Positions 1 through 64,000 of a stretch of DNA of 64,000 nucleotides are shown here, piece after piece. A program made the translations under genes and the position numbers. The notes below the pieces were generated by a model that was given only the letters and a program-made list of their open reading frames with translations, ran no database searches and was not told the origin of the DNA. How positions within the stretch are numbered: position 1 is the first letter of the stretch; the number at the start of each line of letters is the position of its first letter. The DNA comes from Escherichia phage LHE83. The stretch is taken from the sequence record OQ561750, one strand, 5' to 3'.

Positions 1-144
1 CTGCGAGGCACTCGTAGTAATGTCGGAATTTTCTTCCTTAATCTCCTGTTAGGCTGGACGATGATTGGTTGGGTAGTGGCTTTAATCTGGGCTATCGTCG
101 CTGAACGTAAATCAAACGCACAAATCATTATTGTTAAGCAATGA
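1..144 (+). CDS. C-terminal fragment of a small hydrophobic protein (5' end outside window)
   Basis: Open frame from window edge to TAA at 142-144; hydrophobic stretch LLLGWTMIGWVVALIWAIVA; lies in the imm-region position of T4-type maps. Confidence 0.4.
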   Translation: MRGTRSNVGIFFLNLLLGWTMIGWVVALIWAIVAERKSNAQIIIVKQ

Positions 145-285
145 AAATAATTATTTTATTTCTTATAATGACTGCCTTTACCATTTATTGGGCAGTGGCA
201 ATTCCGCCAATGATTCCGACACTCATCATTGGATGGATTATTCTTATAGCACAAATTAAGTATAACTGTTTTAATTGAGGATATT

Positions 286-786
286 ATGAAAAAGTTAATT
301 ATCGCAATGAGTATGCTCCTATCAGGTTGCGCGGTCCAATATGGTGATACAGTTTCGGCTGATGAAGTTGGTAAAGCTCGTATCGCAGCTGAACAGAAAC
401 AATTCGATGGCGAAATGAAATTCCGTGCAGGTTCTGGACTTGTGTACACCCGAGCTAATAATCAATGCGGTAATAACTGTGCAAAATATGCTCAACAAGA
501 AATCGAATTCCAACGTGAACAAGAGTCCAAGCGTGAAGCGGTACTAGCCAAACACCAGGCAGAAATGAAGCGTCAAGATGATTTGTACAAAAAGCAGAAA
601 CTGTATGCGATGTGCGTAAACCATATCAATCTACAGATTTCCATCCACGAGGCTCGTTATTACGAAATGCTCGAAACCGAGAGCTTCGGTAAAGCTCGTG
701 ATTATAAGAAACAAATCGATAAGCTCAAGACCAAAGCACCGGCGGCAATAGAACAGTGTATTGAAATCGGTAAAGATAAGATTTAA
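286..786 (+). CDS. predicted lipoprotein, unknown function
   Basis: Signal peptide with lipobox LLSGC; SD GAGGA 6 nt upstream of ATG. Confidence 0.6.
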   Translation: MKKLIIAMSMLLSGCAVQYGDTVSADEVGKARIAAEQKQFDGEMKFRAGSGLVYTRANNQCGNNCAKYAQQEIEFQREQESKREAVLAKHQAEMKRQDDLYKKQKLYAMCVNHINLQISIHEARYYEMLETESFGKARDYKKQIDKLKTKAPAAIEQCIEIGKDKI

Positions 787-846
787 GCAATACCAATTTA
801 TTAAAAATAGTGTATAATGTACCTACATTCACTTGAGGAACAGATA

Positions 847-2520
847 ATGAAAAAGGTTGTTATTTTAGGCGCGGGTCTTGGCTCACGGTTGTATCCAATT
901 ACCAACGAAATCCCGAAGGTACTGGTTAACTACAAACAACATACTGTATTAAAACATTTGTATGATTTGTATAGTAATCAATCAGATGAAATTATTCTGG
1001 TTATTCACAGCAAATTTAACGACCTCGTTAAAGGCTATATTAAATCCATTAACATGATTAATAGTGATAAGCCTAAATTCACTATTCGTAACGTTGATGT
1101 TGCCAATGGTTCGGCTCATGCTATCGATTGCATTGCCGAAGATATCATTGGGCACAATGTCTTGTTTAACTGGTGTGATATTATTCCTGAAGGTCATAAA
1201 GTTGAGTGGGATAACGACTACTGTTATACCTATGGGACCGACTGTCGTTTTACATTTGAAGAACCGTACTTGCGTGAAATTGGTACCGGTGGTGGCGTAG
1301 TTGGCTTGTATCAGGTGGCTAATTGGACAGGTTTCGACCGTTCTAATTATGGTGAAGACCTTGCTGACAACCTGGATTCAATGGTCCATTTGACTGAACG
1401 TAAGTTAGACTTTGTAGTTGATGTTGGTGACAAACTGAAACTGGCTAAGGCCCATGAAGATTCTGAAATTAACCGTGAATTTAATAAATTAGAGTTCACT
1501 GAGAATCTAGCTATTAAAGTACCTACAAACGAATTAGGTAAAGAAATCCAATCTAAAGAAATCAATTGGTACAATTCTATTGATTCTGAATTCGTTCCTA
1601 GCATTGTAGACTTTGCTCCAGGTGAATTCATTAAAATGGAACGTATCTTTGGTCGAACCATGGCAGATGCCTACCGGTTTATGTCTAAAGAAACTAAAGT
1701 CCTAATGGTTTATAAGGTTATTAGTGCATTACGTTCGTTCGGTGGAACTATCGATAATCCGTCCGATGAGCAATGGTATTCTGATGTTAAGAAAGAAGTA
1801 TTGGACAAGGTCCTTATTCGTAATGCTTCTATTGCCGGATTGATTGAAGGCTTTGCTCCACAGGGTATTACCCATGTTAACGACTTCAAGGTAGGCGACC
1901 CAGAAAAACTTCTTCGTCACGCCTTAGAAATTCTGTCTGAACATAAAGAACCGTACCAACTTATTCATGGCGACCCGCACTACAGTAATATTATGTTGTC
2001 GGACGAAGGTAATATTAAAATCATCGACCCACGTGGTTATTTTGGTAATAGTTCTAAAGGCCCTGCGATTTATGATGAAGCTAAGGTGCTTTATTCTATC
2101 GATGGTTATGACAAATTTAACTCTGACCCTCTATGGGGTGGCTTAACTCGTAACGGAACTCGTGTATTCGTTGATATTGAAAAGGTTATGCCTTTAGATG
2201 ATATTCCGATGTGTACATTTAAGCACAAGCTCTGGATTGCCGTTATTTGGATGGCATTGGCAGGTTACTTTAAAAATAACCCTCTGAAAGCTCTGGGCGC
2301 TTATTACAATGGGCTATATCAACTGAGTGTGCTGCTGAAGCGGCATCCTCGTAAGCGTAAGCTTATCACAGGTGAATTCGTTGATGAAGTTCGCGACCCT
2401 ATCACGGCTCAAATTATCACTCGTTGTCCTGATAAGTGGGTTTTGCTTGACCAGGAAACTGGTGTAAAATATAAACCTACAGGTTCTACCGAACTCCACA
2501 AACAATGGAAGAAAATTTAA
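847..2520 (+). CDS. bifunctional sugar-1-phosphate nucleotidyltransferase / APH-like (anomeric sugar or choline-type) kinase
   Basis: N-terminal glycine-rich loop GAGLGSRLYPIT typical of GlmU/RmlA/MurU/LicC-type nucleotidyltransferases; C-terminal HGDPHYSNIM...IIDPRGY kinase motifs (APH/ChoK fold); start chosen at 847 (SD GAGGA), ORF-track start 817 lies inside the TATAAT. Confidence 0.75.
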   Translation: MKKVVILGAGLGSRLYPITNEIPKVLVNYKQHTVLKHLYDLYSNQSDEIILVIHSKFNDLVKGYIKSINMINSDKPKFTIRNVDVANGSAHAIDCIAEDIIGHNVLFNWCDIIPEGHKVEWDNDYCYTYGTDCRFTFEEPYLREIGTGGGVVGLYQVANWTGFDRSNYGEDLADNLDSMVHLTERKLDFVVDVGDKLKLAKAHEDSEINREFNKLEFTENLAIKVPTNELGKEIQSKEINWYNSIDSEFVPSIVDFAPGEFIKMERIFGRTMADAYRFMSKETKVLMVYKVISALRSFGGTIDNPSDEQWYSDVKKEVLDKVLIRNASIAGLIEGFAPQGITHVNDFKVGDPEKLLRHALEILSEHKEPYQLIHGDPHYSNIMLSDEGNIKIIDPRGYFGNSSKGPAIYDEAKVLYSIDGYDKFNSDPLWGGLTRNGTRVFVDIEKVMPLDDIPMCTFKHKLWIAVIWMALAGYFKNNPLKALGAYYNGLYQLSVLLKRHPRKRKLITGEFVDEVRDPITAQIITRCPDKWVLLDQETGVKYKPTGSTELHKQWKKI

Positions 2521-2879
2521 TGCATCTGTGTTTTGATATCGATAATACCATTACTCACTGGCAAGATGACCGTGATTACGAAAACTTTAAACCGGACACC
2601 GAAATGGTGTCCATGATTAATAAGCTTTATGATGAAGGGTACGAGATTACCTTGTTCACTGCCCGTGGTATGACTTCATGCGGCCCGGGTCGAATCTTGG
2701 TTGAAGTAGTTCCTGCATTAGTTAAGAACCTTGAAAAGATTGGATTGAAATATCACAATCTGCTTACACATAAGCCGAGTTATACTTTTATCATCGATGA
2801 CCGAGCAATCCGTCCTGACCACTTTAAAGAAATGGTTCGTGAAGGAACTCTTGAAACCTATAAGGCATATCATCCGTGA
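2520..2879 (+). CDS. HAD-superfamily phosphatase (small, capless type)
   Basis: Motif I FDIDNTIT near N-terminus, downstream T/K/DD motifs; TAATG overlap with previous gene (alternative start 2505). Confidence 0.7.
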   Translation: MHLCFDIDNTITHWQDDRDYENFKPDTEMVSMINKLYDEGYEITLFTARGMTSCGPGRILVEVVPALVKNLEKIGLKYHNLLTHKPSYTFIIDDRAIRPDHFKEMVREGTLETYKAYHP

Positions 2880-3412
2880 AACCAAAAATCATTGTTATCG
2901 ACGGCCCGGATAATTCCGGGAAGTCTACTTTAATTGAATCACTTTTATCTGATAAGAAATATCGTCTTATTGATTTCCCTAAAAAGATTAATGGCAAATG
3001 CATTTCATTAGGGACCGATAATGACAAGGCTTTAGTCGAGACGTTGTATAAGTTTTTAGACCCTAATTTCGTTTACATCCTTGACCGTGGTTATCCAAGT
3101 AATATTGTTTACTCGGGATTCCTTCGCGGTGAAATGGACCCTTATGTAGAACTGGAAGATTGGAAAAGGTTTAAATCTGAATTCAATATTATTGAGGTTA
3201 TTTTAACCCGTAATCCACTGGATAAAGACTTTGAAGATGACCTTATTAAATTAACCAAAGATGAGTTCAACCTAACTATCCGGCAATATGAAACATGTTT
3301 TGAAAACGTGTTTAAAATCTTAAATCACGACGGCCATAATAACTTGCTTAACGTCGATATGGTAGAATTAAAACGTCTGAATGAATATATTGAAAATAAG
3401 GTGAATAAATGA
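2876..3412 (+). CDS. thymidylate-kinase-like P-loop nucleotide kinase
   Basis: Walker A IVIDGPDNSGKST and DRGYPSNIVYSG resembling Tmk P-loop and DRxxxS..AYQG motifs; GTG start overlapping upstream stop (GTGA). Confidence 0.65.
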   Translation: MKPKIIVIDGPDNSGKSTLIESLLSDKKYRLIDFPKKINGKCISLGTDNDKALVETLYKFLDPNFVYILDRGYPSNIVYSGFLRGEMDPYVELEDWKRFKSEFNIIEVILTRNPLDKDFEDDLIKLTKDEFNLTIRQYETCFENVFKILNHDGHNNLLNVDMVELKRLNEYIENKVNK

Positions 3413-4107
3413 AACACATTACCGCTGTTAGTTTTGAAAACGCGTTTAAGCAAATGAACGAAGAAATCCTGGAAGCTCCACAGTTTGCAGTTGATTCTCG
3501 TATCGGCCGTTGTTATGAAATTGGTTCTGCTTCGGTAGAAGTACTGGATGCAAGCACCTATAAATTCACCGACCCTCGTATTAATCGTATCAACTATGAT
3601 TATGCCGAATCTTTCTGGAAGTTTATGATTTCTGGTGGTACTGACGCCGCCGAAGCATTTAAGGAATACCCTAATGTTGCTAAGTTCATTGATAAGCCGA
3701 AAAGTGACGTATTGCCTGCAAACTTCAACACTTTCTATGGACCTAGAATTGTGGCCCAACTCCCAGCCTTACTTAAAGAGCTTAAAGAGAAGCCTAACTC
3801 AAGACGAGTTGTGTTCCAAATTCTCCAAGAACAAGACCAAGCCCTCCTTGATTCTGACGAATCCTTAGAATATCCATGTACTGATTCAGTGACATATTAT
3901 ATTCGTGATGGACGTCTTTATGCACATACCCATATGCGTTCACAGAACTGTGCTATTGTTATGCAGCTGGATTTCTATCTGCAGGGTAAACTGATGGCCT
4001 TTATTGCTGAACAGTGTGGTGTTGGTCTGGGTACGTATTCCCATACTATGGTTAGTGCACACGTATTTGAACGTGATTTTGACTACGTTCGAGGATTCCT
4101 GAAATGA
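3409..4107 (+). CDS. thymidylate-synthase-fold enzyme, dCMP hydroxymethylase-like (divergent gene 42 homologue)
   Basis: SRRVVF, catalytic Cys in EYPCTD, HMRSQN and Asp (QLDFY) at the position of the TS specificity Asn as in T4 dCMP hydroxymethylase; only distant similarity to T4 gp42 by eye; ATGA overlap with upstream gene. Confidence 0.75.
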   Translation: MKHITAVSFENAFKQMNEEILEAPQFAVDSRIGRCYEIGSASVEVLDASTYKFTDPRINRINYDYAESFWKFMISGGTDAAEAFKEYPNVAKFIDKPKSDVLPANFNTFYGPRIVAQLPALLKELKEKPNSRRVVFQILQEQDQALLDSDESLEYPCTDSVTYYIRDGRLYAHTHMRSQNCAIVMQLDFYLQGKLMAFIAEQCGVGLGTYSHTMVSAHVFERDFDYVRGFLK

Positions 4108-4997
4108 GTTTGTTTATCGTTCCTATTTTCAGTATGCGTAGTTACGAAACAGGTGAATATGCCGTCCTTAAGGACGGTAATTTTCAACTCCATTTAAACC
4201 GTGCTTGCCCAGGTGATTATCTGGCTTATCCTAGAAATTCGAGCGATATCAAAGAATGCATTGAATTATTTCCTGAACTGAATTTTGTACCTCTTTGGTA
4301 TAAAGAAAATGCTTATGAAACTCGTAAACATTTTTGGTCTGAAAATGAGTTCGTTGTTGATTCGTTAATCGAATACTATGACTGCTCAGGATTGGTAACC
4401 GATATCACAGGTTATGATGGTGCTCATACCGTACAATTCAACTTTAACATTACAATGGACCCTGAAGTTCCTCGTTATTACATCGATGAGTTTATTGATA
4501 CCGACGTGGGTTCAGTTGAACGTTCGATTTATACCACAGTCCTGAATCAATGCCAGAAAGACGTCCTGGTGTCACGAGGTGCGTCCTCTGATAAGATTTT
4601 TGTAGACCAAAAGGTAATTAATCCGGCAGTAATTGAGCGTTACTCTGAAGGCCTAGCGCCTATTAAAATTGATGGTATTTTCCATCCATTCCGTATCTCT
4701 GATAAATGTTATCAATTCGAAAGAGTTGTAGACCAAGCTGCGGCTGAAGGTTCTCGCCTTTATATCACCGATCCGAATGATTCATTTAAGCGTGAAGACT
4801 ATCGTCCTGATGTAGAGATTATTAAATTCAAACCGAGTAAGGTTGAATATTATCAGATTCTGAAATCAAGACCTCATATCATTTATCATGAGAATCCCAG
4901 TTTAGTATTTCATCCTGGTCTAGCTGAATTCATTTATTTCGGTGCCCATATCCATTCTGAGCACGAAATGCCAAGTTATGAGGACGTGGTCCTTTAA
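4104..4997 (+). CDS. hypothetical protein at the beta-gt position (candidate DNA-modifying transferase)
   Basis: 297-aa ORF, ATGA-coupled to the 42-like gene and immediately upstream of uvsX; no motif recognised. Confidence 0.5.
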   Translation: MSLFIVPIFSMRSYETGEYAVLKDGNFQLHLNRACPGDYLAYPRNSSDIKECIELFPELNFVPLWYKENAYETRKHFWSENEFVVDSLIEYYDCSGLVTDITGYDGAHTVQFNFNITMDPEVPRYYIDEFIDTDVGSVERSIYTTVLNQCQKDVLVSRGASSDKIFVDQKVINPAVIERYSEGLAPIKIDGIFHPFRISDKCYQFERVVDQAAAEGSRLYITDPNDSFKREDYRPDVEIIKFKPSKVEYYQILKSRPHIIYHENPSLVFHPGLAEFIYFGAHIHSEHEMPSYEDVVL

Positions 4998-5074
4998 CGC
5001 TGTAAATGTGAAGTGATATAATTACCCTATCTTAAAACGTGAGTAAAATATAATGATGCCTATGGAAAAATATA

Positions 5075-6247
5075 ATGTCTGATTTAAAATCCCGTTTGAT
5101 TAAAGCTTCTACTTCTAAAATGACTGCCGACCTGACCAAATCTAAATTGTTTAATGGTCGTGACGAAGTTCCTACTCGTATCCCTATGCTGAATATTGCA
5201 TTAGGCGGTGCGTTGAATGCAGGCTTACAATCAGGTTTGACAATCTTTGCTGCTCCATCTAAACACTTTAAAACGTTGTTTGGACTTACCATGGTTGCGG
5301 CATATATGAAGAAATATCCAGACGCAATTTGTTTGTTCTACGACTCTGAGTTTGGTGCTTCAGAATCTTATTTCCGTTCGATGGGTGTTGATTTAGAACG
5401 TGTGGTTCATACACCAATCCAGTCAGTCGAACAGCTTAAAGTTGATATGACCAACCAATTAGAAGAAATTACTCGTGGCGAAAAGGTTATTATCTTTATC
5501 GACTCCATCGGTAACACTGCTTCTAAGAAAGAAACCGAAGATGCTTTGAACGAGAAAGTTGTAGGTGATATGACTCGTGCTAAATCACTGAAATCTCTGT
5601 TCCGTATCGTAACACCTTATCTGACCATCAAGGATATCCCTTGTGTAGCAATTAACCACACGGCTATGGAAATTGGTGGAATGTACCCTAAAGAGATTAT
5701 GGGTGGTGGTACTGGTATTCTGTACTCTGCTTCTACCGTGTTCTTTATCTCTAAACGTCAGGTTAAAGATGGTACTGAGCTCACTGGTTATGACTTCACA
5801 CTGAAGGCCGAGAAATCTCGTACGGTTAAAGAGAAATCAACGTTCCCGATTACAGTGAACTTCGAAGGTGGTATCGACCCATTCAGTGGATTGCTTGAAA
5901 TGGCTACTGATATTGGCTTTGTCGTGAAACCTAAAGCTGGCTGGTATAATCGTGCATTCCTTGACGAAACCACAGGCGAAATGGTTCAAGAAGAAAAAGC
6001 ATGGCGTGCTAAAGCTACTGATTGTGTTGAGTTCTGGGGACCACTGTTTAAACATGCTCCGTTCCGTGAAGCAATCGAGAATAAGTATAAGCTTGGTGCA
6101 ATTAATTCTATTAAAGAAGTTGACGATGCGGTTAATGACCTTATTAACTCTCGTGTCTCTAAGAACGTTGCTGTTAAATTAGGTGGTAATGCCCAAAGCG
6201 CCGCTGATATCGAAAACGATTTGGAAGAGATGGATTTAGATGACTGA
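5075..6247 (+). CDS. uvsX: UvsX RecA-like recombinase
   Basis: N-terminus MSDLKSRLIKASTSK... and RecA core closely match T4 UvsX by recollection. Confidence 0.95.
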   Translation: MSDLKSRLIKASTSKMTADLTKSKLFNGRDEVPTRIPMLNIALGGALNAGLQSGLTIFAAPSKHFKTLFGLTMVAAYMKKYPDAICLFYDSEFGASESYFRSMGVDLERVVHTPIQSVEQLKVDMTNQLEEITRGEKVIIFIDSIGNTASKKETEDALNEKVVGDMTRAKSLKSLFRIVTPYLTIKDIPCVAINHTAMEIGGMYPKEIMGGGTGILYSASTVFFISKRQVKDGTELTGYDFTLKAEKSRTVKEKSTFPITVNFEGGIDPFSGLLEMATDIGFVVKPKAGWYNRAFLDETTGEMVQEEKAWRAKATDCVEFWGPLFKHAPFREAIENKYKLGAINSIKEVDDAVNDLINSRVSKNVAVKLGGNAQSAADIENDLEEMDLDD

Positions 6248-6569
6248 TTTATCTGATTTAGATAATTTCGTTAAAGATACCGAAGAGGGTCCTAGTGACC
6301 CTCGTTATTATGAGAAATCGTTAGATATAATCCGTAAGTCAATGGGGTCTGTTAAGCAGGAAATTATGCTTACTTTACCCGATGGCACTGCTCACATCGT
6401 TTATGTGATGAATATTGTTATTGAGAAAGATGGAAAAGTGTCGGTTGATTTCGGAACACCTTCCGAAGACCGAAAAGAAGAGCTAGCGCTTCATGTAGAA
6501 AAATGTGTTACAATGCAAATACAAGAAGAACTGGATAAAATTAAATCTAAGAGGTGGTGGAAGTGGTAG
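6240..6569 (+). CDS. 40: gp40-like head vertex assembly chaperone
   Basis: Size and position between uvsX and 41 as in T4. Confidence 0.6.
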   Translation: MTDLSDLDNFVKDTEEGPSDPRYYEKSLDIIRKSMGSVKQEIMLTLPDGTAHIVYVMNIVIEKDGKVSVDFGTPSEDRKEELALHVEKCVTMQIQEELDKIKSKRWWKW

Positions 6570-7993
6570 AAACTATTTTGGCTCAACTGCTAGGCAATAG
6601 TGATTATTTCACTAAGGTCTGGCCTTATATGAATGATTCTTATTTTGACCAGGGTCCTGCAAAGACCCTTTTCAAAGAAATTAAAAAACACGTCAATGAA
6701 TATAATGCAGTGCCTTCTAAGAACGCGCTGAGCATTGCATTAGATAACAGCACGCTTTCAGAAGTTGAACACCAAGGCGCTAAAGAGCTTTTAAGTTCAC
6801 TGAATGCCGGACCTGAAGACCAAGAATGGTTGGTTAAAGAGACGGAGAAATACGTTCAGAAAGCAGCGATGTATAATGCAACTTCAAAAATCATTGAAAT
6901 CCAAACTAATGCAGACCTTCCGGTTGAGCAACAAAATAGAAAACTTCCAGGTATTGGTGCTATTCCAGATATCATGCGTGATGCATTATCGATTTGTTTC
7001 GATTCTGAATTAGGTCATGACTGGATGGATGACTATGAAGAACGTTTCAAAAGTTATTCTGATAAAGCACGTAAGGTTCCGTTCCGTCTTAATATTCTGA
7101 ATAAGATTACCAAAGGTGGTGCCGAGTTTGGTACTGAAAACGTATTGTTGGCAGGAACAAACGTAGGTAAGTCTCTTGGTCTTTGTTCATTGGCTGCTGA
7201 TTATCTTCAATCTGGTTACGATGTTCTTTATATCTCCATGGAGATGGCAGAGGAAGTATGTGCTAAGCGTATCGATGCCAACCTTCTGGATGTGTCACTG
7301 GATGATATCGATGACGGCCATGTCTCTTGGCCTGAATATAAAGCTAAGATGGATAAATGGCGTTCAACTGCTACTTTAGGTCGTTTAAAGATTAAACAGT
7401 ACCCTACCGGTGGCGCTAATGCCGATACATTCCGTGCATTATTAAACGAATACAAACTCAAACAAAACTTTGTTCCACAGGTCGTTATCGTCGACTACTT
7501 GGCCATCTGTGCATCATCTCGTACGAAAGTTTTCTCTGAAAACAGTTACGGATTGATTAAGATGGTAGCCGAAGAACTACGTGGACTTGCAGTAGAAAAG
7601 AAATTATTGTTGTGGACTGCAGCCCAGACTACTCGTGGTGCGAACGTTGCAGCCGAAATCGATATGGCTGATATTGCTGAATCCTTTGGTATTGCACATA
7701 CTGCAGACTTCATGTTAGGTGTGGTCGAGACAGAAGAGTTTGCTCAGATGGGTATGCAGATGGTTAAGCAGCTTAAATCTCGTTATGGTGATAAGAGCTA
7801 CTACAACAAATTTAAGATTGGTGTTAAGAAAGGAAATCAACGTTGGTACGAAGTTGAAGACGATTCCAACCCAGGCCAGGTGAACACCGTTCGTGAGGCT
7901 ACAGGTGAGATGAATCGTCAAGCCGAGGTCAATCGACAGACGCTTGTTAATAGAAGTGATTTGGACGATTTAGCAGCATCTATCAAATTTTAA
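6554..7993 (+). CDS. 41: replicative DNA helicase gp41 (DnaB-like)
   Basis: 479 aa; Walker A AGTNVGKS; strong match to T4 gp41 by recollection. Confidence 0.95.
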   Translation: MVEVVETILAQLLGNSDYFTKVWPYMNDSYFDQGPAKTLFKEIKKHVNEYNAVPSKNALSIALDNSTLSEVEHQGAKELLSSLNAGPEDQEWLVKETEKYVQKAAMYNATSKIIEIQTNADLPVEQQNRKLPGIGAIPDIMRDALSICFDSELGHDWMDDYEERFKSYSDKARKVPFRLNILNKITKGGAEFGTENVLLAGTNVGKSLGLCSLAADYLQSGYDVLYISMEMAEEVCAKRIDANLLDVSLDDIDDGHVSWPEYKAKMDKWRSTATLGRLKIKQYPTGGANADTFRALLNEYKLKQNFVPQVVIVDYLAICASSRTKVFSENSYGLIKMVAEELRGLAVEKKLLLWTAAQTTRGANVAAEIDMADIAESFGIAHTADFMLGVVETEEFAQMGMQMVKQLKSRYGDKSYYNKFKIGVKKGNQRWYEVEDDSNPGQVNTVREATGEMNRQAEVNRQTLVNRSDLDDLAASIKF

Positions 7994-8014
7994 GGAGCTT
8001 CGGCTCCTTTTTTG
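7994..8014 (+). terminator. intrinsic terminator after gene 41 (GGAGC-UUCG-GCUCC + U-run)
   Basis: Perfect stem with UUCG tetraloop followed by TTTTTTG. Confidence 0.8.
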
Positions 8015-8022
8015 TTTTAAGG

Positions 8023-8051
8023 GTTTACATCTCCTGTAGGCGTGATACTAT
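8023..8051 (+). promoter_or_regulatory. early sigma70-type promoter (GTTTAC -35, 17 bp, TGaTACTAT extended -10)
   Basis: Consensus hexamers and spacing; followed by CCTATCAAC and SD/ATG at 8076. Confidence 0.7.
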
Positions 8052-8075
8052 AGACCTATCAACTTGGAGAACAAA

Positions 8076-8393
8076 ATGAAAACCATCGACTGTAAAGCAG
8101 AATATAAAGTGTATTATCATGGAAGTTGTAGTGTCGCTAATATCGGTAATATGCTTTGTCCTCCTGAGGAAACAGGAGTTTTGTCTGAAACCGGTCGTAA
8201 GAAAAACCTAAATCGTGTGTTCTTTACTGAAGATATCGGTTTGGCTAAGATTTATGCTGGACGTGCAGCCCGTTCAGTGGGAGGAGAACCTCGTCTTTAT
8301 CGTGTAATTGCTCCGGTGGATGTGGTTTGTTTAAATGATACTAAAGGCGCTACGGTTTATCATGCTGAATGGGCCTTCTGTGAGGAAATCTAA
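8076..8393 (+). CDS. hypothetical protein
   Basis: ORF with SD GGAGA; contains YYHGS...E pattern (weak ART-like). Confidence 0.55.
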   Translation: MKTIDCKAEYKVYYHGSCSVANIGNMLCPPEETGVLSETGRKKNLNRVFFTEDIGLAKIYAGRAARSVGGEPRLYRVIAPVDVVCLNDTKGATVYHAEWAFCEEI

Positions 8394-8597
8394 ATGCCTA
8401 AATTAGAGAAAGTAGTGTTTATTGGTTGGTTTGAAAATGGTAATATGTTTACCAAAGAAACCGTTCTGGATGTTAGTGACCAAAATATGATTGAATGGGT
8501 TACAGTGCAGTATGCAGAAGTGAATAATGCGCTGGTGAAAGCCTTTGTTGATGACAATAAAGTTTTTGAGTGTGATTACCGTTCTAACGAAAAATAA
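8394..8597 (+). CDS. hypothetical protein
   Basis: ORF with SD GAGGA. Confidence 0.5.
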   Translation: MPKLEKVVFIGWFENGNMFTKETVLDVSDQNMIEWVTVQYAEVNNALVKAFVDDNKVFECDYRSNEK

Positions 8598-8657
8598 CAG
8601 TTTACATCAAAGGGATAATGCAGTATATTATCCCTATCAACTACCGAGGAGAACATT

Positions 8658-8951
8658 ATGAAAAAGTTATTAATCGCAGCAATTCTTGCCGTAGCATCAT
8701 GTGGTACAGCTCCAGTTACTGCTGGACTTGATAAAGACCTTTGTGAATGGTCTATGACTGCAGACCAAGAATCGGTCGAACATCAGATTTATGCTGATAT
8801 CATGAACATCACTAAACGTGACCGCCCTGATATGGTTAAAGAAGTGTCAGACCAATTGGCTTCAAGCGGCGTTATGCAGTATAACTATGTTCTGTATTGT
8901 GACGCTAATTTCGATAACAAAAACATCGTTAAAGAGGTGACAGGTGAATAA
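8658..8951 (+). CDS. predicted lipoprotein
   Basis: Signal peptide with lipobox VASC; SD GAGGAG; preceded by GTTTAC promoter. Confidence 0.6.
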   Translation: MKKLLIAAILAVASCGTAPVTAGLDKDLCEWSMTADQESVEHQIYADIMNITKRDRPDMVKEVSDQLASSGVMQYNYVLYCDANFDNKNIVKEVTGE

Positions 8952-9384
8952 GATTAACAGAAATTTGGTTATCAAAAAACTTCGTTGTAAAAATCCAAAT
9001 GCACAAGCATACAGGATGTTTTGGAGCGACGACCACCAATACCTAGGTTATTTTCTTGTTGATAGCGATGATCGAATTACAATGGCTCATAAACTTCTTA
9101 ACAGAGAATTAAACCATTGGCAAGAACTTATTGCGGTGAGGTCTAAATTATTTTCATGCAATACAATGCACCAATTGGTTTATTTTTTCGCCGATGGTAT
9201 TCCTGACAAGGTTGAGTTTGATGGGTTTGAATTTAAAGATATCCACCCGGACAACGAATTGAACGACCGCGTTAATATAGATATCCCTAGCAAGTATATC
9301 AAAAACAGTCTGTTGAAAATTCTGGAAGCTCCGGTTTATTCAATTGACGACCAGATTTTTAATGCCTTTATGAATCGAGGTTAA
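8944..9384 (+). CDS. hypothetical protein
   Basis: GTG start with SD AGAGG. Confidence 0.5.
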   Translation: MNKINRNLVIKKLRCKNPNAQAYRMFWSDDHQYLGYFLVDSDDRITMAHKLLNRELNHWQELIAVRSKLFSCNTMHQLVYFFADGIPDKVEFDGFEFKDIHPDNELNDRVNIDIPSKYIKNSLLKILEAPVYSIDDQIFNAFMNRG

Positions 9385-9385
9385 T

Positions 9386-9607
9386 ATGTTTGTTTTAACT
9401 CAATTCTCTAAAGCGGTATATGGTTACTCCTGCCAGTGGGAAGTCTTTATCGATTCTCCTTCACCTAAGTACGGTGTTTTTGGACGAGTAACTACTCAAG
9501 CTTATGTTGCACGGCCTACTAAGCGCCAGCTTCGTAAACTTAAAAAGGCCCATCGCCAACTGATTGAAAGAAGGGAACAATATGAGTGCAATGTGTACGG
9601 GCTCTAA
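9386..9607 (+). CDS. hypothetical protein
   Basis: ORF, SD GAGG. Confidence 0.5.
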   Translation: MFVLTQFSKAVYGYSCQWEVFIDSPSPKYGVFGRVTTQAYVARPTKRQLRKLKKAHRQLIERREQYECNVYGL

Positions 9608-9773
9608 GATTTCTGTATTCGAGTTATTCGAAGAATATGAAATCATATCAAAAGACCAAGAAGCTATCCATATTATTGCTGATGATGGTGTGACTTGGAT
9701 TATTCCACTTTACCACGAAGATACCTATGAAGTCACTGATGCAAATGGTGATAAAGCTATTTTCGTAATATAA
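9582..9773 (+). CDS. hypothetical protein
   Basis: Internal ATG of track ORF 9564-9773 with SD AGAAGGGA. Confidence 0.45.
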   Translation: MSAMCTGSKISVFELFEEYEIISKDQEAIHIIADDGVTWIIPLYHEDTYEVTDANGDKAIFVI

Positions 9774-9789
9774 ATAAGGCCAGGAGCCT

Positions 9790-9951
9790 ATGAAATCTTT
9801 TAAAGAAGTTATGAACGAAGATATGGTCGCAGGCGATGCAGGTGGTAATCCTACTGCTATTGCCTCCGGAACTACCTCAGGCGCAGTCGTCAATAAAGGG
9901 CCTGAACAAATCCCATCTAAAAAGCGTAAAGAAAAATCCGAAAACGAATGA
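9790..9951 (+). CDS. small hypothetical protein (53 aa)
   Basis: Below ORF-track cutoff; SD AGGAG 5 nt upstream; ends TGA 9949-9951. Confidence 0.35.
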   Translation: MKSFKEVMNEDMVAGDAGGNPTAIASGTTSGAVVNKGPEQIPSKKRKEKSENE

Positions 9952-9989
9952 TATAATGGCTCTATTAATTTAGAGCCTAAGGAAAAATA

Positions 9990-11018
9990 ATGTCATATGT
10001 CGATAGAGAATTTGCTGTACGTGCCTTGAATTACCAACCTAAATTCAGACAAGTAACTGGTAGTGATTTTAAATTAAACTGTCGTTGTCGTGTATGTGGC
10101 GACTCCCAAAAAGATGAGAACAAAGCTCGTTTTTGGGCCTATCCGGCTAATGACGGCTCCGTAATGCTGCACTGTTTTAACTGTGACTATTCAGCAGGAA
10201 TTAAGAAGTATCTATACGAATATGAGCCTGATTTATATCGCGAATATATTCTTGAGAAACATAAAGAGCAATCGTTCGGGAGACAAGCGGCACCTAAGGT
10301 GGAGATATCAGAAAAGATTAAAGCCAAGATGCCTGTCATCGAAAAGCTTAATTTCTGTGAACGTCTGGATAGAATGCCAAACGACCATCCTATTATCAAA
10401 TATGTAACACTACGTTGCATTCCTGAAAACAAATGGAATCGGCTGTGGTTTACTAAAGAATGGCCTGCATTAGTTAACTCTGTCAATCCAGGGACCTATT
10501 CTAAAGAAATGCCTGAGCCTCGTTTGGTTATTCCTATTTTCAATAAGGATAAACAAATAGAAAGTTTTCAAGGTCGAGCCTTGCGTAAAGATGCTCCACA
10601 AAAATATATTACAATAAAGGCTCATGACCAAGCTACAAAAATATATGGAATGGATACAGTTGACGAACGTCAGTTGGTGTGGGTAATGGAAGGTCCTATT
10701 GATTCATTATTCGTACCGAATGCAATAGCAATTACTGGCGGGTCGTTGGACTTGGCTATGGTTCCATGTAAAGAAACTCGTGCCTGGGTAATGGACAATG
10801 AACCCCGCCATCCCGACACAATTAAGCGTATGCAACGATTAGTTGATGCTGGCGAAAGGGTTCTATTCTGGGACAAGGCTCCATGGCCTTCTAAAGATAT
10901 AAATGATATGATTATGAAAGATAAAGCTGATATAAATGATGTACTGGCATATATGAAAGCTAATATAGCCCAAGGTCTAATGGCTAAAATGAGACTTTCA
11001 AAATATTCTAAAATTTAG
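9990..11018 (+). CDS. 61: DNA primase gp61
   Basis: 342 aa, zinc-ribbon CRCRVCGD...HCFNC, same length as T4 gp61. Confidence 0.85.
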   Translation: MSYVDREFAVRALNYQPKFRQVTGSDFKLNCRCRVCGDSQKDENKARFWAYPANDGSVMLHCFNCDYSAGIKKYLYEYEPDLYREYILEKHKEQSFGRQAAPKVEISEKIKAKMPVIEKLNFCERLDRMPNDHPIIKYVTLRCIPENKWNRLWFTKEWPALVNSVNPGTYSKEMPEPRLVIPIFNKDKQIESFQGRALRKDAPQKYITIKAHDQATKIYGMDTVDERQLVWVMEGPIDSLFVPNAIAITGGSLDLAMVPCKETRAWVMDNEPRHPDTIKRMQRLVDAGERVLFWDKAPWPSKDINDMIMKDKADINDVLAYMKANIAQGLMAKMRLSKYSKI

Positions 11019-11215
11019 GCAGGAACTCCGCTAAAGAATCCAATTATGCTTAATACGTGTTCCATTGTAACCGCTGGTAAAATTATCCCTTGGCTAGCGG
11101 CTACAGGGACTACTAGAAGATTCCAAAGGAATACGTCTAGCGCAAGAAAACCTAACATCATTTTCTTGTCTTTCTTTTCGGCCAATTTCCAGATTTGGTA
11201 AAAAATACTGCCCAT
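11015..11215 (-). CDS. small membrane protein encoded antisense to the early gene direction
   Basis: 66-aa hydrophobic ORF with strong SD AGGAGG 5 nt upstream of ATG on minus strand. Confidence 0.5.
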   Translation of the reverse strand: MGSIFYQIWKLAEKKDKKMMLGFLALDVFLWNLLVVPVAASQGIILPAVTMEHVLSIIGFFSGVPA

Positions 11216-11306
11216 GTTATCCTCCTGTTAAATTAATATTTATTCGCTTTAATCTAACAGTTTATAATTATCTAACTTACTAATGAATTGAAAAGGAAAA
11301 AATATA

Positions 11307-11828
11307 ATGGCACACTTTAACGAATGCTCACAACTTATTGCTGGTGTTGATAAAGCTGAGGAAGCTTATTTTAATGCTCTGATTCACGAAGATAAAGACC
11401 CTCTGCAGGTTATGCTTGATATGCAGAAATCATTACAGGTCCGTTTGGCTAAAGATAAACCTGAATATAACCGTCATCCTGATGACTTGGCTACTGCAGG
11501 TGAAGTTGTTGATTGGTTGCGCAATCAGAAAGATTATATTGATGATGAATTCCGCGAACTTCTGACTTCTCTTGGTGGCATGAGCAATGGCGAAAAAGAT
11601 GCGAGCGCTGTATGGAAGCCTTGGAAAGCTCAACATGCTGAACGTCGTGAAACCCTGATTAACGATTTGTCTCCTGAAGACCAGCTCGAAATTAAATTCG
11701 AAATGATTGATATTCTGCACTTTGTTCTGAATATGTTCCAAGGTCTTGGACTGACTGCTGAAGAAATCTTTAAACTGTATTACCTGAAAAATGCCGAGAA
11801 CTTTGCTCGCCAGGACCGAGGTTATTAA
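11307..11828 (+). CDS. 56: dCTPase/dUTPase (MazG-like) gp56
   Basis: Size, position and similarity to T4 gp56 by recollection. Confidence 0.8.
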   Translation: MAHFNECSQLIAGVDKAEEAYFNALIHEDKDPLQVMLDMQKSLQVRLAKDKPEYNRHPDDLATAGEVVDWLRNQKDYIDDEFRELLTSLGGMSNGEKDASAVWKPWKAQHAERRETLINDLSPEDQLEIKFEMIDILHFVLNMFQGLGLTAEEIFKLYYLKNAENFARQDRGY

Positions 11829-11830
11829 GT

Positions 11831-11838
11831 TATAAATA
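11831..11838 (+). promoter_or_regulatory. late promoter TATAAATA upstream of soc
   Basis: Exact TATAAATA ~30 nt upstream of soc ATG. Confidence 0.7.
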
Positions 11839-11869
11839 CACCTGTAATTAAACAACAAAGGAGTTAATT

Positions 11870-12103
11870 ATGGGTGGTTTCGTTAATATTAAAACCTTTA
11901 CGCATCCGGCTGGTGAAGGTAAAGAAGTTAAAGGTGTTGAAGTATCTGTCCCGTTTGAAATCTATTCAAACGAGCATCGTATTGCGAATGCACACTATCA
12001 GACATTTCCTTCTGAAAAGGCGGCATACACTACTGTAGTAACTGATGCAGCCGATTGGCGAACTAAGAACGCGGCGATGTTTACGCCTACCCCAGTAGTT
12101 TAA
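11870..12103 (+). CDS. soc: small outer capsid protein Soc
   Basis: GFVNIKTF...AHYQTFPSEKAAY matches T4 Soc by recollection. Confidence 0.85.
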   Translation: MGGFVNIKTFTHPAGEGKEVKGVEVSVPFEIYSNEHRIANAHYQTFPSEKAAYTTVVTDAADWRTKNAAMFTPTPVV

Positions 12104-12109
12104 TTATAA

Positions 12110-12131
12110 GGAACCTTCGGGTTCCTTTTTT
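12110..12131 (+). terminator. intrinsic terminator (GGAACC-UUCG-GGUUCC + U6)
   Basis: Perfect hairpin with UUCG loop and TTTTTT; identical copy at 32079. Confidence 0.85.
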
Positions 12132-12197
12132 GGTTTTAAGGGTTTACTTTCTAAGAAGGTTATGTTAAGATGGTCTTATCTTATAGAGGAGAATGCT

Positions 12198-12407
12198 ATG
12201 TTAAATCGTTGGATTAAACCAAATAAAACTTTAGATGAAATTATCGCTAACCACGTATTGAAAAAGTACTTTTATACGCCTTGGTATACCGAAGTTATTG
12301 TCCATTCATTTATGATGCATGAAGACGGTTCTATCGAATTTAATGCCGAAATCCGTCACGAGACTGATGATATTGATAAAGTTGAATTTAAACGAGGTTT
12401 CCTATGA
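12198..12407 (+). CDS. hypothetical protein
   Basis: SD GAGGAG. Confidence 0.5.
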   Translation: MLNRWIKPNKTLDEIIANHVLKKYFYTPWYTEVIVHSFMMHEDGSIEFNAEIRHETDDIDKVEFKRGFL

Positions 12408-12727
12408 TTCGTTGGCTTAAGAATTTTTTCAAGACCAAACCTGGTGAAGGGGTGGTTCCTATCTCAGGTCTGAAGGAATATGTTTATGTGGGCGATGGTA
12501 TGATGGAAGAAGTTATCCGTCAACCTGAAAAAGCCGGTAATGTAGGCCCGGGTGCCCTTCCTTTGAATTCTAAAAAGTTTAAAGAGCATCTAGAAGCTCG
12601 TCGCACAAGCCATATTGATACTACTCCTATTATGGTTGCGGCTGCTGTCAGTTCTTGGACTGGTGATTCTTCTTATTCGTCTTATGACTCAGGAAGCTGT
12701 GACTCATCGTCCGGCTCGTGTGATTAA
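12404..12727 (+). CDS. hypothetical protein (Ser-rich C-terminus)
   Basis: ORF. Confidence 0.5.
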   Translation: MIRWLKNFFKTKPGEGVVPISGLKEYVYVGDGMMEEVIRQPEKAGNVGPGALPLNSKKFKEHLEARRTSHIDTTPIMVAAAVSSWTGDSSYSSYDSGSCDSSSGSCD

Positions 12728-12927
12728 TGAAACCTTTATCATGGCTTAAAGATTGGCTGGACCGTCCTGGTGATTATCTTGATGACGGGTGGTTGGACCA
12801 AGCTAATGCAGAAATGAAACGCGAGTCCGAAGAATGGATTCTTAAAGGTATCCGTGAAGAACGCGAAAAGAAATTAGAACGCGAAGCTCTTAGAATTATG
12901 CGTGACATCTATGGGGATAAATCATGA
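12727..12927 (+). CDS. hypothetical protein
   Basis: ORF, start overlaps upstream stop. Confidence 0.45.
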
Positions 12928-13091
12928 CTACTGAAGAGGCCGAAAAACAAGCTAAAGAGGCACTGGATTTGCTTCTTAAAATTGGTAGTAAAATGATGAA
13001 AGAAAACGAGAAATACATCCAAGAAAATAAAATTCCGGATGGTCCTTTAGTAGGTAAACTAAGAAGAGGAAATCATAATGAAAGTTTATGA
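12924..13091 (+). CDS. small hypothetical protein (55 aa)
   Basis: Below track cutoff; ATGA overlap with upstream stop. Confidence 0.3.
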
Positions 13092-13566
13092 ACTAGAATT
13101 CCATGTACGTGATTCATCTGGACAGACACGTCCTTATGATGCTACAGTGTGTCTTATCTTTGTCGACAATGGTACGAATTCTATAACCCAGTTAGAAACA
13201 CGATTAAAAGATATTAAGCTTCCAGAAAATATTATGATGAAGGCTTACCATAACAAAAATGTTGATGTTGCTGAAGATTGTCCTTTTAGCCTGGCTGAAG
13301 CATTACATATCAAGGGTTATCGCCATCCGGACCCGTATGGCGAAGGAACAATGGACATTTTCTATAAAGATACCGATAGAATGTCCAACGAACGTCTTAA
13401 AGGTCGTACTTATCTTATTTCCGCTACCGAAGACCTTATTGAAGTTGAACGTCAGATTTGGAAGCACTTTGATATTGGATTGCGCTTTACCATGACTGAA
13501 GACGCTATTCGTGATGCTAAGGTACGAGCTCGTATGTACGAGTACGGTCCTATCGGTGGTTACTAA
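13078..13566 (+). CDS. hypothetical protein (mrh-region)
   Basis: ORF with SD AGAGGA. Confidence 0.55.
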
Positions 13567-13754
13567 TGGACTTATTTGATATGTTTGTCATTCCGGACCC
13601 TGAGCCTGAAACAACTCAGGAGCCGCCTGTTGACCTTGTCAACGAACTTGATATGATTATACAGAAGCATGGTTTTAAGTTGCCTAAAGATGTTCTTAGT
13701 GACCTAGCTTCTTATTACTTAGACCCTCCACCCTGGGCTCCTTGGGTAAAATAA
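13566..13754 (+). CDS. hypothetical protein
   Basis: ORF. Confidence 0.45.
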   Translation: MDLFDMFVIPDPEPETTQEPPVDLVNELDMIIQKHGFKLPKDVLSDLASYYLDPPPWAPWVK

Positions 13755-13756
13755 AG

Positions 13757-13785
13757 TTTTACACCTCCTCCCTTCATGTTATAAT
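13757..13785 (+). promoter_or_regulatory. early promoter (TTTTAC, 17 bp, TGtTATAAT)
   Basis: Hexamers/spacing; downstream hairpin GACCTC/GAGGTC contains SD. Confidence 0.65.
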
Positions 13786-13809
13786 GACCTCTAAATCACT
13801 GGAGGTCAT

Positions 13810-14379
13810 ATGAACATCGAACAAAAATGTCTTTATCAAGACCGAATCAATTCCAAATTCTCAAAACACGAACAGAATCTTTTAGAAAAATGTCTAGATG
13901 CTAAAAAGGACCCTAACTTCCATTACGACCTTGATAAGCTAGTTCGTAAGCATGTTACTTCAGCGGTTCCGGTAGAGCTTTATCGTGGGATTACCGCTAT
14001 GGAACTTGAGCAACTTGAAGTTCTTTCTGTTGGGTGCCAGTGGTCTCCTGGCCGGGTTACTTCTTTTAGTACACAATACTCACAGGCTCGTCAGTTCGCA
14101 GGGGCATGGGAATATGGAACCAGAACCATTTTAAGTCTCAGGAATGCACCGTTCATTTTCGACTACTATAACCATGCTATCGACCTTGTTCTTGCAGGGA
14201 ATGTAGATGAGCTTGAAATAGATGAAACCCGTATAGACCTCTACGATATGGTCGAAACTGAATGTGAGTTCATGGTCTCCAGCCAATCACGATTTGAGAT
14301 TGTGGAAATCGAAACTATCAAAAGGGACCCGTACGAAATCGAGTACAAAACAATTCATTTAAAAATGTTGGATTTTTAG
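13810..14379 (+). CDS. modB: ADP-ribosyltransferase, ModB-like
   Basis: TSAVPVELYRGI (Arg motif) and C-terminal acidic ExE-like region; paralog of next gene; position as T4 modB. Confidence 0.55.
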   Translation: MNIEQKCLYQDRINSKFSKHEQNLLEKCLDAKKDPNFHYDLDKLVRKHVTSAVPVELYRGITAMELEQLEVLSVGCQWSPGRVTSFSTQYSQARQFAGAWEYGTRTILSLRNAPFIFDYYNHAIDLVLAGNVDELEIDETRIDLYDMVETECEFMVSSQSRFEIVEIETIKRDPYEIEYKTIHLKMLDF

Positions 14380-14433
14380 TTTACAGGCAAGGAAGCTTGT
14401 GGTACTATCTTTCTATCAACTGAGGAGAATAAT

Positions 14434-15048
14434 ATGTTATATCCAAGCCATAAATTAGCAGAATTTATCAACAACGCCAAATGCGATGATTTCCGTGAGA
14501 ATACTCAGATAGAAATTGATGAGGTGTATTCTGATTTAGAACAGAGCACGCTCTGGCAGTGTATGGAAAATAAACCAGATACTATCCAGGAAACTCTGAA
14601 CAAAATTATTCGTAAGAACCTGACTTCTGCAGTGCCTGATAAGTTGTATCGCGGAATTTCTAAGAAGACTATGGCATATCTTGAATCTACGATGTGCGTA
14701 GGTGCTGTAATTGAATTCGACCGTGTGATGAGCTTCTCAAAAGATTTCAATGTAGCTCGTAACTTCGCATCTTATAACTTCTACGGCACATTTAATATCT
14801 TTTGTATTAATGATGCACCATTTGTGTACAATTATCAGGAAGAAATCTTTAAAATGTTATGTGCCGCGCCCCCTGAAGAGTTCCCAGGTGCATTTCCTGA
14901 ATCTACCCGTGTAGCAAACTTACAATTAATCAATGATGAAGATGAGATGATGTTCCCTGCGGGAACTACGCTGAGCGTAGACTCTATTGAGAGAAATCCT
15001 AAATGGAATAATTACACCATTTGGAATCTTTCCGTTCTTTCTTACTGA
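14434..15048 (+). CDS. modA: ADP-ribosyltransferase, ModA-like
   Basis: TSAVPDKLYRGI and EDEMMFPAG (ExE) motif resembling T4 ModA. Confidence 0.6.
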   Translation: MLYPSHKLAEFINNAKCDDFRENTQIEIDEVYSDLEQSTLWQCMENKPDTIQETLNKIIRKNLTSAVPDKLYRGISKKTMAYLESTMCVGAVIEFDRVMSFSKDFNVARNFASYNFYGTFNIFCINDAPFVYNYQEEIFKMLCAAPPEEFPGAFPESTRVANLQLINDEDEMMFPAGTTLSVDSIERNPKWNNYTIWNLSVLSY

Positions 15049-15186
15049 ACCACCCGGTTTAATTGAAAGGCAAAGTCCTTGATTCATTATACCGTCGAAA
15101 ATTTAAAGCAAAAAAGTGTTTACTTTACCGAGCAACATGATACTATAGACCTATCAGCTAATCGTCCGTAAGATGAGAAAAATATT

Positions 15187-15936
15187 ATGCCTACTATTAA
15201 AACTAACGATGAATTTGAGTTAAAGGTTTACAAACGTCGCGAACACACTAAAGCCTCTGCCAAAAAACGTGGTAAGGACTTTAACCTGTCTAGTAAGTAC
15301 GTTCGTAGACTTCTTGAACAAAAAGTGTGTGCATATTCAGGCGAGCGCTTTGATGAGAATTCAGATAAAGATAAGATTTCGTTTGAACGCTTTAACAACG
15401 ATATAGGTTATATCGAAGGTAATGTAATCCCGGTTAAAGTTAAGTACAACGGGTTGCGAGCTGATTTGTCTTTAGATGAATTGAAACGTGCACAGACTCG
15501 TTTAGCGTCCCGTATTTCAGGTGGTTCTAAAATGCCTAATAGTTTTAAAGTTACCCCAGATAATTATTATAAAATTCGTAAAATAGTTAAAAATATTAAA
15601 GATACCCAAAGAGGTCTTAAAAAGCGTGAAAAACGTCTTAAGGACCTTATTAAATCAGGAGCCACTGATAATACCCCTTCTGTCATCGCGGTTAAGGCCC
15701 GTATCCATGGTTCTAACGCTTCAATAGGTACTATGGAAAAGGGTCTTAAATCTTTAATTGGTGGGCCTGATTGGCGTGTCAAGTTTAAATTGTCTGAAGC
15801 AGAAACGCGTTACGATATGTATGATAAAATTATTCAAGGTCTGGAGCGTTTAGAACACCTTTCTTTTATTGACAAAATGAAGTTGAAAAAAGGTCTTCCG
15901 CTGAATGCTTCAATTTTTTCACTGATTAGAGGTTAA
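15187..15936 (+). CDS. Srd-like protein (by position)
   Basis: 249 aa between mod genes and dda; N-terminal CAYSGERF...SFERFNNDIGYIEGN HNH_3-like pattern. Confidence 0.35.
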   Translation: MPTIKTNDEFELKVYKRREHTKASAKKRGKDFNLSSKYVRRLLEQKVCAYSGERFDENSDKDKISFERFNNDIGYIEGNVIPVKVKYNGLRADLSLDELKRAQTRLASRISGGSKMPNSFKVTPDNYYKIRKIVKNIKDTQRGLKKREKRLKDLIKSGATDNTPSVIAVKARIHGSNASIGTMEKGLKSLIGGPDWRVKFKLSEAETRYDMYDKIIQGLERLEHLSFIDKMKLKKGLPLNASIFSLIRG

Positions 15937-15940
15937 CGTG

Positions 15941-16237
15941 ATGTACTATGCATACGTATTAGTTCACAAGGACAAAGACGGGTACGAAATTCCATTAGAA
16001 GAGGCCGGTGAAGTGACTTTGTATTCGACAAAGATTGGAGCCGATACCGCTCTATCCGTTTATGAAATGTCAACAAAAAGATATCTTCGGCTTGGACGCC
16101 TTGAAACGGTGTGCACACCTAGAAAATGGTGGTTTGATAAGTGGGAAACTAAAACAGTATATCCTACCGAAGAACGAGCCCGAGAACTTAAATTAGTTTT
16201 AGACACTTTATATGTTAAGCGAGTAAAATTGGCATGA
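15941..16237 (+). CDS. hypothetical protein
   Basis: ATG 3 nt downstream of track GTG start; SD AGAGG. Confidence 0.5.
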   Translation: MYYAYVLVHKDKDGYEIPLEEAGEVTLYSTKIGADTALSVYEMSTKRYLRLGRLETVCTPRKWWFDKWETKTVYPTEERARELKLVLDTLYVKRVKLA

Positions 16238-17565
16238 TTACATTTGAAGACTTGAACAACGGCCAGAGGACGGCCTTTAAAGAAATCATTGAAGCTATTA
16301 AACGACGTAAGGGTGAATGGATTACATTGAACGGTCCTGCTGGTACAGGTAAAACAACCCTTACCAAATTTATTCTTGACCATCTAGTCAAGAATGGTGA
16401 ACTCGGAGTTATTTTGACTGCGCCTACTCATGCGGCCAAAAAGGTATTGTCGAAACTCGCAGGTCAAGAAGCATCAACAATTCATAGAATTCTAAAAATT
16501 AACCCTACTACGTACGAAGACCAGGACATCTTTGAACAACGCGAAGCTCCTGACTTGAGCAAATGTAATGTTCTAGTTGTTGACGAAGGCTCGATGATTG
16601 ACGGTAAGCTGTTTAAGATTATTGAATCCTCCGTGCCACCATGGTGTACTGTATTAGGGATTGGCGACAGAGCTCAGCTACAGCCAGTGGAACCTGGAAG
16701 TGATGGTAGCCCTCAGTTGTCTCCATTCTTTACACATCCAAAAATCAAACAATTACATTTGACTGAAGTGATGCGTAGTAATGCTCCTATCATTGAGGTG
16801 GCTACTGAAATCCGTAATGGTGGGTGGTTTAGAGATTGTGTATTCGAAGGACATGGTGTCCATGGTTTTAAATCCCAAACAGCATTAAAAGATTTTATGA
16901 TGAATTATTTTTCCATTGTAAAAGATGCTGATGCCCTGTTTGAGAATAGGATGTTTGCTTATACCAATAAATCGGTTGAAAAGCTGAATAGCATTATTCG
17001 TAAAAAGCTTTATGAAACCGATGCACCTTATATCAAGGGCGAAATCCTAGTGATGCAAGAGCCTTTTATGAAGGAACTTGAATACGATGGTAAGAAATTC
17101 TCTGAAACCATTTTTAATAACGGACAAATGGTTCGTATTCTGGATGTGAACCATACCTCGTTGTTTTTGTCTGCTAAGGATGTAGGCACTCGTCAAATGA
17201 TTAATTACTGGGACCTGCAAGTAGAATCTGTTGATGAAGACGACGAGTACTATGTAGAGCATTTAAAGGTTATCGATGAGGCTTCAGTTGAGAAGTTCCA
17301 TTATTTCTTGGCTAAGGTTGCTACAGAGTACAAAGCCATGCGTGGTAGTGGTAAGAAACCTAAGTGGGCTGATTTCTGGAAAGCCAAGCGAATGTTCAGT
17401 AAGGTTCGAGCTCTTCCTGTGAGCACTGTTCATAAATCCCAAGGACTTACAGTCCAAAACAGTTTCATCTATACTCCATGCATGCATATGGCTGATGCGA
17501 ATTTAGCTTCACAGCTGGCTTATGTTAGTATTACTCGTGCTCGTACTGACGCCTACTACGTTTGA
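16234..17565 (+). CDS. dda: Dda SF1 DNA helicase
   Basis: Walker A LNGPAGTGKTT; 443 aa. Confidence 0.85.
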   Translation: MITFEDLNNGQRTAFKEIIEAIKRRKGEWITLNGPAGTGKTTLTKFILDHLVKNGELGVILTAPTHAAKKVLSKLAGQEASTIHRILKINPTTYEDQDIFEQREAPDLSKCNVLVVDEGSMIDGKLFKIIESSVPPWCTVLGIGDRAQLQPVEPGSDGSPQLSPFFTHPKIKQLHLTEVMRSNAPIIEVATEIRNGGWFRDCVFEGHGVHGFKSQTALKDFMMNYFSIVKDADALFENRMFAYTNKSVEKLNSIIRKKLYETDAPYIKGEILVMQEPFMKELEYDGKKFSETIFNNGQMVRILDVNHTSLFLSAKDVGTRQMINYWDLQVESVDEDDEYYVEHLKVIDEASVEKFHYFLAKVATEYKAMRGSGKKPKWADFWKAKRMFSKVRALPVSTVHKSQGLTVQNSFIYTPCMHMADANLASQLAYVSITRARTDAYYV

Positions 17566-17572
17566 GGAAAAT

Positions 17573-17812
17573 ATGATTAAAGTAACTAAAGACCAATTTT
17601 ATAAGTTGAAATTCGAAACCGAACATATTATTAAAGTCAACCAAAATAATATCAGCATTAGGCAAAAGGCCCATACTGTCCTGAACTCTCTTAAAGAGAT
17701 TGAAAGTGATTTTATTGCAGTACAAAATCTGATGGACGACAATATCTCTTCGGTTTATATTGAAGACTACACCGTTGGCCAAATCCGAGACCTTATGAGG
17801 TACGTTAAATGA
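17573..17812 (+). CDS. hypothetical protein
   Basis: SD GAGGA. Confidence 0.5.
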   Translation: MIKVTKDQFYKLKFETEHIIKVNQNNISIRQKAHTVLNSLKEIESDFIAVQNLMDDNISSVYIEDYTVGQIRDLMRYVK

Positions 17813-18483
17813 AAGATATAATTATTGACTTTGAAACCTTTGCCACTACTCAAAATGCAGCGGTTATCGACCTAGCCGTAATTGCTTACGACCCTAATCC
17901 AGAGGTTGTAGAAACGTTTGAAGAGCTTACTAAACGAGGCCTTCGTATTAAATTTGACCTCGCTTCTCAACGTGATAAACGACTGTTTTCTAAAAGCACG
18001 TTGCAGTGGTGGAAAGAGCAAGGGCCTGAAGCGCGTAAAAACCTGGCTCCATCTGAAATTGATGTGTCCACTTCTATTGGTCTCGGTAATTTCCTGGAAT
18101 ACTGTCGTAAAAACGAAGTAGACCAATGGAAATCCCAGATGTGGTGTCGTGGAATGTCCTTTGACTTTCCTATCTTAGTCGACCTTATTCGTGATGCTTA
18201 TCGTTCTGAAGGGGTTCCTGAGAATGAAATCGATACCAGTAAATTAGAACCGGTTAAATTCTGGAACCAACGTGACATCCGTACAGCTATTGAAGCATAT
18301 TCACTAACTCGTGGATTGAGCATGTGTCCTCTGCCTAACGGAACATTGAACGGCTTTGTTGCTCATGACTCCATCCATGACTGTGCTAAGGATATCTTGA
18401 TGCTGAAATATGCCCAACGTTATGCCTTAGGCCTGGAAGATGTCCCTGAGAATCCGGACCCATTAAGTATAAAAAATCGATAA
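17809..18483 (+). CDS. dexA: exonuclease A (DexA-like, DEDD family)
   Basis: IIIDFETF N-terminal exonuclease motif; size ~T4 DexA. Confidence 0.7.
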   Translation: MKDIIIDFETFATTQNAAVIDLAVIAYDPNPEVVETFEELTKRGLRIKFDLASQRDKRLFSKSTLQWWKEQGPEARKNLAPSEIDVSTSIGLGNFLEYCRKNEVDQWKSQMWCRGMSFDFPILVDLIRDAYRSEGVPENEIDTSKLEPVKFWNQRDIRTAIEAYSLTRGLSMCPLPNGTLNGFVAHDSIHDCAKDILMLKYAQRYALGLEDVPENPDPLSIKNR

Positions 18484-18487
18484 AAGT

Positions 18488-18516
18488 GTTTACTTCTCCT
18501 CATGACATGTTATTAT
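18488..18516 (+). promoter_or_regulatory. early promoter (GTTTAC, 17 bp, TGtTATTAT) flanked by 10-bp inverted repeat
   Basis: Arms TCTCCTCATG 18495-18504 and CATGAGGAGA 18529-18538; the 3' arm contains the SD. Confidence 0.7.
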
Positions 18517-18543
18517 CTACCCTATCAACATGAGGAGAACAAA

Positions 18544-19053
18544 ATGAAAATTTATCGAGTCGAGTCATCGTTCAGTATCTTAGATAACAGCGATGTTATA
18601 GCAATCACTCACCAACAGTGCCGCCAATTAACACCGTATAGAGGCTCGTTTGATGAATGGAGCGAAGGTTGGTTATTAGAAGTAGGTTTCGACAGACCCA
18701 ATTTTAGGCACCACCATACCAATAATAAAAATATTCCGCTACCAGGTCAAGACAAGTTGTTGGTGGAAAATTCTAATAAAAGCATTAGAACTAAGTGGAA
18801 CCAGCCTGATTATGAAGGCTGTGATGATTATATTCCAGGTTGGTTTGTTAATCTCTACCATTTTGCTTTTGCCAGTGAGTATGATATGATGCGCTGGTTC
18901 ACTCGTGAAGAGCGTGAAGAATTATCTTCTAAAGGATTCTATCTTGCCGTTTACGAAATCCCTGAAGATGAGGTTGTCATTGGTGGCCGCCAAGTAATGT
19001 TCCGCAAATCCCATGCTGAACTCGTAGATTTTATTGAATTGAGAACAATATGA
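18544..19053 (+). CDS. hypothetical protein
   Basis: SD GAGGAG. Confidence 0.55.
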   Translation: MKIYRVESSFSILDNSDVIAITHQQCRQLTPYRGSFDEWSEGWLLEVGFDRPNFRHHHTNNKNIPLPGQDKLLVENSNKSIRTKWNQPDYEGCDDYIPGWFVNLYHFAFASEYDMMRWFTREEREELSSKGFYLAVYEIPEDEVVIGGRQVMFRKSHAELVDFIELRTI

Positions 19054-19598
19054 AATTTAATTACAACCCTAAATACACCCCGAATCCGGCAGCTAAACTG
19101 ATTGATTTTGATGTTTTAAGCACTTATGTATGCCCTGTTAAACCACTGGAAATTAAGGAACCTGCTATGAATACTCAGACTATCGAAATCGGCAAAACCT
19201 ACAAACTGGTTGAACCTGAAATTAAAACTAAGGCCTTGATTTCCGGCCATAAAACCCTGACTGATGTTTTTGGTGAAGGCGAATTTATTGTTGAAGAATT
19301 TGCCAAAAGTGAGTGGTTCTCTAAAGCCTATATTCTCCACGGCCGTCGTTTAGACAATAACAAAATTGAGCAAACCCTGGTTTATGAAGATGAGTTCATC
19401 CTGTTCCAAGAAGTTGAAGAACAAGACCCTACCGACCTTCTAACTCGTGCTGTGTCTATCCGTCGTCCTTTTGATAATCCTATCTGTGGATGGGTAACAG
19501 ACCAGTGGGTTGAAGACGGTGTTGAGCTGCTGAACGTTGTACATGCTGGTGATTTTAGCGTAGTACCTCGTAGTGCAGTGGTTAATGTATTGAATTAG
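19050..19598 (+). CDS. hypothetical protein, tandem paralog A
   Basis: C-terminal GWVTDQWVEDGVELLNVV...VVP shared with next gene. Confidence 0.6.
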   Translation: MKFNYNPKYTPNPAAKLIDFDVLSTYVCPVKPLEIKEPAMNTQTIEIGKTYKLVEPEIKTKALISGHKTLTDVFGEGEFIVEEFAKSEWFSKAYILHGRRLDNNKIEQTLVYEDEFILFQEVEEQDPTDLLTRAVSIRRPFDNPICGWVTDQWVEDGVELLNVVHAGDFSVVPRSAVVNVLN

Positions 19599-19600
19599 TA

Positions 19601-19629
19601 GTTTACTTTATCGAGAGCCATGTTATAAT
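19601..19629 (+). promoter_or_regulatory. early promoter (GTTTAC, 17 bp, TGtTATAAT) embedded in 9-bp inverted repeat
   Basis: Arms GAGAGCCAT 19613-19621 / ATGGCTCTC 19628-19636. Confidence 0.7.
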
Positions 19630-19671
19630 GGCTCTCATGGAGAATAAACTTATTAACCAAGAGAGAAAATT

Positions 19672-20223
19672 ATGATTACTATCGGTGAAATTGTTCGTGT
19701 ATCCAAAGAATCTCGCTCAAAAGCCGCAGGTCGTTTTGTTGAAGTTGCAGGTATTCGTACTAATTTAGTAGGCGGAATTAAAGAAGTTAAAGTGCGTATT
19801 ATTCCTAAAAATGGCCATACCGAAACCGAATTTGCCTATGTGCATCCTAAATTCTTGGAATCGACTGAATTTACTGGACACATCGCTCCTGTAGTTGAAG
19901 AAGTTGAATCCCATGATGGGTATGTATGTGAAAGCAATGATATCCGTGGCGTAGTAGCTCAAGACGTTGAAACTATTGACCAATCTCATGTTGGTGTTGA
20001 TTTCAAATGGAAATTAGGTAAAGGTGTCTTTTTCGTTTCACCTAAACCGTTTGAATACAATTGCAAGTATGGCCCGACTTATGAAACCACTAGTATGTCC
20101 GGTTACATCACAGACCAATGGGTTGAAGAAGGTGTTAAGCTGTATAACATCGTGTTCCTTGGCACCTTTAAAGTAGTTCCTGAAAGTTTTATTGTTGAGT
20201 ACGCTGATATTCATTTTGCATAA
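19672..20223 (+). CDS. hypothetical protein, tandem paralog B
   Basis: C-terminal GYITDQWVEEGVKLYNIV...VVP. Confidence 0.6.
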   Translation: MITIGEIVRVSKESRSKAAGRFVEVAGIRTNLVGGIKEVKVRIIPKNGHTETEFAYVHPKFLESTEFTGHIAPVVEEVESHDGYVCESNDIRGVVAQDVETIDQSHVGVDFKWKLGKGVFFVSPKPFEYNCKYGPTYETTSMSGYITDQWVEEGVKLYNIVFLGTFKVVPESFIVEYADIHFA

Positions 20224-20295
20224 AGTTTAAAAACAGTATACACTATGGTAGGGTAGTGATACTATTACCCTATCAACAAATGAGAGGAAAATAAA

Positions 20296-20514
20296 ATGGC
20301 TAAAGTTACTGTGAACTCGACTCGTGAAGAATTTGAAGATGTTCTGTTCAACCCTGATTTAATCGTGGTTCAAAAGGAACATTCTGATACGTTTTCTCAT
20401 TTATCGTCGGTTTATGTATACGAAAACCAAGGTGACAAAAATCCTATCTATGCAGTGTTCCGTGAAATCACTGCTGAAGGCATTGACTACTGGAAGGAGA
20501 CTTATAATGTCTAA
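20296..20514 (+). CDS. hypothetical protein
   Basis: SD GAGAGGA. Confidence 0.5.
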   Translation: MAKVTVNSTREEFEDVLFNPDLIVVQKEHSDTFSHLSSVYVYENQGDKNPIYAVFREITAEGIDYWKETYNV

Positions 20515-20911
20515 TGAAGCTAAATTTGAAGCCGGTAAATGGTACTATTTTAAAGATGAGGCGGCCGAAGCTGAATTCCGTCGTAGAGATATCAATAATA
20601 TTGTAGCCGATGTTATTATTGAAGGTGAAGGTTTTTCCCCGGTTAAAATTTCAAATGGATGTGTAATCAACTTCGACCTGGTTTACGGCGATAATAAAGA
20701 TATGGTTATATACGCTAGTGAGAGGAAATTTTTTACCGAAATGGTTGAAGTTGAGTGCGACGAAGAATTGGATGAAGACCGTGATTATGGCTACGATGAT
20801 AGTGATGATCTGTCCGAACTAAGTGATTTCCCTTTGACTAAAATCACTATCTCTAATAATTCTGAAGCCTGGTCAGTTTACCAGATGTTGAAAGCTCACT
20901 TTAAGGAATAA
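20507..20911 (+). CDS. hypothetical protein with acidic C-terminus
   Basis: SD GGAGA; internal start of track ORF 20414. Confidence 0.5.
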   Translation: MSNEAKFEAGKWYYFKDEAAEAEFRRRDINNIVADVIIEGEGFSPVKISNGCVINFDLVYGDNKDMVIYASERKFFTEMVEVECDEELDEDRDYGYDDSDDLSELSDFPLTKITISNNSEAWSVYQMLKAHFKE

Positions 20912-20912
20912 T

Positions 20913-21089
20913 ATGCCACTTTATGATTACAAATGCCAATCTGAAGACTGTGCAAAAGAATACGAAAAAATCAAGAAAATCTCTGAAAGAGATAATGATG
21001 TTTGTCCTGATTGCCATCGGCTGGCTGTTCGGTTAGTCTCGGCTCCTAAACATGTTAATGGCGGTTTTTACGACCTGCTGACTAAGTGA
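20913..21089 (+). CDS. small zinc-ribbon protein (FmdB-like, 58 aa)
   Basis: MPLYDYKCQ..C...CPDC pattern; below ORF-track cutoff. Confidence 0.5.
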   Translation: MPLYDYKCQSEDCAKEYEKIKKISERDNDVCPDCHRLAVRLVSAPKHVNGGFYDLLTK

Positions 21090-21095
21090 GAAATT

Positions 21096-21356
21096 ATGAA
21101 ATATATTAATCGTTCTATTGCAGCTCTCGTATTAGCAGTTTCTTTGGTTGGATGTACTGATGCCGATAATGCTACCCGTGTATTGGATGCAAATGGCTAC
21201 GAACAAATCCAAATCACAGGATACAACCTATTTGGCTGCTCTGAAGATGATTTCCAACGTACAGGCTTTATTGCTGTGGGTCCGACAGGTAAAAGGGTTG
21301 AAGGAACTGTTTGTTCTGGATTATTCTTTAAAAAGTCGACCATTCGATTTGATTAA
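21096..21356 (+). CDS. predicted lipoprotein
   Basis: Lipobox LVGC. Confidence 0.55.
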   Translation: MKYINRSIAALVLAVSLVGCTDADNATRVLDANGYEQIQITGYNLFGCSEDDFQRTGFIAVGPTGKRVEGTVCSGLFFKKSTIRFD

Positions 21357-21372
21357 GGGCTTCGGCCCTTTT
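21357..21372 (+). terminator. intrinsic terminator (GGGC-UUCG-GCCC + U4)
   Basis: Hairpin plus T-run directly after stop. Confidence 0.7.
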
Positions 21373-21373
21373 A

Positions 21374-21398
21374 TGCTTTAAGTGAAATGGGATAATAT
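21374..21398 (+). promoter_or_regulatory. candidate MotA-dependent middle promoter (TGCTTTA box + TAATAT) upstream of gene 39
   Basis: MotA-box-like ATGCTTTA 12 nt upstream of -10-like TAATAT. Confidence 0.5.
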
Positions 21399-21422
21399 TC
21401 TCCTACTACATGAGGAAATAAC

Positions 21423-23240
21423 ATGATTAAGAATGAAATTAAAGTACTGTCCGACATTGAACATATCAAAAAACGTAGTGGGATGTATATTGGCTCAAGT
21501 GCTAATGAAGCTCACGGTCGATTCCTGTTTGGTAATTTTACACAGGTAAACTATGTTCCTGGACTGGTTAAATTAATTGATGAAATCATTGATAACTCTG
21601 TCGATGAAGCTATTCGTACCAATTTTAAATTCGCAAATAAAATTGATGTTCAAATTAAGAATAACCAGGTTTCAGTTTCTGATAATGGTCGTGGTATTCC
21701 ACAAGCAATGGTCACCGACCAAAATGGTGAACAGATTCCAGGTCCTGTAGCTGCATGGACTATTCCAAAGGCAGGTGGTAACTTTGGAGATGACGCTGAG
21801 CGTAAGACAGGCGGCATGAATGGTGTCGGTAGTAGTTTAACTAATATCTTCTCTGTTTTGTTCACCGGCATCACCTCTGATGGTGAGAATGAGATTACTG
21901 TTAACTGTTCAAACGGAATGGAAAACAAAGGTTGGTCTACTAAGAAATCTAAAGGTAAGGGTACTTCGGTTATATTCACCCCAGACTTTAATCATTTCGA
22001 AGAAAATAGCCTGTCACAAATTTATCTGGATATTACATTAGACCGATTGCAAACTCTGGCCGTAGTTTATCCTGATATTCAATTTACTTTTAATGGTAAA
22101 AAAGTAGATGGCAACTTTAAAAAGTATGCTAAGCAATTTGGTGAAGACTTTGTAATCCAAGAAACCGATAATGTTTCGATGGCATTTACTCCTTCTCCGG
22201 ATGGATTCCGTCAACTGACTTATGTAAACAATATCCACACCAAGAATGGTGGCCACCACGTTGAATGTGTATTCGATGATATTTGTGAACACCTTCTGCC
22301 AGGCATTAAAAAGAAATACCGTGGAATTGAAGTAACTAAAGCTCGTGTTAAAGAATGCCTTACGATGGTGATGTTCATTCGTGATATGAGCAACATGCGT
22401 TTTGATTCACAGACTAAAGAACGTTTGACCTCTCCTTTTGGTGAGATTCGCAATCATATCCAAATTGATGCTAAGAAAATTGCTCAAGCCATTCTTAAAG
22501 TTGATGGGTTGATTATGCCTATCGTTGAAGCTGCTTTAGCACGTAAATTAGCAGCTGAAAAGGCTGCCGAAACTAAAGCCGCTAAGAAAGCTTCTAAAGC
22601 CAAGGTCCATAAGCATATTAAAGCTAACCTATACGGCAAAGATGCTGATACAACCCTGTTCCTAACCGAAGGTGATTCCGCTATGGGTCCTTTCATTGAA
22701 GTTCGTAATAAAGACCTTCAAGGTGGTTACCCATTGCGTGGTAAGGTTATGAATACCTGGGGAATGACAGCAACAGATATCATGAAGAACAAGGAACTAT
22801 TTGATATCTGTGCAATCACTGGATTGGTTATTGGTGAACCCGCAGATAAAACCAACTATCGTAATATTGCTATTATGACCGATGCCGATGTGGATGGTAC
22901 TGGTTCGATTTATCCATCATTGCTAGCCTTCTTTAGTCAATGGCCCGAATTGTTCGAACAAGGCCGAGTACGGTTCTGTAAAACTCCGGTGATTATTGCT
23001 CAGGTTGGTAAAGAACAGGAATGGTTCTATGATGTGCCTAGTTATACCAAAGCTAAGGACTCTCTACCAAAACACTCCATTCGTTATATCAAAGGACTGG
23101 GTTCTCTTGAGAAGGCTGAATACCGTCGAATGATTCAAGACCCTAAATTTGATGTGGTTCAATTACCTGAAGATTGGAAAGAACAGTTCGAAATGCTCCT
23201 TGGTAATGACCCACAACTCCGTAAGGCCTGGATGTCGTAA
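21423..23240 (+). CDS. 39: topoisomerase II large subunit (GyrB-like), uninterrupted gp39+gp60-equivalent
   Basis: 605 aa, GHKL ATPase and TOPRIM motifs; no split/bypass as in T4 gene 60. Confidence 0.9.
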   Translation: MIKNEIKVLSDIEHIKKRSGMYIGSSANEAHGRFLFGNFTQVNYVPGLVKLIDEIIDNSVDEAIRTNFKFANKIDVQIKNNQVSVSDNGRGIPQAMVTDQNGEQIPGPVAAWTIPKAGGNFGDDAERKTGGMNGVGSSLTNIFSVLFTGITSDGENEITVNCSNGMENKGWSTKKSKGKGTSVIFTPDFNHFEENSLSQIYLDITLDRLQTLAVVYPDIQFTFNGKKVDGNFKKYAKQFGEDFVIQETDNVSMAFTPSPDGFRQLTYVNNIHTKNGGHHVECVFDDICEHLLPGIKKKYRGIEVTKARVKECLTMVMFIRDMSNMRFDSQTKERLTSPFGEIRNHIQIDAKKIAQAILKVDGLIMPIVEAALARKLAAEKAAETKAAKKASKAKVHKHIKANLYGKDADTTLFLTEGDSAMGPFIEVRNKDLQGGYPLRGKVMNTWGMTATDIMKNKELFDICAITGLVIGEPADKTNYRNIAIMTDADVDGTGSIYPSLLAFFSQWPELFEQGRVRFCKTPVIIAQVGKEQEWFYDVPSYTKAKDSLPKHSIRYIKGLGSLEKAEYRRMIQDPKFDVVQLPEDWKEQFEMLLGNDPQLRKAWMS

Positions 23241-23284
23241 TAAATATGTATGGTACTAATTGGTGCCATACAAAAGGAGACTTT

Positions 23285-23446
23285 ATGAGAAAGTACTGGG
23301 TTACGCTCGTCACCGGTGAATACGGTTATATCTGGACTGATACTAGACCTCAGTTTGCAGAATACGTGACTATTACAGTCGAGACATGGGACGGCGAAGT
23401 TTACCAAACCCGCGGACAAGTCTATAAGGTCGATTCAAGTAACTAA
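23285..23446 (+). CDS. small hypothetical protein
   Basis: SD AGGAG upstream of internal ATG of track ORF 23246. Confidence 0.45.
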   Translation: MRKYWVTLVTGEYGYIWTDTRPQFAEYVTITVETWDGEVYQTRGQVYKVDSSN

Positions 23447-23449
23447 TAA

Positions 23450-23467
23450 GGGCCTTCGGGCCCTTTT
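23450..23467 (+). terminator. intrinsic terminator (GGGCC-UUCG-GGCCC + U4)
   Basis: Hairpin + T-run. Confidence 0.7.
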
Positions 23468-23519
23468 CGGGGTTTACAACTGATTAAAAGTATGATACGA
23501 TTCTCTAAGAGGTGAGAAT

Positions 23520-23843
23520 ATGATTATGCAAGATAACAGTATAGTGAACACTGACAACCTGGCTCTATCCTTTATGGAAGCAGCCATTCGTAACTGTAAG
23601 GACGAAGGAGTAGTGACTACAAGCGGTAAGGGACTTGAATACCTTAAGGCTGTAAAATCTATTGCCTTAAAGATTAAAGATAACCAGGCGCTCTCTCCTG
23701 TTGTCCAGGAAAAGGTTTTAGAGATAATGTATCGCCACAGAGAGCACAAAAGTACAATAGGTTCTATGAGAAGAATTCTGGCTGAACTAGGTTCTACCAG
23801 AGAATATGTTCAACATGAGGTAGTTAAAAATGACAAACTTTAA
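23520..23843 (+). CDS. hypothetical protein
   Basis: SD AGAGG. Confidence 0.5.
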   Translation: MIMQDNSIVNTDNLALSFMEAAIRNCKDEGVVTTSGKGLEYLKAVKSIALKIKDNQALSPVVQEKVLEIMYRHREHKSTIGSMRRILAELGSTREYVQHEVVKNDKL

Positions 23844-24033
23844 AGTGAATATTGATTTGTTTGATAAAGCTGTTCATAAAGAATTCCGGTTAATCCAGCG
23901 ATTTTTTGATATCAATGCAGCTGAGGATTTTAAAGAACGCTTTAAAGAAATCAGATATAAAATACTCAACGACATCGCTACTAAGGACGAGCTCCTTGAA
24001 GTGGCAAATATTTTCAAACGTAACCTGAATTGA
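23830..24033 (+). CDS. hypothetical protein
   Basis: ORF. Confidence 0.45.
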   Translation: MTNFKVNIDLFDKAVHKEFRLIQRFFDINAAEDFKERFKEIRYKILNDIATKDELLEVANIFKRNLN

Positions 24034-24040
24034 GAAAAAT

Positions 24041-26251
24041 ATGATTATTGAAACCGAAAAAGAACAAATCATTGGTAATGGTGCTAAGTCCACAGGCTTT
24101 ACTATCCAGGCATCGCCTAAGGTCTTTAAAATTTTGTCATCAGACCTTTATAGTAATAAAGTACGTGCTGTAGTACGTGAACTAATTACCAACATGATTG
24201 ATGCCCATATTCTGAATGGTAATAAAGAACGTTGGAAAGTACAGGTCCCTGGTAAACTGGACCCTCGTTTCGTGTGTCGTGATTTCGGTCCGGGTATGAG
24301 TGATTTCCAAATTCGTGGTGATGAAAACGAAACAGGTTTGTACAACTCTTATTTCGCATCATCCAAAACGGCTTCTAATGATTTCATCGGCGGCTTTGGC
24401 CTTGGTTCAAAATCTCCGTTCAGTTATACCGAAACGTTTAATATCACCTCATGGCACAATGGCGAAGTTCGCGGTTATGTAGCATATATGGATGGTGATG
24501 GCCCGCAGATTAAACCTACTTTCGTAGAACCTATGCAGCCAGGTGATAAAACAGGTATCGAAATCACGGTTCCTGTTGATGAAGAAGATTTCCGTAAGTT
24601 TGAAACTGAAGTTCGTTATATCATGCGGCCTTTCATTGGTCTTGGTGATGTAGACGGTGTTGAAGTTGATTATTTCCCTGAATTTGACGATTACCATCCT
24701 GTAACCACTACAAATTATGGCAGCTTCGAACGTTCAGGACTTTATGCAGTTTATGGTGGTATTGTTTATCCATTGGATTCCGCCTATAATAAAGGCACGT
24801 GGATGCGTACTCGCCATGATGTAGTTTATATTAAGTTCCCTATGGGTTCACTGGATATTGCTCCTTCTCGTGAAGTGTTGTCTCTTGATAAACGTACGAT
24901 GGAAAATATTGCAACCCGTATCGAAGCACTGGACGCAGTGGTCTTTAAAAACGATACACAGGAATGGGTTGAATCTGATAATCCACGCCATGTTTATCGT
25001 GACCTTTCTAACCTTGGTTACAGTGCTCGTGACTATCTTACCAAAAAAGGTGGAACTAGCCTGTTTACTACAGAAAAATTGACATATGAGAAATTATACC
25101 AGCGTTATACCCTTCAAAACGACCTTATTAATTTAGGTGTGGTTTACGAAGTCGTTTCAGACCCACGTTTGAAACGAATTAAGTCAAGTGGTAATACTTC
25201 TTCGGTAGCAGGACTTAGTAATTTATTAGGCATTAATAAGAAAGAAATCCATGTTGTTTATGATGATGAAAAAGGTCGTGTGCCATTAGTTCGAGGTCTT
25301 TGGGCTCTGGCAATGGACAACAGTGCTTCGGCTAAGAAAATTGTTAAAGAGAACAATATTCCTAAATACGGAACTGACCTTATTTTTGTCGACCCAAATT
25401 CAATGTTGCAAATGCAACAACTTGAAAAGGTTAAAGAACTTTTTAAAGGTGACACAATTCATTTTTATAAAGTCTCTGAACTGAATAAAATTGTTAAGCC
25501 ATGGATTCCGGTTACTGTCCGTTCATCAGAACCGCGTCCTAAAACACCGAGTGCTTATCGTTGGTTCATTAAAGACGGGCGCTGGCAACAAGAGACCATG
25601 TATTTGACTGCTGCCGAAGCAGAAGAAATTACAGGTTATGTTCTGTTTGGCAGTCGTTCTGATATTATGGGAATGGATGAAGCTTATGGTATCTTTGACA
25701 TCAATACCATTACCATGTGTCGTATGGCTAATTTGATTGGTGCTACCGAATTCCATATCATTCGCCCTCAGATTGCCAAAAAGATTAAAAAGTTAGGCCA
25801 ATGCGAATGCTTGATGGAAGCTACATTAGAAGCTTATGCTGAAGCCTTAGACGCGGTAGATGTTGATGACTACCTTGGTAGCAATACTCGAGCTCGGTAT
25901 TACCTTGAAATCATTGCTAAGTTCCCTCAGCTTAATTTCATGACCAAGTATTTCAGTGATAAGCCGGTAACTGAAGCATATACTCGTCTGAGTAATTTCT
26001 ATGATATATTCCGTTATATGAATTTCCATGGTTATATCACTGATGATAAGCTTTCCGTTATCAAGAAAATTTGTAACAATACTTTTTTTAAGTTGACTGA
26101 TAATGCTTCAAGCAACAATGATAAAATGACTGTACAGTTTGAATCTGATTACCATTTAGTTTCGGACTACATGTATCGTCGTGGAACATCCATTACCGAG
26201 GCTTCTGTAGCTCAAATTGTTAAATTCATGAAAGCCGTGGAAGCGGCTTAA
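24041..26251 (+). CDS. rIIA: rIIA membrane-associated protein
   Basis: 736 aa; N-terminus MIIETEKEQIIGNGAKSTGFTIQ resembles T4 rIIA. Confidence 0.85.
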   Translation: MIIETEKEQIIGNGAKSTGFTIQASPKVFKILSSDLYSNKVRAVVRELITNMIDAHILNGNKERWKVQVPGKLDPRFVCRDFGPGMSDFQIRGDENETGLYNSYFASSKTASNDFIGGFGLGSKSPFSYTETFNITSWHNGEVRGYVAYMDGDGPQIKPTFVEPMQPGDKTGIEITVPVDEEDFRKFETEVRYIMRPFIGLGDVDGVEVDYFPEFDDYHPVTTTNYGSFERSGLYAVYGGIVYPLDSAYNKGTWMRTRHDVVYIKFPMGSLDIAPSREVLSLDKRTMENIATRIEALDAVVFKNDTQEWVESDNPRHVYRDLSNLGYSARDYLTKKGGTSLFTTEKLTYEKLYQRYTLQNDLINLGVVYEVVSDPRLKRIKSSGNTSSVAGLSNLLGINKKEIHVVYDDEKGRVPLVRGLWALAMDNSASAKKIVKENNIPKYGTDLIFVDPNSMLQMQQLEKVKELFKGDTIHFYKVSELNKIVKPWIPVTVRSSEPRPKTPSAYRWFIKDGRWQQETMYLTAAEAEEITGYVLFGSRSDIMGMDEAYGIFDINTITMCRMANLIGATEFHIIRPQIAKKIKKLGQCECLMEATLEAYAEALDAVDVDDYLGSNTRARYYLEIIAKFPQLNFMTKYFSDKPVTEAYTRLSNFYDIFRYMNFHGYITDDKLSVIKKICNNTFFKLTDNASSNNDKMTVQFESDYHLVSDYMYRRGTSITEASVAQIVKFMKAVEAA

Positions 26252-26265
26252 TCTAAGGAAATATT

Positions 26266-27231
26266 ATGTACAATATTAAGTGTTTGACCTCCGCTGAGCA
26301 AGTTGAAATCGTTAAGTTATATATTTCTGGTAATTATACTCAGAATGAGTTGGCTGACTGGTACAGTGTATCAGTTGATACAATCCGTAAAGTCCTGAAA
26401 AATGCTAAAGGAGCTGGACAGGCCCAGGTAGTTATTACCGGAAATATCAAAGTAACAGTTCCTAACGAGCCTCGTGAAGTTCCCGTTGAAGTTACTATTG
26501 GCGGCTCTCGCCCTGAAATTATCTGGAACGCGAGTTCTAAATTCGTATCCATCACTGAAGGTCGTACAGTATGGAACACCACTAATAAGAACAAACATTT
26601 TGATGCCATCGTACAGGCCCTTAAAGAATCCCGTTTTGACGACGCGATTAAACTGATTTCCATTAAAGAAGCTGTTAAGGCCTTCGTCAAAGGTAACGTT
26701 CGTATTGAAGGTGGTCGTCTGGTTTACCAAGGCATCGAATTGCGTTCAGGGTTGATTGACCGTATTATTACTTCAATGGAAAATGGTGAAGACTTCGAAT
26801 TCTACCTGCCTTTCCTTGAAAACCTGTTAGAAAACCCAAGCGAAAAAGCTGTACAACGTTTGTTCGACTTCCTGGTTGCAAACGACATCAAAATTACTGA
26901 AGATGGCCACTTTATTACGTGGAAGGTAGTTAACTCCGATTACACCGACTGCCGTACTGGTACGTTTGATAACTCACCAGGCAAACCGGTTAAAATGCCT
27001 CGTTCACGTGTAAACGATGACGATACAGTAACTTGTTCAAGAGGTCTGCACGTTTGCTCTCGTAGCTATATCGGTGCATTCGGTAATTCAAACAACCGTG
27101 TAGTTTCATGTAAAGTTAACCCACGTGATGTTGTTAGTATTCCTGTTGATTATGGTGATGCTAAAATGCGCGTATGTTATTATGAAGTTCTGGAAGACGT
27201 TACCGATCAGTTTAAATCAGATTTACGTTAA
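26266..27231 (+). CDS. rIIB: rIIB protein
   Basis: 321 aa directly downstream of rIIA. Confidence 0.8.
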   Translation: MYNIKCLTSAEQVEIVKLYISGNYTQNELADWYSVSVDTIRKVLKNAKGAGQAQVVITGNIKVTVPNEPREVPVEVTIGGSRPEIIWNASSKFVSITEGRTVWNTTNKNKHFDAIVQALKESRFDDAIKLISIKEAVKAFVKGNVRIEGGRLVYQGIELRSGLIDRIITSMENGEDFEFYLPFLENLLENPSEKAVQRLFDFLVANDIKITEDGHFITWKVVNSDYTDCRTGTFDNSPGKPVKMPRSRVNDDDTVTCSRGLHVCSRSYIGAFGNSNNRVVSCKVNPRDVVSIPVDYGDAKMRVCYYEVLEDVTDQFKSDLR

Positions 27232-27239
27232 AATTAAAC

Positions 27240-27255
27240 GGAGGCTTCGGCCTCC
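27240..27255 (+). other. GGAGGC-UUCG-GCCUCC hairpin without U-run after rIIB
   Basis: Perfect 6-bp stem with UUCG loop. Confidence 0.6.
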
Positions 27256-27267
27256 TAAGAGGAAATT

Positions 27268-27465
27268 ATGTTAGATTACCAAGCACGTGTAGTTGAAGAA
27301 TACGACCAGTTGGTTCTTAAAATTAATGCTCTCGAAGAGTTTATTAAAGGCGGTGTTTTTGAAACTCTTGATATCCGTCAACAAGGGTTACTGATTTCAC
27401 AACTGGATGCGATGGGTGCTTATGCTCATTGTTTAGAGGTTCGTATTTCTTATTTCGGTGAGTAA
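27268..27465 (+). CDS. hypothetical protein
   Basis: SD AGAGGA. Confidence 0.5.
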   Translation: MLDYQARVVEEYDQLVLKINALEEFIKGGVFETLDIRQQGLLISQLDAMGAYAHCLEVRISYFGE

Positions 27466-27466
27466 A

Positions 27467-27766
27467 ATGATTAATTACCTGAATGTCGGTGAACGTGATA
27501 TCAAGATTTCCAATTTGCGTGGGTTCCATCGTGCAGGTACTGTTTATTGTGCTAAGCTCGTTAAACACCCTGGTGATGTTCATTACGCTTTTCTAGAATG
27601 CGATGAGGTGGTTGAAGGCGAGTTTCCTTTAGTAGATTCTGATACTTTAGAACCCGACGACCGAATTTATTACGGTGAACTTCATATTCGAGGCATTTAT
27701 GGTGAAGACGAACCCGGGACTACTCCGATTGGCAGCGATGCCGACATTTACCCTGAAGACATCTGA
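27467..27766 (+). CDS. hypothetical protein
   Basis: ATG immediately after upstream stop. Confidence 0.5.
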   Translation: MINYLNVGERDIKISNLRGFHRAGTVYCAKLVKHPGDVHYAFLECDEVVEGEFPLVDSDTLEPDDRIYYGELHIRGIYGEDEPGTTPIGSDADIYPEDI

Positions 27767-27779
27767 TTTAACAGGCGAA

Positions 27780-28256
27780 ATGAAGGTCAAGATTAAGGAT
27801 ACCGTATTGTATTCCTTAAGTCAAGACCCGTCCCAAGATAAGAAAGAAGTATTGACTCGGTGTGTCATTGCAACGTACGCCGAGTACATGGTTGCAGATT
27901 GGTTGAAAGGATATGTTAACAGTGGTCTGGAAGACCATGACGACCCTTATACCTATGCATGGGATGTTTTAGCTCATCCTATGTACTGTGGACTACGCGT
28001 AGAGGTCAAGACCCATCAGTCGGATTCTAAGTGGATTTCCTGCACTACAGGATACTCCGGTGACTTCCCTTATGGAACAGGGATTAACCTGGGCCCGCTC
28101 TTGAATCATAAAGTTGCAGACTGTATAATTATATTCGACACTTCAGTAAATGAGGCAGGCGACGTCCTGTTCACTCCTAAGTTCTCTGGCGACAGAGAAG
28201 CCATCAAAAAACTAGTCCGTAAGAGTAATTTCAACGGCTGGTATCTCGCCTTATAA
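27780..28256 (+). CDS. hypothetical protein
   Basis: ORF; start uncertain (alternatives 27675/27699). Confidence 0.45.
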   Translation: MKVKIKDTVLYSLSQDPSQDKKEVLTRCVIATYAEYMVADWLKGYVNSGLEDHDDPYTYAWDVLAHPMYCGLRVEVKTHQSDSKWISCTTGYSGDFPYGTGINLGPLLNHKVADCIIIFDTSVNEAGDVLFTPKFSGDREAIKKLVRKSNFNGWYLAL

Positions 28257-28329
28257 ATTTTTTAAATAAGTGTTTACATACACCAAGGATGGTGTTACTA
28301 TCTTCCTATCAACTTGAGAGGAAAACAAA

Positions 28330-28587
28330 ATGAAATTCTATTACGCCAAACATAAAATTACCCGTGAGTTTGTATCGTTTTCAACCTTTTCAGATGAAGA
28401 AGACTTTTGCATCACTGGTCTGGATTTATCTAAATATGAAACCGACCAGCCTTATTTGACCACTCATGACGAGATTCAACGTTTGGTGAACGGTGAGCTA
28501 AATAATTCTTACTGCACTCAAATTTACCCTGCTTTGAAAAAAGCTATCAATGCTAATCAGATTGAAATCATTGAGGTGGAATTGTGA
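28330..28587 (+). CDS. hypothetical protein, small paralog 1
   Basis: KFYYAKHKIT...LVNGELNN shared with next ORF. Confidence 0.55.
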   Translation: MKFYYAKHKITREFVSFSTFSDEEDFCITGLDLSKYETDQPYLTTHDEIQRLVNGELNNSYCTQIYPALKKAINANQIEIIEVEL

Positions 28588-28850
28588 ATATCAAATTATA
28601 TTACGCTAAACACAAAGTTACGGGTACGGTTGTTGCCGCCATGTATGACGCGTCAGGTGATGGTGACGATATTACTACAGAGTTATCTCTTTCTGAATGT
28701 AAATTTCTCCGTCCTTTAATCGCATCAAAGGAAGATTTACAAAAACTTATCGATGGAAAACTGGATAATGTTGATGGCATAGATATTCTTTATGACCTTC
28801 GCACTGCATTGTACAGAGGATTGATTGAAATTAAAGAGGTAGTATTTTGA
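28584..28850 (+). CDS. hypothetical protein, small paralog 2
   Basis: GTG start, SD GAGGTGG; KLYYAKHKVT...LIDGKLDN. Confidence 0.55.
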   Translation: MNIKLYYAKHKVTGTVVAAMYDASGDGDDITTELSLSECKFLRPLIASKEDLQKLIDGKLDNVDGIDILYDLRTALYRGLIEIKEVVF

Positions 28851-28995
28851 GTAGCAAAATGTGGTGCCTTATTTGGTTGACCTGTATCCCAGTGATTTGC
28901 GTATGTTTTAGTTTATTGTTGTGAAAATTGGCATAAAACAGTGTACATCTCCATTAATCATGATATTATAGACCTATCAACTAATGGAGATGATT

Positions 28996-29106
28996 ATGAA
29001 AAACTTACTTAAAGCAATTTGGAACATGTTTGTGTTGTTAATGGTATTGAGCATTTTCCCAATCGTTTTTATGATTGACCATGTACGTGTATTCTTTAAT
29101 TTCTGA
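28996..29106 (+). CDS. small membrane peptide (36 aa)
   Basis: SD GGAGA; hydrophobic core; preceded by GTTTAC promoter. Confidence 0.5.
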   Translation: MKNLLKAIWNMFVLLMVLSIFPIVFMIDHVRVFFNF

Positions 29107-29116
29107 GGAAAATATT

Positions 29117-29329
29117 ATGAAACTTTTTAAAGATGTCGCAGTTGGTGAGAGCTTTGTATTACATAACGGCCAACAACTGATTCGCATTTCTCCTTTGCAA
29201 GTTGGTACTGAATTACAACCTGTTAATGCCACAGACCTTTATGATTCAACTAAGCGTTTTTGTGTAGGCCCTAGTGTGCAATGCCTTACTGTTGATGAAC
29301 TGATGGCTATTTCTGTTGACGCTGAATAA
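29117..29329 (+). CDS. hypothetical protein
   Basis: SD GAGGA. Confidence 0.5.
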   Translation: MKLFKDVAVGESFVLHNGQQLIRISPLQVGTELQPVNATDLYDSTKRFCVGPSVQCLTVDELMAISVDAE

Positions 29330-29339
29330 GGAAAATATT

Positions 29340-29684
29340 ATGTCTAAATTATTTTTTGGTAATCGCAACATTATGTTCTTTAAACAACTCAGCCTCCAAG
29401 ATGCATCGGTGGCATTCAATCAAAGTATGATTCCCGGTGTAGATTCAAAAATTATGACGAGTGCTGATTTCGTTTTCGTTCAAGACCCAGAAACAGGCTT
29501 TTATCGGTTCATTAAATTTCGTATGAGTATGGACCCAGGTTATCATAGTGCTTACTACGTGAGTTATGAAAACGTTATCAAAGAATTACGTGATACCTAT
29601 GGACGCGCTTTGAACCCGCTGAACAAGGTTTATAATGCTTCTTTTTATACGAGCGGATTTATTTTAGAACAGCTACAAAAATAG
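29340..29684 (+). CDS. hypothetical protein
   Basis: SD AAGGA. Confidence 0.5.
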   Translation: MSKLFFGNRNIMFFKQLSLQDASVAFNQSMIPGVDSKIMTSADFVFVQDPETGFYRFIKFRMSMDPGYHSAYYVSYENVIKELRDTYGRALNPLNKVYNASFYTSGFILEQLQK

Positions 29685-29712
29685 TTTACAACCTCGAGAA
29701 TCGTGTTATAAT
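29684..29712 (+). promoter_or_regulatory. early promoter (GTTTAC, 17 bp, TGtTATAAT) with flanking inverted repeat CGAGAA/TTCTCG
   Basis: Hexamers and spacing. Confidence 0.7.
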
Positions 29713-29761
29713 GGTTCTCGTTGACTGGATAACAAAACATTAATCTACTGAGGAAATTGAT

Positions 29762-30211
29762 ATGAATACTTATATGACTCGCCGTAACGTTCTGTCTGCT
29801 GGTGCTACTACTGTTGCTTATGTTAAGAACGGTGAATACCAAAATGGTAAACCTTCTAAAGAAATCTCTGCTCAGCCAGGCTTCTACTTCTTTGTTAAAG
29901 GTGGTGCTGATTCTCGTGTCGTAGCGGCTCGTTTTTATGTCGGTAATCAACGTTCGGCCCAAGGGCTCGACGGTATCGTGGCTAACATTCGTAAGAAACG
30001 TTCTCAATCAGCTCGCACTATGGCAGTGAACGGTGTTGTGTATGAAGTTCTTTATGTACCGGCTTCTAAGATGAAACCCCTGACTACAGGTTTTGGTAAG
30101 GGTCAAATTGCAATGGCTTTCACTCGTAATCATAGTTCCGACCTCCAGACACTGGAAGAAATGAACCGTATGTTGGCTGATAACTTTAAATTCATCCTGC
30201 AGGCTTACTAA
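29762..30211 (+). CDS. ndd: nucleoid disruption protein Ndd-like
   Basis: Size/position and C-terminus ...[17 protein letters not shown] resembling T4 Ndd by recollection. Confidence 0.6.
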
Positions 30212-30288
30212 TGAGTAATTTCCATAACGAGCATGTGATGCAGTTCTATCGTAACAATCTTAAAACTAAAGGCGTCTTCGGACGCTAA
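30211..30288 (+). CDS. stp: Stp peptide (25 aa)
   Basis: [25 protein letters not shown] matches T4 Stp by recollection; TAATG overlap with ndd. Confidence 0.8.
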
Positions 30289-30298
30289 TGAGGAAAAT

Positions 30299-30460
30299 AT
30301 GGTTATCCTAGTTTTTATTGAACTTATTATGGCTATAGTCTGTTCAGTTTGCTTCTTTTTAGGTGTGTGGGCCCCTCGTCCGATATTCTTAAGTTTTCTG
30401 CTTATTGGTTGGGTTCTTTCTACTTTTGTCGGTTTACTTAAGACGATTAAAAATGATTAA
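30299..30460 (+). CDS. small membrane protein (53 aa)
   Basis: SD AGGA; two hydrophobic segments; ac-region of T4 map. Confidence 0.5.
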   Translation: MVILVFIELIMAIVCSVCFFLGVWAPRPIFLSFLLIGWVLSTFVGLLKTIKND

Positions 30461-30593
30461 TAAAATCCTGGGCTACTCGTTAGCCCTTGCTGCTTTATTA
30501 GTAGCGCTGTATTACGGAGTAATGTTCGGACTTATCCAAGTTGTGCTTTTTATTTCCGATGTTATTATGGCTATTCATTCACTAGTATGGTAA
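30453..30593 (+). CDS. small membrane protein (46 aa)
   Basis: Hydrophobic ORF immediately upstream of gene 52. Confidence 0.45.
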   Translation: MINKILGYSLALAALLVALYYGVMFGLIQVVLFISDVIMAIHSLVW

Positions 30594-30597
30594 AATT

Positions 30598-31977
30598 ATG
30601 GCTGATGTAATTGATACCCTTTTTAAACAGGCTTTAGATGTTTACGATGATTCTTTCACTCGTCGTGACTTAAAAAGTATTATCGACAACGAAGCATTGG
30701 CTTATGCAATGTATACTGTCGAAAACCGAGCCATTCCAAATATGATTGATGGCTTTAAACCTGTACAACGTTTTGTAGTGGCTCGTTGTCTTGATATGGC
30801 TCGTGGTAATAAAGAAAAATTCCACAAACTGGCTTCTATCGCTGGTGGTGTAGCCGACCTCGGATATCACCACGGTGAAGGTTCTGCTCAGGAAGCAGGG
30901 GCTTTGATGGCTAACACATGGAACAACAACTATCCATTGTTAGACGGTCAAGGTAACTTCGGTTCTCGATTGGTTCAAAAGGCTGCAGCCTCTCGTTATA
31001 TTTTTGCTCGTATCGGAAGTAACTTTGCAAAAGTTTATAAGGACACAGAATATGCTCCGGTTCATGCGGATGTCGAACATAAGCCACCGGCTTTTTATCT
31101 GCCTATTATTCCTACTGTTCTTCTTAATGGCGTTTCCGGTATTGCAACTGGTTATGCAACTAATATTCTTCCTCATAGTTTTGATTCTGTTAAGAAAGCT
31201 GTACTGCAAGTTCTTCAGGAAAAACGAGTAACCAAACCCAAAGTGGCTTATCCTGAATTCCGTGGTGAAGTTGTTGAGATTGAACCTGGTAGTTATGAGA
31301 TTCGTGGAACGTATAAGTTCACATCCCGAACCCAAATGCATATCACGGAAATCCCATACAAATACGACCGTGAAACATATGTGGCTAAGGTATTAGACCC
31401 TCTGGAAGACAAAGGGTATATCACATATGATGATGACTGTGACGAGAACGGTTTTGGCTTCAAGGTTAAGATTCGTAAAGAATACGAATTGCCTACCGAA
31501 GAAAACAAGAAGCATGAAAAAATCATGAAGGACTTCGGGTTAATCGAACGTCGTTCACAAAACCTGACCGTCATTAATGAAAAAGGTAAACTTAAGGTTT
31601 ACGAAGATGCAGTTGAACTGATTCGTGATTTCGTTGAGGTCCGTAAGACCTTTGTACAAAAACGTATTGATGGTAAAATCATCGAAACCGAAGAAGCTTT
31701 TAAACTAGCATTGGCTAAAGCCACATTCATCAAAGATGTTATTGACGGGACTGTAGTTATCCAAGGTAAGACTCGTAAGGTTTTAACTGAGGAATTGGCT
31801 GGTAATAAAGTCTACGGCGAATACGCTGATAAACTGGTTGCAATGAACATTTTCCATATCACATCCGATGAAGCCAAGAAACTGGCCCTCGAAGCCAAGG
31901 CTAAGAAAGAAGAGCATCAATACTGGAAATCTACTGATGTGGTAACTGAGTATGTTAAAGATTTGGAGGCTCTATGA
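30598..31977 (+). CDS. 52: topoisomerase II medium subunit gp52 (GyrA-like)
   Basis: 459 aa; N-terminus and active-site region resemble T4 gp52. Confidence 0.9.
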   Translation: MADVIDTLFKQALDVYDDSFTRRDLKSIIDNEALAYAMYTVENRAIPNMIDGFKPVQRFVVARCLDMARGNKEKFHKLASIAGGVADLGYHHGEGSAQEAGALMANTWNNNYPLLDGQGNFGSRLVQKAAASRYIFARIGSNFAKVYKDTEYAPVHADVEHKPPAFYLPIIPTVLLNGVSGIATGYATNILPHSFDSVKKAVLQVLQEKRVTKPKVAYPEFRGEVVEIEPGSYEIRGTYKFTSRTQMHITEIPYKYDRETYVAKVLDPLEDKGYITYDDDCDENGFGFKVKIRKEYELPTEENKKHEKIMKDFGLIERRSQNLTVINEKGKLKVYEDAVELIRDFVEVRKTFVQKRIDGKIIETEEAFKLALAKATFIKDVIDGTVVIQGKTRKVLTEELAGNKVYGEYADKLVAMNIFHITSDEAKKLALEAKAKKEEHQYWKSTDVVTEYVKDLEAL

Positions 31978-32078
31978 GCCTTGGAGTCGAGTTCTTGTTA
32001 CTCTGTATCTTTGCTGTTATTCTGGGCCTGGCGACAGGCTTAGCTATAGGTTTAATAGCAGCTCACTTTAAAAAGTAA
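31974..32078 (+). CDS. small membrane peptide (34 aa)
   Basis: SD GGAGG; ATGA overlap with gene 52 stop; followed directly by terminator. Confidence 0.5.
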   Translation: MSLGVEFLLLCIFAVILGLATGLAIGLIAAHFKK

Positions 32079-32100
32079 GGAACCTTCGGGTTCCTTTTTT
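32079..32100 (+). terminator. intrinsic terminator (GGAACC-UUCG-GGUUCC + U6)
   Basis: Identical to the terminator at 12110. Confidence 0.85.
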
Positions 32101-32117
32101 GGTTTAGTGAAAAAAGT

Positions 32118-32146
32118 GTTTACTTCTGCTTTAAACATGATACTAT
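32118..32146 (+). promoter_or_regulatory. early promoter (GTTTAC, 17 bp, TGaTACTAT) upstream of motA
   Basis: Hexamers/spacing. Confidence 0.7.
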
Positions 32147-32184
32147 AGACCTATCAAAACAATAGAGTGAAATGGAGATACAAA

Positions 32185-32820
32185 ATGTCTAAAATTACTT
32201 ATATCATCAAAGCTTCTGAAGACGTCCTGAATGAAAAAACTGCTTCGATCTTAGTACATATCATCAAGCATAACTTCATCACTTCAGGCGAAGTCCGTGA
32301 AGCCCTGAGTGAGCAATTTAGTGCTGCGGTAGTTAACTCTAACATCGGTGTATTGATTAAGAAAGGATTCATCGAAAAATCCGGTGATGGTTTAGTGGCT
32401 ACGGGTGAAGCAATGGACCTAGTTCAAAAAGCCGCCGACCTGTTCGCTTCTGAAAATGCTCCAGAGATGTTGGAAAAACGTAAAACGCGTAGTTCACGTG
32501 GTGTTACTCCTGAAATGGTAACACTGGCTGATGAAGTTAAAGCTTTATTAGAAGACCGTATCGAGATTCGTGAAATTGCTGAAAACCGTAGCAACCTTGA
32601 AGTTCGATTCGCTAAACGTACCAACGGTATTCGTCAAATCGAAGTCCGTCGTGATGGAATGATGCGTATCTTCGGTTATAATATGACTGATAAAGAAAAA
32701 CAGGTATTTACTTCCTTGAATCTTGATGTTAAGATTAAGACTGGTGGTAAGAATACTTATATCGACTTCCAAAACGTATCATCTGAAGTTATCAAAACCG
32801 TAACCAACGCAATTATCTGA
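32185..32820 (+). CDS. motA: middle transcription activator MotA
   Basis: MSKITYIIKASEDVLNEKTA...NSNIGVLIKKG matches T4 MotA by recollection. Confidence 0.85.
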   Translation: MSKITYIIKASEDVLNEKTASILVHIIKHNFITSGEVREALSEQFSAAVVNSNIGVLIKKGFIEKSGDGLVATGEAMDLVQKAADLFASENAPEMLEKRKTRSSRGVTPEMVTLADEVKALLEDRIEIREIAENRSNLEVRFAKRTNGIRQIEVRRDGMMRIFGYNMTDKEKQVFTSLNLDVKIKTGGKNTYIDFQNVSSEVIKTVTNAII

Positions 32821-32834
32821 CTGAGGAAATTATT

Positions 32835-33164
32835 ATGAACAAGTTTAATATTCTGTGTGAATTACAGCGTTGTAAAGAAAACACCCAAGAAGGTTGGGAT
32901 ATCTGGTATCACGGTGCTTATCTTGGAAGTATCATAAAGGTTAAAGTCGGTAAATACTTAATCGTCCGTAATGATTCAGGCGCTCCATACGGTTCTCGTG
33001 ATACTTTTATGGCGGCATTAGGTTCTTTCGTTGATGCTGCTGGTGAGGTGTACCAAGCAGACTACAAAGAATACCAGGAATCACAACCTGTTATTCGTTC
33101 AATTGGTGTAAATAAAGCTCAACAGAAAACTTTATGGCAACGTGTTAAAGGATGGTTCAAATGA
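32835..33164 (+). CDS. hypothetical protein
   Basis: SD GAGGA. Confidence 0.5.
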   Translation: MNKFNILCELQRCKENTQEGWDIWYHGAYLGSIIKVKVGKYLIVRNDSGAPYGSRDTFMAALGSFVDAAGEVYQADYKEYQESQPVIRSIGVNKAQQKTLWQRVKGWFK

Positions 33165-33499
33165 TTCCGATGGAACTTAACTGGGACGGTGAAGGTCATT
33201 CCCTTAAATTGATTGAAGAACAACGTAATGATTGGGACGAGCGTGTAGCTTTGGTAAGCGGTATTAAGAAAATTTACCAACTCGATCTCCAGATTGATAA
33301 CGTTTATCTTGAATTTGGTATGCAGTTATTACGATTTCTTGAGATTATTTTTATTGAAAAGGTAAATATAACTTCGTATGGCGAGGGCCAAACAGTTAAT
33401 ATTAAATTATCATCCTATTATAAAGGTGATTTAATTGAAACTGCCACCAAAATTCAAGAATTTGCTAAAGATAATGGTCATAAGGTGATTTTCAAATGA
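33152..33499 (+). CDS. hypothetical protein
   Basis: ORF. Confidence 0.5.
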
Positions 33500-33984
33500 A
33501 TCCATTAAAAGGTAAAGCATTATCCTTTAAAGACCGTATGGCTTTATTAGATAAAGCTCTTTCTCGCGAGACGCCTGAAAGTCTAGCAGCTAAATTACGG
33601 GCATATGGTGATTACACCGAATATACAGAAGAGGATGTTTTAGAAGAGGTTCCTGAAATCTGTTGGCAAATCGCTCATTGGAACAATAATGAAAAATATC
33701 AGCGCAGGATTGTGTGCGCAGCCAACCGCTTTAAGTTAAAAGACGGTGGGACTCTGGTTATTCCTGGCGCTCGTCATTATTCTAAAGATATGGCTGAAGT
33801 TCTCGACCAGGTAAGTGATAAACTTGCATCAGACCATGTTTGTGGTGATGACCAAGGATTTATTGACCAATATTCAAACTATTGGACTCGCGAAGAAGCA
33901 ATGATTATTGCGACTTATGCTAATCAAGTTCGTATTGAACGTGATGGCAGTGAAAAAGAACTTTACTCTGAGGACCTTTACTAA
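33496..33984 (+). CDS. hypothetical protein
   Basis: ORF. Confidence 0.5.
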
Positions 33985-34265
33985 TGAATCTTAAACAACT
34001 CCAGATTGATGCAATCGAAGCCCATATTAATCATGTTAAACGTCTTAATGTCATGGTGGAAGACAACTGGGGAACTTATGTCAACCAACCGGCTTGGGAT
34101 GCCTTAGACCACGAATATATAAAGAATATTAGTTCTAAGACAATCCATGGTAATATGGAAGGGTTGAAGCCGTTCCTACGTGATATGTATATTGCAACTA
34201 ATAAAGAAATTATCAGCTCTCTTGAATATCAATTAAGGAAATTACGTGAACAATCCGGTAGCTAA
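33984..34265 (+). CDS. hypothetical protein
   Basis: ORF. Confidence 0.5.
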   Translation: MNLKQLQIDAIEAHINHVKRLNVMVEDNWGTYVNQPAWDALDHEYIKNISSKTIHGNMEGLKPFLRDMYIATNKEIISSLEYQLRKLREQSGS

Positions 34266-34354
34266 GCACGATTTCAATAAGGCTTCTGTCCATAAGGATA
34301 AGAAGAAAAATCTTAAAGAGTCTAAACGTAAACAGAAACATAAGGGTAAAGGCT

Positions 34355-34513
34355 ATGAGTCATAACTTAGAGAATACCGTAACAGGCATGCGTACACGTG
34401 AGCAGGAGTGCTTTGAGGAATTCCTGGGAGCTGATTTTAAGTTCCAGGAACCAATAGAAGAGATGTATCAGGAATATGTTAAAAAGAACGAAGAACATGT
34501 TTACAATCCCTAA
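34355..34513 (+). CDS. small hypothetical protein (52 aa)
   Basis: Below track cutoff; SD-like GGTAAAGG upstream. Confidence 0.3.
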   Translation: MSHNLENTVTGMRTREQECFEEFLGADFKFQEPIEEMYQEYVKKNEEHVYNP

Positions 34514-34568
34514 GGATATGTTAGTATAGCCCTATCAGATAATGACGTACTGAATTGAAGAGAATATT

Positions 34569-34844
34569 ATGACTAAAATTGAAATCGTTTCCGAAATTGC
34601 TACTATTGTTTCCATTTTGATTAAAACGGATTGTGAAGACATCATGCAACGTCGTGATGAGTTTATTGCCTTTTTGAATGAGTTGGGTATTCGTAATGAA
34701 CATGGAAAGGAACTTAATGGTTTGTCTTATAACAAATTATTTAAGTCATTAACTGAAGATGAACGTGACACTCTTATTGAGCAATTTAATGAAGGGTATG
34801 AAGATATACACCGTTACTTAATGATGTATACCTCCAATTTCTAA
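34569..34844 (+). CDS. asiA: anti-sigma70 protein AsiA
   Basis: VSEIATIVSILIK...FIAFLNELG...LIEQFNEGYE matches T4 AsiA by recollection. Confidence 0.9.
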   Translation: MTKIEIVSEIATIVSILIKTDCEDIMQRRDEFIAFLNELGIRNEHGKELNGLSYNKLFKSLTEDERDTLIEQFNEGYEDIHRYLMMYTSNF

Positions 34845-35494
34845 CGGGTTCGACCTAATGTCCTCCCAGCCTGACCGCACATAGACGAAAGTCTAGGAAA
34901 TCCTAAATCCGGTTTGATATCATACCAGTACAACGATATCGAGCCGGCGTAGACGTTATCCAAATTAAAAAACGGGCACGAAAACATATACGTGAATTGT
35001 GTTTTCTTCTTTGTAGGAAGGAATACAGTTTCGGTACTTGATTCAAAATAGTTCCCGTTAACTCCCGCCATATATTCTACTGACGTTTTGTCAATTGGAA
35101 ACCCTCCCGTGTTTTTTGCGTCTACCGTTTCCGGTAATTTACCCTCGTAAGCCACCATATCCACAAAATAATTCATGTTGGTTGGTCTAAAAGAATATAT
35201 TGCTGTGAAGTCTGCGCCTGAAGAAGAATGCACTATTCGGAGCTGCTCGATAGCCGCAATTTTAAATCTATTGTCCTGGCCTTGTCTAATCATTTCAGTA
35301 TAAGAGGCATAAGTTGTCTCTTTGTAAAAGTTTAGAATATACTCGCCTTTATACCAAACCAATGCCATAAAGAACAATAATATTACGACTAGGACCCGGG
35401 AAAAAACAACTTTCCCGGAAGAAGTATCTTTAAAAATTCTATCAAGAAGTCCAAAAAGTAGGTCTGATAATGATATTCCTACTTTTGGTTCCAT
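34841..35494 (-). CDS. t: holin T
   Basis: 217 aa; LSDLLFGLLDRIFKD..., single TM, matches T4 holin by recollection. Confidence 0.9.
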   Translation of the reverse strand: MEPKVGISLSDLLFGLLDRIFKDTSSGKVVFSRVLVVILLFFMALVWYKGEYILNFYKETTYASYTEMIRQGQDNRFKIAAIEQLRIVHSSSGADFTAIYSFRPTNMNYFVDMVAYEGKLPETVDAKNTGGFPIDKTSVEYMAGVNGNYFESSTETVFLPTKKKTQFTYMFSCPFFNLDNVYAGSISLYWYDIKPDLGFPRLSSMCGQAGRTLGRTR

Positions 35495-35512
35495 ACTTTT
35501 CTCCTTTAAAGA

Positions 35513-35520
35513 TATTTATA
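35513..35520 (-). promoter_or_regulatory. late promoter TATAAATA upstream of t
   Basis: Reverse complement of TATTTATA at 35513-35520; SD AGGAG follows. Confidence 0.7.
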
Positions 35521-35531
35521 GAGCTTATGCA

Positions 35532-36332
35532 CTATAGCCAGGAACCGTAGATAACACCTGTATTATGCCAAGTAGGAGAACTTCCAGCAACAGCAGCTCC
35601 TGCGCCGCCACCAGCGCCGACTTTTAGAACTTTACCACCATCAGACCATGCATTCTGACCTGCGCCGCCTGCATCGCCACCCTGACCAGAGTGGGCATTT
35701 CCGTATTGATAACCACCTCCTGGACCATCCAAAGAAGCTCCGCCACCTGAATATCCACCACCGCCGCCCGGGCCAAATGGACGTCCACCACCGCCACCGA
35801 TATCTTGCCAGTTAGCACCCGAGTGTACTCGATAGGCAATACCGCCACCGCCACCGCCACCGCCGCAGATAACCCCACCATTATTAATTCTTAAACGACC
35901 GCCAATATCATTTACAATACAAGTTCCACCCCATTGGCCGTTGCCATCGCCACCCGAGTGGGTCCATCCACCTTGACCACCTCGGCCCCATATATGAACC
36001 CCACCACCAATATTCAATTGAACATATTCGTTTGGAGTATCCCCATACATAAAGAACAATGGAACATCACGGGTATAAGATACTAATGTACCTGTAAGAT
36101 TAAACACAATAGGCGCACTACCGGCTTCAAGGCAACGGTCGCGGAACCATTGCCCATTAAAGTTATGGTCCGCTCCTAAAGTATGAATAATCTCACGAGA
36201 CCGACCAGCAAATTGTGACATCCAAGATGGGTTCCCTAGACGCAATTCTCTAGAAGCCGCAGACATCCAACGTTGACCTGTTTCAGCCACTGCTGATGTT
36301 CCAATCCAACCAGGTATTCCTACTACTGCCAT
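35532..36332 (-). CDS. 38: tail-fibre adhesin gp38 (T2-type, glycine-rich motifs)
   Basis: Conserved N-terminus [11 protein letters not shown] plus multiple poly-Gly blocks separated by variable segments. Confidence 0.8.
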
Positions 36333-36343
36333 AAAAACCTCCA

Positions 36344-36357
36344 GGGCCCGAAGGCCC
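36344..36357 (-). other. GGGCC-UUCG-GGCCC hairpin between genes 37 and 38, just 5' of the gene 38 SD
   Basis: Perfect stem/tetraloop on minus strand followed by UGGAGGUUUUUAUG. Confidence 0.6.
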
Positions 36358-36361
36358 TTTC

Positions 36362-39300
36362 TTATAATAATGATTTAATTAATGCTTTCAATTCAGCAAT
36401 TTCAGATTTCAATTCCTTGATTTCGTCAGTATGCTCGTTGATAGTAGCAGTATTTAAACCGATAATACCGTTATAGTTCAAACGAAGTAAGCCAGTCTCT
36501 TTATCTTCAGTCACAAGTTCAGGCAATACTTCTTGAACTTCCTGAGCGATTAAACCTGCGGATGGTTTAACTTCGTCTGTAACAGAGTTTTTAAGCAAAT
36601 AAGTATAACCACCTAAGAGTTTGGATTTCTCTTGAGCGTTATCAATAAGCTTAATTTCCGACTTACAGCGAATATCAGAACGGATATAAACGTCGTTAAC
36701 ATCGATATTATCACGAACATACATCCCGGCGTTAACGTTAAGGGCCACGTTGCCAAATGTCTGAGCAAGTCCGGCTCTAAAACTAAACACACCTTGACCG
36801 TTTGCATGTGCGTTGAAAATACCATCGGATTCCCAGACCAATCCAGTGTCAGCGTCACCAATAGCAATACACGGCGTAGTCCAGGCGGGTTCAACACCGA
36901 CACCAATACCAGCCCAACCAGAAACAATTCTTCCTGGGGAACTAAACTGACCGTTGGCCTTAAATTGATAAACCGCTGCAGGATGACCACTTTCCGGGGT
37001 ATTTTCTGATGAACGGACAATTATACAACCAGTACCCCATTCAGCATTACCACTGCGTAACGAGCCTAGTTCTACGCTTGTGTTATATCCATGCCCTGCT
37101 GAAGAACTTCGCCCTTTAATAATAGGATAGTACACGTTCCCGTTTAATTCGCCGTGTTCTACAAATATAGGGGCTTCAAGACCATACTGCGGGCTAATGG
37201 CACCCGGGTTTTGAGAGACCCATCTTGTGGCATTAACGTACATACGGTTTTCACTCATATTAACCAAACCAAACCCGCCCGGGCTAAATCCGATTGTCCT
37301 GTTATCTGATAAATCAATACCGGTAGTTGTTTTGTAGTTATAAAAAGATACTGAACCGCTTTCACCACCTTTACCAACAAACCAACTATTAGCACCACCA
37401 ACTTCTGAACGAATATGCGAACTATTAGTGGCATTAGGTGCTCTAATTACTAAAGCATCATCGGCCGCAGCAATAGTCAGCTTACCGGTCATCGTGTCGC
37501 CTTCTTTAGCCACACGGGAGGCAATAGCATCATGGATGTTGGTTATATCACCAGCAGAGCTAAATAATTTCCAAATATCAGAGAAGATATTACCATTTCG
37601 AGCAATAGTAGCTTCACCGCCGCCGACCTGTACGTTATCCGGGAAGTTAACTGTACCGTCAGCATTAAATCTTGAGGTATGACCTCCGGTCCCGTCTTCT
37701 TTAAGATGGTGTAAAACAAAAGTCCCGGAATTAATTTCAGTACCTAAAGACCAAACAGCTTTTCCTTGTAAGAATTTTTGCTTAACAATAGGATAATATT
37801 TACTTACTGCGTCATCATCAATTTCTTGGAAAACAGGAGCGGCCTGGGCATATTGAATATCATAACCACCTGCACCTGCACCATGTCCACCGAATTTAAT
37901 ATAGCCGTTTGCTGCAAAAGAAGCATAACTCAAATCTAGGTCAGGAATAACAACCTTACCTGTATCTAAAGCCATACTAAATGGACGGAGTGGGCCTATA
38001 TCACCGGTCATGCCCTCACCAAATGCAGTAGGAATAATGTGAAGACTTCCTTCTGAACGTCTAAAAATGACCCCGTAATCGTTGTTCCAGATGCGGAGCC
38101 CGTTAACAGCATTTGTAGTAATTTCACCAGCGGTGTGGACCGCTCTATCAACCAAAATATCTTTTTTAACAACAAGATTTTCGTTAATAGTTTGTTGCCC
38201 ATTTAATACAGCCTCAATGGTATTATCTTTATTGCGCTGGATATAATGCATCCAACTAATATCATCAGATATTTCCATCACGTTTTTACGAAAGCCATCT
38301 ACTGTATTAAAGGTGTTACCCCATACGGCAATAGACATATTATCAACAGAGCTCTGGCCGGTGGTATAACCTTTAAAAAGCAAAATCGAGTTGTTATTAC
38401 GACCGTCAATATTAACAGAACCACCAACAACATCAATATTACCAGGAGTAACTAACAAACCACCAGCGGTGTTAACGTTTGTAGTACCCTTACCACGGAA
38501 ATAGTGGTGATAATTGCCACCTTGGTAATAACCTAAAAGAGTTTGACCATCACCAAATGCGTTATTATCATGATAAGTAACAACAGTGGCTAATGCATAG
38601 TTTTCCGACGGAGGAGTGGTTAAATCGGTACCGTTTACAGAATAACCCATAACCATTTTTCTAAGACTGGTGGTTTCTGCAGGGCTGTACAGGAAAGTTC
38701 TCGTGCCGTTATTAACGCTGAAATAATATCCATCCTGATGCCATTTTAACCCGGTGTCATTATCGCCAAGAGCAATTGAAGCCGTTCCTAATTCAGAATA
38801 TCCTTTAGAGTTGCCTGGGGTGCCTACAGAAATAGAATGACCGGCTTTCAATCCGCCAGACCAGGTAAACGACCAAAGATAAGCTTCTAAGCCATCGCCG
38901 GCATACCAGGTTATTCCGTCGTTATCTTTAACTTCATGGAAAATGCTCGAACTAACTGCATTTCGCATAACACGAAGGTGGTTAATAGCCGTTTCACTTT
39001 CAGCCAATGGGTTATTATCGGCCATTGAATAGATATCATAATCGCCTGTCTTCTTCCCATTTGTAATAACTTTATCGGTCAGAATTTGTGGAGACGAAAT
39101 AGATTTCCATGCTGATACTTCAGGTGAAGTGAACAAACCATTACCTGAAAATGCATAAGTGCTTTCGCTTGCAGTAGAATAATCTTGTACACGAATATTA
39201 ACTACCTGATTGGTCAAACCTGCATTATTAGGAGAAAAGATAATACCACGCTCACGGTCATCGCCATCAAAGAAACGAAGGTGAGAAGTTGAAGCGCTCT

Positions 39301-39640
39301 TAGAAATAAGTTCGCCACCATGGGTCATTATCTGACCTGCAGCAATAATATCACGAGTTACGCGAGCAATACCGTTGAGATTAAAATCACCAATTTGAGT
39401 AAATACACCATTTAGGGTGTAATCGCCGGTCTGGTTGTAGTTACCGTTATGAATAACATTGCCGTCAATATTACCACCTTTAGCAAAGCCAAGGTCGATA
39501 ATCGCTCCAGTATCGTCTTTAGTAAAAAGTAATCGGTCCTTTAAGTTAATAGCCAGTTCACCTTCAGCCAACTGGGCCGGTGTCGGACGTACACCGGCTA
39601 CTTTACTTCTTTTAAATTGGATTTGCTTTAAAGTAGCCAT
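36362..39640 (-). CDS. 37: long tail fibre distal subunit gp37 with C-terminal intramolecular-chaperone-like domain
   Basis: 1092 aa; conserved N-terminus; C-terminus [13 protein letters not shown]...coiled coil. Confidence 0.9.
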
Positions 39641-39648
39641 AATGCCTC

Positions 39649-40296
39649 TTAATAATAACCAAAATCTTGAATAGAATCTTTAATAACAATCTGGTCAAAA
39701 CGAGGGACGTGTCCCGCGTCAGAGGCCGGATTCAGCGAAATAAAGTTAGGAGCAGCAAGCACTCCGGTCATTGTTTGCATGTTAGTATTATTTATTTGGA
39801 CCTGTTTTGCGTTATCTACTAACGATAATCCTACTTGAGCTTTAGTAGGGGTGTTGCCGGGGCTGAATACACGACCTGATTCGTCATATACTTGGCGGAA
39901 TAATGAATCACCCATTACTGTAAGGCGTTTAGCACCTACTACTGTACTTGGGTCAAATATAACGAACGGTGTACCATCTTCCGTTTCGTATCCAAAAGCA
40001 CCTTTAATACGGAAAGAAGCTGTGAACGGGGCTCCGCCAGTTCTTGCTCCTAATTTAATACCATATCCATTGGTATCATTAAAGGTCAGCCCTTTTTCAA
40101 AATACACGTTATTCTTATAATTACCACCATTTGCTTTTGAAACAAAATCGTTATCAGTGGCTTGTGGTTTATTATATTCGGTGTAAACTTTATATGTTTT
40201 GTAAAGAAGGTCATTTGATACAGGCGTTAAGGGAAAATTACCTTGGTGCCATAATACTGAACCTCCTGCTGTAGAACCTAATTTTAAATCTGCCAT
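39649..40296 (-). CDS. 36: long tail fibre subunit gp36
   Basis: 215 aa, position between 35 and 37. Confidence 0.8.
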   Translation of the reverse strand: MADLKLGSTAGGSVLWHQGNFPLTPVSNDLLYKTYKVYTEYNKPQATDNDFVSKANGGNYKNNVYFEKGLTFNDTNGYGIKLGARTGGAPFTASFRIKGAFGYETEDGTPFVIFDPSTVVGAKRLTVMGDSLFRQVYDESGRVFSPGNTPTKAQVGLSLVDNAKQVQINNTNMQTMTGVLAAPNFISLNPASDAGHVPRFDQIVIKDSIQDFGYY

Positions 40297-40339
40297 TTGA
40301 GTTTCCTTTGGGAGTTATAGCCTTTTATATATTTATGGT

Positions 40340-40371
40340 CGTAGAAAACGAAAAAGGAACCCGAAGGTTCC
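40340..40371 (-). terminator. intrinsic terminator after gene 35 (GGAACC-UUCG-GGUUCC + U-rich) on minus strand
   Basis: Same hairpin sequence as + strand terminators, in reverse orientation, abutting gp35 stop. Confidence 0.65.
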
Positions 40372-41493
40372 TTAATATTTTTCTCTAAATTCAGCGACCC
40401 AAACCTGACCAGGTTTAGTGCCTGTTTTATCATATAGCTGGGCTATGGTAGTACCCATATTTTTAGTTTCCGTACCAAAGTTCATACGAATACCGTTAAC
40501 ACCAAATTCAGCAGGTTTTGGCCGAGGTTCTGATTCAGATATCTCACCGAACATAACATTTCGAACTCCACCTTGTCCGGCCGAAGCTGTTTTTCTGGCA
40601 TAAAGGGTAAAGTCTGTAGTACCTTCAGGAACCATTACTACCCGTTCAAATGTCATCCATGCACCAGCAGGAACGTTGGAAGGAACGTCCATATTAACTG
40701 TCCCGGTTAAAGCGCCTGAGGCATTAAAAAATCTAACAGACATCTGAGAGGTCCCGACGTCTTTTAAAGCTTGGTCACACATTAATTGAAACTTAAGGTA
40801 AAAGAATTCACCTGGTTTCATATTATAATCTGTTAATGGGGTAGTAGGAGATTCGGTAGGAAATCGCTTAATTTCATCTCCATCATTGCTTAGATAAGTG
40901 CTTTCATCTTCAACAATTCTGACAGGATATCCTGTACCACCGACGTCGCTGATATCATCAAATACCACTTCTAACGGAGTAGAAACATCTTCGACAAATA
41001 CCCCATCATTATAAAGCACATGTTCCATTACTATGGTATTCCTTCCTGAAACATAAAATGCAGAATAAGACGGCTCGAAGCGGTCTATTAGCCATTTAGA
41101 TGGAAATGCAGTACTTCCTGCTGCACGGAACCAATCGATAAGTTTTTGTGAAGCATTTAATCTACCAGAAGATACTAAACAAACTATTCTATTAGCCGGT
41201 ATAGAATTTATATATGTTATAAAAGCTTCAGAGATAACATCAAAGTCTTTAGTAAAACTATAAGTTTTGTTAGCAACGATTTTAGGTTCGGCGCTAACAT
41301 CGATTTCTATAAGGTTTAATCCATTTTGAAAATTCTGGGAACCGAAGTTCCCATCTTGAAATTTAACATATGCTTTTGTGGTAGACTTAGTACAACTACC
41401 CGCTATACTAAGTTTATACCTCACAGCATTGTTTTCAGATAATGTAGGAACCTGGACATATCCTTGTCCAAATTCTGCCATAAATCTTTCCAT
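40372..41493 (-). CDS. 35: long tail fibre hinge gp35
   Basis: 373 aa; position. Confidence 0.8.
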   Translation of the reverse strand: MERFMAEFGQGYVQVPTLSENNAVRYKLSIAGSCTKSTTKAYVKFQDGNFGSQNFQNGLNLIEIDVSAEPKIVANKTYSFTKDFDVISEAFITYINSIPANRIVCLVSSGRLNASQKLIDWFRAAGSTAFPSKWLIDRFEPSYSAFYVSGRNTIVMEHVLYNDGVFVEDVSTPLEVVFDDISDVGGTGYPVRIVEDESTYLSNDGDEIKRFPTESPTTPLTDYNMKPGEFFYLKFQLMCDQALKDVGTSQMSVRFFNASGALTGTVNMDVPSNVPAGAWMTFERVVMVPEGTTDFTLYARKTASAGQGGVRNVMFGEISESEPRPKPAEFGVNGIRMNFGTETKNMGTTIAQLYDKTGTKPGQVWVAEFREKY

Positions 41494-41501
41494 AATACCT
41501 C

Positions 41502-44500
41502 TTATTCAATCCACTCAAACTTAACGGATTTAGTGACCGGGTCAGGAATAATACGAACGTTACCAATACGTAACCAATCAAGGATTGTAATGTTACCCAT
41601 TGTAGCGTTATCAGCAGGCAATGCACCAACCTCTTCTGCAGAAGGAGGGTTATCTGCGGTATAGACCATAGAGAACGTAGTCCACGCGTTTTTATTTTTC
41701 TGCCAGGTACGTGTATAACGAATAGTACCACCATTCAATCCTGTAGGATAGCACACCCAATCCTGATAACATGAATCCAGAGTATTACCAAACTGAGTTA
41801 ACGTACCAGGATATTTAACTTCCTTATCACGAACAGAATAATCAAACCAAGTACCACGTAATTTCTGACCTGATGTACTTAGAACTTCGTCACCAAAACT
41901 ACCGTCTTCGTTACGATAACGAATAGCCGGAGAACTAAATGCGCCTGTTTCTGTTAACCAACCAGAAGCATTCCATATCTCGTCAGAAACACCAGCAGGT
42001 TTAGTTTGGACCGTATCAATATTAACCTGACGTTTCGTTTTCATCGTCCAATAACCAGGGAACAGGTTAAATGTGGCCGAATCATTGATATCAACAGACC
42101 AGAATCCAACTGTTTCTGCAGTAGGGGCCTGGGATGCTAATGTAGGTTTAACACCAACAGAACGGACGTATTTTTGAGCAACCAAACCATTATTTGCCGA
42201 TACCTGTCCGGTGGAAACGATAGTACCTGAAGTAGTTACGTTTTGCAACGAAGACAGAGCAGAAGCATTTAGTGTGGTTGTAGAAACACCGTTAGAAGTG
42301 GTTATACCTGTGATATTAGCGTTCTTGGAAATACTAATAGAACCACTATTAACAGCAAAATCACCGGTCGTATTAAAGGTCCAGTAGGAAGATTTTAAAG
42401 CACCAGAAGCACTGCTGATATGATGGATTTTAAAATCGCCGGAACCGTCATTTAAAGTACCTAAAGAGAAAGTACCCTGCCCTAATCGTTGCTTAACAAT
42501 AGGGTGATAACTAGCATCAACAGTAGAATTTATCTCAGAGAAAATAGGTGCAAAATTAGTTGCCTGAGAATCCCAAGAACCTGCGCCAGACTGGGGTCCT
42601 ACAAATTTAATAGATTTACCTGAGCTAACAGATACATCATTTTTAAAAGTAGAATTTCCAGTTACTTCTAGAGAACCTAAAATAGTATTGCCAGTAATAT
42701 TAGCAGTACTAGAAGACACTAGAGGAGCTGCCAGGTTCAATTGTTTGGTCAGGGTTAAAGAACCATTAACCGTTTGGTCGACGTCTCTACGAATGAACTG
42801 AAGTGAATCCAGGCCATCCAATTTCTCGGAGTTCACAGCCGTAGCATTTATAGGTAAAAAGTTCTGTAAAGTTTTATTCATCTCGTAAGATGAAACAGCA
42901 TAACCCGTTTTAGGGTAGTTCGCTGCGTTCAGAACAGTATCATCGTTCTCATAAAGGCCTGTGCCTGAGTTAAATTTAACACCGGAACCGGTAACTTTAT
43001 TTCCTGAATGGGTTAAAGCACCTTCGGTTAGTTTAACAAATCCACGACGAAGTGCAGTAGCTTCCCAAGTGGTTTCGGTTTGTACTACATATTTTAAACC
43101 AGAAGGGCTTACAGCCAGAACTTTAGAAGTTCCTGCGGTTGTTTCGGTATTCGTTGCAACACGAATAATACCTTCAGAACTTTCAGTAGATTTTTTAGAA
43201 TGCAATTTCAAAGGAGTGATGATAGTTTTGTCATCAGTACCAACGTTGACTTCGGTCTGGGTTGCCAGGCGAGCAGTACCACGTTGTGTCTCATTTGCTT
43301 CTCTAATATCTAGTGTATAATGGTTCCATAAGGTTCCTGATTCAACCAAACCACTGGCTGCTGAGACAGAAGTTCTAGCAGTATCATTAAATCTTGTTTT
43401 AATTTTCAACGGAGTTGAAATAACATTATCTAACGTACCTGCATCAAATTCTACCTGTGTTGCAATTCTAGCAATACCAGTCAATCCTTCCGTAGCTTTC
43501 CTATCATTTAACGTCTTAGGCGTTACCGCACGAGTATAATCTGTTCCAGTATCAGTCTCTGTTTGCGTAGCAATTTCAATTAACCCTGTACGAGTATCAA
43601 GAGCCACACGAGCATGTAATGTTTCAGGAGAAACAGCACTGTTGGCAAATCCACTTGCCGATTGACCTGCGTTAACTTCAGATTGGTTAGAAAGATATAC
43701 TGTACCCTGTTGAACTTGGGTAGCTTTATACTGGTCGAGAGCTTTAGGAGAAATAACCAAATTGCCTACGTTCTTATTATAAACGTTAGTACCTACAGTG
43801 TCTCTAGCAGTCGCAGGAGTGGTTCCTACAGTAGAGGTATATGTTACAATACCTGAAAGACTTTCCGAACCCTGGCGTGCTTGTAGCTTCTTAGGAGTGA
43901 TGATTGTAGTATCATCTGTACCCGTGTTAGTTTCAACTTGCGTAGCAATTTCAGCAACACCACGGCGAGTTTCGGTTGCAGTACGTTCGTTTAATTTCTT
44001 AGGAGAAATAATCAAATCGTCCTGGAATGCGAAGGTTGTGTCCTGGTTCACCTGAGCAGTAGTAGCAATACGAGCAATACCACGACGAGATTCAGTCGCC
44101 ACACGATTAGCTAAAGTCTGCGGAGTAATTGCCAGTTCTTTTTCAGGATTATTTTCATGGTCAACGTTTGCTTGAGTCTGGGACGCAAGGGCAATAACAC
44201 CTAAACGAGCACGAGTTAAATCATCTTTAGAATCCACACGTTCTATAGTAGGAACGTTCTGGGCAACAACCCAATATTTGCCACCTGTAGTGGTGTCTTC
44301 GATATAACTCAGTTCAATAACCGGAGTATAACTTATATTGCCATTAAAGGTCAGTACGTCATTCAATACCCATTCGGTTTCTGGTGGATATTCTGAACGT
44401 TTAGGGAATTGAAGCAACTGGACGGATGAAGCAATCTTATCTCCTACGGCAGCCTTAATATTTACTGTCTGAGCTTTACGGAGATAGTTCAGAGCAATCT

Positions 44501-45554
44501 TAACGACATCGCCCTGGGCCACACCGGTAGGTAATGTGATATTAATTGTCTGGGGTGTCGTGTTATTAGGACCAAAAACAATAACACTTTCGTTAGCCAA
44601 GAGTTCAACATCGTCACGAATTACACGTAAACGAGTTTGTCGGTCGCCGTCCCAAACATACCATAATTTTTCGGTAGAGTTATAAACAAAGAATCCATCA
44701 CCTGAAGTACGGAATTCCATGCTATGCTGGCCAGGCTTACCTAATGAAGATGACGCATCAAATGTTTCAACGATTAAGTGGAATTTACTTCCTAAACCAT
44801 CGATATCAACGGTTTTAATAATATCACCTTGGTTCGCATACTTAGGAAGAGTAAACTTAATTACTGCACCTGAAGTATAACGACGTAAAACGTTATCACC
44901 CGCTTGTGATTGGAACTGGGCGGTGTTCGGTTCTACACGAATACCACGTTCTTCATTAGCTGCTTCCCAGAAATGCCATAAACGGTTGGCAAAGATAATC
45001 ATATTATAGGAAAAAGGCTTCGTAATTAAGGTCTCAGTGAACTGGTTACCGAAACGGACAATTTTCTGATTACCACCACCTGGAGCAGAACTAGACTGGA
45101 GCTTAATTTCATTATAACCTACACGGCCACCAATATCCTTGATTACGATGGTATCACCATCAGTAGGGTTCGGAGGCAGGGTAAATGTAGTAAAGCTAGC
45201 AGCAGAATCCACAGCAATATATTCACCGGAAGCCAGCTGGCGTGTAGGAGATGCTACGGTAATCCATTTAGGGTCAGTACGGGTAGCAGTCCAATAACCA
45301 GGTACAAAGGTTCCTGCTGGAGCATTGATATCACGTTGAGCAACCCAGATACGTTGGTCATGGATTACGGCAAACCCTTTCTTATATCCGCGCGTCTCGT
45401 CGTACGCCTGGATGGTGTTCTCATCTATAAAGAATTCAACGTTGACGCCGTCGTCTAATACATTGTAATCGGCTTTGGCAACATTGATAACTTTCTCGCC
45501 TGCAGCATCGAGTCCGGATGTAGCACGGAAGGCAGGTTTTAAAATATCGGCCAT
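41502..45554 (-). CDS. 34: long tail fibre proximal subunit gp34
   Basis: 1350 aa; repeated RRG.A.IAT-type motifs. Confidence 0.9.
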   Translation of the reverse strand: MADILKPAFRATSGLDAAGEKVINVAKADYNVLDDGVNVEFFIDENTIQAYDETRGYKKGFAVIHDQRIWVAQRDINAPAGTFVPGYWTATRTDPKWITVASPTRQLASGEYIAVDSAASFTTFTLPPNPTDGDTIVIKDIGGRVGYNEIKLQSSSAPGGGNQKIVRFGNQFTETLITKPFSYNMIIFANRLWHFWEAANEERGIRVEPNTAQFQSQAGDNVLRRYTSGAVIKFTLPKYANQGDIIKTVDIDGLGSKFHLIVETFDASSSLGKPGQHSMEFRTSGDGFFVYNSTEKLWYVWDGDRQTRLRVIRDDVELLANESVIVFGPNNTTPQTINITLPTGVAQGDVVKIALNYLRKAQTVNIKAAVGDKIASSVQLLQFPKRSEYPPETEWVLNDVLTFNGNISYTPVIELSYIEDTTTGGKYWVVAQNVPTIERVDSKDDLTRARLGVIALASQTQANVDHENNPEKELAITPQTLANRVATESRRGIARIATTAQVNQDTTFAFQDDLIISPKKLNERTATETRRGVAEIATQVETNTGTDDTTIITPKKLQARQGSESLSGIVTYTSTVGTTPATARDTVGTNVYNKNVGNLVISPKALDQYKATQVQQGTVYLSNQSEVNAGQSASGFANSAVSPETLHARVALDTRTGLIEIATQTETDTGTDYTRAVTPKTLNDRKATEGLTGIARIATQVEFDAGTLDNVISTPLKIKTRFNDTARTSVSAASGLVESGTLWNHYTLDIREANETQRGTARLATQTEVNVGTDDKTIITPLKLHSKKSTESSEGIIRVATNTETTAGTSKVLAVSPSGLKYVVQTETTWEATALRRGFVKLTEGALTHSGNKVTGSGVKFNSGTGLYENDDTVLNAANYPKTGYAVSSYEMNKTLQNFLPINATAVNSEKLDGLDSLQFIRRDVDQTVNGSLTLTKQLNLAAPLVSSSTANITGNTILGSLEVTGNSTFKNDVSVSSGKSIKFVGPQSGAGSWDSQATNFAPIFSEINSTVDASYHPIVKQRLGQGTFSLGTLNDGSGDFKIHHISSASGALKSSYWTFNTTGDFAVNSGSISISKNANITGITTSNGVSTTTLNASALSSLQNVTTSGTIVSTGQVSANNGLVAQKYVRSVGVKPTLASQAPTAETVGFWSVDINDSATFNLFPGYWTMKTKRQVNIDTVQTKPAGVSDEIWNASGWLTETGAFSSPAIRYRNEDGSFGDEVLSTSGQKLRGTWFDYSVRDKEVKYPGTLTQFGNTLDSCYQDWVCYPTGLNGGTIRYTRTWQKNKNAWTTFSMVYTADNPPSAEEVGALPADNATMGNITILDWLRIGNVRIIPDPVTKSVKFEWIE

Positions 45555-45586
45555 TTTATTTCCTTTTCGTTTTCAGGGTATAGAAC

Positions 45587-45594
45587 TATTTATA
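45587..45594 (-). promoter_or_regulatory. late promoter TATAAATA upstream of gene 34
   Basis: Reverse complement of TATTTATA ~30 nt upstream of gp34 ATG. Confidence 0.7.
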
Positions 45595-45601
45595 GCAAAG
45601 T

Positions 45602-45630
45602 GTTTACTTCTTCTAGGGTCGTGATATAAT
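45602..45630 (+). promoter_or_regulatory. early promoter (GTTTAC, 17 bp, TGaTATAAT) upstream of rnh
   Basis: Hexamers/spacing; downstream hairpin GAACCTCT/AGAGGTTC (45631-45659) includes SD. Confidence 0.7.
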
Positions 45631-45661
45631 GAACCTCTACACTAATTGGACAGAGGTTCAT

Positions 45662-46609
45662 ATGAACGATTTAGATTTTTTACTTCCTGAAGAAGACCAA
45701 CAAAAAGATGGATTTTTACTCCTAGATTTCAGCCAAATCATTATGGCTGCAGCTTTCCAAGAGTTTGGTGAGAATGCTGGATTTCCTAAAGTAACTACCG
45801 CAATGCTTCGACACCTCGTGTTGAATTCAATTAAGAAAAACATTAAAGACTTCCGTAAACAAGGTTACAACCAATTAATTATTTGTGTTGATAACTCCAA
45901 ATCAGGTTATTGGCGTCGTCGTTATTCTTCTTATTATAAGAAAAACCGTGCTAAGGCTCGTGACGAATCACCATTTGACTGGGAAGGCCTATTTACAGCA
46001 ATGCATATTATTGTCGATGAATTGGAACATAATATGCCTTATATTGTTATGAATATCGATACAATCGAGGCTGATGACCATATTGCTGTATTGACTCGTA
46101 TCCTTACGGCTTTAGGTCACCCTGTTATGATTGGTTCTTCTGATGGTGACTTTACCCAACTTCATAAATTCCCTGGTGTAAAACAATGGTCCCCAATGCA
46201 GAAAAAATTCGTCAAAACAAAATCTGGTGATGCATTGCTTGATTGCGTGACTAAGGTTGTTAAAGGTGACCGTAAAGATAACGTCGCGAGTATTAAAGTT
46301 CGTGGTGATTACTGGTTGACGATGGTTGAAGGCGAACGTACTCCTAGCACTCGTGCCAAGGAACTTGAAGCAATTGCTCTGAATTATTATGACCATGATA
46401 TAATTAAAACACTTCTTACTGAAGAACAATATGAACGTTTCTGTGAAAACCAAATCTTAATTGATATGGACTTTATTCCAGATGATATTGTTGCTTTAAT
46501 TACTGAAAGATATAATACGTATAACAAACCTTCGAAATCTAAAGTTTATCCTTATTTCGTTAAATCAGGTTTGTCTAAACTAACTGCTACAGTAGCTGAT
46601 TTTTATTAA
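45662..46609 (+). CDS. rnh: RNase H (5'-3' exonuclease/flap endonuclease)
   Basis: DFSQII...CVDNSKSGYWRR...SSDGDFTQLHK matches T4 RNase H by recollection. Confidence 0.85.
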   Translation: MNDLDFLLPEEDQQKDGFLLLDFSQIIMAAAFQEFGENAGFPKVTTAMLRHLVLNSIKKNIKDFRKQGYNQLIICVDNSKSGYWRRRYSSYYKKNRAKARDESPFDWEGLFTAMHIIVDELEHNMPYIVMNIDTIEADDHIAVLTRILTALGHPVMIGSSDGDFTQLHKFPGVKQWSPMQKKFVKTKSGDALLDCVTKVVKGDRKDNVASIKVRGDYWLTMVEGERTPSTRAKELEAIALNYYDHDIIKTLLTEEQYERFCENQILIDMDFIPDDIVALITERYNTYNKPSKSKVYPYFVKSGLSKLTATVADFY

Positions 46610-46619
46610 GGTGAATATA

Positions 46620-46889
46620 ATGGCTAAAGAAAAAGTGAAAGTTGAATTCAATCAAGAAGAACACGGTAACACATTGGCACAACTGATTAAGTCTGCTTCC
46701 GATACTAAATTAAAAATGGAAGCTTATGGCGACGAAATTAAAGATATCAAAGACCGTGCTAAGACTGAACTTGGTGTAGACGGTAAAATGTTTAACCAGC
46801 TGTTCTCACTGTACCATAAAGGCACTCGTGAACGTTTCGAAGACGAAAAAACTGAAGTGGTAGAACTGTATGACACAATCTTTGAATGA
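46620..46889 (+). CDS. dsbA: dsDNA-binding protein DsbA
   Basis: 89 aa; ...ELGVDGKMFN...EVVELYDT matches T4 DsbA. Confidence 0.8.
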   Translation: MAKEKVKVEFNQEEHGNTLAQLIKSASDTKLKMEAYGDEIKDIKDRAKTELGVDGKMFNQLFSLYHKGTRERFEDEKTEVVELYDTIFE

Positions 46890-47172
46890 TTTTGATGGAG
46901 CGGTTAATACCGCTTCCGAACCTGTCCATGTATTAGTAAACAAACAACAGAATGGCCTTGATATTGAGGCCTTTGTTGAAGCTGAAGGTTGTAGTTACCT
47001 CGAAGCGGCTACCGCATGGTTGGAAGAGAATAGCATCCCTGAAGGTAACTTTGCTCGTTATTTGCCTGCAGGAATTATTGATAAAATTATGAACGAAGCC
47101 ATTGATGATAACTTGCTTCGACCTTCAATGGCTCGAACGCAAAAAACTAATACTCTGGATTTCTTGTTATGA
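46870..47172 (+). CDS. 33: late transcription co-activator gp33
   Basis: Position between dsbA and 59; size. Confidence 0.65.
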   Translation: MTQSLNDFDGAVNTASEPVHVLVNKQQNGLDIEAFVEAEGCSYLEAATAWLEENSIPEGNFARYLPAGIIDKIMNEAIDDNLLRPSMARTQKTNTLDFLL

Positions 47173-47822
47173 TTAAGATTCGCATGCCACCAAACAATAA
47201 CCGTATGGTGAATGGTAAGAGCGTATATTCACTATACTTAATGCTCAAACATCACTTCAATGCCAAATACGACGTTATAAAATATAACTGGGTCATGCGA
47301 ATCTCTGATACGGCTTATCAAAAACGTCGTGACAAATATTTCTTTGAGAAATTGAGTGATAAATACACTTTGAAAGAGCTTGCTCTTATCTTCATGAGTA
47401 ACTTGGTGGCTAACCAAGATGCATGGATTGGCGATATCAGTGATGCTGACGCCTTAGTCTTTTACCGAGAATATATCGGTAGACTTAAAAGAATAAAACA
47501 AGTTTTTGAGGATGATATCAAAAACATTTATTATTTTAGTAAGAAAGTGGAAGTTCAAGCGCTTTCTGAAATTTTTGATTATAATAAAAAAGTTAACTCG
47601 AGCTATATTTTTAAGCTCCTTCAATCGAATGTTATTTCATTCGAAACGTTTATTTTGCTTGATTCATTTATGGATATAATTGATAAACATGATGAACAGA
47701 CCAACGATTTAGTGTGGTCTAAGTATTCGACTAAATTAAATGCTTATAAGAAAATTCTTATAATTGATAATTTAGAAGCTCGTAAATTGTTCATCGAAAC
47801 AATTAAGGGTTGCAAATTTTGA
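47169..47822 (+). CDS. 59: helicase loader gp59
   Basis: 217 aa; MIKIRMP...KYDVIKYNW...LVANQDAWIGDISDADALVFYREYIGRLK matches T4 gp59. Confidence 0.9.
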   Translation: MIKIRMPPNNNRMVNGKSVYSLYLMLKHHFNAKYDVIKYNWVMRISDTAYQKRRDKYFFEKLSDKYTLKELALIFMSNLVANQDAWIGDISDADALVFYREYIGRLKRIKQVFEDDIKNIYYFSKKVEVQALSEIFDYNKKVNSSYIFKLLQSNVISFETFILLDSFMDIIDKHDEQTNDLVWSKYSTKLNAYKKILIIDNLEARKLFIETIKGCKF

Positions 47823-47836
47823 ATATAGTTTATAAA

Positions 47837-48454
47837 ATGACTTGGATTAATCGTCAGGCTAATAATATTAAGCCGTTTTCGTACATAGGTTCTAAAACTA
47901 ATTGTACTTTTGAAAATGGCGTGATTATTGACTGTAAAGGTAAAGAGTATTGGACCTCTTGCGAGCAATCAAGATTTAAAGAGGCCATCGAAGAAGAAAA
48001 ACCTATTGTTGAAATTTTGGCTATAACGCCATTTGATATTGTTATTAATATTGAACGTTCAGAACAATTGGAAGTTCAAGCTAGAGATAATGATGATTAT
48101 TTTAATTTGGTTTATGCCGGTGGCGGATTTGGAGTCTTTGGATGCACTCACCCAGCCAAACGTCCTGAAGTTAGAGCCCATATGAAAGCTGCTAACTATA
48201 TGAATCAACCCGATTACCGTCCTTGGAAAACTTCTAGAGCAAACCCTTTAGATTGGATGCTTAGTGATATTGCTTATACTAATTATTGTATAATTAATTC
48301 TAGTGGAAGAGCTTGTGGATGGAGGCGTCTCATTAACTCTGGTATAAATGTTAGTGAAACTACATCAAAGAGTATGATTAAACAATTTAATGAGGGTTGG
48401 GTTCCTAATGATGACCCTGAATTCATTAAGTTAAAAATGCTTTATTCGAAGTGA
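47837..48454 (+). CDS. hypothetical protein in AT-rich insert at the segG position (possible mobile/homing-endonuclease-related gene)
   Basis: Lies between 59 and 32 where T4 has segG; AT-rich; YIGSKT-like motif; no SD. Confidence 0.4.
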   Translation: MTWINRQANNIKPFSYIGSKTNCTFENGVIIDCKGKEYWTSCEQSRFKEAIEEEKPIVEILAITPFDIVINIERSEQLEVQARDNDDYFNLVYAGGGFGVFGCTHPAKRPEVRAHMKAANYMNQPDYRPWKTSRANPLDWMLSDIAYTNYCIINSSGRACGWRRLINSGINVSETTSKSMIKQFNEGWVPNDDPEFIKLKMLYSK

Positions 48455-48552
48455 TATATAATTACTTCATCTTCAAAACCTAGTTATCAAGGTAAACGTG
48501 ATAACAACAACTGTTAATAAATTTATTAAATATATCAAATAAGGTAAATAAT

Positions 48553-49464
48553 ATGTCTATGTTTAAACGCCGTAATCCTGCTGAACTTGCTGCTCAACTG
48601 TCTGCAATGAAAGGCGGCTCTTCTTTCTCGTCTGATGACAAATCCGAATGGAAATTGAAAGATGACAATGGCGTAGGAACCGCAGTTATTCGATTCCTTC
48701 CTTCGAAAAACGAAGCTAATCCATCCCCATTCGTTAAGCTTGTTAACCATGGTTTTAAGAAAAATGGTCAGTGGTATATCGAATCATGTACGTCTACTCA
48801 TGGTGATTTCGATTCATGTCCTGTATGTAAATACATGAACCAGAATGATACCTTTAATACTAATAATGCCGAATACAAACTGATGAAACGTAAAACTTCC
48901 TTCTGGGCTAACATCCTTGTTATTAAGGATAGTGCAGTACCTGCTAACGAAGGTAAAGTGTTTAAATTCCGTTTCGGTCAGAAAATTATGGATAAAATCA
49001 ACCAGATGGTTGAAGTTGATACTGATATTGGTGAAGTGCCGGTTGACGTAACATGTCCGTTTGATGGTGCGAACTTCGTACTGAAATCTAAGAAAGTTGG
49101 CGACTTCAAGAACTACGACGATTCCAAATTCATGGGTCAGTCTGAAATTCCTAACATCAATGATGAAGCTTACCAAGCTAAATTGATGGAAGAAATGCAC
49201 GACCTTTCTAAACTGCTCGATTTCAAATCATTCGAAACTAACGAAGCTAAGTTTAAGAAAGTTGTTGGTACAGCTGCTCTTGGTGGTGCTGCCGCTAAAG
49301 CTTCTGCAGCCGCTGATAAGATTGGTGATGACCTGGACGCATTCAGTGCAGACCTTGATGCATATGACTCCAAACCATCTACACCGACTCGTTCCACTAC
49401 TCCTGAGCCGTCAGTAAGTCCTTCTGATGACGATGGTCTGGACGACCTGTTAGCTGGTCTATAA
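48553..49464 (+). CDS. 32: ssDNA-binding protein gp32
   Basis: [12 protein letters not shown]...VIRFLPSKN...[10 protein letters not shown]...; acidic C-terminus. Confidence 0.95.
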
Positions 49465-49480
49465 GTTATTGATTTATAAT

Positions 49481-49505
49481 GGGAAGACTTCGGTCTTCCC
49501 TTTTT
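49481..49505 (+). terminator. intrinsic terminator after gene 32 (GGGAAGAC-UUCG-GUCUUCCC + U5)
   Basis: 8-bp stem, UUCG loop, T-run. Confidence 0.85.
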
Positions 49506-49516
49506 GGCATTTAACG

Positions 49517-49545
49517 GTTTACAATGCCTTTAAACGTGATACTAT
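49517..49545 (+). promoter_or_regulatory. early promoter (GTTTAC, 17 bp, TGaTACTAT)
   Basis: Hexamers/spacing; CCTATCAAC follows. Confidence 0.7.
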
Positions 49546-49573
49546 AGACCTATCAACTACATGAGGAAATAAA

Positions 49574-49963
49574 ATGGAAATCGGTAAAACTTATGAACTT
49601 CGTCCTGAATGCATTAAAGACTTTATTGAAATGGACGAATATGAAAATAATAAAAGCATGGTCAACCTTATCCAAGACAACGGAGGTTGGTTTGAAGTAA
49701 AGGATATGTTGACTATGGATGGCGACAAATTTGTGACTGAAATCGAATGTGCTAACGGCGAGATTTATAATGCATTTGGGTTGGTGCCAAATTATTTTGA
49801 GTTGCATGAAGATGAGTTCTATTGCTTCCGTGAATATGTTGTGGAAGATAAAGAAATCGATGAGCCTATTGCTAAGGCCGGTGTGACTCAAATCCATTGC
49901 ATTGTCACCGAACAGAACGTTGACCAAATCATTGAACTTTTGCAAAAAACTTTTAAGGCCTAA
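49574..49963 (+). CDS. hypothetical protein (frd.x-type), paralog of 50576-50953
   Basis: GKTYEL...YFEL...TQIHC...LLQKTFKA. Confidence 0.55.
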   Translation: MEIGKTYELRPECIKDFIEMDEYENNKSMVNLIQDNGGWFEVKDMLTMDGDKFVTEIECANGEIYNAFGLVPNYFELHEDEFYCFREYVVEDKEIDEPIAKAGVTQIHCIVTEQNVDQIIELLQKTFKA

Positions 49964-49964
49964 T

Positions 49965-50225
49965 ATGACTAAAGATGATTTCCTGGATGCAGTAGAAAAA
50001 GCCAGTGAGAAATTTGAAGTGATGGGTGTACGGGTTCATAAAGACCGAAATTACGGGCTCGATATCCAAACTTATTCATTATGGCTTGTAGGTGAACATA
50101 GTCTTGTAACCACCTTAGTTATGGGTGTTGATGCCCAACCTTTACTGGTTAAATTTAGAAGTATGGAAAAAGCTACCAAAGAAATGATTAAACTTGGTAA
50201 ATGGCTTGATAAAATTCAAAAATAA
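49965..50225 (+). CDS. hypothetical protein
   Basis: ORF. Confidence 0.5.
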   Translation: MTKDDFLDAVEKASEKFEVMGVRVHKDRNYGLDIQTYSLWLVGEHSLVTTLVMGVDAQPLLVKFRSMEKATKEMIKLGKWLDKIQK

Positions 50226-50227
50226 AT

Positions 50228-50256
50228 GTTTACAACGCCTTTAAACATGATACTAT
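50228..50256 (+). promoter_or_regulatory. early promoter (GTTTAC, 17 bp, TGaTACTAT)
   Basis: Near-identical to promoter at 49517. Confidence 0.7.
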
Positions 50257-50288
50257 AGACCTATCAACTAATGAGTGAGGAAAATAAA

Positions 50289-50516
50289 ATGGCTAAGGTT
50301 AATATTGATATCGTTGATTTTGAATACACTTACGAAGTTATCCGTAATCGTTATCCTTCTTTAGTTATGACCCATATTAAAGATACCCAATTCTGTAGTA
50401 TGCAAATTGAAGTCCAAGGTCCTCTTGAAGACCTTACCCGCTTTATGGCTGACGAGTATTGTGACGGTATGCACCCGGAAGACGCTAAATTTTATATGGG
50501 CTTGATTCAAGCTTAG
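50289..50516 (+). CDS. hypothetical protein
   Basis: SD GAGGA. Confidence 0.5.
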
Positions 50517-50575
50517 TGTACAAACCAACGGGAACATATTATCATGTTCCCTCAATTGAATATGAGGAAATTAAA

Positions 50576-50953
50576 ATGATGGAAACTGGTAAATTTTACG
50601 TATTAGACCCTGCCGCTAAAAAACAATTCATCGCGGGTAGTCCTGATGATAATTATAATTCGTGCATAGTCAAGTTGATGGAACAGCATGGCAATTCCTT
50701 CAAAGTCCTGGATATGTGTTATATTGAAGGCAGTTATTTTGTTGAAAAAGTTGAAATGAAAGATGGTACCATCCTGAATAGTATGGGCGGTGCTGATGAG
50801 TACTTTGAACTCGGTGAATGGGAATTCTGTCACTTCCTGGAAGTTGATGGCGATGTTCCTGATGTTGATACCCAAACCATTCATGTACAAGTCAATCACA
50901 AAAATGCCGCTGAAGTCATTGCCCTGATTAAAGCAACTTTTGATATTCAGTAA
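50576..50953 (+). CDS. hypothetical protein, paralog of 49574-49963
   Basis: GKFYVL...YFEL...TQTIHV...LIKATFDIQ; SD GAGGA. Confidence 0.55.
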   Translation: MMETGKFYVLDPAAKKQFIAGSPDDNYNSCIVKLMEQHGNSFKVLDMCYIEGSYFVEKVEMKDGTILNSMGGADEYFELGEWEFCHFLEVDGDVPDVDTQTIHVQVNHKNAAEVIALIKATFDIQ

Positions 50954-51029
50954 AAAGTAGTATACACCCAAATGGGGCTATGATATAATGGTCCCATACT
51001 GAGATAACAACTAAACACCGGAGAATAAA

Positions 51030-52712
<1,683 letters not shown>

Positions 52713-52840
52713 AAATTCAAATAATCTGTACTCTGTTTTTGGTTATTATGGTCGGACTGAATTTCATTCTATAAATATCAGTCCATGCTTAACAGGTTCT
52801 ATGATAGAATAATTGTAGAACCTAACACATTGAGGAAATT

Positions 52841-55096
52841 ATGCAAGTACAAAAAAGTAGTGGTGTATCCCAAGATTTTGACGCACAAAAAATTATTAAA
52901 GTTCTGACTTGGGGCTGTGAAGGAACCCAAATCGACCCCTATGAATTATACGAAGAAATCAAATCTCACCTTCGTGATGGTATGACTACCAAAGATATCC
53001 AGAATCTGACTGTTAAGGTCGCAGCCAACCTTATTTCGGTTGAAGAACCTGACTATCAGTATGTTGCTGCAAAGCAATTGATGTTTGCACTGCGTAAAGA
53101 AGTTTACGGCCAGTTCGAACCACGTAGCTTTATCGACCATATTTCCTATTGTGTTAACGAAGGTAAATATGACCCTGAATTGTTGTCTCGATATTCTGCA
53201 GAAGAAATTACTTTCTTAGAATCTCATATAAAGCATGAACGCGATTTCGAATTGACTTATGCTGGTGCGATGCAGCTTAAAGAGAAATATCTGGTTAAAG
53301 ATAAAACAACCGGTAAAATCTACGAAACCCCTCAGTTCGCTATCATGTGTATTGGTATGGCCTTACACCAAGACGAGCCAGGTAATCGTTTAGCACATAT
53401 TATTCGTTTTTATGATGCTGTAAGTACCCGTCAGGTTTCATTACCAACTCCTATTATGGCTGGAGCACGTACACCAACCCGTCAATTTAGTTCTTGTGTG
53501 GTTATTGAAGCAGGCGACTCACTGAAATCTATTAACAAAACTGCTAACTCAATAATTGAATACATTTCTAAACGTGCCGGTATTGGTATCAACGTTGGTA
53601 TGATTCGTGCTGAAGGTTCTCGTATTGGCATGGGCGAAGTCAAGCATACCGGTGTTATTCCATTCTGGAAACATTTCCAGACTGCTGTTAAATCATGTTC
53701 ACAAGGTGGAATCCGTGGCGGCGCTGCTACTGCTTATTATCCTATTTGGCATTTGGAAGTTGAAAATCTGCTCGTTCTGAAAAACAACAAAGGTGTCGAT
53801 GAGAACCGTATTCGCCATATGGACTACGGAATCCAGATGAACGACCTTATGATGGAACGTTTCGGTAAAAATGATTACATCACGTTGTTTAGTCCTCATG
53901 AAATGGGTGGTGAGCTTTACTATTCTTATTTCGAAGACCAAGACCGTTTCCGTGAATTGTATGAAGCCGCAGAAAAAGACCCTAGTATTCGTAAGAAACG
54001 TATTAAGGCACGCGACCTTTTCGAATTGTTCATGACTGAACGTTCAGGCACTGCACGAATTTATCCTCAGTTCGTTGATAACACTAACAACTTCACACCA
54101 TTTATTCGTGAAAAAGCTCCTATTCGTCAGAGCAACTTGTGTTGTGAAATTGCTATCCCGACTACTGACGTGAATAGTCCTGACGCTGAAATTGGTTTGT
54201 GTACGTTGTCTGCATTCGTATTGGATAACTTCGATTGGCAGGACCAAGACAAAATCAACGAGCTGGCTGAAGTACAAGTACGTGCACTTGATAACCTGTT
54301 GGACTATCAAGATTATCCTGTTCCTGAAGCTCTGAAGGCTAAGAAACGTCGTAACCTGGGTGTTGGTGTTACGAACTACGCCGCTTGGTTAGCAAGCAAC
54401 TTTGCTTCTTATGAAGACGCTAACGATTTAACTCATGAATTGTTTGAGAGATTACAATATGGACTTATCCGAGCATCCATCAAGCTGGCCGAAGAAAAAG
54501 GACATTGCGAGTATTATTCAGACACTAAATGGTCTCGAGGCGAATTACCTATCGACTGGTACAATAAAAAGATTGACCAAATCGCAGCCCCTAACTATGT
54601 TTGTGACTGGACGTCGTTGCGGGAAGACTTGGCTAAACATGGCATCCGTAATAGCACATTATCAGCACTTATGCCGTGTGAATCAAGCAGCCAGGTTTCC
54701 AACTCTACAAACGGTATCGAACCTCCACGTGGTCCGGTAAGTATTAAAGAATCTAAAGAAGGTAACTTCCGTCAGGTAGTTCCTAATGTAGAACATAACC
54801 AAGGACTCTACGATTACGCTTGGAGCCTCGCTAAGAAAGGTAATAAACCTTATCTTACCCAAGTGGCAATAGCGTTGAAATGGGTGTGTCAATCGGCATC
54901 AGCTAATACATATTATGACCCACAGATTTTTCCAAAAGGAAAAGTTCCGATGTCGGTAATGCTTGACGACCTGCTGTATTTCTGGTACTACGGTGGTAAG
55001 AACCTTTACTATCATAATACCCGTGATGGCTCTGGTACTGATGACTATGAAATCGAAACTCCTAAAGCCGATGATTGTGCAGCTTGTAAATTGTAA
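52841..55096 (+). CDS. nrdA: ribonucleoside-diphosphate reductase alpha subunit
   Basis: 751 aa; ATP-cone, NLCCEI active site. Confidence 0.95.
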   Translation: MQVQKSSGVSQDFDAQKIIKVLTWGCEGTQIDPYELYEEIKSHLRDGMTTKDIQNLTVKVAANLISVEEPDYQYVAAKQLMFALRKEVYGQFEPRSFIDHISYCVNEGKYDPELLSRYSAEEITFLESHIKHERDFELTYAGAMQLKEKYLVKDKTTGKIYETPQFAIMCIGMALHQDEPGNRLAHIIRFYDAVSTRQVSLPTPIMAGARTPTRQFSSCVVIEAGDSLKSINKTANSIIEYISKRAGIGINVGMIRAEGSRIGMGEVKHTGVIPFWKHFQTAVKSCSQGGIRGGAATAYYPIWHLEVENLLVLKNNKGVDENRIRHMDYGIQMNDLMMERFGKNDYITLFSPHEMGGELYYSYFEDQDRFRELYEAAEKDPSIRKKRIKARDLFELFMTERSGTARIYPQFVDNTNNFTPFIREKAPIRQSNLCCEIAIPTTDVNSPDAEIGLCTLSAFVLDNFDWQDQDKINELAEVQVRALDNLLDYQDYPVPEALKAKKRRNLGVGVTNYAAWLASNFASYEDANDLTHELFERLQYGLIRASIKLAEEKGHCEYYSDTKWSRGELPIDWYNKKIDQIAAPNYVCDWTSLREDLAKHGIRNSTLSALMPCESSSQVSNSTNGIEPPRGPVSIKESKEGNFRQVVPNVEHNQGLYDYAWSLAKKGNKPYLTQVAIALKWVCQSASANTYYDPQIFPKGKVPMSVMLDDLLYFWYYGGKNLYYHNTRDGSGTDDYEIETPKADDCAACKL

Positions 55097-55737
55097 TGAA
55101 TTATCAAAAAATCTATAACAACCTAATTTCCCGAGCTCAGGCTCGGGAACCTTTATCTGAATATAAAGAGAATCATCACATAATCCCTAGATGTTTAGGT
55201 GGTTCTGATGATAAGGAAAATCTGGTTTATCTTACTGGGCGCGAGCACTTTATTGCACACTGGCTTCTTACAAAGTTTAATGATTATCCAGGCCTCAACC
55301 AAGCCTTTGGCATGATGTGTCTCACTAATAAAAATAGGCAATATAATGTTTCTTCTAGGTTATACGAAATAGGTAAAAAGCTTTTATCGGAAGCCATGAC
55401 TGGTAAAGAAATGGCTGAAGAGACTAAGAAGAAAATTAGTGAGACTATGAAAGGAAGGGAATTTACCGAAGAGCATTTGGCTCGCATGAGAAAGCCTAAA
55501 ACCGAAGAAGCTAAAAAGAATATAGCTTCTGCCAAAGTTGGTGCGCTTAATCCTATGTATGGTACAATTTCTCCTACAAGAGATGTCCCTCATACTAAAG
55601 AGACATGTGATTTAATTTCTTTGAAGACCAAAGAGAGAACAGACTATCCACCTTGCCCACATTGTGGCAAGAAAGTTAACAAAGGTAATGCTTTAAGATG
55701 GCATTACGATAAATGCAAATTTAAGGATTCTAAATGA
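55096..55737 (+). CDS. mobE: HNH homing endonuclease (MobE-like) with NUMOD-type repeats
   Basis: HHIIPRCLGGSDDKENLVYLTGREHFIAH HNH motif; repeated ...KKNIASAKVG / ETKKKISETMKG; between nrdA and nrdB as T4 mobE. Confidence 0.7.
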   Translation: MNYQKIYNNLISRAQAREPLSEYKENHHIIPRCLGGSDDKENLVYLTGREHFIAHWLLTKFNDYPGLNQAFGMMCLTNKNRQYNVSSRLYEIGKKLLSEAMTGKEMAEETKKKISETMKGREFTEEHLARMRKPKTEEAKKNIASAKVGALNPMYGTISPTRDVPHTKETCDLISLKTKERTDYPPCPHCGKKVNKGNALRWHYDKCKFKDSK

Positions 55738-56912
55738 GTACAGTTTTTAATACCGAACAGGTTGATGTTTTATCAGAACCTATGTTCTTTGGTTCAGGAT
55801 TAGGATTGGCCCGTTATGACATCCAGCGCCATAAAGTATTTGAAGAACTCTGTGAAAAGCAACTCGGATTTTTTTGGAGACCCGAGGAAGTTAACTTGAT
55901 GATGGACGGTGCTCAATTTAATAAGCTTCCACAATTCCAACAAAATATTTTTACCAATAACCTGAAGTATCAATCACTTCTGGATAGTATCCAAGGACGT
56001 GCTCCTTCTGCTGCACTTCAAGCCTTGATTTCAGACCCTAGCCTTGATACATGGGTGGCTACATGGACCTTTAGTGAGACTATTCACTCTCGTTCATATA
56101 CCCATATCATGCGTAACCTCTATACAGACCCGTCAAAGGTATTTGATGAAATTCTGTTAGATGACGCTATTATGAAACGTGCTGAATCTATTGGTCGTTA
56201 TTACGACGACGTTATTGAGAAAACTCGCTATTGGCAGAATGCTAAAGCTGATATCGAATACCAAAAAGAAATTAATGCAGACGAAGACGATATTGAAGAT
56301 GCTATTGAGCATGAGATGTATTGGAAGCGTGAGCTAATGAAATCCCTTTACCTTTGCCTTCATGTAATCAACGCATTGGAAGCTATTCGTTTTTATGTAT
56401 CTTTCGCATGCACCTTTAACTTCCATAAAAACATGGAAATCATGGAAGGTAATGCTAAGATTATGAAGTTCATTGCACGTGATGAACAGCTTCACCTTAA
56501 GGGTACCCAGTACATTATTCGTCAACTTCAACTTGGTACTGATGGTGATGAATGGGTTAAAATTGCTCAAGAGTGTGAACAAGAAGCAGTTGATATTTTC
56601 ATGGAAGTTAACCGTCAAGAAAAAGAATGGGCAGCTCACCTGTTCAAAGATGGTACTTGCCCTGGATTAAATACTCAGAACATGGGTGCTTTTGTCGATT
56701 ACCTGACAGTTTCTCGTATGAAGCAATGTGGCTTACCGTGTCCTATTACCGATGCTCCTGCCCGCCATCCTTATCCTTGGATTCGCGAATACCTGAACTC
56801 TGATGCTGTACAGGCTGCTCCTCAGGAAGTGGAAATCAGTTCTTACCTTGTAGCACAAATTGATAACGATGTCGATGAAAAAGTAATGGCATCGTACAAG
56901 AAATATTTTTAA
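55734..56912 (+). CDS. nrdB: ribonucleoside-diphosphate reductase beta subunit (intron-less)
   Basis: 392 aa; di-iron ligands, continuous ORF. Confidence 0.9.
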   Translation: MSTVFNTEQVDVLSEPMFFGSGLGLARYDIQRHKVFEELCEKQLGFFWRPEEVNLMMDGAQFNKLPQFQQNIFTNNLKYQSLLDSIQGRAPSAALQALISDPSLDTWVATWTFSETIHSRSYTHIMRNLYTDPSKVFDEILLDDAIMKRAESIGRYYDDVIEKTRYWQNAKADIEYQKEINADEDDIEDAIEHEMYWKRELMKSLYLCLHVINALEAIRFYVSFACTFNFHKNMEIMEGNAKIMKFIARDEQLHLKGTQYIIRQLQLGTDGDEWVKIAQECEQEAVDIFMEVNRQEKEWAAHLFKDGTCPGLNTQNMGAFVDYLTVSRMKQCGLPCPITDAPARHPYPWIREYLNSDAVQAAPQEVEISSYLVAQIDNDVDEKVMASYKKYF

Positions 56913-56917
56913 GGAAT

Positions 56918-56931
56918 GGGGCTTCGGCCCC
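56918..56931 (+). other. GGGGC-UUCG-GCCCC hairpin between the SD (AAGGA) and start codon of denA
   Basis: Perfect stem/tetraloop 9 nt upstream of ATG at 56940. Confidence 0.6.
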
Positions 56932-56939
56932 TTATTGCT

Positions 56940-57353
56940 ATGAAAGAAATCGCAGACGAATTTAGCTTTATCAAGTACGTCACCCTAGAACTCCAAGATG
57001 ACGCCAGCATTGCTCCACTCACAGTACCAAATAAACAAAATGTCATATATGCTATAGCGGTTGATGATATACTAGTCTACATCGGGAAGACTAAAAATCT
57101 TCGTAAGCGCATCAACTACTACCGAACCGCTATTAATCGTAAGGACCAAACGTCAGATTCGACCAAGTCCATTCTGATTCATGAAGCATTAATGGCAGGT
57201 AAAAAGGTAGAGTTCTATGCACGGCAGTGCTTTAATCTGTCGATGACTAACGAACTTGGAACTATGTCAGTTGAGACCATGTCTCTTGAAGAGCCAATGT
57301 TCATAAAGAAATTTAATCCACCTTGGAATACCCAACATAGGATAAAGCAATGA
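56940..57353 (+). CDS. denA: endonuclease II (GIY-YIG family)
   Basis: MKEIADEFSFIKY...VIYAIAVDDILVYIGKTKNLRKRINYYR matches T4 EndoII. Confidence 0.85.
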   Translation: MKEIADEFSFIKYVTLELQDDASIAPLTVPNKQNVIYAIAVDDILVYIGKTKNLRKRINYYRTAINRKDQTSDSTKSILIHEALMAGKKVEFYARQCFNLSMTNELGTMSVETMSLEEPMFIKKFNPPWNTQHRIKQ

Positions 57354-58498
57354 TTGAATTATATGATAACTTGATGGCCCTGGTTAAAAACTCGACTAAA
57401 TCTAAGTTCTTCTTTAAAGACTTTCAGAGTGCGCTAGGAGTCAACTATCGCATCTTTAGTTATAACTATGCATCGTACAGTGATTGGTTGGAAGACGGCG
57501 CACTAGAGTGCCGAGGCATTATGTTTGAAATGGACGAGAACGGTCCAGTACGTATTGCTGCTCGTCCTATGCAAAAGTTCTTTAACCTTGACGAAAACCC
57601 TCTGACCATCGGTCTAGATTTGTCACCAGAAAATATTGACCTCGTAATGGCTAAGGAAGATGGTTCTCTGATTTCTACATTCATGGACCGACAGTATCTT
57701 TCTGTTAAATCTAAAGGCTCTATCCATTCATCAATGGTGCATGATTCTTTACGGTTCCTTCGTCTCCCTGAGAACGAGGCCTTTGCCGCACGTCTAGAAG
57801 AAATCACCAAAGCTGGGTATACCTGCAACCTTGAATATGTAGCACCTACCAACCGTATCGTTCTGGCTTACCAAGAAACAAACCTCATCCTGTTGAACGT
57901 TCGTAATAATGAAACAGGTGAATATATTCCGTATGCTGAATTGTTTAAAGATGGTGCCCTGCGTAAGCATTTGGTTGAAAGCTATGACCTCGCTGAAGGT
58001 GATTTCGTAGAAAACATCCGTAAGAAGGAAGGCATTGAAGGTTTCATCTTTGTACTGAAAGATGGTACGTTCTTTAAACTCAAAACCGCCTGGTACAGTG
58101 CACTGCATCATACCAAAGATTCCATTAACAACAACGAACGTTTGTTTGAAGTTGTAGTGGCTGGTGGAACTGATGACCTTCGTGGTCTGTTCAGTACAGA
58201 TTCCTTTGCTATCGAGAAAATCGATGCCTTTGAACGCATCCATTTAGATTACCTAGAACAATCATTAGCCTTGTTAGAAGCAGCTTACTCTCAACTCAAA
58301 GGTCGCGACCGTAAAGACTATGCCGTTACTGGACAGCTAATCCTTAAGGACTTCCCAGGGTTGTTCTCTATTCTTATGCAGGCGTACGTAGGTGGTATTA
58401 ATTACGATACGGTTGTAGACCAGATTAACTCTGTGTTCTTGAAAAATCATAAGGCCCAAATCCCTGAAAAATATTTGAAAGAAATTGTGGTAGAGTAG
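57350..58498 (+). CDS. rnlA: RNA ligase 1
   Basis: FFFKDF...YRIFSYNYASYSDW...ECRGIMFE matches T4 RnlA (gene 63). Confidence 0.85.
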   Translation: MIELYDNLMALVKNSTKSKFFFKDFQSALGVNYRIFSYNYASYSDWLEDGALECRGIMFEMDENGPVRIAARPMQKFFNLDENPLTIGLDLSPENIDLVMAKEDGSLISTFMDRQYLSVKSKGSIHSSMVHDSLRFLRLPENEAFAARLEEITKAGYTCNLEYVAPTNRIVLAYQETNLILLNVRNNETGEYIPYAELFKDGALRKHLVESYDLAEGDFVENIRKKEGIEGFIFVLKDGTFFKLKTAWYSALHHTKDSINNNERLFEVVVAGGTDDLRGLFSTDSFAIEKIDAFERIHLDYLEQSLALLEAAYSQLKGRDRKDYAVTGQLILKDFPGLFSILMQAYVGGINYDTVVDQINSVFLKNHKAQIPEKYLKEIVVE

Positions 58499-58526
58499 TT
58501 TACATCTCCTCATGATGTGTTAGTAT
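58498..58526 (+). promoter_or_regulatory. early promoter (GTTTAC, 17 bp, TGtTAGTAT) with 9-bp inverted repeat sequestering SD
   Basis: Arms TCTCCTCAT 58505-58513 / ATGAGGAGA 58541-58549. Confidence 0.7.
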
Positions 58527-58556
58527 AGACTTACCAACTAATGAGGAGAAAACAAA

Positions 58557-59057
58557 ATGAATATGCAAATGATTACTAACGAAATGGTTGTTAAGGCTTT
58601 TGGTGACTCTACTGACGGTATCCAAGTTTTTAAAGGTTCTCGTGCAGTAGGTTACCTGACCGATCTTCGTGTTACTTTAGCCAAAAATGCTAAAAAGAAA
58701 ATCAAGCAAAAAGAATACTCTACCCGTTATGCTGAAGAAAAGCGTGAAGCCATGCCTGAAGCTGTCAACTCTATGGTTGAGTTTCTCCAAAACAACCTTT
58801 CCAAGTACGATGCCGAGGTATTCATTAACATCAGCCAGCCTAATGTTAAAATCTCAGGCATCACGTTCTATTTGATTTGCGACCCATTAAGCGACAAGTT
58901 TAATCGCCTTGGCATTTCAAGTCCTTACCATACCGCTGAAGAATTGTGTTTTATGTTCGAAACGTACAAAATTCAGTGTGAAAATCCTAAAACAGTTCTT
59001 ATTAATTCCCTGTCACGTGATGACATCATCGAGATTATTACCAAATGTCTAAATTAA
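58557..59057 (+). CDS. alc: Alc-like protein (transcription terminator on cytosine-DNA)
   Basis: 166 aa, position downstream of rnlA as in T4. Confidence 0.6.
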   Translation: MNMQMITNEMVVKAFGDSTDGIQVFKGSRAVGYLTDLRVTLAKNAKKKIKQKEYSTRYAEEKREAMPEAVNSMVEFLQNNLSKYDAEVFINISQPNVKISGITFYLICDPLSDKFNRLGISSPYHTAEELCFMFETYKIQCENPKTVLINSLSRDDIIEIITKCLN

Positions 59058-59398
59058 GTATTTACCTTTTAGCTGGAGCCATTGCAGTAGGTGCTTACGG
59101 TTTTATTTCGTATCAATCAAGTCGTATTGATACCCTTACTGAAGAACTGAAAACTACCCAGCAAACGGCAAAACAGAACGCTGAAGCTGTAGAGGACCTT
59201 CGTGGTCAATACTCTGATATTGAATTCCGTACTACTGAAATGAATGCCCTAATGGATAAAATTAAGGTAGAAAATGAAAAGCTCCGTAAAGATTCGAAGA
59301 AGGCGCACGTGGTGGCAAGTAAGCCAGGACTGGTCGAAAAACAAATCAACAAGTCCTTCGATTCCTTTACAGAAGACTTCAGGAGCATTACAGAATGA
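59045..59398 (+). CDS. i-spanin (Rz-like inner membrane spanin)
   Basis: N-terminal TM helix + coiled-coil; followed by lipoprotein gene with overlapping start (T4 pseT.3/pseT.2 arrangement). Confidence 0.65.
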   Translation: MSKLSIYLLAGAIAVGAYGFISYQSSRIDTLTEELKTTQQTAKQNAEAVEDLRGQYSDIEFRTTEMNALMDKIKVENEKLRKDSKKAHVVASKPGLVEKQINKSFDSFTEDFRSITE

Positions 59399-59685
59399 TT
59401 AAATTATCTGTAGTAGTATTATCTATTGGCTTGTTAGTTGGATGTGCTCAGGAGCTTCCTGTAGTGCCTAAGCAACAACTACATCCTTCATGGCCACAAC
59501 CTATTGCCGAACATAATGTTAAATGGCAGGTTAAGGTAATCGATGGTAAAGCTTGGGTTGGGATGCCGTTTGAAGACTCCCAAGAACATCGTATTTGGTT
59601 GAATGACGTAAAAAGATATGTACAAGACCAGAAATCTATGTTATGTTATTATCGTTCCGGTCTAAAAGAGGAGAAGTGCAAATGA
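59395..59685 (+). CDS. o-spanin (Rz1-like outer membrane lipoprotein)
   Basis: Lipobox LVGC; Pro-rich N-terminal region; ATGA-coupled to i-spanin. Confidence 0.65.
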   Translation: MIKLSVVVLSIGLLVGCAQELPVVPKQQLHPSWPQPIAEHNVKWQVKVIDGKAWVGMPFEDSQEHRIWLNDVKRYVQDQKSMLCYYRSGLKEEKCK

Positions 59686-59789
59686 TTGAGACATGTGTTT
59701 GCGGTTGGGATGCCGTTAGATTTGGCGCTGCATTCTTTTGTTTTGGGATTGTGTTCAGCATGTGTATGCATGGTCTTTTCGGAAAGTAG
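59682..59789 (+). CDS. small membrane peptide (35 aa)
   Basis: SD GAGGAG; ATGA overlap with o-spanin stop; Cys-rich hydrophobic. Confidence 0.45.
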   Translation: MIETCVCGWDAVRFGAAFFCFGIVFSMCMHGLFGK

Positions 59790-59852
59790 TTTACAAACTC
59801 TTGGGAGCAGAGTATAATGCTCCTACGGATTATAAAAATTGAGGAAATTATT

Positions 59853-61056
<1,204 letters not shown>

Positions 61057-61057
<1 letters not shown>

Positions 61058-61254
61058 TGAATAATATCGAAAAGATTTTTCGTACAATCGAAGAAATTGA
61101 AAAACGTAAATGCTTTTTCTTCGGCGTATGGCCTTTAACTGATGGACGTATTGGCCTGGATGTTATGGACTATAGAGATGAAGACAAGGTCGATGGTGGT
61201 ATTTTTAAATCCGCTCCTGAACTCCTTGCCTTCTTGGAAGAACATTATGTATAA
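61057..61254 (+). CDS. hypothetical protein
   Basis: TAATG overlap with pseT. Confidence 0.5.
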
Positions 61255-61462
61255 CAAACACCACGAAGTTGAAGAAGAAGCTTATAAAGAGCTTCAGAAA
61301 CTGGTAGGTCAGAATATGTCTCCTACCCTCATTAACTCACTAGCAGCCCTTCGTAATGACCTCAATGAACGTTACAAAGGCGAGTACTATGTTGAGTTCG
61401 CTCCTCTGACTGAAGTCGTTGACCGGTTTATTGTTAACGTGAAGGTCCATACAGTACACTGA
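61247..61462 (+). CDS. hypothetical protein
   Basis: ORF. Confidence 0.45.
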   Translation: MYNKHHEVEEEAYKELQKLVGQNMSPTLINSLAALRNDLNERYKGEYYVEFAPLTEVVDRFIVNVKVHTVH

Positions 61463-61469
61463 GGTAATT

Positions 61470-61748
61470 ATGTTCCCTACTTATTCTGAAATTGTTAAAG
61501 TAGTTTTTAGTCAGATTGTATCTGATTACCTATACGAACCCGTCGACACGTCGACTGAACTAAAGGTGCATGGTCGTTTGTCTGCTATTCTGGAAATCAT
61601 GTTCCCGGATGCAGTTGATGCAATCACTGTTCAACTCACGCCTGGTGCAGCAATTGCAATTGTCCCATTTAAAATTGATAACCACATTTTGGCTATTTCA
61701 TGCAAAATGGACTTCCAGAAACAAACGGTAGTTGTCGAAGCAATTTAA
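61470..61748 (+). CDS. hypothetical protein
   Basis: SD GAGG. Confidence 0.5.
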   Translation: MFPTYSEIVKVVFSQIVSDYLYEPVDTSTELKVHGRLSAILEIMFPDAVDAITVQLTPGAAIAIVPFKIDNHILAISCKMDFQKQTVVVEAI

Positions 61749-61810
61749 GTGTTTACACTATGGTAGGACTGTGGTATAGTAGTCCTACCGAAACAAATGA
61801 GGAAATCGAA

Positions 61811-62365
61811 ATGAGCCAGTTCTTTGAAGAGCGTAAGTTTTATAAGTTCGTTGGTGAATACACTAAAAACAAATTCACTAATAACGGTGCTTATGGCCTC
61901 AATACAGCTTTTGCTAAGTATGTGGGTATGAATCCGTTTGAAGTTGAAATTGATTACCATAACGGGAAGCCACGTGTAAGCCGAATTCGTGTATATGACG
62001 AGATGATGTTTGTCGACCCGAGCAAAATGACAGGTAATCCTAATGATGCAAATAGTGTTCTTTTTAATTCGTCAGGCTTTTTTAGCCATGAATTCGAATA
62101 CTTTATCGAAGTGGTAGACCCTAAAGAACTGCAGTTAGTTTTCCAGAACCCTGAAATCAAACCTATTAAAACTCCGGCCGATTGGAAAGTGCTTATTGTT
62201 AAAAATGGTAAGATTGAAGTTCATTCTCGCCATAACACAAAGGAACAAGCCGATCGTCAGGCTGAAGAGCTTTTGACCAGTTCGTTCCAACAAGTGTGTT
62301 ATATTGTTAAAGGCGACGTTACCCAAGCTACCACTACCAAACAACTTAAGTTGGAGACCATCTAA
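61811..62365 (+). CDS. hypothetical protein
   Basis: SD GAGGA; preceded by GTTTAC promoter with 9-bp inverted repeat. Confidence 0.55.
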   Translation: MSQFFEERKFYKFVGEYTKNKFTNNGAYGLNTAFAKYVGMNPFEVEIDYHNGKPRVSRIRVYDEMMFVDPSKMTGNPNDANSVLFNSSGFFSHEFEYFIEVVDPKELQLVFQNPEIKPIKTPADWKVLIVKNGKIEVHSRHNTKEQADRQAEELLTSSFQQVCYIVKGDVTQATTTKQLKLETI

Positions 62366-62598
62366 TGCTGAGCGAACAACCTATTACTGTAGAGCAGTTC
62401 CAAGTTAAAGTTAAAGAATTTGCTCAGGCCCTGATTAATAAGGTTTCTGTACGTTTTCCTGACGCAACTCTGCGAGTAATTCAGGAATCACCACGTGCGG
62501 TATTGGTTATCGTTAATCCTAAAAATGGCGGCCAGATTACCCAGTTGAAACTTGGTTCTGATGGTCTGGTCGAAGCGCAGCGAGTGTTCATAGAATGA
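62365..62598 (+). CDS. hypothetical protein
   Basis: ORF. Confidence 0.5.
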   Translation: MLSEQPITVEQFQVKVKEFAQALINKVSVRFPDATLRVIQESPRAVLVIVNPKNGGQITQLKLGSDGLVEAQRVFIE

Positions 62599-63140
62599 AA
62601 GCAAGCACATACCTTCAGATTGCATATCTGATTTCTCAAGAATCAAAATGTTGTTCATGGAAAGTGGGTGCGGTTATCGAAAAGAATGGTCGCATTATCT
62701 CTACAGGCTATAACGGTTCACCGTCCGGCGGTGTTAACTGTTGTGACCACGCTGTGGAACAAGACTGGACCCGTGTTGTGTATGACCCAGCGCGGATGTC
62801 GCATAAATCTGTTCTTCTTAAAGAACACCGCATGGCTCACGCTGCATGGTCATCTAAAAATGAAATCCATGCTGAACTGAATGCTATTTTGTTTGCAGCT
62901 CGTACCGGAAGTTCTATTGATGGCGCTACGATGTATGTGACGTTATCTCCGTGCGCCGATTGTGCTAAGTCTATTGCGCAGTCTGGAATTAAAACATTGG
63001 TTTATGCTGAGCTCTATGACCGAAATCCTGAAGGGTGGGACGATATCCTCCGTGAATCAGGCATCGAAGTTATCCAGTATAATCGTACAGGTCTCCGTTC
63101 TTTGAACTGGGAATCAATTCAAAACTATTGTGGTGAATAA
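62595..63140 (+). CDS. cd: dCMP deaminase
   Basis: HAELNA...PCADCA zinc-binding deaminase motifs. Confidence 0.85.
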   Translation: MKASTYLQIAYLISQESKCCSWKVGAVIEKNGRIISTGYNGSPSGGVNCCDHAVEQDWTRVVYDPARMSHKSVLLKEHRMAHAAWSSKNEIHAELNAILFAARTGSSIDGATMYVTLSPCADCAKSIAQSGIKTLVYAELYDRNPEGWDDILRESGIEVIQYNRTGLRSLNWESIQNYCGE

Positions 63141-63373
63141 TGAAATTTCGTCTAGTTAAATTTTCAGGTCTGAACTCAAAAGGTGAAAGCTTAGTAGCCT
63201 ATTCAGTAGAATATAAAAAGTACTTTTTCTCTCGATGGAAATCGTACTATAAATCTGAGTGGGATTATGCCAACATGAATTACAAAACAGTACCTATTCT
63301 TGAAAATTGCCATAGCCTATTAAGAGCTCTAAAAGAGCGTAATGCAACCACTATCAAAACTATTCTGGAATAA
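63140..63373 (+). CDS. hypothetical protein
   Basis: ORF. Confidence 0.45.
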   Translation: MKFRLVKFSGLNSKGESLVAYSVEYKKYFFSRWKSYYKSEWDYANMNYKTVPILENCHSLLRALKERNATTIKTILE

Positions 63374-63375
63374 TT

Positions 63376-63675
63376 ATGATTTTAACTGAACAAGAAACTA
63401 TTCGTCTGCGTGAAAAAGTCAAGACTATTTTGTCTGTCGGCTTTCATGAAGTCATGTTTGAAAAGGCAGATGGCAGCGTTCGTCGTATGACTTGCACTCG
63501 TGACTTAGACCTGCTTCCATATAAAGAAGTCCAGGCCCCTGGCCCAGAAGCTAATAAAGAACCAGTTAATTATATTCGTGTATTTGATACCAAGGTTAAT
63601 GACTGGCGCTCATTCCGTTTCGATAAGCTGGTTTCCGTTAATGGGCTTCAGACTGAAACTCTGCTTGTCCTGTAA
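63376..63675 (+). CDS. hypothetical protein
   Basis: ORF. Confidence 0.5.
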   Translation: MILTEQETIRLREKVKTILSVGFHEVMFEKADGSVRRMTCTRDLDLLPYKEVQAPGPEANKEPVNYIRVFDTKVNDWRSFRFDKLVSVNGLQTETLLVL

Positions 63676-63733
63676 TATGCTTTAAGAATAGCGTGTTATT
63701 ATTAATCTATCAACAAAACAATATGGATTAAAT

Positions 63734-64000
63734 ATGGAACTTCCTATTAAAGCGGTCGGAGAATATGTTATTCTCGTTTCCGAACCAAAACAAGCTGGTG
63801 ATGAAGAAACTACTGCATCTGGTATCGTTATTGGCAAACTCCATCAAGGTGAAATCCCTGAACTTTGTGAAATTTATTCTGTAGGACCTGATGTCCCTGA
63901 AGATTTTTGTGAAGTAGGTGATTTGACTCCACTTCCTGTTGGTAAGATTGCTAACGTGCCTCATCCGTTGGTTGCATTGGGTATTAAACAACCTAAAGAA
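63734..64000 (+). CDS. 31: co-chaperonin gp31 (GroES-like), 3' end beyond window
   Basis: [22 protein letters not shown]...VGPDVPE.FCEVGDL matches T4 gp31; MotA-box-like TGCTTTA upstream. Confidence 0.85.

Follow-up and report, generated by a model that had tools for sequence, protein, structure and literature searches.

T4 has three clusters of genes for predicted membrane proteins, one of which includes ac, and an action of its product, Ac, on the AcrAB-TolC efflux pump has been proposed (bioRxiv 10.1101/2025.06.30.662393). The T4 homologues of the small genes considered here are early transcripts whose proteins were undetected by mass spectrometry (PMC9697503 Table S2), and they were scored 'Not Fit' on knockdown, gene 52 being scored 'Fit' (PMC11879866 supplement). 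PeSL elements have been described, and ndd.4 and ndd.5 are swapped via PeSL (PMC4122927). Our literature search on T4 ribosome profiling of small proteins returned nothing relevant, and these genes are unmentioned in PMC2993671 and the HIDEN-SEQ preprint.

The window analysed here, a stretch of 64,000 nucleotides from record OQ561750 (Escherichia phage LHE83), belongs to a Dhakavirus-type T-even phage. An earlier note on this DNA had picked out five short ORFs for hydrophobic peptides, whose coordinates and lengths were confirmed, as were the start/stop overlaps and the terminator described with them. When the whole 64 kb was scanned on the coding strand for intergenic mini-ORFs that are hydrophobic and have a ribosome-binding site, only six credible ones emerged, namely these five and the ORF at 28847-28924. 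Judged from their sequences, all six are very probably ordinary, catalogued accessory genes of T4-type phages, coding for peptides of 25-53 residues with one or two predicted transmembrane helices. The five listed ORFs already count among the known small early genes that T4-like phages carry (ndd.4, 52.1 and neighbours). The six ORFs and their surroundings are arranged as follows.

28847..28924, plus strand: Ndd.6 homologue, 25 aa (phrog_8851, E=2e-14; 48% identity to T4 Ndd.6)
28942..28969, plus strand: early sigma-70-type promoter-like site 5' of ndd.4 (TGTACA-16-TATTAT, extended -10 TG)
28996..29106, plus strand: Ndd.4 orthologue, 36 aa (61% identity to T4 Ndd.4, E=3e-16)
30211..30288, plus strand: stp, 25 aa, non-hydrophobic, given for context (25/25 residues identical to T4 Stp; PF08133, E=2e-20)
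30299..30460, plus strand: 53-aa 'GxWxP' peptide with two predicted helices (phrog_9347, E=5e-26)
30453..30593, plus strand: gp52.1 orthologue, 46 aa, predicted two-helix hairpin (96% identity to T4 gp52.1; phrog_3595)
30598..31977, plus strand: gene 52, topoisomerase II medium subunit, given for context as the operon anchor (so annotated in all relatives)
31974..32078, plus strand: 34-aa peptide, predicted single-pass (phrog_16377, E=2e-21)
32077..32102, plus strand: intrinsic terminator (8-bp stem at 32077-32096, UUCG loop, T-run; folding z = -3.4)
32118..32146, plus strand: early promoter-like site for motA (GTTTAC...TACTAT)
59395..59685, plus strand: o-spanin, T4 PseT.2 homologue, given for context (Rz-like spanin in relatives' annotation)
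59682..59789, plus strand: 35-aa Cys-rich hydrophobic peptide (phrog_23289, E=1.5e-15)
59790..59818, plus strand: early promoter-like site directly after the 35-aa ORF (TTTACA-17-TATAAT, read from sequence)

All five listed ORFs were matched by full-length PHROG families and 52.1 by a Pfam family as well; the matches to phrog_9347, phrog_16377, phrog_23289 and phrog_8851 extended over the full length of peptide and profile, or nearly so, while a search of NCBIfam with the peptides gave no meaningful match. The ORFs had been described as invisible to standard ORF calling, which does not hold: ndd.2-ndd.6, ac, 52.1 and motA.1 have been annotated in the T4 reference for decades, E33 and MX01 carry all four main-region ORFs as CDSs, and the 35-aa ORF is ORF227 in RefSeq WG01. 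The related statement that a 60-aa cutoff had missed them needs an exception for 52.1, of which a TTG-extended 62-aa version (30405-30593) was present in the ORF list. Annotation of the small genes is inconsistent. T4 and many, though not all, of the related GenBank records carry them as annotated genes; the 53-, 34- or 35-aa ORF is left out in JS10, JS98, IME08, Bp7 and others. Since PHROGs, Pfam and GenBank already contain the ORFs, the discovery value is small, and one practical use is annotation hygiene, as several Dhakavirus records are without the 53-, 34- and 35-aa genes.

Good Shine-Dalgarno sequences, which the earlier note had ascribed to the ORFs in general, were found for four of the five: GGAG 6 nt upstream of the ORF at 28996, GAGG 5 nt upstream of that at 30299, GGAGG 4 nt upstream of that at 31974 and AGAGGAG 8 nt upstream of that at 59682. 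The ORF at 30453 is without a Shine-Dalgarno sequence and shares 8 nt (ATGATTAA) with the ORF before it. Translational coupling is tight in two units, one running from the 53-aa ORF through 52.1, gene 52 and the 34-aa ORF to the terminator, the other from the i-spanin through the o-spanin to the 35-aa ORF. Four nucleotides separate the end of 52.1 (30593) from the start of gene 52 (30598). The proposed ATGA couplings of the 34-aa ORF, the last gene of the operon, to the gene 52 stop and of the 35-aa ORF to the o-spanin stop are both present, and the terminator directly follows the 34-aa ORF, its stem beginning within the stop codon of that ORF. Sigma-70-type early promoter-like sites lie near the small genes, and the terminator and the motA promoter-like site together form a PeSL-type terminator/promoter unit.

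As the sign of a membrane peptide we took a hydrophobic stretch of 19 residues or more exceeding a Kyte-Doolittle threshold of 1.6; the peptides have such a stretch, with 19-residue maxima ranging from 1.84 to 2.91. The hydropathy fits one predicted transmembrane helix in the 36-, 34- and 35-aa ORFs and two in the 53- and 46-aa ORFs. These hydrophobic mini-ORFs are more than chance would give: of short ORFs taken arbitrarily from the DNA of the window, only 16% pass the hydrophobicity threshold. The dN/dS ratio was 0.15-0.26 in five of the six ORFs, equal to that of the flanking genes (0.10-0.28); alternative frames gave pN/pS values of ~0.6-1.5. Within Dhakavirus, the 53-aa ORF had a dN/dS of 0.56 at a pS of 0.07 with 17 variable codons, one alternative frame being lower, and in more divergent, informative subclades it had values of 0.09-0.29. 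Informative sequence comparisons (dN/dS 0.09-0.29) thus indicate purifying selection on the protein sequence of all six. Starts and stops were intact in every close relative carrying the ORFs. The check that the earlier note had proposed, conservation of the reading frames and Ka/Ks in relatives, therefore turned out favourably, and its view of the ORFs as genuine conserved genes of the early region of T-even phages, for peptides predicted to cross the membrane once or twice, is upheld.

These data also bear on the idea that the reading frames stand open merely by chance, the intergenic DNA being AT-rich, or that translation alone matters, for example by modulating a terminator, with the peptides being irrelevant. 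A random short ORF of the window does look hydrophobic in about 16% of cases, the stop of the 34-aa ORF lies within the terminator stem, which a terminating ribosome could mask, and the T4 proteome study left the homologues undetected. However, purifying selection is specific to the annotated frames, the excess of T in the ORFs is confined to codon position 2 (0.43-0.67 versus 0.30 genome-wide), homologues are kept across genera at 30-60% identity, and of nine independent families with coupling to gene 52, seven are hydrophobic (P ~8e-5). Tiny hydrophobic peptides are, moreover, expected to evade tryptic LC-MS. We therefore regard an origin by chance, or a role of translation alone, as scarcely credible and treat the six ORFs as protein-coding genes.

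The Ndd.4 orthologue lies on the early strand, between denB and ndd by gene order. It is matched by phrog_3098 over residues 1-36 (E=3.6e-21) and predicted to be single-pass, with K2 and K6 at the N-terminus and a helix at approximately residues 7-27; its dN/dS is 0.17, and E33, MX01 and JS10 annotate the product as 'Ndd.4 predicted inner membrane'. The MK(N/K)LLK start is conserved in relatives. A 40-aa version starting at 28984 was rejected, as it is without a Shine-Dalgarno sequence and leaves a leader of only ~7 nt after the promoter. The TTG start of the Ndd.6 homologue overlaps the stop of the upstream ORF (TTGA), the peptide has one predicted hydrophobic helix, and the last 4 residues of the relatives' Ndd.6 are absent from the copy in the window; dN/dS is 0.18 (14 sequences). 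This Ndd.6-type ORF (28847-28924) had been missing from the earlier list. The T4 homologues ndd.4 and ndd.6 are early transcripts.

The 53-aa ORF follows stp, the product of which is an activator of the host PrrC anticodon nuclease, and members of its GxWxP family were found in 76 phage records from Escherichia, Enterobacter, Edwardsiella and Kosakonia phages. A hint at ac in the earlier note did not hold up, as the gene found at the ac position is a member of another family and the window is without an Ac-type gene; with five Ac-type peptides as tblastn queries, no match in the window had an E value below 0.036. That the 53-aa ORF is this phage's ac, the acridine sensitivity determinant, diverged past easy recognition, appears very unlikely. 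It does share the slot between stp and 52.1 with ac, is of similar size (53 versus 51 aa), and has the same 8-nt overlap with 52.1 (the T4 ac/52.1 overlap is exactly like that in the window), the same C-terminal ND and the same two-helix hydropathy. However, the common ND is a necessary consequence of overlapping the conserved start of 52.1, and the two proteins fall into different PHROGs (phrog_9347 for the 53-aa ORF, phrog_2501 for T4 Ac), with a blastp E value of 0.07 and a probability of 0.4% in hhalign between the families. The Ac motif S/T-V-x-S/Q-Q-x-L/V-A/S-Q is absent from the 53-aa ORF, and GxWxP is absent from Ac. In L017 and Dhakavirus NC-G, Ac-type and GxWxP-type genes are adjacent and thus lack the mutual exclusivity expected of orthologues. 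At the level of sequence, orthology of the 53-aa ORF with ac is refuted, while the two might still be analogous in function. The Dhakavirus ORF in the ac position should consequently not be called ac, and this phage, having no Ac-type gene, would be predicted to be acriflavine-insensitive, unlike T4.

Next to it, gp52.1 matches Pfam DUF7396 (PF24129) with 78 bits at a cut-off of 27 over model positions 1-46 of 46. The gene lies directly 5' of gene 52 in most related loci with a detected 52.1 homologue and has a dN/dS of 0.15 at a pS of 0.42. Behind gene 52, the 34-aa peptide carries a GxxxGxxxG motif (G18, G22, G26) and a C-terminal KK; its dN/dS is 0.26, and a DNA search found the ORF in 54 phage records at 90% nucleotide identity or more. 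It is unrelated in sequence to T4 MotA.1, the families being different (phrog_16377 versus phrog_3487, hhalign 1.1%).

Across the T4 superfamily, a small hydrophobic ORF overlaps the gene 52 stop in 34 of 47 loci, and these ORFs derive from at least seven unrelated sequence families, whereas only 3 of the 73 long genes of the window have a hydrophobic follower. Gene 52 might accordingly form a module with ultra-conserved gp52.1 ahead and a hydrophobic, stop-overlapping ORF plus terminator behind, in which selection would favour the presence of a membrane helix produced along with gp52, whatever its sequence; we consider such a module unlikely. If it existed, it could point, for example, to membrane anchoring of the topoisomerase/replication complex or to ribosome-dependent control of read-through into motA. 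A related proposal, that the peptides flanking gene 52 are functional topoisomerase partners and, for instance, tether the topoisomerase or the replication complex to the inner membrane, seems to us quite improbable. The frequency of hydrophobic followers at gene 52 would suit it, as would the organisation of 52.1, gene 52 and the mini-ORF as one tightly coupled translational unit ending in a terminator and the higher conservation to T4 of gp52.1 (96%) than of gp52 (81%). Against this, knockdown of T4 52.1 or motA.1 caused no fitness defect while that of gene 52 did, such an ORF is absent at gene 52 in 13 of 47 loci, and the other topoisomerase subunit genes of the window are without a hydrophobic follower. 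Adjacency to gene 52 may just mark spots of cassette insertion in a hyperplastic region. With its conserved position and turnover of sequence families, the gene 52 neighbourhood could guide work on the role of these widespread phage micro-proteins.

The 35-aa ORF after the o-spanin was found at full length in 86 phage records with 57-100% identity, and its dN/dS was 0.20 compared with ~1.1 in the other frames. An alternative-frame ORF at 59686-59817 was dropped on dN/dS. T4 PseT.1 was likewise rejected as a homologue of the 35-aa ORF, since it occupies the same slot but is soluble and without similarity.

As to function, the earlier note had suggested superinfection exclusion or resistance. 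Membrane-acting exclusion or anti-defence factors would suit early expression and a location in the membrane, which are both inferred here, and accessory, lineage-variable genes of T4 hyperplastic regions often serve host adaptation (PMC4122927). No peptide, however, matched an exclusion or anti-defence family in PHROGs, Pfam or NCBIfam; the PHROG matches of five peptides are labelled 'unknown function' and the Ndd.6-type family only 'outer membrane protein'. The known exclusion genes of T4, imm and sp, sit elsewhere in its genome. Such a role is therefore improbable in our view.

We hypothesize instead that transcription of the six accessory genes, like that of their T4 counterparts, falls within the first minutes of infection, and that their small peptides would insert into the host inner membrane and there modulate larger complexes of membrane proteins or the physiology of the envelope. 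The modulator role is proposed by analogy with Ac, the only characterised neighbour, and with bacterial small membrane proteins; the sequences hold no feature tying any of the six peptides to a specific target. The genes may be dispensable in laboratory hosts and relevant only in particular hosts or conditions. The make-up of the families probably differs between genera by cassette exchange at PeSL terminator/promoter units, which would have placed a GxWxP peptide in the T4 Ac slot and a different peptide in the MotA.1 slot.

Compared with T4, the two ndd genes resemble ndd.4 and ndd.6 in their position between denB and ndd, in size and in their single hydrophobic helix. The start of ndd.4 in the window is 4-6 codons shorter than in the T4 annotation, the shorter start having the Shine-Dalgarno sequence; ndd.6 has a TTG start and is truncated by 4 residues, and T4 ndd.2, ndd.2a, ndd.3 and ndd.5 are absent from the window. 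T4 gp52.1 is 96% identical to the gp52.1 of the window and likewise has 46 aa; its gene stands in the same place before gene 52, with the same kind of overlap by the ORF ahead of it, and nothing material differs. T4 Ac and the 53-aa ORF agree in slot, length class, 52.1 overlap and two-helix profile but belong to unrelated sequence families. Both T4 MotA.1 and the 34-aa ORF have an ATGA overlap with the gene 52 stop, are Gly-rich and hydrophobic, and have a terminator and the early promoter of motA behind them; MotA.1, however, has 49 aa compared with 34 aa and one predicted helix here, and the sequences are without detectable relationship. Outside the phages, AcrZ, MgrB and MgtS are bacterial small membrane-protein regulators that bind larger membrane proteins. 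The phage peptides are similar to them in size, in having one or two predicted transmembrane helices and in having no other domain, but share no sequence similarity with them.

The short hydrophobic ORFs that the earlier note had picked out of the LHE83 sequence are real genes, and the observation is correct. All five were recovered at the claimed coordinates and lengths when the ORFs were re-examined (28996-29106, 36 aa; 30299-30460, 53 aa; 30453-30593, 46 aa; 31974-32078, 34 aa; 59682-59789, 35 aa), and hydropathy gives a single helix in each of the 36-, 34- and 35-aa ORFs and a pair in each of the 53- and 46-aa ORFs, in agreement with the proposed single- or double-pass membrane peptides. 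The "good" Shine-Dalgarno sequences ascribed to them are present in four ORFs but not in the 46-aa ORF (52.1), whose first 8 nt are shared with the ORF before it, an arrangement identical in T4. From 28.9 to 32.2 kb the window is 93-97% identical to Dhakavirus phages (Tevenvirinae), including E33, C6, IME08, JS10, MX01 and WG01, and the T4 early-region order is kept on the + strand: denB side, then ndd.6, ndd.4, ndd.1, an extra ORF, ndd, stp, the 53-aa ORF, 52.1, 52, the 34-aa ORF, a terminator and motA. The fifth ORF lies ~29 kb beyond the other four, 3' of the spanin pair pseT.3/pseT.2 and 5' of pseT. Three promoter features belong to this setting:

28942-28969, + strand, sigma-70-type early promoter-like site
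29685-29712, sigma-70-type early promoter-like site
59790-59818, + strand, early promoter-like site TTTACA-17-TATAAT, covering the ATG of the ORF at 59817-60152

The true start of the 111-aa ORF listed at 59817-60152 is probably 59853 (MKELLENY), which gives 99 aa, matching the WG01 and ST0 annotation.

The small ORFs exceed chance by several independent counts. Only ~16% of arbitrary short ORFs in window DNA reach the hydrophobicity threshold, and the T excess in the mini-ORFs is confined to codon position 2. Across the 64 kb, a census left no more than six credible hydrophobic mini-ORFs that are intergenic and have a ribosome-binding site on the coding strand, namely the five above and a 25-aa TTG-start ORF at 28847-28924. 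The earlier note had named frame conservation and Ka/Ks as checks, and both favour the ORFs: start and stop are intact in relatives wherever a close homologue exists, and pooled Nei-Gojobori dN/dS is 0.18 for ndd.6, 0.17 for ndd.4, 0.15 for 52.1, 0.26 for the 34-aa ORF and 0.20 for the 35-aa ORF, with 0.10-0.28 in flanking genes and pN/pS of ~0.6-1.5 in the two alternative frames. The 53-aa ORF gave an uninformative 0.56 within Dhakavirus (17 variable codons), and 0.29, 0.24 and 0.09 in three more divergent subclades versus 0.8-3.9 out of frame.

The 36-aa ORF is the Ndd.4 orthologue (61% to T4; phrog_3098), and 30453-30593 encodes gp52.1 (96% to T4; Pfam DUF7396, 78 bits against a cut-off of 27). 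The 34- and 35-aa ORFs match phrog_16377 and phrog_23289, respectively, and 86 records hold the 35-aa ORF at full length (57-100% identity). T4 PseT.1 shares its coupled slot but is soluble and unrelated in sequence. The ORF at 28847-28924 encodes Ndd.6 (phrog_8851), a sixth small hydrophobic gene absent from the original list; its TTG start overlaps the upstream stop (TTGA), and a TGG->TGA change has removed the final four residues of relatives, WKLA. Stp (30211-30288; 25 aa), which activates the host anticodon nuclease PrrC, matches its T4 counterpart at all 25 residues (100%), and both Stp and gp52.1 (96%) are more conserved relative to T4 than essential gp52 (81%).

The suggestion that this region includes ac is wrong for this phage. 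The 53-aa ORF, which occupies the ac slot between stp and 52.1, matches phrog_9347 end to end, a family in which an invariant G-[VA]-W-x-P turn joins two helices (GxWxP) and which is found in 76 phage records, among them Enterobacter, Edwardsiella and Kosakonia phages. Profile-profile comparison with the Ac family (T4 Ac, phrog_2501) gave 0.4% probability. Decisively, Ac-type and GxWxP-type genes lie adjacent in a related locus (L017) and in Dhakavirus NC-G, in whose record the Ac-type gene bears the depositor's label 'acridine resistance'. The C-terminal 'ND' common to the 53-aa ORF and Ac is there because overlap with the conserved 52.1 start forces it, and no Ac-type sequence was found anywhere in the window (best tblastn E = 0.036). 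At codon 28 of the 53-aa ORF (30380-30382), the loop that is invariantly G-V-W-x-P-G in the family carries a private G28R. The top database matches all stand at 98.1% identity, one mismatch away, and the substitution may be genuine or may come from a sequencing error. The 34-aa ORF is likewise not MotA.1 (phrog_3487; 1.1% in profile-profile comparison).

The claimed ATGA overlaps of the 34-aa ORF with gene 52 and of the 35-aa ORF with the o-spanin gene are real, as is the terminator directly after the former, with an 8-bp stem, a UUCG loop and the ORF's stop codon within it. An early promoter-like site for motA comes next, and the two together make up a PeSL-type terminator/promoter unit (PMC4122927). 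Across the T4 superfamily, 47 gp52-anchored loci were compared, and in 34 of them a hydrophobic ORF of 23-77 aa begins at the gene 52 stop or only a few bases away from it; in the window such a follower stands behind only 3 of 73 long genes. These followers form at least seven clusters with no significant profile similarity between clusters, and seven of nine independent families are hydrophobic (P ~8e-5 versus the 16% base rate). A terminator-like hairpin lies directly 3' in 18 of the 34, and an early-promoter-like site within 160 nt in most. One possible reason is that the site is permissive for cassette insertion; another is that selection favours co-translation of a membrane helix with gp52. 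In several lineages (the window at 32076-32096, T4, and RB69-like and Gaprivervirus-like loci), the stop codon of the coupled ORF is in the terminator stem or no more than 5 nt from it, and a ribosome that terminates there could thus cover the hairpin and alter read-through into motA.

Elsewhere, a hydrophobic 21-aa ORF (52709-52774) is ATGA-coupled to the stop of the thymidylate synthase gene td (51855-52712), just 5' of nrdA; an NCBIfam search returned no match. NC-G (MK310184; locus positions ~1527-2045) has an additional cassette between ndd and the 53-aa-type ORF, made up of a further hydrophobic ORF of 57 aa, a duplicate stp, the Ac-type 49-aa gene and a scar in which the 52.1 5' end is fused to stp, an arrangement suggesting that repeated stp/52.1 segments have recombined. 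In vB_EcoM_005, a 155-kb relative, 52.1 is mostly deleted and its remnant fused to the 53-aa-type ORF (~2831-3000 of locus L036), a loss compatible with a dispensable 52.1, unless it is an assembly error.

The ORFs had been called invisible to standard ORF calling, a claim that is only partly true. Several Dhakavirus-type records do omit some of them, at least one of the 53-, 34- and 35-aa ORFs being absent from JS10, JS98, IME08, Bp7, AnYang and other records, but all four main-region ORFs are annotated in E33 and MX01, the 35-aa ORF in RefSeq WG01, and ndd.2-ndd.6, ac, 52.1 and motA.1 in the T4 reference. They were missed only in the sense that annotation is patchy; all are ordinary genes, already catalogued, from known families.

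The T4 homologues are early transcripts whose proteins went undetected by LC-MS (PMC9697503 Table S2), and dCas13d knockdown of T4 motA.1, 52.1, ac, stp and ndd.1-ndd.6 caused no fitness defect, while that of gene 52 did (PMC11879866 supplement). In phage PST other ORFs replace ndd.4/ndd.5, which was ascribed to PeSL-mediated recombination (PMC4122927). We hypothesize here that the LHE83 genes would be expressed early, as in T4, from the promoter-like sites at 28942-28969 and 29685-29712 and from promoters upstream. Given the overlaps, translation would be coupled in the units 53 aa-52.1-52-34 aa and pseT.3-pseT.2-35 aa, and hydropathy and flanking charges suggest insertion of the peptides into the inner membrane. 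T4 Ac renders infection acriflavine-sensitive, with AcrAB-TolC as its proposed target, and a recent preprint, citing the T4 genome review, places ac in one of three predicted membrane-protein gene clusters (bioRxiv 10.1101/2025.06.30.662393). On the model of Ac and of small membrane proteins in bacteria, the peptides may act as modulators of larger membrane complexes or of envelope physiology, with relevance only in some hosts or conditions.

Follow-up and report, generated by a model that had tools for sequence, protein, structure and literature searches.

Among the closest described counterparts of the locus analysed here is stp of phage T4 (AAD42660.1), which encodes a peptide of 26 aa ending in GRQ. 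In T4 the gene overlaps the stop codon of ndd, and downstream of it lie ac, 52.1 and 52. Stp inhibits the type IC restriction enzyme EcoprrI, so that the anticodon nuclease PrrC is unleashed, and the phage enzymes Pnk and Rnl1 heal and seal the cut tRNA-Lys (PMC3014915; PMC12707154). The peptide acts on type IC but not on type IA enzymes, and its 18 N-proximal residues constitute the functional part (PMC3014915, for the latter summarising Penner et al. 1995); its inhibitory mechanism was still described as unknown in a 2025 EcoSal review (PMC12707154). The same logic, in which a backup abortive-infection effector senses an anti-restriction factor, is shared with Ocr of phage T7 and ArdA, in combination with PARIS, Ronin and EcoR22I (bioRxiv 10.1101/2023.04.06.535777). 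Unlike the large acidic DNA mimics Ocr and ArdA, Stp has a size of just 25-26 aa, and its sequence (R14, K18, K20 and R25 against E7) implies a net charge of about +3.

We analysed a stretch of 64,000 nt from Escherichia phage LHE83 (OQ561750), hereafter called the window. The first-pass annotation had described a 25-codon ORF overlapping the ndd stop and had recognised its product as T4 Stp, and the ORF was found exactly there (Table 1): it starts with ATG (30211-30213), contains 25 sense codons and closes with TAA (30286-30288), and the final A of the ndd stop is at the same time the first base of the stp ATG (TAATG). On the minus strand opposite the gene no overlapping ORF of at least 20 codons is present. 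A tblastn comparison with T4, in which stp is annotated (AF158101.6), gave 25 identical residues out of 25 (E=2e-9). Pfam family PF08133, the anticodon nuclease activator family, was matched over profile positions 1-25 of 26 with 72.1 bits (E=2e-20), the cut-off being 25, and PHROG 6763 with E=1.6e-20. The recognition of this sub-threshold ORF was accurate and the alignment revealed no mismatch, with the one restriction that the peptide covers residues 1-25 of a T4 peptide that has 26; the accompanying statement that T4 Stp inhibits EcoprrI and thereby triggers PrrC is also in agreement with the literature (PMC3014915; PMC12707154). With AGG at -11 to -9 stp has a weak Shine-Dalgarno sequence, and its expression would therefore depend on coupling to ndd; most likely translation is coupled to the ndd stop via the TAATG junction.

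Table 1. Coordinates of the features discussed in the text. Coordinates outside the window are preceded by our own labels (L numbers).
Feature	Source	Coordinates	Strand	Remarks
Early-type sigma-70 promoter, predicted	window	29685-29712	+	TTTACA, 16 nt spacer, TATAAT, with TG; ~50 nt upstream of ndd
ndd	window	29762-30211	+	nucleoid disruption protein, 149 aa; Pfam PF06591 Phage_T4_Ndd, E=1.1e-68; annotated as ndd in public records
stp	window	30211-30288	+	25-aa Stp peptide; by analogy with T4, predicted inhibitor of type IC restriction and activator of the PrrC anticodon nuclease
C(UUCG)G tetraloop hairpin	window	30271-30286	+	GGCGUC-UUCG-GACGCU; stp codons 21-25 and first base of the stop codon
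ac-slot membrane ORF	window	30299-30460		53 aa, hydrophobic; PHROG 9347 (unknown function)
denA	window	56916-57353		PHROG 1111
rnlA (T4 gene 63)	window	57350-58498	+	RNA ligase 1, 'sealing'; 382 aa; start overlaps denA stop
pseT.3 and pseT.2 homologues	window	59045-59398, 59395-59685		between alc and pseT
pseT	window	60149-61057	+	bifunctional polynucleotide 5'-kinase/3'-phosphatase, 'healing'; 302 aa from first ATG
Stp-family ORF	Kagunavirus ZCEC5	L002 822-914		PF08133
Stp-family ORF	Kagunavirus PDP21P8	L005 41066-41143		PF08133
Stp-family ORF	Drexlerviridae ZL19	L006 2986-3078		PF08133; annotated 'hypothetical protein'
Stp-family ORF	Drexlerviridae XT34	L007 1975-2052		PF08133
Stp-family ORF	Skatevirus seszw	L008 32723-32806		PF08133
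HAD-phosphatase gene	Drexlerviridae XT34	L007 4425-5042		annotated 'polynucleotide kinase'
HAD-phosphatase gene	Drexlerviridae ZL19	L006 1998-2537
ndd-ac gap	Mosigvirus AV110	L022 18454-18505		~52 nt, filled by a terminator-like hairpin
Pnk and Rnl1 genes	Mosigvirus AV110	L024 3652-4548, 6504-7625

In the ndd-stp-52 stretch (951 bp) Escherichia phages WG01 and PSD2002 share 99.5% identity with the window, and JS10 and IME08 share 94-97%. The JS10 record is assigned to the genus Dhakavirus (Tevenvirinae), of which JS10 is the type species, and the window phage is a T4-like Dhakavirus. As in T4, ndd is followed in turn by stp, a small membrane ORF, 52.1 and 52, with the same overlap of stp with the ndd stop and the same placement upstream of 52.1 and 52. 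One difference from the T4 locus lies directly upstream of ndd, where a consensus scan revealed an early-type promoter with 11 of 12 consensus matches plus an extended -10 TG. This sequence is kept in JS10 but absent at the same place in T4, where ndd.1 directly adjoins ndd. Transcription of ndd, stp and the small genes that follow probably starts from this promoter, and compared to T4 the expression of ndd and stp may begin earlier in Dhakavirus. A further difference is found downstream of stp. The hydrophobic ORF in the T4 ac slot shows no BLASTP similarity to T4 Ac (27% identity in a forced alignment) and shares 81% identity with its counterpart in Gaprivervirus DCP80, an ordinary member of its genus whose 141-kb record contains two Stp matches. 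It looks like a small mosaic replacement, since stp and 52.1 on either side of it share 100% and 96% identity with their T4 equivalents; the name ac was rejected for want of similarity to T4 Ac in favour of ac-slot membrane ORF.

A tblastn search of 50,697 phage records with Stp yielded matches in 798, and in 438 of these the best match was at least 99% identical. The gene is named in 4 of 60 evenly sampled matching records and in 3 of the 40 best DNA matches. It is shorter than the length limits of gene callers and consequently missing from most records, so comparisons based on annotated CDS can mis-score its presence, and the recognition of the ORF in the first-pass annotation was of practical use for this reason. 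As a side observation, in OL964735.1 and OQ223305.1 the feature at the ndd position is named 'naphthalene 1,2-dioxygenase', which looks like an annotation error, perhaps an expansion of the gene symbol ndd.

The repair genes pseT and rnlA were confirmed at the coordinates given by the first-pass annotation through matches to PDB 1LTQ and 2C5U. The pseT product is 90% identical to T4 Pnk (PDB 1LTQ, E=5.7e-190; Pfam AAA_33 and HAD_PNKP). K15, S16, D35, R38 and R126 of the N-terminal P-loop kinase are conserved, as are the DxDxT motif (D165, D167) and R176, R213, D254, D277 and D278 of the C-terminal HAD phosphatase, a list based on the mutational literature on T4 Pnk. Compared to T4 Pnk (PseT) the two-domain architecture, all 12 catalytic residues and the neighbourhood are the same; the only meaningful difference is that the window gene has one more in-frame ATG, placed a codon further upstream. 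At the start ATGATGA (60149-60154) this first ATG, which overlaps the stop of pseT.1, lengthens the product by one Met, while the second ATG at 60152 corresponds to the T4 start. Divergence is much higher in the rnlA product, which comprises 382 aa compared to 374 aa in T4 Rnl1 (gp63/RnlA; PDB 2C5U, 5TT6) and is about 50% identical to it (PDB 2C5U, E=5.2e-113; Pfam RNA_lig_T4_1 and T4_Rnl1_C, PF09511 and PF20819, E=5e-46), far from the values for Stp (100%), 52.1 (96%) and Pnk (90%). All of R54, K75, F77, K99, D101, G102, K119, E159, E227, G228, K240 and K242 are nevertheless conserved, a list likewise based on mutational work on T4 Rnl1. The adenylylation lysine K99 lies in KEDG (motif I), nucleotidyltransferase motifs III-V are intact and the Rnl1-specific C-terminal domain is recognised. 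Both enzymes are full length, with 24 of 24 active-site residues checked conserved. The specificity of the window Rnl1 for repair of tRNA-Lys is assumed from its conserved catalytic residues and recognisable C-terminal domain. The toxin gene rnlA of E. coli (RNase LS) is a different gene that shares its name with the phage gene.

The genes follow the T-even order denA, rnlA, alc, pseT.3, pseT.2, pseT.1 and pseT. Identity to T4 is very uneven along the window, with about 50% for Rnl1, 90% for Pnk at a distance of 1.6 kb and 100% for Stp, and the Rnl1 of Mosigvirus AV110 is 48% identical to that of the window; Rnl1 appears to be either a rapidly evolving protein or one subject to exchange between T4-like genera. 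The AV110 counterparts of the pseT.3 and pseT.2 homologues are annotated as Rz and Rz1 spanins, and the second of the pair contains a lipoprotein-like LLVGC motif. A phage tRNA-Lys was considered as an additional counter-arm, and ARAGORN detected no tRNA genes in the 64,000-nt window.

Taken together, we regard it as very probable that stp of this T4-like Dhakavirus encodes an ndd-coupled 25-aa restriction inhibitor and PrrC trigger that operates with Pnk and Rnl1 as repair enzymes. Modelled on T4 genetics and biochemistry at every functional step, stp would be transcribed together with ndd from the early-type promoter, and coupling of translation at TAATG would provide the basic 25-residue peptide early in infection. 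Stp would then bind the type IC restriction complex, e.g. EcoprrI or EcoR124I, and block restriction. Where PrrC is bound in latent form to EcoprrI, this inhibition would unmask the nuclease, in a step expected to need GTP hydrolysis with dTTP as co-activator. PrrC would cleave tRNA-Lys 5' of the wobble base, and the cut tRNA-Lys would be healed by Pnk and then sealed by Rnl1. Inhibition of type IC enzymes and activation of PrrC are inferred because the functional region is 100% identical to T4 Stp. The system formed by stp, pseT and rnlA is already known from T4 and also present in T2 and JS10, and is a textbook case and not a discovery: nothing in it is new, as JS10 (EU863409.1) contains an identical 78-nt stp whose 25-aa product is already annotated (ACL78482.1) and agrees with the window peptide over its entire length.

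It had been proposed that the window carries a complete countermeasure set against anticodon nuclease, with both the trigger and the repair arm retained. All three genes are present and their identification holds, and Pnk and Rnl1 are countermeasures; Stp is an anti-restriction factor and trigger, as the body of that annotation, in contrast to its title, correctly had it. The genes do not form a module, as stp lies 27-30 kb from pseT and rnlA at conserved T-even map positions and not in a cassette, and elsewhere they assort independently. In Mosigvirus AV110 the short gap between ndd and ac is occupied by a terminator-like hairpin, and tblastn with four Stp variants gave no match in the 112 kb examined, nor is there a stp at the ndd-ac junction. 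This agrees with a report that AV110 is without Stp (preprint 10.64898/2026.09.14.751387), and with so narrow a gap and no tblastn match an annotation artefact was rejected as the reason. AV110 nonetheless retains Pnk (75% identical) and Rnl1 (48%). Conversely, neither the Pnk kinase domain nor Rnl1 was found in five siphophage genomes with Stp-family ORFs (ZCEC5, PDP21P8, ZL19, XT34 and seszw). From AV110 and the siphophages it follows that trigger and repair arm assort independently among phages.

These observations are what one would expect if there were no functional set at all, Stp being kept for anti-restriction or another early role and Pnk and Rnl1 independently of it, e.g. to repair damage by further nucleases acting on tRNA or RNA, for the part that Pnk plays in the decay of RegB-cleaved mRNA or for tail-fibre attachment (gp63), so that their co-occurrence would simply reflect T-even gene order. 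Pnk does have additional roles, and dTTP activates PrrC without Stp (PMC3014915). We nevertheless consider this reading rather unlikely, as stp was defined in T4 as the locus that suppresses the restriction of pnk- and rli- mutants on prr+ hosts (PMC3014915), so that the three genes interact functionally when the host is prr+. The absence of a cassette refines the explanation of stp as a trigger accompanied by repair enzymes and does not exclude it.

Regarding the length of the peptide, an alignment of the DNA shows that T4 reads CGC-CAG-TGA where the window reads CGC-TAA-TGA. Gln26 is lost by the change of CAG to TAA, and the T4 stop TGA is kept in frame. A scan of IMG/VR for exact 3' junctions recovered the 25-aa form in 5 contigs and the 26-aa form in another 5. 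Among the contigs with the 25-aa form, four have a size of about 170-172 kb, which is in the range of Dhakavirus genomes, and the fifth comprises 155 kb. In an alignment of eight variants the invariant positions M1, H5, N6, M10, Q11, Y13, R14 and K18 all fall inside the N-terminal 18 residues, with five of those from H5 to K18 counted within residues 4-14. Residues 1-18 are the same in the window, T4 and T2, and the C-terminus of T2 Stp differs, ending in NFGILGFKK.

Could the 25-aa variant have an altered activity, for example by keeping the type IC block while triggering PrrC more weakly, and thus represent a variant that escapes the trigger function? The C-terminal part is indeed polymorphic among T4 relatives, as seen in T2, and removal of the 8 C-terminal codons lowers both activities, albeit just moderately (PMC3014915). 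Only a single residue is lost here, however, and the critical region is confined to residues 1-18, with most loss-of-function suppressors mapping to residues 4-14. Mostly the same residues also serve both activities (PMC3014915), which makes a splitting of the two functions through Gln26 improbable, and we give an altered activity very little weight. The loss of Gln26 is probably neutral for Stp, because the published deletion data show the C-terminus to be largely dispensable.

The 3' end of stp also contains a C(UUCG)G tetraloop hairpin, with a 6-bp stem in the minimum-free-energy RNA fold. Its sequence is the same in T4 and JS10 and missing from T2 and from all siphophage copies. Compared to T4, the window stp shows 2 synonymous and 0 nonsynonymous codon differences over the shared codons; the corresponding numbers are 10 and 2 for Kagunavirus PDP21P8 and 7 and 3 for ZCEC5. 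The siphophage copies retain the residues GVFG with codons that break the hairpin. These codon differences point to purifying selection on the Stp peptide and not on the RNA hairpin. The hairpin is best described as a lineage-specific overlay and not as the cause of ORF conservation, since the siphophages keep GVFG without it and the T2 C-terminus differs. A search with Rfam at gathering thresholds returned no match anywhere in the 64,000-nt window. Some public records annotate a 'terminator' at the stp hairpin; in our scan the site was terminator-like on the minus strand only.

An untranslated stp ORF with an incidental reading frame, in which conservation would concern an RNA element, either the CUUCGG hairpin or the 3' region of ndd, is hardly conceivable: it could draw on the stability of the hairpin inside codons 21-25, on the 'terminator' labels and on the lack of a stp annotation in most records, but it is opposed by siphophages that retain KGVFGK despite 7-10 synonymous changes abolishing the hairpin, by T2, which is without the hairpin yet exact in residues 1-18, by six divergent Stp variants that all score above the curated Pfam threshold, by the genetics and biochemistry that established T4 Stp (PMC3014915) and by the zero matches to Rfam families. 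An RNA element as the reason for stp conservation was rejected on the basis of the Rfam result, the lineage specificity of the hairpin and the codon analysis.

Stp-family ORFs are not restricted to T-even phages. When the 798 matching records were sampled at even spacing, genomes of 38-51 kb accounted for about 30%. The siphophage ORFs in Table 1 comprise 25-30 codons, score 30.8-65.8 bits, all of them above the PF08133 cut-off, and are tightly packed among small early genes. Where the records carry annotation these ORFs are unannotated, with the exception of ZL19. XT34 and ZL19 contain a HAD-phosphatase relative of the Pnk C-terminal domain only, which is 30-32% identical to residues 161-301 (XT34) and 197-301 (ZL19) of the window Pnk and is without the kinase half; in both genomes no more than about 2.5 kb separate the gene from the Stp-like ORF. 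The Stp peptides gave a weak second match to PHROG 28068 (E 1e-5 to 1e-3), a 37-position profile of unknown function, which may represent a more distant branch of the Stp family. A full-text search, for which most of the older literature was beyond reach and which is therefore weak evidence, found no paper on Stp homologues outside T-even phages.

By analogy with ArdA, a plasmid-borne Stp was also considered. The tblastn search against 72,556 plasmids gave one match, an unannotated Stp ORF in CP088689.1, deposited as the non-mobilizable 'plasmid' pC16EC0033-2 (44,086 bp) of an E. coli isolate from human blood. Genes for terminase and lysozyme are present in this record, and its identity to ZCEC5 amounts to 91.5% across 75% of an 8-kb query; the candidate was rejected because this sole match is a Kagunavirus genome deposited as a plasmid.

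For the window itself little is at stake, as it belongs to a T4-like phage carrying the classic Stp, Pnk and Rnl1 genes. From the distribution of the family we tentatively suggest, at somewhat less than an even chance, that Stp is a widespread stand-alone anti-type-IC peptide of small siphophages without T-even-type DNA modification (Kagunavirus, Drexlerviridae and Skatevirus). The occurrence of Stp without repair in siphophages and of repair without Stp in Mosigvirus could sharpen ideas on why PrrC exists and whom it targets. If the suggestion is true, PrrC would find its natural prey in these siphophages, and the combination of trigger and repair in T-even phages would be a derived, protected state.

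What the first reader, a model, noticed from the sequence alone, without database searches (positions are those of the whole stretch)
35532..39640. T2-type receptor-recognition module: glycine-rich gp38 adhesin plus gp37 with C-terminal intramolecular-chaperone-like domain
gp38 contains several poly-glycine blocks separated by short variable segments, the organisation of T2/Ox2-type adhesins that bind the gp37 tip and determine receptor specificity. gp37 ends with [13 protein letters not shown]... followed by a coiled coil, resembling autoproteolytic intramolecular chaperone domains of other fibres; T2-type gp37 is known to be C-terminally processed. Host range is therefore likely set by the gp38 variable loops rather than by the gp37 tip as in T4.
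Basis: partly seen in the sequence, partly recalled or inferred. Interest (0 to 1): 0.5.

Follow-up and report, generated by a model that had tools for sequence, protein, structure and literature searches.

The report
T2-type tail-fibre adhesin module, already characterised
This is the ordinary receptor-recognition end of a T-even phage long tail fibre: a fibre protein with a self-cleaving folding domain, capped by a glycine-rich adhesin. It comes from phage LHE83, whose adhesin and OmpA receptor were published in 2024.

Summary

**The two genes.** 35532-36332 (-) encodes a 266-aa gp38 adhesin. It matches Pfam GP38 and Gp38_N and the solved PP01 and S16 gp38 structures. 36362-39640 (-) encodes a 1092-aa gp37. 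Its last 105 residues are a Peptidase_S74 intramolecular-chaperone (IMC) domain.

**gp37 cleavage site.** The IMC begins DVYIR|S988-D-I-R-C-K993, with the Ser/Lys pair conserved. This aligns with the cleavage site reported for S16 gp37 and with T2's NVYIR|SDIRLK.

**gp38 features.** The three docking tryptophans (W9, W22, W37) are present. So are the glycine-rich motifs, including an 8-Gly run, with variable loops between them.

**Identity of the phage.** Both proteins are exact matches to Escherichia phage LHE83, a Dhakavirus (GenBank OQ561750). Its gp38 ("GP213") was shown by antiserum blocking to be the receptor-binding protein, and OmpA was shown to be its receptor (PMC10987938).

**What I add.**
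- OmpA was predicted independently from loop identity to the OmpA binders AV119, FL08 and RB32.
- A recombination junction lies near 36183 (gp38 codon ~50). The Bp7-like gp37 tip, IMC and gp38 docking domain are joined there to an E33/LQ5-like specificity cassette.

Only the cleavage of gp37 in this phage remains inferred.

The parts
36362..39640 (-). gene 37: long tail fibre distal subunit precursor, 1092 aa (117.4 kDa)
   Evidence: ORF; PHROG 1699 full length; exact match to LHE83 WEY10219.1
36680..39640 (-). predicted mature gp37, aa 1-987 (105.8 kDa), ending in DVYIR (36680-36694), the strand expected to form the gp38 docking tip
   Evidence: Alignment with S16 DLNVS^SDRRIKK and fPS DVYIR^SDGRLK cleavage sites (PMC7917993)
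37940..38392 (-). internal gp34-like trimerisation domain of gp37 (aa 417-567)
   Evidence: Pfam Gp34_trimer 7e-07; PDB 5nxh/4uxe T4 gp34 about 1e-15
36662..36679 (-). S988-D-I-R-C-K993: predicted autoproteolytic Ser/Lys pair, with the scissile bond R987|S988
   Evidence: Motif position; D989 and K993 invariant and S988 present in 24 of 25 IMC homologues
36365..36679 (-). C-terminal intramolecular chaperone domain (Peptidase_S74), aa 988-1092, 105 aa, 11.6 kDa, predicted to be released after trimerisation
   Evidence: Pfam PF13884 47 bits; 6f45_A alignment; AF2 pLDDT mostly 86-97 over this part; Foldseek 7dc3 9e-6 and 3gw6 probability 1.0
36368..36475 (-). terminal long helix of the IMC (aa 1056-1091), heptad-like, expected to form the trimeric helical bundle
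   Evidence: DSSP helix 176-211 of the modelled fragment; sequence
36343..36358 (-). intergenic 37/38 hairpin AGGGCC-UUCG-GGCCCU (cUUCGg tetraloop), followed by GGAGG and the gp38 ATG
   Evidence: fold z-score only -1.4 for the 56-nt context
35532..36332 (-). gene 38: monomeric tail-fibre tip adhesin, 266 aa (26.7 kDa)
   Evidence: Pfam GP38 + Gp38_N; PHROG 2056; PDB 9v85 and 6f45_D; exact match to LHE83 WEY10218.1
36198..36332 (-). gp38 attachment domain (aa 1-45) with W9, W22 and W37; Bp7-type allele
   Evidence: Gp38_N hit; the three Trp invariant in A1; 100% identical to UGJNEcP4 and 92-98% nt identity to Bp7
36183..36183 (-). approximate recombination junction (gp38 codon ~50). 5' of it the DNA is Bp7-like; 3' of it E33/LQ5-like
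   Evidence: 60-nt sliding identity
35988..36197 (-). gp38 linker and N-terminal part of the beta-helix domain (aa 46-115)
   Evidence: AF2 strands 48-115; alignment to 6f45_D
35583..35987 (-). gp38 specificity domain (aa 116-250): glycine-rich motifs alternating with hypervariable segments. It includes the 8-Gly run (35841-35864) and HVS2 [14 protein letters not shown] (35799-35840)
   Evidence: HVS2 is 100% identical to the OmpA binder AV119
35535..35582 (-). conserved gp38 C-terminal motif [16 protein letters not shown], closing the beta-helix
   Evidence: P253, W255, G259, I261 and G263 invariant

Best explanation
This is the distal receptor-recognition module of a T2/S16-type long tail fibre, from the Dhakavirus LHE83.

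Proposed sequence of events:
1. gp37 is made as a 1092-aa precursor.
2. Its C-terminal 105-aa intramolecular chaperone (aa 988-1092) nucleates and registers the trimer. This step is inferred from family knowledge.
3. The chaperone then cuts itself off at R987|S988 using the S988/K993 pair. This is inferred by homology to S16 and T2.
4. Cleavage exposes a tip built from the DVYIR strands.
5. One gp38 monomer docks on that tip through its three-helix N-terminal domain, inserting W9, W22 and W37 into three equivalent pockets. This is inferred from the S16 structure.
6. The gp38 glycine-rich motifs form a polyglycine-II sandwich. It presents the hypervariable loops, which bind the surface loops of OmpA.

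For this phage, gp38 as the receptor-binding protein and OmpA as the receptor were shown experimentally in PMC10987938. The loop-level contacts are inferred.

The module is a natural chimera. The gp37 distal third, the IMC and the gp38 docking domain are Bp7-like. The gp38 specificity cassette from codon ~50 onward is E33/LQ5/RB32-like. This fits the different receptors reported for the two phages (LamB/OmpC for Bp7, OmpA here).
For: - ORFs and motifs.
- Family hits: Pfam GP38, Gp38_N and Peptidase_S74 all above their cut-offs; PHROGs.
- Solved relatives: PDB sequence matches to PP01 gp38, S16 gp38 and the S16 gp37 C-terminus.
- Structure models: the gp38 AF2 model (pLDDT 86.8) matches 9v85 at 1.8e-27 and 6f45_D at 5e-26. 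The IMC model matches 7dc3 (TM 0.72) and 3gw6.
- IMC absent from the S16 crystal: the 6f45 gp37 chains show only 68-72 modelled residues out of a 204-residue construct, consistent with IMC loss.
- Conserved residues: D989, K993 and GLIAQEV are invariant and S988 is present in 24 of 25 homologues.
- Cleavage site: the same (D/N)VYIR|SD(I/R)R(C/L)K junction occurs in Bp7, LQ5, RB32 and T2, and DVYVR|SDIRVK in E33. The literature on S16 cleavage and the DVYIR site is PMC7917993, and on T2/T6 gp37 cleavage PMC3157838.
- Receptor: the loops are 86-100% identical to OmpA-dependent AV119, FL08 and RB32 (PMC12032242; PMC3157838).
- Identity with LHE83 and its published RBP and OmpA data.
- Mosaic junction.
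Against: - Cleavage of gp37 has not been shown for LHE83 or for any Dhakavirus that I found.
- The gp37 shaft ahead of the IMC was poorly modelled as a monomer (pLDDT below 50), so the docking surface was not modelled.
- BL21 lacking ompA still adsorbs about 50% of LHE83, so OmpA is not the sole determinant on every host.
- Single HVS substitutions can switch the porin bound, as with RB68 Q206L, so receptor inference from similarity alone would be weak. Here it is backed by experiment.
- That GP213 of the paper is the 266-aa gp38 rests on its description (GRM/HVS layout, N-terminus like Bp7 GP38), not on a stated accession.
Confidence: 0.9

Rival explanations
1. T4-type arrangement: gp37's own C-terminal tip binds the receptor, and gp38 is only an assembly chaperone that is absent from virions.
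For: Several deposited relatives still carry the legacy annotation 'distal long tail fiber assembly catalyst' for gp38.
Against: - gp38 hits only the adhesin families and no tail-fibre-assembly family.
- gp37 shows no match to the T4 gp37 needle among PDB sequences at E<=0.01.
- Anti-gp38 serum blocks LHE83 adsorption, so gp38 is on the particle.
Confidence: 0.02
2. The S74 domain is present but is not cleaved, or is cleaved elsewhere, so it stays on the fibre and gp38 docks in a different way.
For: No direct data exist for this phage. One distant homologue (P0122) has Pro in place of the nucleophile Ser, so non-cleaving variants may exist.
Against: - S988, D989 and K993 are intact here.
- The junction is the same as in T2 and aligns with the S16 cleavage site.
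- The gp38 Trp prongs need the tip surface, which is reported to be exposed only once the IMC has been cleaved off (PMC7917993; PMC6851490).
Confidence: 0.05
3. Host range is not set by the gp38 loops alone. A second receptor also contributes, either an LPS core feature or another porin. It could be read by the same gp38 or by another fibre part.
For: - BL21 lacking ompA retains about 50% adsorption.
- RB32, with an 87-88% identical gp38, needs OmpA and is also sensitive to LPS composition.
- T-even phages use gp12 for a secondary LPS receptor.
Against: - An ompA frameshift gives full resistance in the natural host E82.
- The LPS effects seen for RB32 may be indirect.
- This reading complements the main model rather than replacing it.
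Confidence: 0.3

Closest known systems
Escherichia phage LHE83 gp37/GP213 (GenBank OQ561750; PMC10987938)
   Same: Both proteins are identical in sequence. gp38 is confirmed as the receptor-binding protein and OmpA as the receptor.
   Different: Nothing differs; the window is this phage. The paper does not discuss the gp37 IMC or map the recombination junction, and GenBank labels gp38 'hypothetical protein'.
Salmonella phage S16 gp37-gp38 tip complex (PDB 6F45, Dunne et al. 2018)
   Same: Same architecture: a trimeric gp37 with an autocleaved S74 IMC, capped by one gp38 with Trp prongs, a beta-helix and a polyglycine-II sandwich.
   Different: gp38 is about 46-52% identical. S16 cleaves at S|SDRRIK rather than R|SDIRCK. 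The S16 IMC is 113 aa against 105 aa here. The pre-cleavage shaft differs. From my own knowledge, S16 targets Salmonella OmpC.
Phage T2 / T6 gp37-gp38 (classical T-even adhesin system)
   Same: Gene order 37-38-t is the same. gp37 is processed at its C-terminus and gp38 is the adhesin. T2 carries NVYIR|SDIRLK.
   Different: T2 gp38 is 47% identical and T6 gp38 63%, with different loops. T2 uses FadL/OmpF and T6 uses Tsx. T2 gp37 is 1341 aa.
RB32 / AV119 / FL08 gp38 ('type 1' OmpA-binding adhesins)
   Same: HVS2 is 86-100% identical, including the R-V-H-S-G-A stretch implicated in OmpA contact. HVS1 is 93% and HVS3 87-89% identical. The receptor is OmpA.
   Different: These sit in Tequatrovirus or other Tevenvirinae backgrounds, with a different attachment-domain allele (51-80% identity) and a different C-terminal tail (65%).
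Escherichia phage Bp7 gp37-gp38
   Same: The gp37 distal third, the IMC (100% aa identity) and the gp38 attachment domain are essentially the same.
   Different: The gp38 specificity cassette is unrelated in its loops (43-85% nt identity). The receptors reported are LamB and OmpC.
Endosialidase K1F intramolecular chaperone (3GW6) and MyRF ICA domain (7DC3)
   Same: The fold and the Ser/Lys autoproteolytic motif are shared.
   Different: These are distant in sequence (11-23% identity), and the client domains differ (tailspike; eukaryotic transcription factor).

Membership tests
gp38 tail-fibre adhesin (Pfam PF05268 + PF21721; T2/S16 type) | Sequence membership above the curated threshold | tested here: met
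   PF05268 scores 212.8 bits (cut-off 25) and PF21721 73.2 bits (cut-off 25). PHROG 2056 matches at 1e-105.
gp38 tail-fibre adhesin (Pfam PF05268 + PF21721; T2/S16 type) | N-terminal three-helix attachment domain with three conserved tryptophans | tested here: met
   W9, W22 and W37 are present and invariant in the 13-sequence alignment. AF2 predicts helices at 11-17, 19-29 and 38-41, though at low pLDDT, as expected without gp37.
gp38 tail-fibre adhesin (Pfam PF05268 + PF21721; T2/S16 type) | Conserved glycine-rich motifs alternating with hypervariable segments, and a conserved C-terminal motif | tested here: met
   Gly runs are invariant while the segments between them drop to 0-34% identity against T2, T6, M1 and S16.
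gp38 tail-fibre adhesin (Pfam PF05268 + PF21721; T2/S16 type) | Fold: beta-helix plus polyglycine sandwich, as in 6F45_D and 9V85 | tested here: met
   Foldseek gives 1.8e-27 (TM 0.71/0.85) and 5.2e-26 (TM 0.76/0.82). This is a predicted model, not an experimental structure.
gp38 tail-fibre adhesin (Pfam PF05268 + PF21721; T2/S16 type) | Gene lies directly downstream of gene 37 and upstream of holin t | tested here: met
   the same order occurs in RB32, T2, S16, E33 and Bp7.
gp38 tail-fibre adhesin (Pfam PF05268 + PF21721; T2/S16 type) | Present on virions and binds the receptor | not testable with these tools
   Literature for this phage: anti-GP213 serum blocks adsorption, and OmpA is the receptor (PMC10987938).
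Peptidase S74 C-terminal intramolecular chaperone domain | Sequence membership above the curated threshold, at the extreme C-terminus of a fibre protein | tested here: met
   PF13884 scores 47 bits (cut-off 22) over aa 988-1044 of 1092.
Peptidase S74 C-terminal intramolecular chaperone domain | Ser/Lys pair in an S-D-x-x-x-K motif at the domain start | tested here: met
   S988-D-I-R-C-K993. D and K are invariant and S is present in 24 of 25 homologues.
Peptidase S74 C-terminal intramolecular chaperone domain | IMC fold, ending in a long helix that forms the trimeric bundle | tested here: met
   AF2 pLDDT is mostly 86-97 over this part, with a helix at 1056-1091. Foldseek matches 7dc3 at 9e-6 and 3gw6 at probability 1.0.
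Peptidase S74 C-terminal intramolecular chaperone domain | Autoproteolytic release after trimerisation | not testable with these tools
   Inferred from S16 and T2/T6. No data exist for LHE83.
T4-type distal fibre (gp37 needle tip + gp38 chaperone) | gp37 C-terminal receptor-binding needle homologous to T4 gp37 | tested here: not met
   No T4 gp37 structure appears among the PDB sequence hits at E<=0.01. The C-terminus is an S74 IMC instead.
T4-type distal fibre (gp37 needle tip + gp38 chaperone) | gp38 belongs to the tail-fibre assembly chaperone family | tested here: not met
   Only the adhesin families were hit.

The most novel reading that the evidence does not exclude
The gp38 of this phage may recognise a second, unidentified receptor besides OmpA, since BL21 lacking ompA keeps about half its adsorption. 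Separately, the natural junction at gp38 codon ~50 may define a portable boundary at which whole specificity cassettes can be moved between Dhakavirus and Tequatrovirus fibres, provided the docking domain stays matched to its gp37 tip and IMC.
Probability: 0.3. Interest if true: 0.3.

Novelty: already known. Interest (0 to 1): 0.08.

Why it matters
The value is practical rather than conceptual.
- It corrects weak annotation. gp38 of LHE83 is deposited as 'hypothetical protein', and relatives are labelled 'assembly catalyst' or 'tail protein and peptidase'.
- It predicts a cleavage site in gp37 (R987|S988) that the LHE83 paper did not address.
- It locates the module boundary that phage engineers would use to retarget Dhakavirus fibres.

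It does not open any new biological question.

Tried and rejected
- **The window's own record among phage hits.** Megablast of the module against the phage collection returned no full-length near-identical record; the best full-length matches were 86-89% identical. That briefly suggested an unsequenced recombinant. The exact-protein look-up then showed that the window is LHE83.
- **A deep alignment for the gp37 C-terminus.** The homologue search returned only 24 short proteins. That was enough for the IMC, but the fibre shaft modelled badly as a monomer, so the gp38 docking surface could not be examined.
- **The 37/38 hairpin as a regulatory structure.** The fold z-score was only -1.4, so I report it as an observation only.
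- **T4-type reading.** Considered and rejected; see the rival explanations.
- **Primary papers.** I could not read the original T2 gp37 processing paper (Drexler et al. 1986) or Dunne et al. 2018 in the library. Both are cited through papers that quote them.
Full report
**1. Observation**

The stated interval coincides exactly with two adjacent minus-strand ORFs.
- gp38 lies at 35532-36332 and is 266 aa.
- gp37 lies at 36362-39640 and is 1092 aa.
- They are flanked upstream by gp36, gp35 and gp34, and downstream by holin t.

gp38 is 27% glycine overall and 42% across residues 108-250. Its Gly runs include an eight-residue run at 157-164 and five-residue runs at 179-183 and 189-193, separated by non-Gly segments. 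The Gly codons explain the local G+C spike of 0.536 against about 0.35-0.44 in the flanks.

gp37 contains [13 protein letters not shown] from residue 988, and it ends in a long predicted helix with a heptad-like pattern.

**2. What it is**

*gp38.* It matches Pfam GP38 (7e-63) and Gp38_N (1.6e-20), and no chaperone family. It matches PHROG 2056, 'tail fiber protein; host specificity'. It also matches the solved adhesins of PP01 (9v85, 6.5e-69) and S16 (6f45_D, 4.8e-53). An AF2 model built on 54 homologues has mean pLDDT 86.8. That model superposes on 9v85 (E 1.8e-27) and 6f45_D (E 5.2e-26), and nothing else in the PDB scores below E = 1.

The three tryptophans that dock S16 gp38 into pockets on the gp37 tip (PMC6851490) are present as W9, W22 and W37. 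They are invariant across T2, T6, M1, Ac3, S16, RB32 and others.

*gp37.* Pfam places Peptidase_S74 at residues 988-1044, at 47 bits against a cut-off of 22. Residues 921-1091 align with the S16 gp37 construct 6f45_A at 4.5e-29.

The domain starts S988-D-I-R-C-K993. In 25 homologues D989, K993 and the GLIAQEV core are invariant, and S988 is present in 24. The modelled domain has pLDDT mostly 86-97. It matches the MyRF ICA domain (7dc3, 9e-6, TM 0.72) and the endosialidase 'Intramolecular Chaperone' 3gw6 (probability 1.0).

PMC7917993, citing Dunne 2018, reports that S16 gp37 autocleaves its last 113 residues between the serines of DLNVS^SDRRIKK, exposing the gp38 docking face. The same paper notes that this site aligns with DVYIR^SDGRLK in T2-like phages. 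The window reads DVYIR|SDIRCK.

The same junction occurs in relatives: NVYIR|SDIRLK in T2, DVYIR|SDRRLK in RB32 and LQ5, DVYVR|SDIRVK in E33, and an identical sequence in Bp7. PMC3157838 states that T2 and T6 gp37 is proteolytically cleaved at its C-terminus and then capped by gp38. Consistent with this, the 6f45 gp37 chains show only 68-72 modelled residues out of a 204-residue construct.

The predicted products are therefore mature gp37 of 987 aa (105.8 kDa) and a released 11.6-kDa IMC.

No T4-type gp37 needle and no T4-type gp38 chaperone signature was found.

**3. Whose it is**

The backbone is a Dhakavirus. It is 95-96% identical at nucleotide level to E33, PSD9 and ABTNLS3, and 93% to Bp7.

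An exact-sequence look-up identifies both proteins as Escherichia phage LHE83: WEY10218.1 'hypothetical protein' and WEY10219.1 'tail fiber'. The LHE83 paper (PMC10987938) reports the following.
- ORF213/GP213 has the glycine-rich motif / hypervariable segment (GRM/HVS) layout. Its N-terminus resembles Bp7 GP38 and its C-terminus differs.
- Antiserum against GP213 abolishes adsorption.
- An ompA frameshift gives resistance in the natural host.
- Deleting ompA in BL21 halves adsorption, and complementation restores it.

That GP213 is the 266-aa gp38 rests on this description, not on a stated accession.

**4. Independent receptor inference**

Before I found that paper, the loops already pointed to OmpA.
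- The closest characterised gp38s are RB32 (87-88% identical), which needs OmpA plus LPS (PMC3157838).
- Next are FL08 and AV119 (82-83% identical), the OmpA 'type 1' binders (PMC12032242).
- HVS2 ([14 protein letters not shown]) is 100% identical to AV119 and contains the R-V-H-S-G-A stretch modelled there as the main OmpA contact.
- T6 (Tsx) and T2 share only 0-32% identity in the loops.

One caveat applies. Single loop substitutions can switch the porin bound, so similarity alone would not have been conclusive.

**5. Mosaic structure**

Sliding identity shows the following pattern.
- gp37 aa 1-700 resembles E33 and Bp7.
- gp37 aa 700-1092 is 90-100% identical to Bp7, but only 30-48% identical to E33 over aa 751-1050 (62% in 701-750, 88% in the last 42 aa), and 8-40% to LQ5 throughout.
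- The first ~150 nt of gp38 are Bp7-like (92-98%).
- From about 36182 to the stop codon the DNA is 95-100% LQ5-like in all but one 60-nt bin (85%). E33 is 92-100% identical in most bins and 70-87% in three. Bp7 is only 43-85% identical.

The crossover therefore sits near codon 50, just after the attachment domain. The attachment-domain allele travels with its gp37 tip and IMC allele, while the specificity cassette is exchanged. This is the behaviour described by Tetart and Trojet for T-evens. It fits the different receptors reported for Bp7 (LamB/OmpC) and LHE83 (OmpA).

**6. Mechanism and status of each step**

| Step | Status |
|---|---|
| Domains, motifs and predicted folds present | Shown here |
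| gp38 is the virion receptor-binding protein; OmpA is the receptor | Shown by others for this phage |
| IMC-assisted trimerisation | Inferred by homology |
| Cleavage at R987/S988 | Inferred by homology |
| 3:1 gp37:gp38 stoichiometry and Trp-prong docking | Inferred by homology |
| Loop-level OmpA contacts | Inferred by homology |

The residual adsorption to BL21 lacking ompA leaves room for a second receptor.

**7. Verdict**

The system is textbook T2/S16-type, and this exact phage has been published. Novelty: already known. Interest: low.

Noticed in passing
window 36343-36358 and 40354-40373 (minus strand): Two intercistronic hairpins closed by a cUUCGg tetraloop. AGGGCC-UUCG-GGCCCU lies between genes 37 and 38, and AAGGAACC-UUCG-GGUUCCUU lies at the 3' end of gene 35 (overlapping its stop codon) ahead of gene 36. 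Such stable hairpins are known from T4 intercistronic regions (own knowledge). The fold z-score for the first was unremarkable at -1.4.
   Followed up: partly
window 40372-41493 (gp35): The gp35 hinge protein gives a Pfam hit to ILEI ('Interleukin-like EMT inducer', PF15711) just above the gathering score: 28.5 bits against 27, over residues 57-130.
   Followed up: no
window ~37540 (gp37 residue ~700): A second mosaic junction lies inside gp37. Upstream of it the protein resembles both E33 and Bp7. Downstream it resembles only Bp7 (90-100% against 30-48% for E33 over residues 751-1050).
   Followed up: partly
P0081 (303 aa, from an E. coli assembly): A chimeric protein in which the N-terminal ~155 residues of a gp38 adhesin, up to the long Gly run, are fused to a gp37-type tip with a ...DVYIR|SDRRLK S74 chaperone domain. 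It could be a recombination product or an assembly artefact.
   Followed up: no
L004 1072-1863 (Bp7 gp38, P0051): The deposited Bp7 gp38 protein departs from all relatives over its last ~45 residues (…GEDGIITYLDLAVVLLVERY…) and lacks the conserved PxW…IYG end. This looks like a frameshift in the record.
   Followed up: no
P0122 (IMC homologue, alignment A2): One S74 domain has Pro in place of the nucleophile Ser (IRPDRRVK). It may be a non-cleaving variant or a sequencing error.
   Followed up: no
window 35532-36332; GenBank WEY10218.1: The experimentally validated adhesin of LHE83 is deposited as 'hypothetical protein'. Homologues carry misleading names such as 'distal long tail fiber assembly catalyst' and 'tail protein and peptidase'.
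   Followed up: yes
window 35500-35999: G+C rises to 0.536, against about 0.35-0.44 around it, with strong negative GC skew on the + strand. The 73 Gly codons of gp38 (GGT 36, GGC 20, GGA 12, GGG 5) account for this. It is not a sign of foreign origin.
   Followed up: yes

Follow-up and report, generated by a model that had tools for sequence, protein, structure and literature searches.

The gene that lies between genes 59 and 32 in the phage DNA analysed here is a positional and sequence orthologue of T4 segG, and it very likely encodes an intact, free-standing homing endonuclease of the SegG-type GIY-YIG class. Translation probably starts at a TTG codon six codons upstream of the ATG used before, as judged from conservation of the intervening codons, and a single codon in the 5' part of gene 32 is probably the site through which the enzyme cleaves naive genomes and spares its own. 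The element is of an already known kind and has already been annotated, and the current understanding of homing endonucleases is unchanged; useful additions are the start codon as corrected, the precise boundaries of the insertion and the predicted target and immunity codon. The window, which is the whole analysed stretch of 64,000 nucleotides from Escherichia phage LHE83, has its source group in Dhakavirus (JS98-like T-even phages), and between positions 46600 and 49600 it is 97.5-98.7% identical to the phages IME540, MX01, PSD2002, Bp7, FB and AnYang.

Family assignment and predicted fold

The reading frame singled out in the initial annotation is real and sits, co-oriented and outside any intron, in the slot from gene 59 to gene 32 that segG occupies in T4 (Table 1); the YIGSKT motif ascribed to it was found at nt 47882-47899. 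The window protein (211 aa) and T4 SegG (210 aa) correspond from MNIVY to the C-terminus, with 59% identity and 72% positives over residues 1-208 (E 5e-89), and the PHROG 7504 family "homing endonuclease" (phrog_7504) is matched at E 5e-110. Near-identical proteins of MX01, PSD2002 and Bp7 are entered as "homing endonuclease" in GenBank/RefSeq, and the VR5 record labels its protein "similar to T4 SegG (gp32.1)". In six metagenomic lineages, a SegG that is 48-75% identical occupies the same slot between 59 and 32. The gene is intact in all eight Dhakavirus alleles, and its comparison with VR5 (dS 0.85, dN 0.097, dN/dS 0.11) places it under purifying selection. The earlier suspicion of a degenerate or novel nuclease was therefore mistaken: the protein is a full-length orthologue by identity and family match, and it is under purifying selection.

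Table 1. Features of the segG-like gene and its surroundings (positions in the window)
Feature	Position	Strand	Remarks
Gene 59	47169..47822	+	both Pfam gp59 domains, E 4e-47 and 1e-38
segG-linked haplotype	~47801..48801		gene plus co-converted flanks
SD-like TAAGGG	47804..47809	+	in last codons of gene 59; 9-nt spacer to TTG 47819
segG-like gene, preferred reading	47819..48454	+	TTG start, 211 codons + TGA
Gene 59 stop TGA	47820..47822	+	overlapped by segG TTG (TTTTGA)
N-terminal GIY-YIG-type catalytic domain (predicted)	47819..48109	+	aa 1-97
IVY	47825-47833
ORF of the initial annotation, ATG-started	47837..48454	+	205 aa + stop; same as RefSeq call for MX01, Bp7, AnYang, VR5
YIG	47882-47890
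Glu79	48053-48055
Asn96	48104-48106
Linker (VYAGGGFG...NYMN..RPWKTSRA)	48110..48244	+	aa 98-142; pLDDT 39-61, many invariant columns
C-terminal helical domain	48245..48451	+	aa 143-211; presumed DNA-binding/HTH-like module
T4-type middle-promoter consensus for gene 32 (TGCTTTA, 12 nt, TATAAT)	48438..48462	+	spans segG stop
Gene 32	48553..49464	+	Pfam gp32, E 1e-51
gp32 W74-Y-I-E-S78-C79 (TGG TAT ATC GAA TCA TGT)	48772..48789	+	predicted cleavage-resistant SegG target

An AlphaFold model computed from 11 homologues (mean pLDDT 79.8, pTM 0.47) has a confident N-domain, a linker of low confidence but high conservation and a confident C-terminal helical domain. The predicted fold of the N-domain points to the GIY-YIG alpha/beta type, with 1ln0_A as the weak top rank in Foldseek (E 0.46), and the C-terminal part of the model is matched by HTH-type DNA-binding domains in structure comparison. 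The two name-giving motifs of the family fall on predicted strands, I3-V4-Y5 (the GIY motif) on E2-8 and Y22-I23-G24 (the YIG motif) on E21-26. A profile search of 1.84 billion representatives returned 234 relatives, nearly all of which share the N-terminal 100 residues only, located at their own N-termini. Among 65 relatives Y5, Y22, G24, K26, Y44, S47, E79 and N96 are invariant and V4 is at least 90% conserved; NUMOD3 motifs occur in 38 of these 65 N-domain relatives and a weak SegE_GIY-YIG (PF19835) match in four. E79 (in I-E-R, as in the I-E-R of I-TevI) and N96 (in Y-F-N, compared to G-Y-N) were matched to Glu75 and Asn90 of I-TevI by motif and order, not by residue-level superposition. 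A candidate for the counterpart of Arg27 in I-TevI is R52, at least 90% conserved in close SegG relatives, though not across the 65-sequence family. By analogy with the linker of I-TevI, the linker of the window protein would contact DNA. The protein P0097 contains eight repeats matching linker positions 111-150, the nature of which was not clarified by Pfam. With the motif positions intact under the TTG start and a GIY-YIG fold predicted for the N-domain, the proposal of a homing endonuclease in the initial annotation is upheld.

Against Pfam PF01541 and the NCBIfam models there was no match up to E 10, and T4 SegG has none either; since the T4 protein also escapes these models, the negative result is understood as divergence of a subfamily lying outside the models, not as absence of a GIY-YIG domain. 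A PDB sequence search with the single protein gave no nuclease match, and the PDB searches fail for T4 SegG too. A 13-sequence profile searched against the PDB returned chance matches only (RNA polymerase Rpo3, E 0.35), and Pfam DUF2799 (E 0.08, 13.8 bits) was likewise rejected as chance. In a profile-profile comparison with I-TevI, the 65-sequence profile matched on the NUMOD3 of other family members and not on the catalytic domain. The GIY-YIG prototype I-TevI, encoded in the T4 td intron, differs from SegG in that no likeness is detectable by sequence or profile; SegG has ~25 extra residues, two conserved Cys among them, inserted after YIG and ahead of the first helix, it lacks a zinc finger or clear NUMOD3, it is free-standing instead of intron-encoded and its target does not adjoin the insertion point but lies ~330 bp away. 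With SegA-F and the SegE_GIY-YIG family (PF19835), the window protein shares the divergent Seg-type catalytic domain, the Y-x-G/S-S after YIG and the intronless homing lifestyle, whereas C-terminal domains, insertion sites and targets are others and the window protein remains below the Pfam thresholds.

In base composition, the initial annotation had described the gene as visibly more AT-rich than its flanks. At 34.6-35.3% GC this holds in relation to gene 32 (41.4%) and to the window mean (39.6%), but not in relation to gene 59 (31.7%); rnh has 36.0%. The segG-like ORF falls on the 2nd percentile of 636-nt windows and is the 7th lowest of 78 crude genes, and its GC3 of 25% is the lowest locally, the sole measure of composition for which this is so. 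Of the two observations then considered adverse to the reading, a composition no different from that of the neighbours holds by half, gene 59 being the more AT-rich, and a confident non-nuclease domain was not found.

Start codon, insertion boundaries and gene 32 leader

Two TTG codons, at 47810 and 47819, precede the ATG at 47837 in frame, where a single upstream start had been counted before; the overlap with the gene 59 stop noted at that time is correct and concerns the second of them (TTG 47819-21 and TGA 47820-22). The resulting TTTTGA is an arrangement that appears suited to translational coupling, and a TTGA overlap is found also in P0004 and NC-G. From 47819 the window reads TTG-AAT-ATA-GTT-TAT-AAA-ATG, which makes the ATG of the initial annotation codon 7 and the form starting there probably six codons too short. 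All Dhakavirus alleles keep the N-I-V-Y encoded between the TTG and the ATG, as do T4 and six metagenomic lineages, and its Val codon varies among the synonymous GTT, GTA and GTC; each of the eight Dhakavirus alleles starts TTG-AAT-ATA-GTN-TAT. Met is not retained at codon 7 (W-F-T-F in T4, F in P0004, L in P0005). Because IVY is the GIY motif, which is present only with a start at TTG 47819 or 47810, the ATG-started form is without it. The 636-nt form starting with TTG is already annotated in the PSD2002 and FB records; the RefSeq ATG call for MX01, Bp7, AnYang and VR5 drops the GIY motif, and the corrected start would mend this recurrent annotation error.

The gene had also been described as devoid of a Shine-Dalgarno sequence. 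This stands for ATG 47837, which has no purine-rich SD in the preceding 18 nt, but not for TTG 47819, with TAAGGG placed 9 nt upstream; the statement was wrong in effect because it was judged at the wrong start codon. TAAGGG can by eye pair with the 3' end of 16S rRNA. It is restricted to seg-carrying alleles, the segG-free Dhakaviruses having AAATCT instead, and the C-terminus of gp59 reads ...IKGCKF in seg carriers compared to ...IKSCKF in segG-free Dhakaviruses. An (A)AAGG motif is positioned 9-12 nt before the start in seven out of ten SegG lineages. T4 differs from the window in having ATG-AAT-ATA-GTA-TAT 1 nt after the 59 stop and no SD, as opposed to the TTG overlap with TAAGGG. Masking of the start by RNA structure received no support from folding of 47780-47860 (z = 0.18). 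TTG 47810 or ATG 47837 may still serve as alternative starts; P0003 has ATG at the position of TTG 47810, but the SD spacing would there be zero.

At its 3' end, the gene runs into the middle-promoter consensus of gene 32, one of five strict plus-strand matches that a pattern search retrieved from the whole window, all of them being consensus matches only. In T4, control sequences of gene 32 overlap the 3' end of segG, and the consensus suggests the like for the window. JS98 and WG01 have the corresponding element (TGCTTCA, 12 nt, TAATAT) directly after the gene 59 stop, and in NC-G a middle-promoter element ends an alternative seg gene. Comparing the placement of this element with and without segG, it follows that the gene exactly fills the gap from the gene 59 stop to the MotA box; gene 59 lends it the start region, and the gene 32 promoter consensus the stop. 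The anatomy of the insertion would fit the account of T4 segG as a cassette without a promoter of its own that harbours those of gene 32 (PMC2988022). A TATAAATA late promoter, of which T4 segG has one, was not found inside the window segG. A looser MotA-like site (TGCTTGA, 12 nt, TATAAT) lies within gene 59 at 47656-47680 (+), ~160 nt before the segG start, and its sequence is conserved in segG-free phages too; for T4, the review names a promoter in the 3' part of gene 59 as serving segG.

The leader of gene 32, extending to 48552, contains a hairpin GUUAUCA...UGAUAAC at 48483-48505, with ACAACUGUUAAU and an AU-rich stretch behind it. This structure corresponds by homology to the autoregulatory operator of T4 gene 32 (GCUAUG...CAUAGC ACCAACUGUUAAU), with two compensatory base-pair changes. 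Segments of segG-free Dhakaviruses align to the leader from ACAACTGTTAAT onward only, which suggests that the hairpin moves together with the segG haplotype. An Rfam scan of 47600-48700 gave no match.

Overlap of this kind raises the question of whether the gene might be a decaying or domesticated remnant, started at ATG 47837 without the GIY motif, catalytically dead and kept for its overlap with the promoter and leader of gene 32. We consider this quite unlikely. The RefSeq ATG start in MX01, Bp7, AnYang and VR5 and the missing Pfam GIY-YIG match would agree with it, but the active T4 SegG is likewise without Pfam match, and the codons for NIVY in front of the ATG are kept, varying synonymously. 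It is true that the middle-promoter consensus of gene 32 overlaps the segG stop codon and that, as noted in a review, embedded promoters favour retention of the endonuclease gene (PMC2988022); a dN/dS of 0.11 over the whole gene (dS 0.85) with invariant catalytic-motif positions, and seven phages of different backgrounds having near-identical gene and tract as from recent spread, speak against a remnant.

Divergent tract and predicted target in gene 32

The gene is carried by 11 records, which represent seven Dhakavirus phages only, and is absent from several dozen Dhakavirus records, JS98, JS10, IME08, WG01 and QL01 among them; PSD2002 with segG and WG01 without it are filed under the same species. 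A sporadic occurrence among close relatives characterizes T4 segG as well. Horizontal acquisition, as proposed in the initial annotation, is borne out by this patchy presence among phages 96-100% identical elsewhere and by the foreign-looking flanks. These flanks reach ~20 nt back into gene 59 and, beyond the 59-32 leader, ~250 nt into gene 32. The sequence from rnh to 59 and over most of gene 32 is 96-100% identical to that of segG-free Dhakaviruses; for the final ~100 nt of gene 59 the value is 84-91%, and for the initial ~250 nt of gene 32 it is 81-90%. The dS of gene 32 is 0.77-0.87 in codons 1-90 and 0.045-0.136 beyond, a jump of more than sixfold. That seven phages of differing backgrounds share a near-identical gene together with its tract implies recent spread. 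Phage 04086 is a recombinant inside the tract. A search of the phage collection for the donor of the divergent gene 32 part gave nothing nearer than segG-free Dhakaviruses (80-82%). The 3' end of gene 59 (47747-47790) occurs in at least three Dhakavirus haplotypes that do not follow the presence of segG: PSD2002, Bp7, FB and NC-G have one, AnYang and 04086 another, and the window, MX01 and IME540 resemble the segG-free phages. This suggests further recombination breakpoints.

In all carriers the haplotype ends at the codons for gp32 W74-Y-I-E-S78-C79, the Cys79 of which we take to align with Cys77 of T4 gp32, the first zinc ligand. All ten SegG carriers compared (the window, VR5, T4, L019 and six metagenomic lineages of 48-75% SegG identity) have Ser or Thr (TCA, ACA, ACG) for the X of W-Y-I-E-X-C, and Asn (AAC/AAT) stands there in six segG-free genomes (T2 and five Dhakaviruses) and in both carriers of the alternative seg gene. 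The window and T4 are alike in having the same gp32 codon altered and differ in the resistant codon itself, TCA (Ser) in the window and ACA (Thr) in T4. An IMG/VR search with the SegG alignment gave six loci only, and contexts were taken instead from the contigs encoding the relatives; in an IMG/VR pattern scan, the 41 Asn-type loci were all without SegG and three of the four Thr/Ser-type loci were with it (Fisher exact test, p ~3e-4, on genomes that are not independent). The sole exception, L073 (IMGVR_UViG_2974787500_000001), is a segG-free T2-like Tequatrovirus with the Thr codon, in which a short T4-like patch is confined to the predicted site (gene 32 nt ~174-231). It looks like a resistant allele gained without the endonuclease gene, the trace that would be expected from repair of a cut when conversion misses the distant endonuclease gene. 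The T4/T2 differences in gene 32 cluster at the predicted site in a MAFFT alignment of which the gene 32 part alone was used, the gene 59 part being misplaced. In a study of 2003, Liu et al. reportedly mapped the cut in T2 to a point 332 bp away from where segG is inserted, a position that presumably falls at the adjoining AAT and TGC codons (~908-913) in the T2 record AY310907. Taken from this distribution, the Asn versus Thr/Ser codon of gp32 is probably the cleavage and immunity site of SegG.

The same pattern could in principle arise by ordinary homologous recombination between Dhakavirus lineages and later deletion of segG in most of them, in which case homing would play no part and the association of Asn, Ser and Thr with segG would be linkage. 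T-even genomes are highly mosaic, the gene 59 3' haplotypes are unrelated to segG presence and the genomes compared are not phylogenetically independent, all of which lends the idea some substance. We nevertheless hold it to be very unlikely, given that at least two genera and six further metagenomic lineages (SegG identity down to 48%) show one codon changed the same way, that the tract ends at this gp32 codon in every carrier, that the L073 patch is restricted to the site on a T2-like segG-free background and that T4 SegG is known to drive exactly such homing.

Proposed homing cycle, possible competition for the slot and implications

T4 SegG is established as a free-standing GIY-YIG homing endonuclease encoded between 32 and 59 (gene 32.1) that cuts gene 32 and in T4 x T2 crosses excludes the T2 gene 32 (PMC2988022; PMC2330249). 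The T4 enzyme was shown experimentally, whereas the window version is known from sequence, and the cycle is proposed for it as follows. The gene would be transcribed within the 59 message, and its start at TTG 47819 would be engaged either by ribosomes that have just terminated gene 59 or through the TAAGGG SD, with the effect that the enzyme level is kept low. The weak translation supposed in the initial annotation is plausible for a TTG linked in this way to the 59 stop and for an SD that is only modest. On co-infection with a segG-free relative, the protein would bind DNA through its C-terminal helical domain and linker and cut the gene 32 of the partner phage at a site ~330 bp downstream from the insertion point. 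For this cut the sequence TGG TAY ATT GAA AAC TGT is predicted, which encodes the start of the gp32 zinc-binding segment. Recombinational repair would then copy donor sequence, segG included, into the cut genome, and the carrier's own gene 32 would be shielded by the Asn-to-Ser change (AAC to TCA) together with nearby synonymous changes. That the protein mainly serves the phage, by excluding competitors or regulating gene 32, with its own mobility secondary, is extremely unlikely: SegG marker exclusion does benefit the carrier genome in T4 x T2 crosses (PMC2330249) and the gene is interleaved with gene 32 control elements, but most Dhakaviruses do without the gene, no sign of a regulatory role appeared in this analysis, and exclusion and homing are two readings of one cleavage event.

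The slot is filled differently in NC-G (L007), which has an alternative seg-like gene at positions 1520-2149 of its own sequence, and in 04086 (L006), where that gene occupies the same place between 59 and 32. The gene resembles the window segG in insertion point, in the TTG-AAT-ATA-GTN-TAT start over the 59 stop, in length and in architecture; it differs in being only ~30% identical to it, with its relationship to the "segG" of SP18 and RZ instead, and in that gene 32 of its carriers has the Asn-type site, predicted to be sensitive, and the haplotype of segG-free phages. Because the Asn-type gene 32 site is retained in these carriers, the nuclease of NC-G and 04086 probably has a different target.

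Further nuclease-related genes were observed in relatives and elsewhere in the window. A second homing endonuclease gene is located between 33 and 59 in AnYang (L004, 870-1556), IME540 (L008, 870-1556) and L023 (1172-1867); it is canonical, with Pfam GIY-YIG, NUMOD3 and I-TevI DNA-binding domains. The window is without it, its genes 33 and 59 overlapping at 47169-47172. A 213-aa ORF at 55096-55737 (+), with 36.9% GC and a match to PHROG 655 "homing endonuclease" (E 4e-63), is a probable second mobile nuclease gene of the window. A 249-aa ORF at 15187-15936 (+) matches the Srd anti-sigma factor PHROG (E 7e-93), and its N-terminal ~120 residues give weaker matches to HNH and endonuclease VII-type PHROGs.

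Lastly, the gp32 signature W-Y-I-E-N-C compared to W-Y-I-E-T/S-C could serve as a marker that predicts loss of the gene 32 region in mixed T-even infections, and as such it bears on the design of phage cocktails and on the reading of T-even mosaicism. The residue concerned stands just before the first gp32 zinc ligand; naive phages have Asn at this place and carriers have Thr or Ser. We put forward, as a tentative pair of linked ideas that falls somewhat short of being probable, that this codon might act as a universal immunity switch against all SegG lineages and that the two SegG-like genes might contest the 59/32 slot. If true, a selfish nuclease would time and again have imposed a residue change on the zinc-binding segment of the single-strand-binding protein of the phage, and the 59/32 slot of the Dhakaviruses would represent a natural system in which to study how homing endonucleases compete for, and replace one another at, a single locus.
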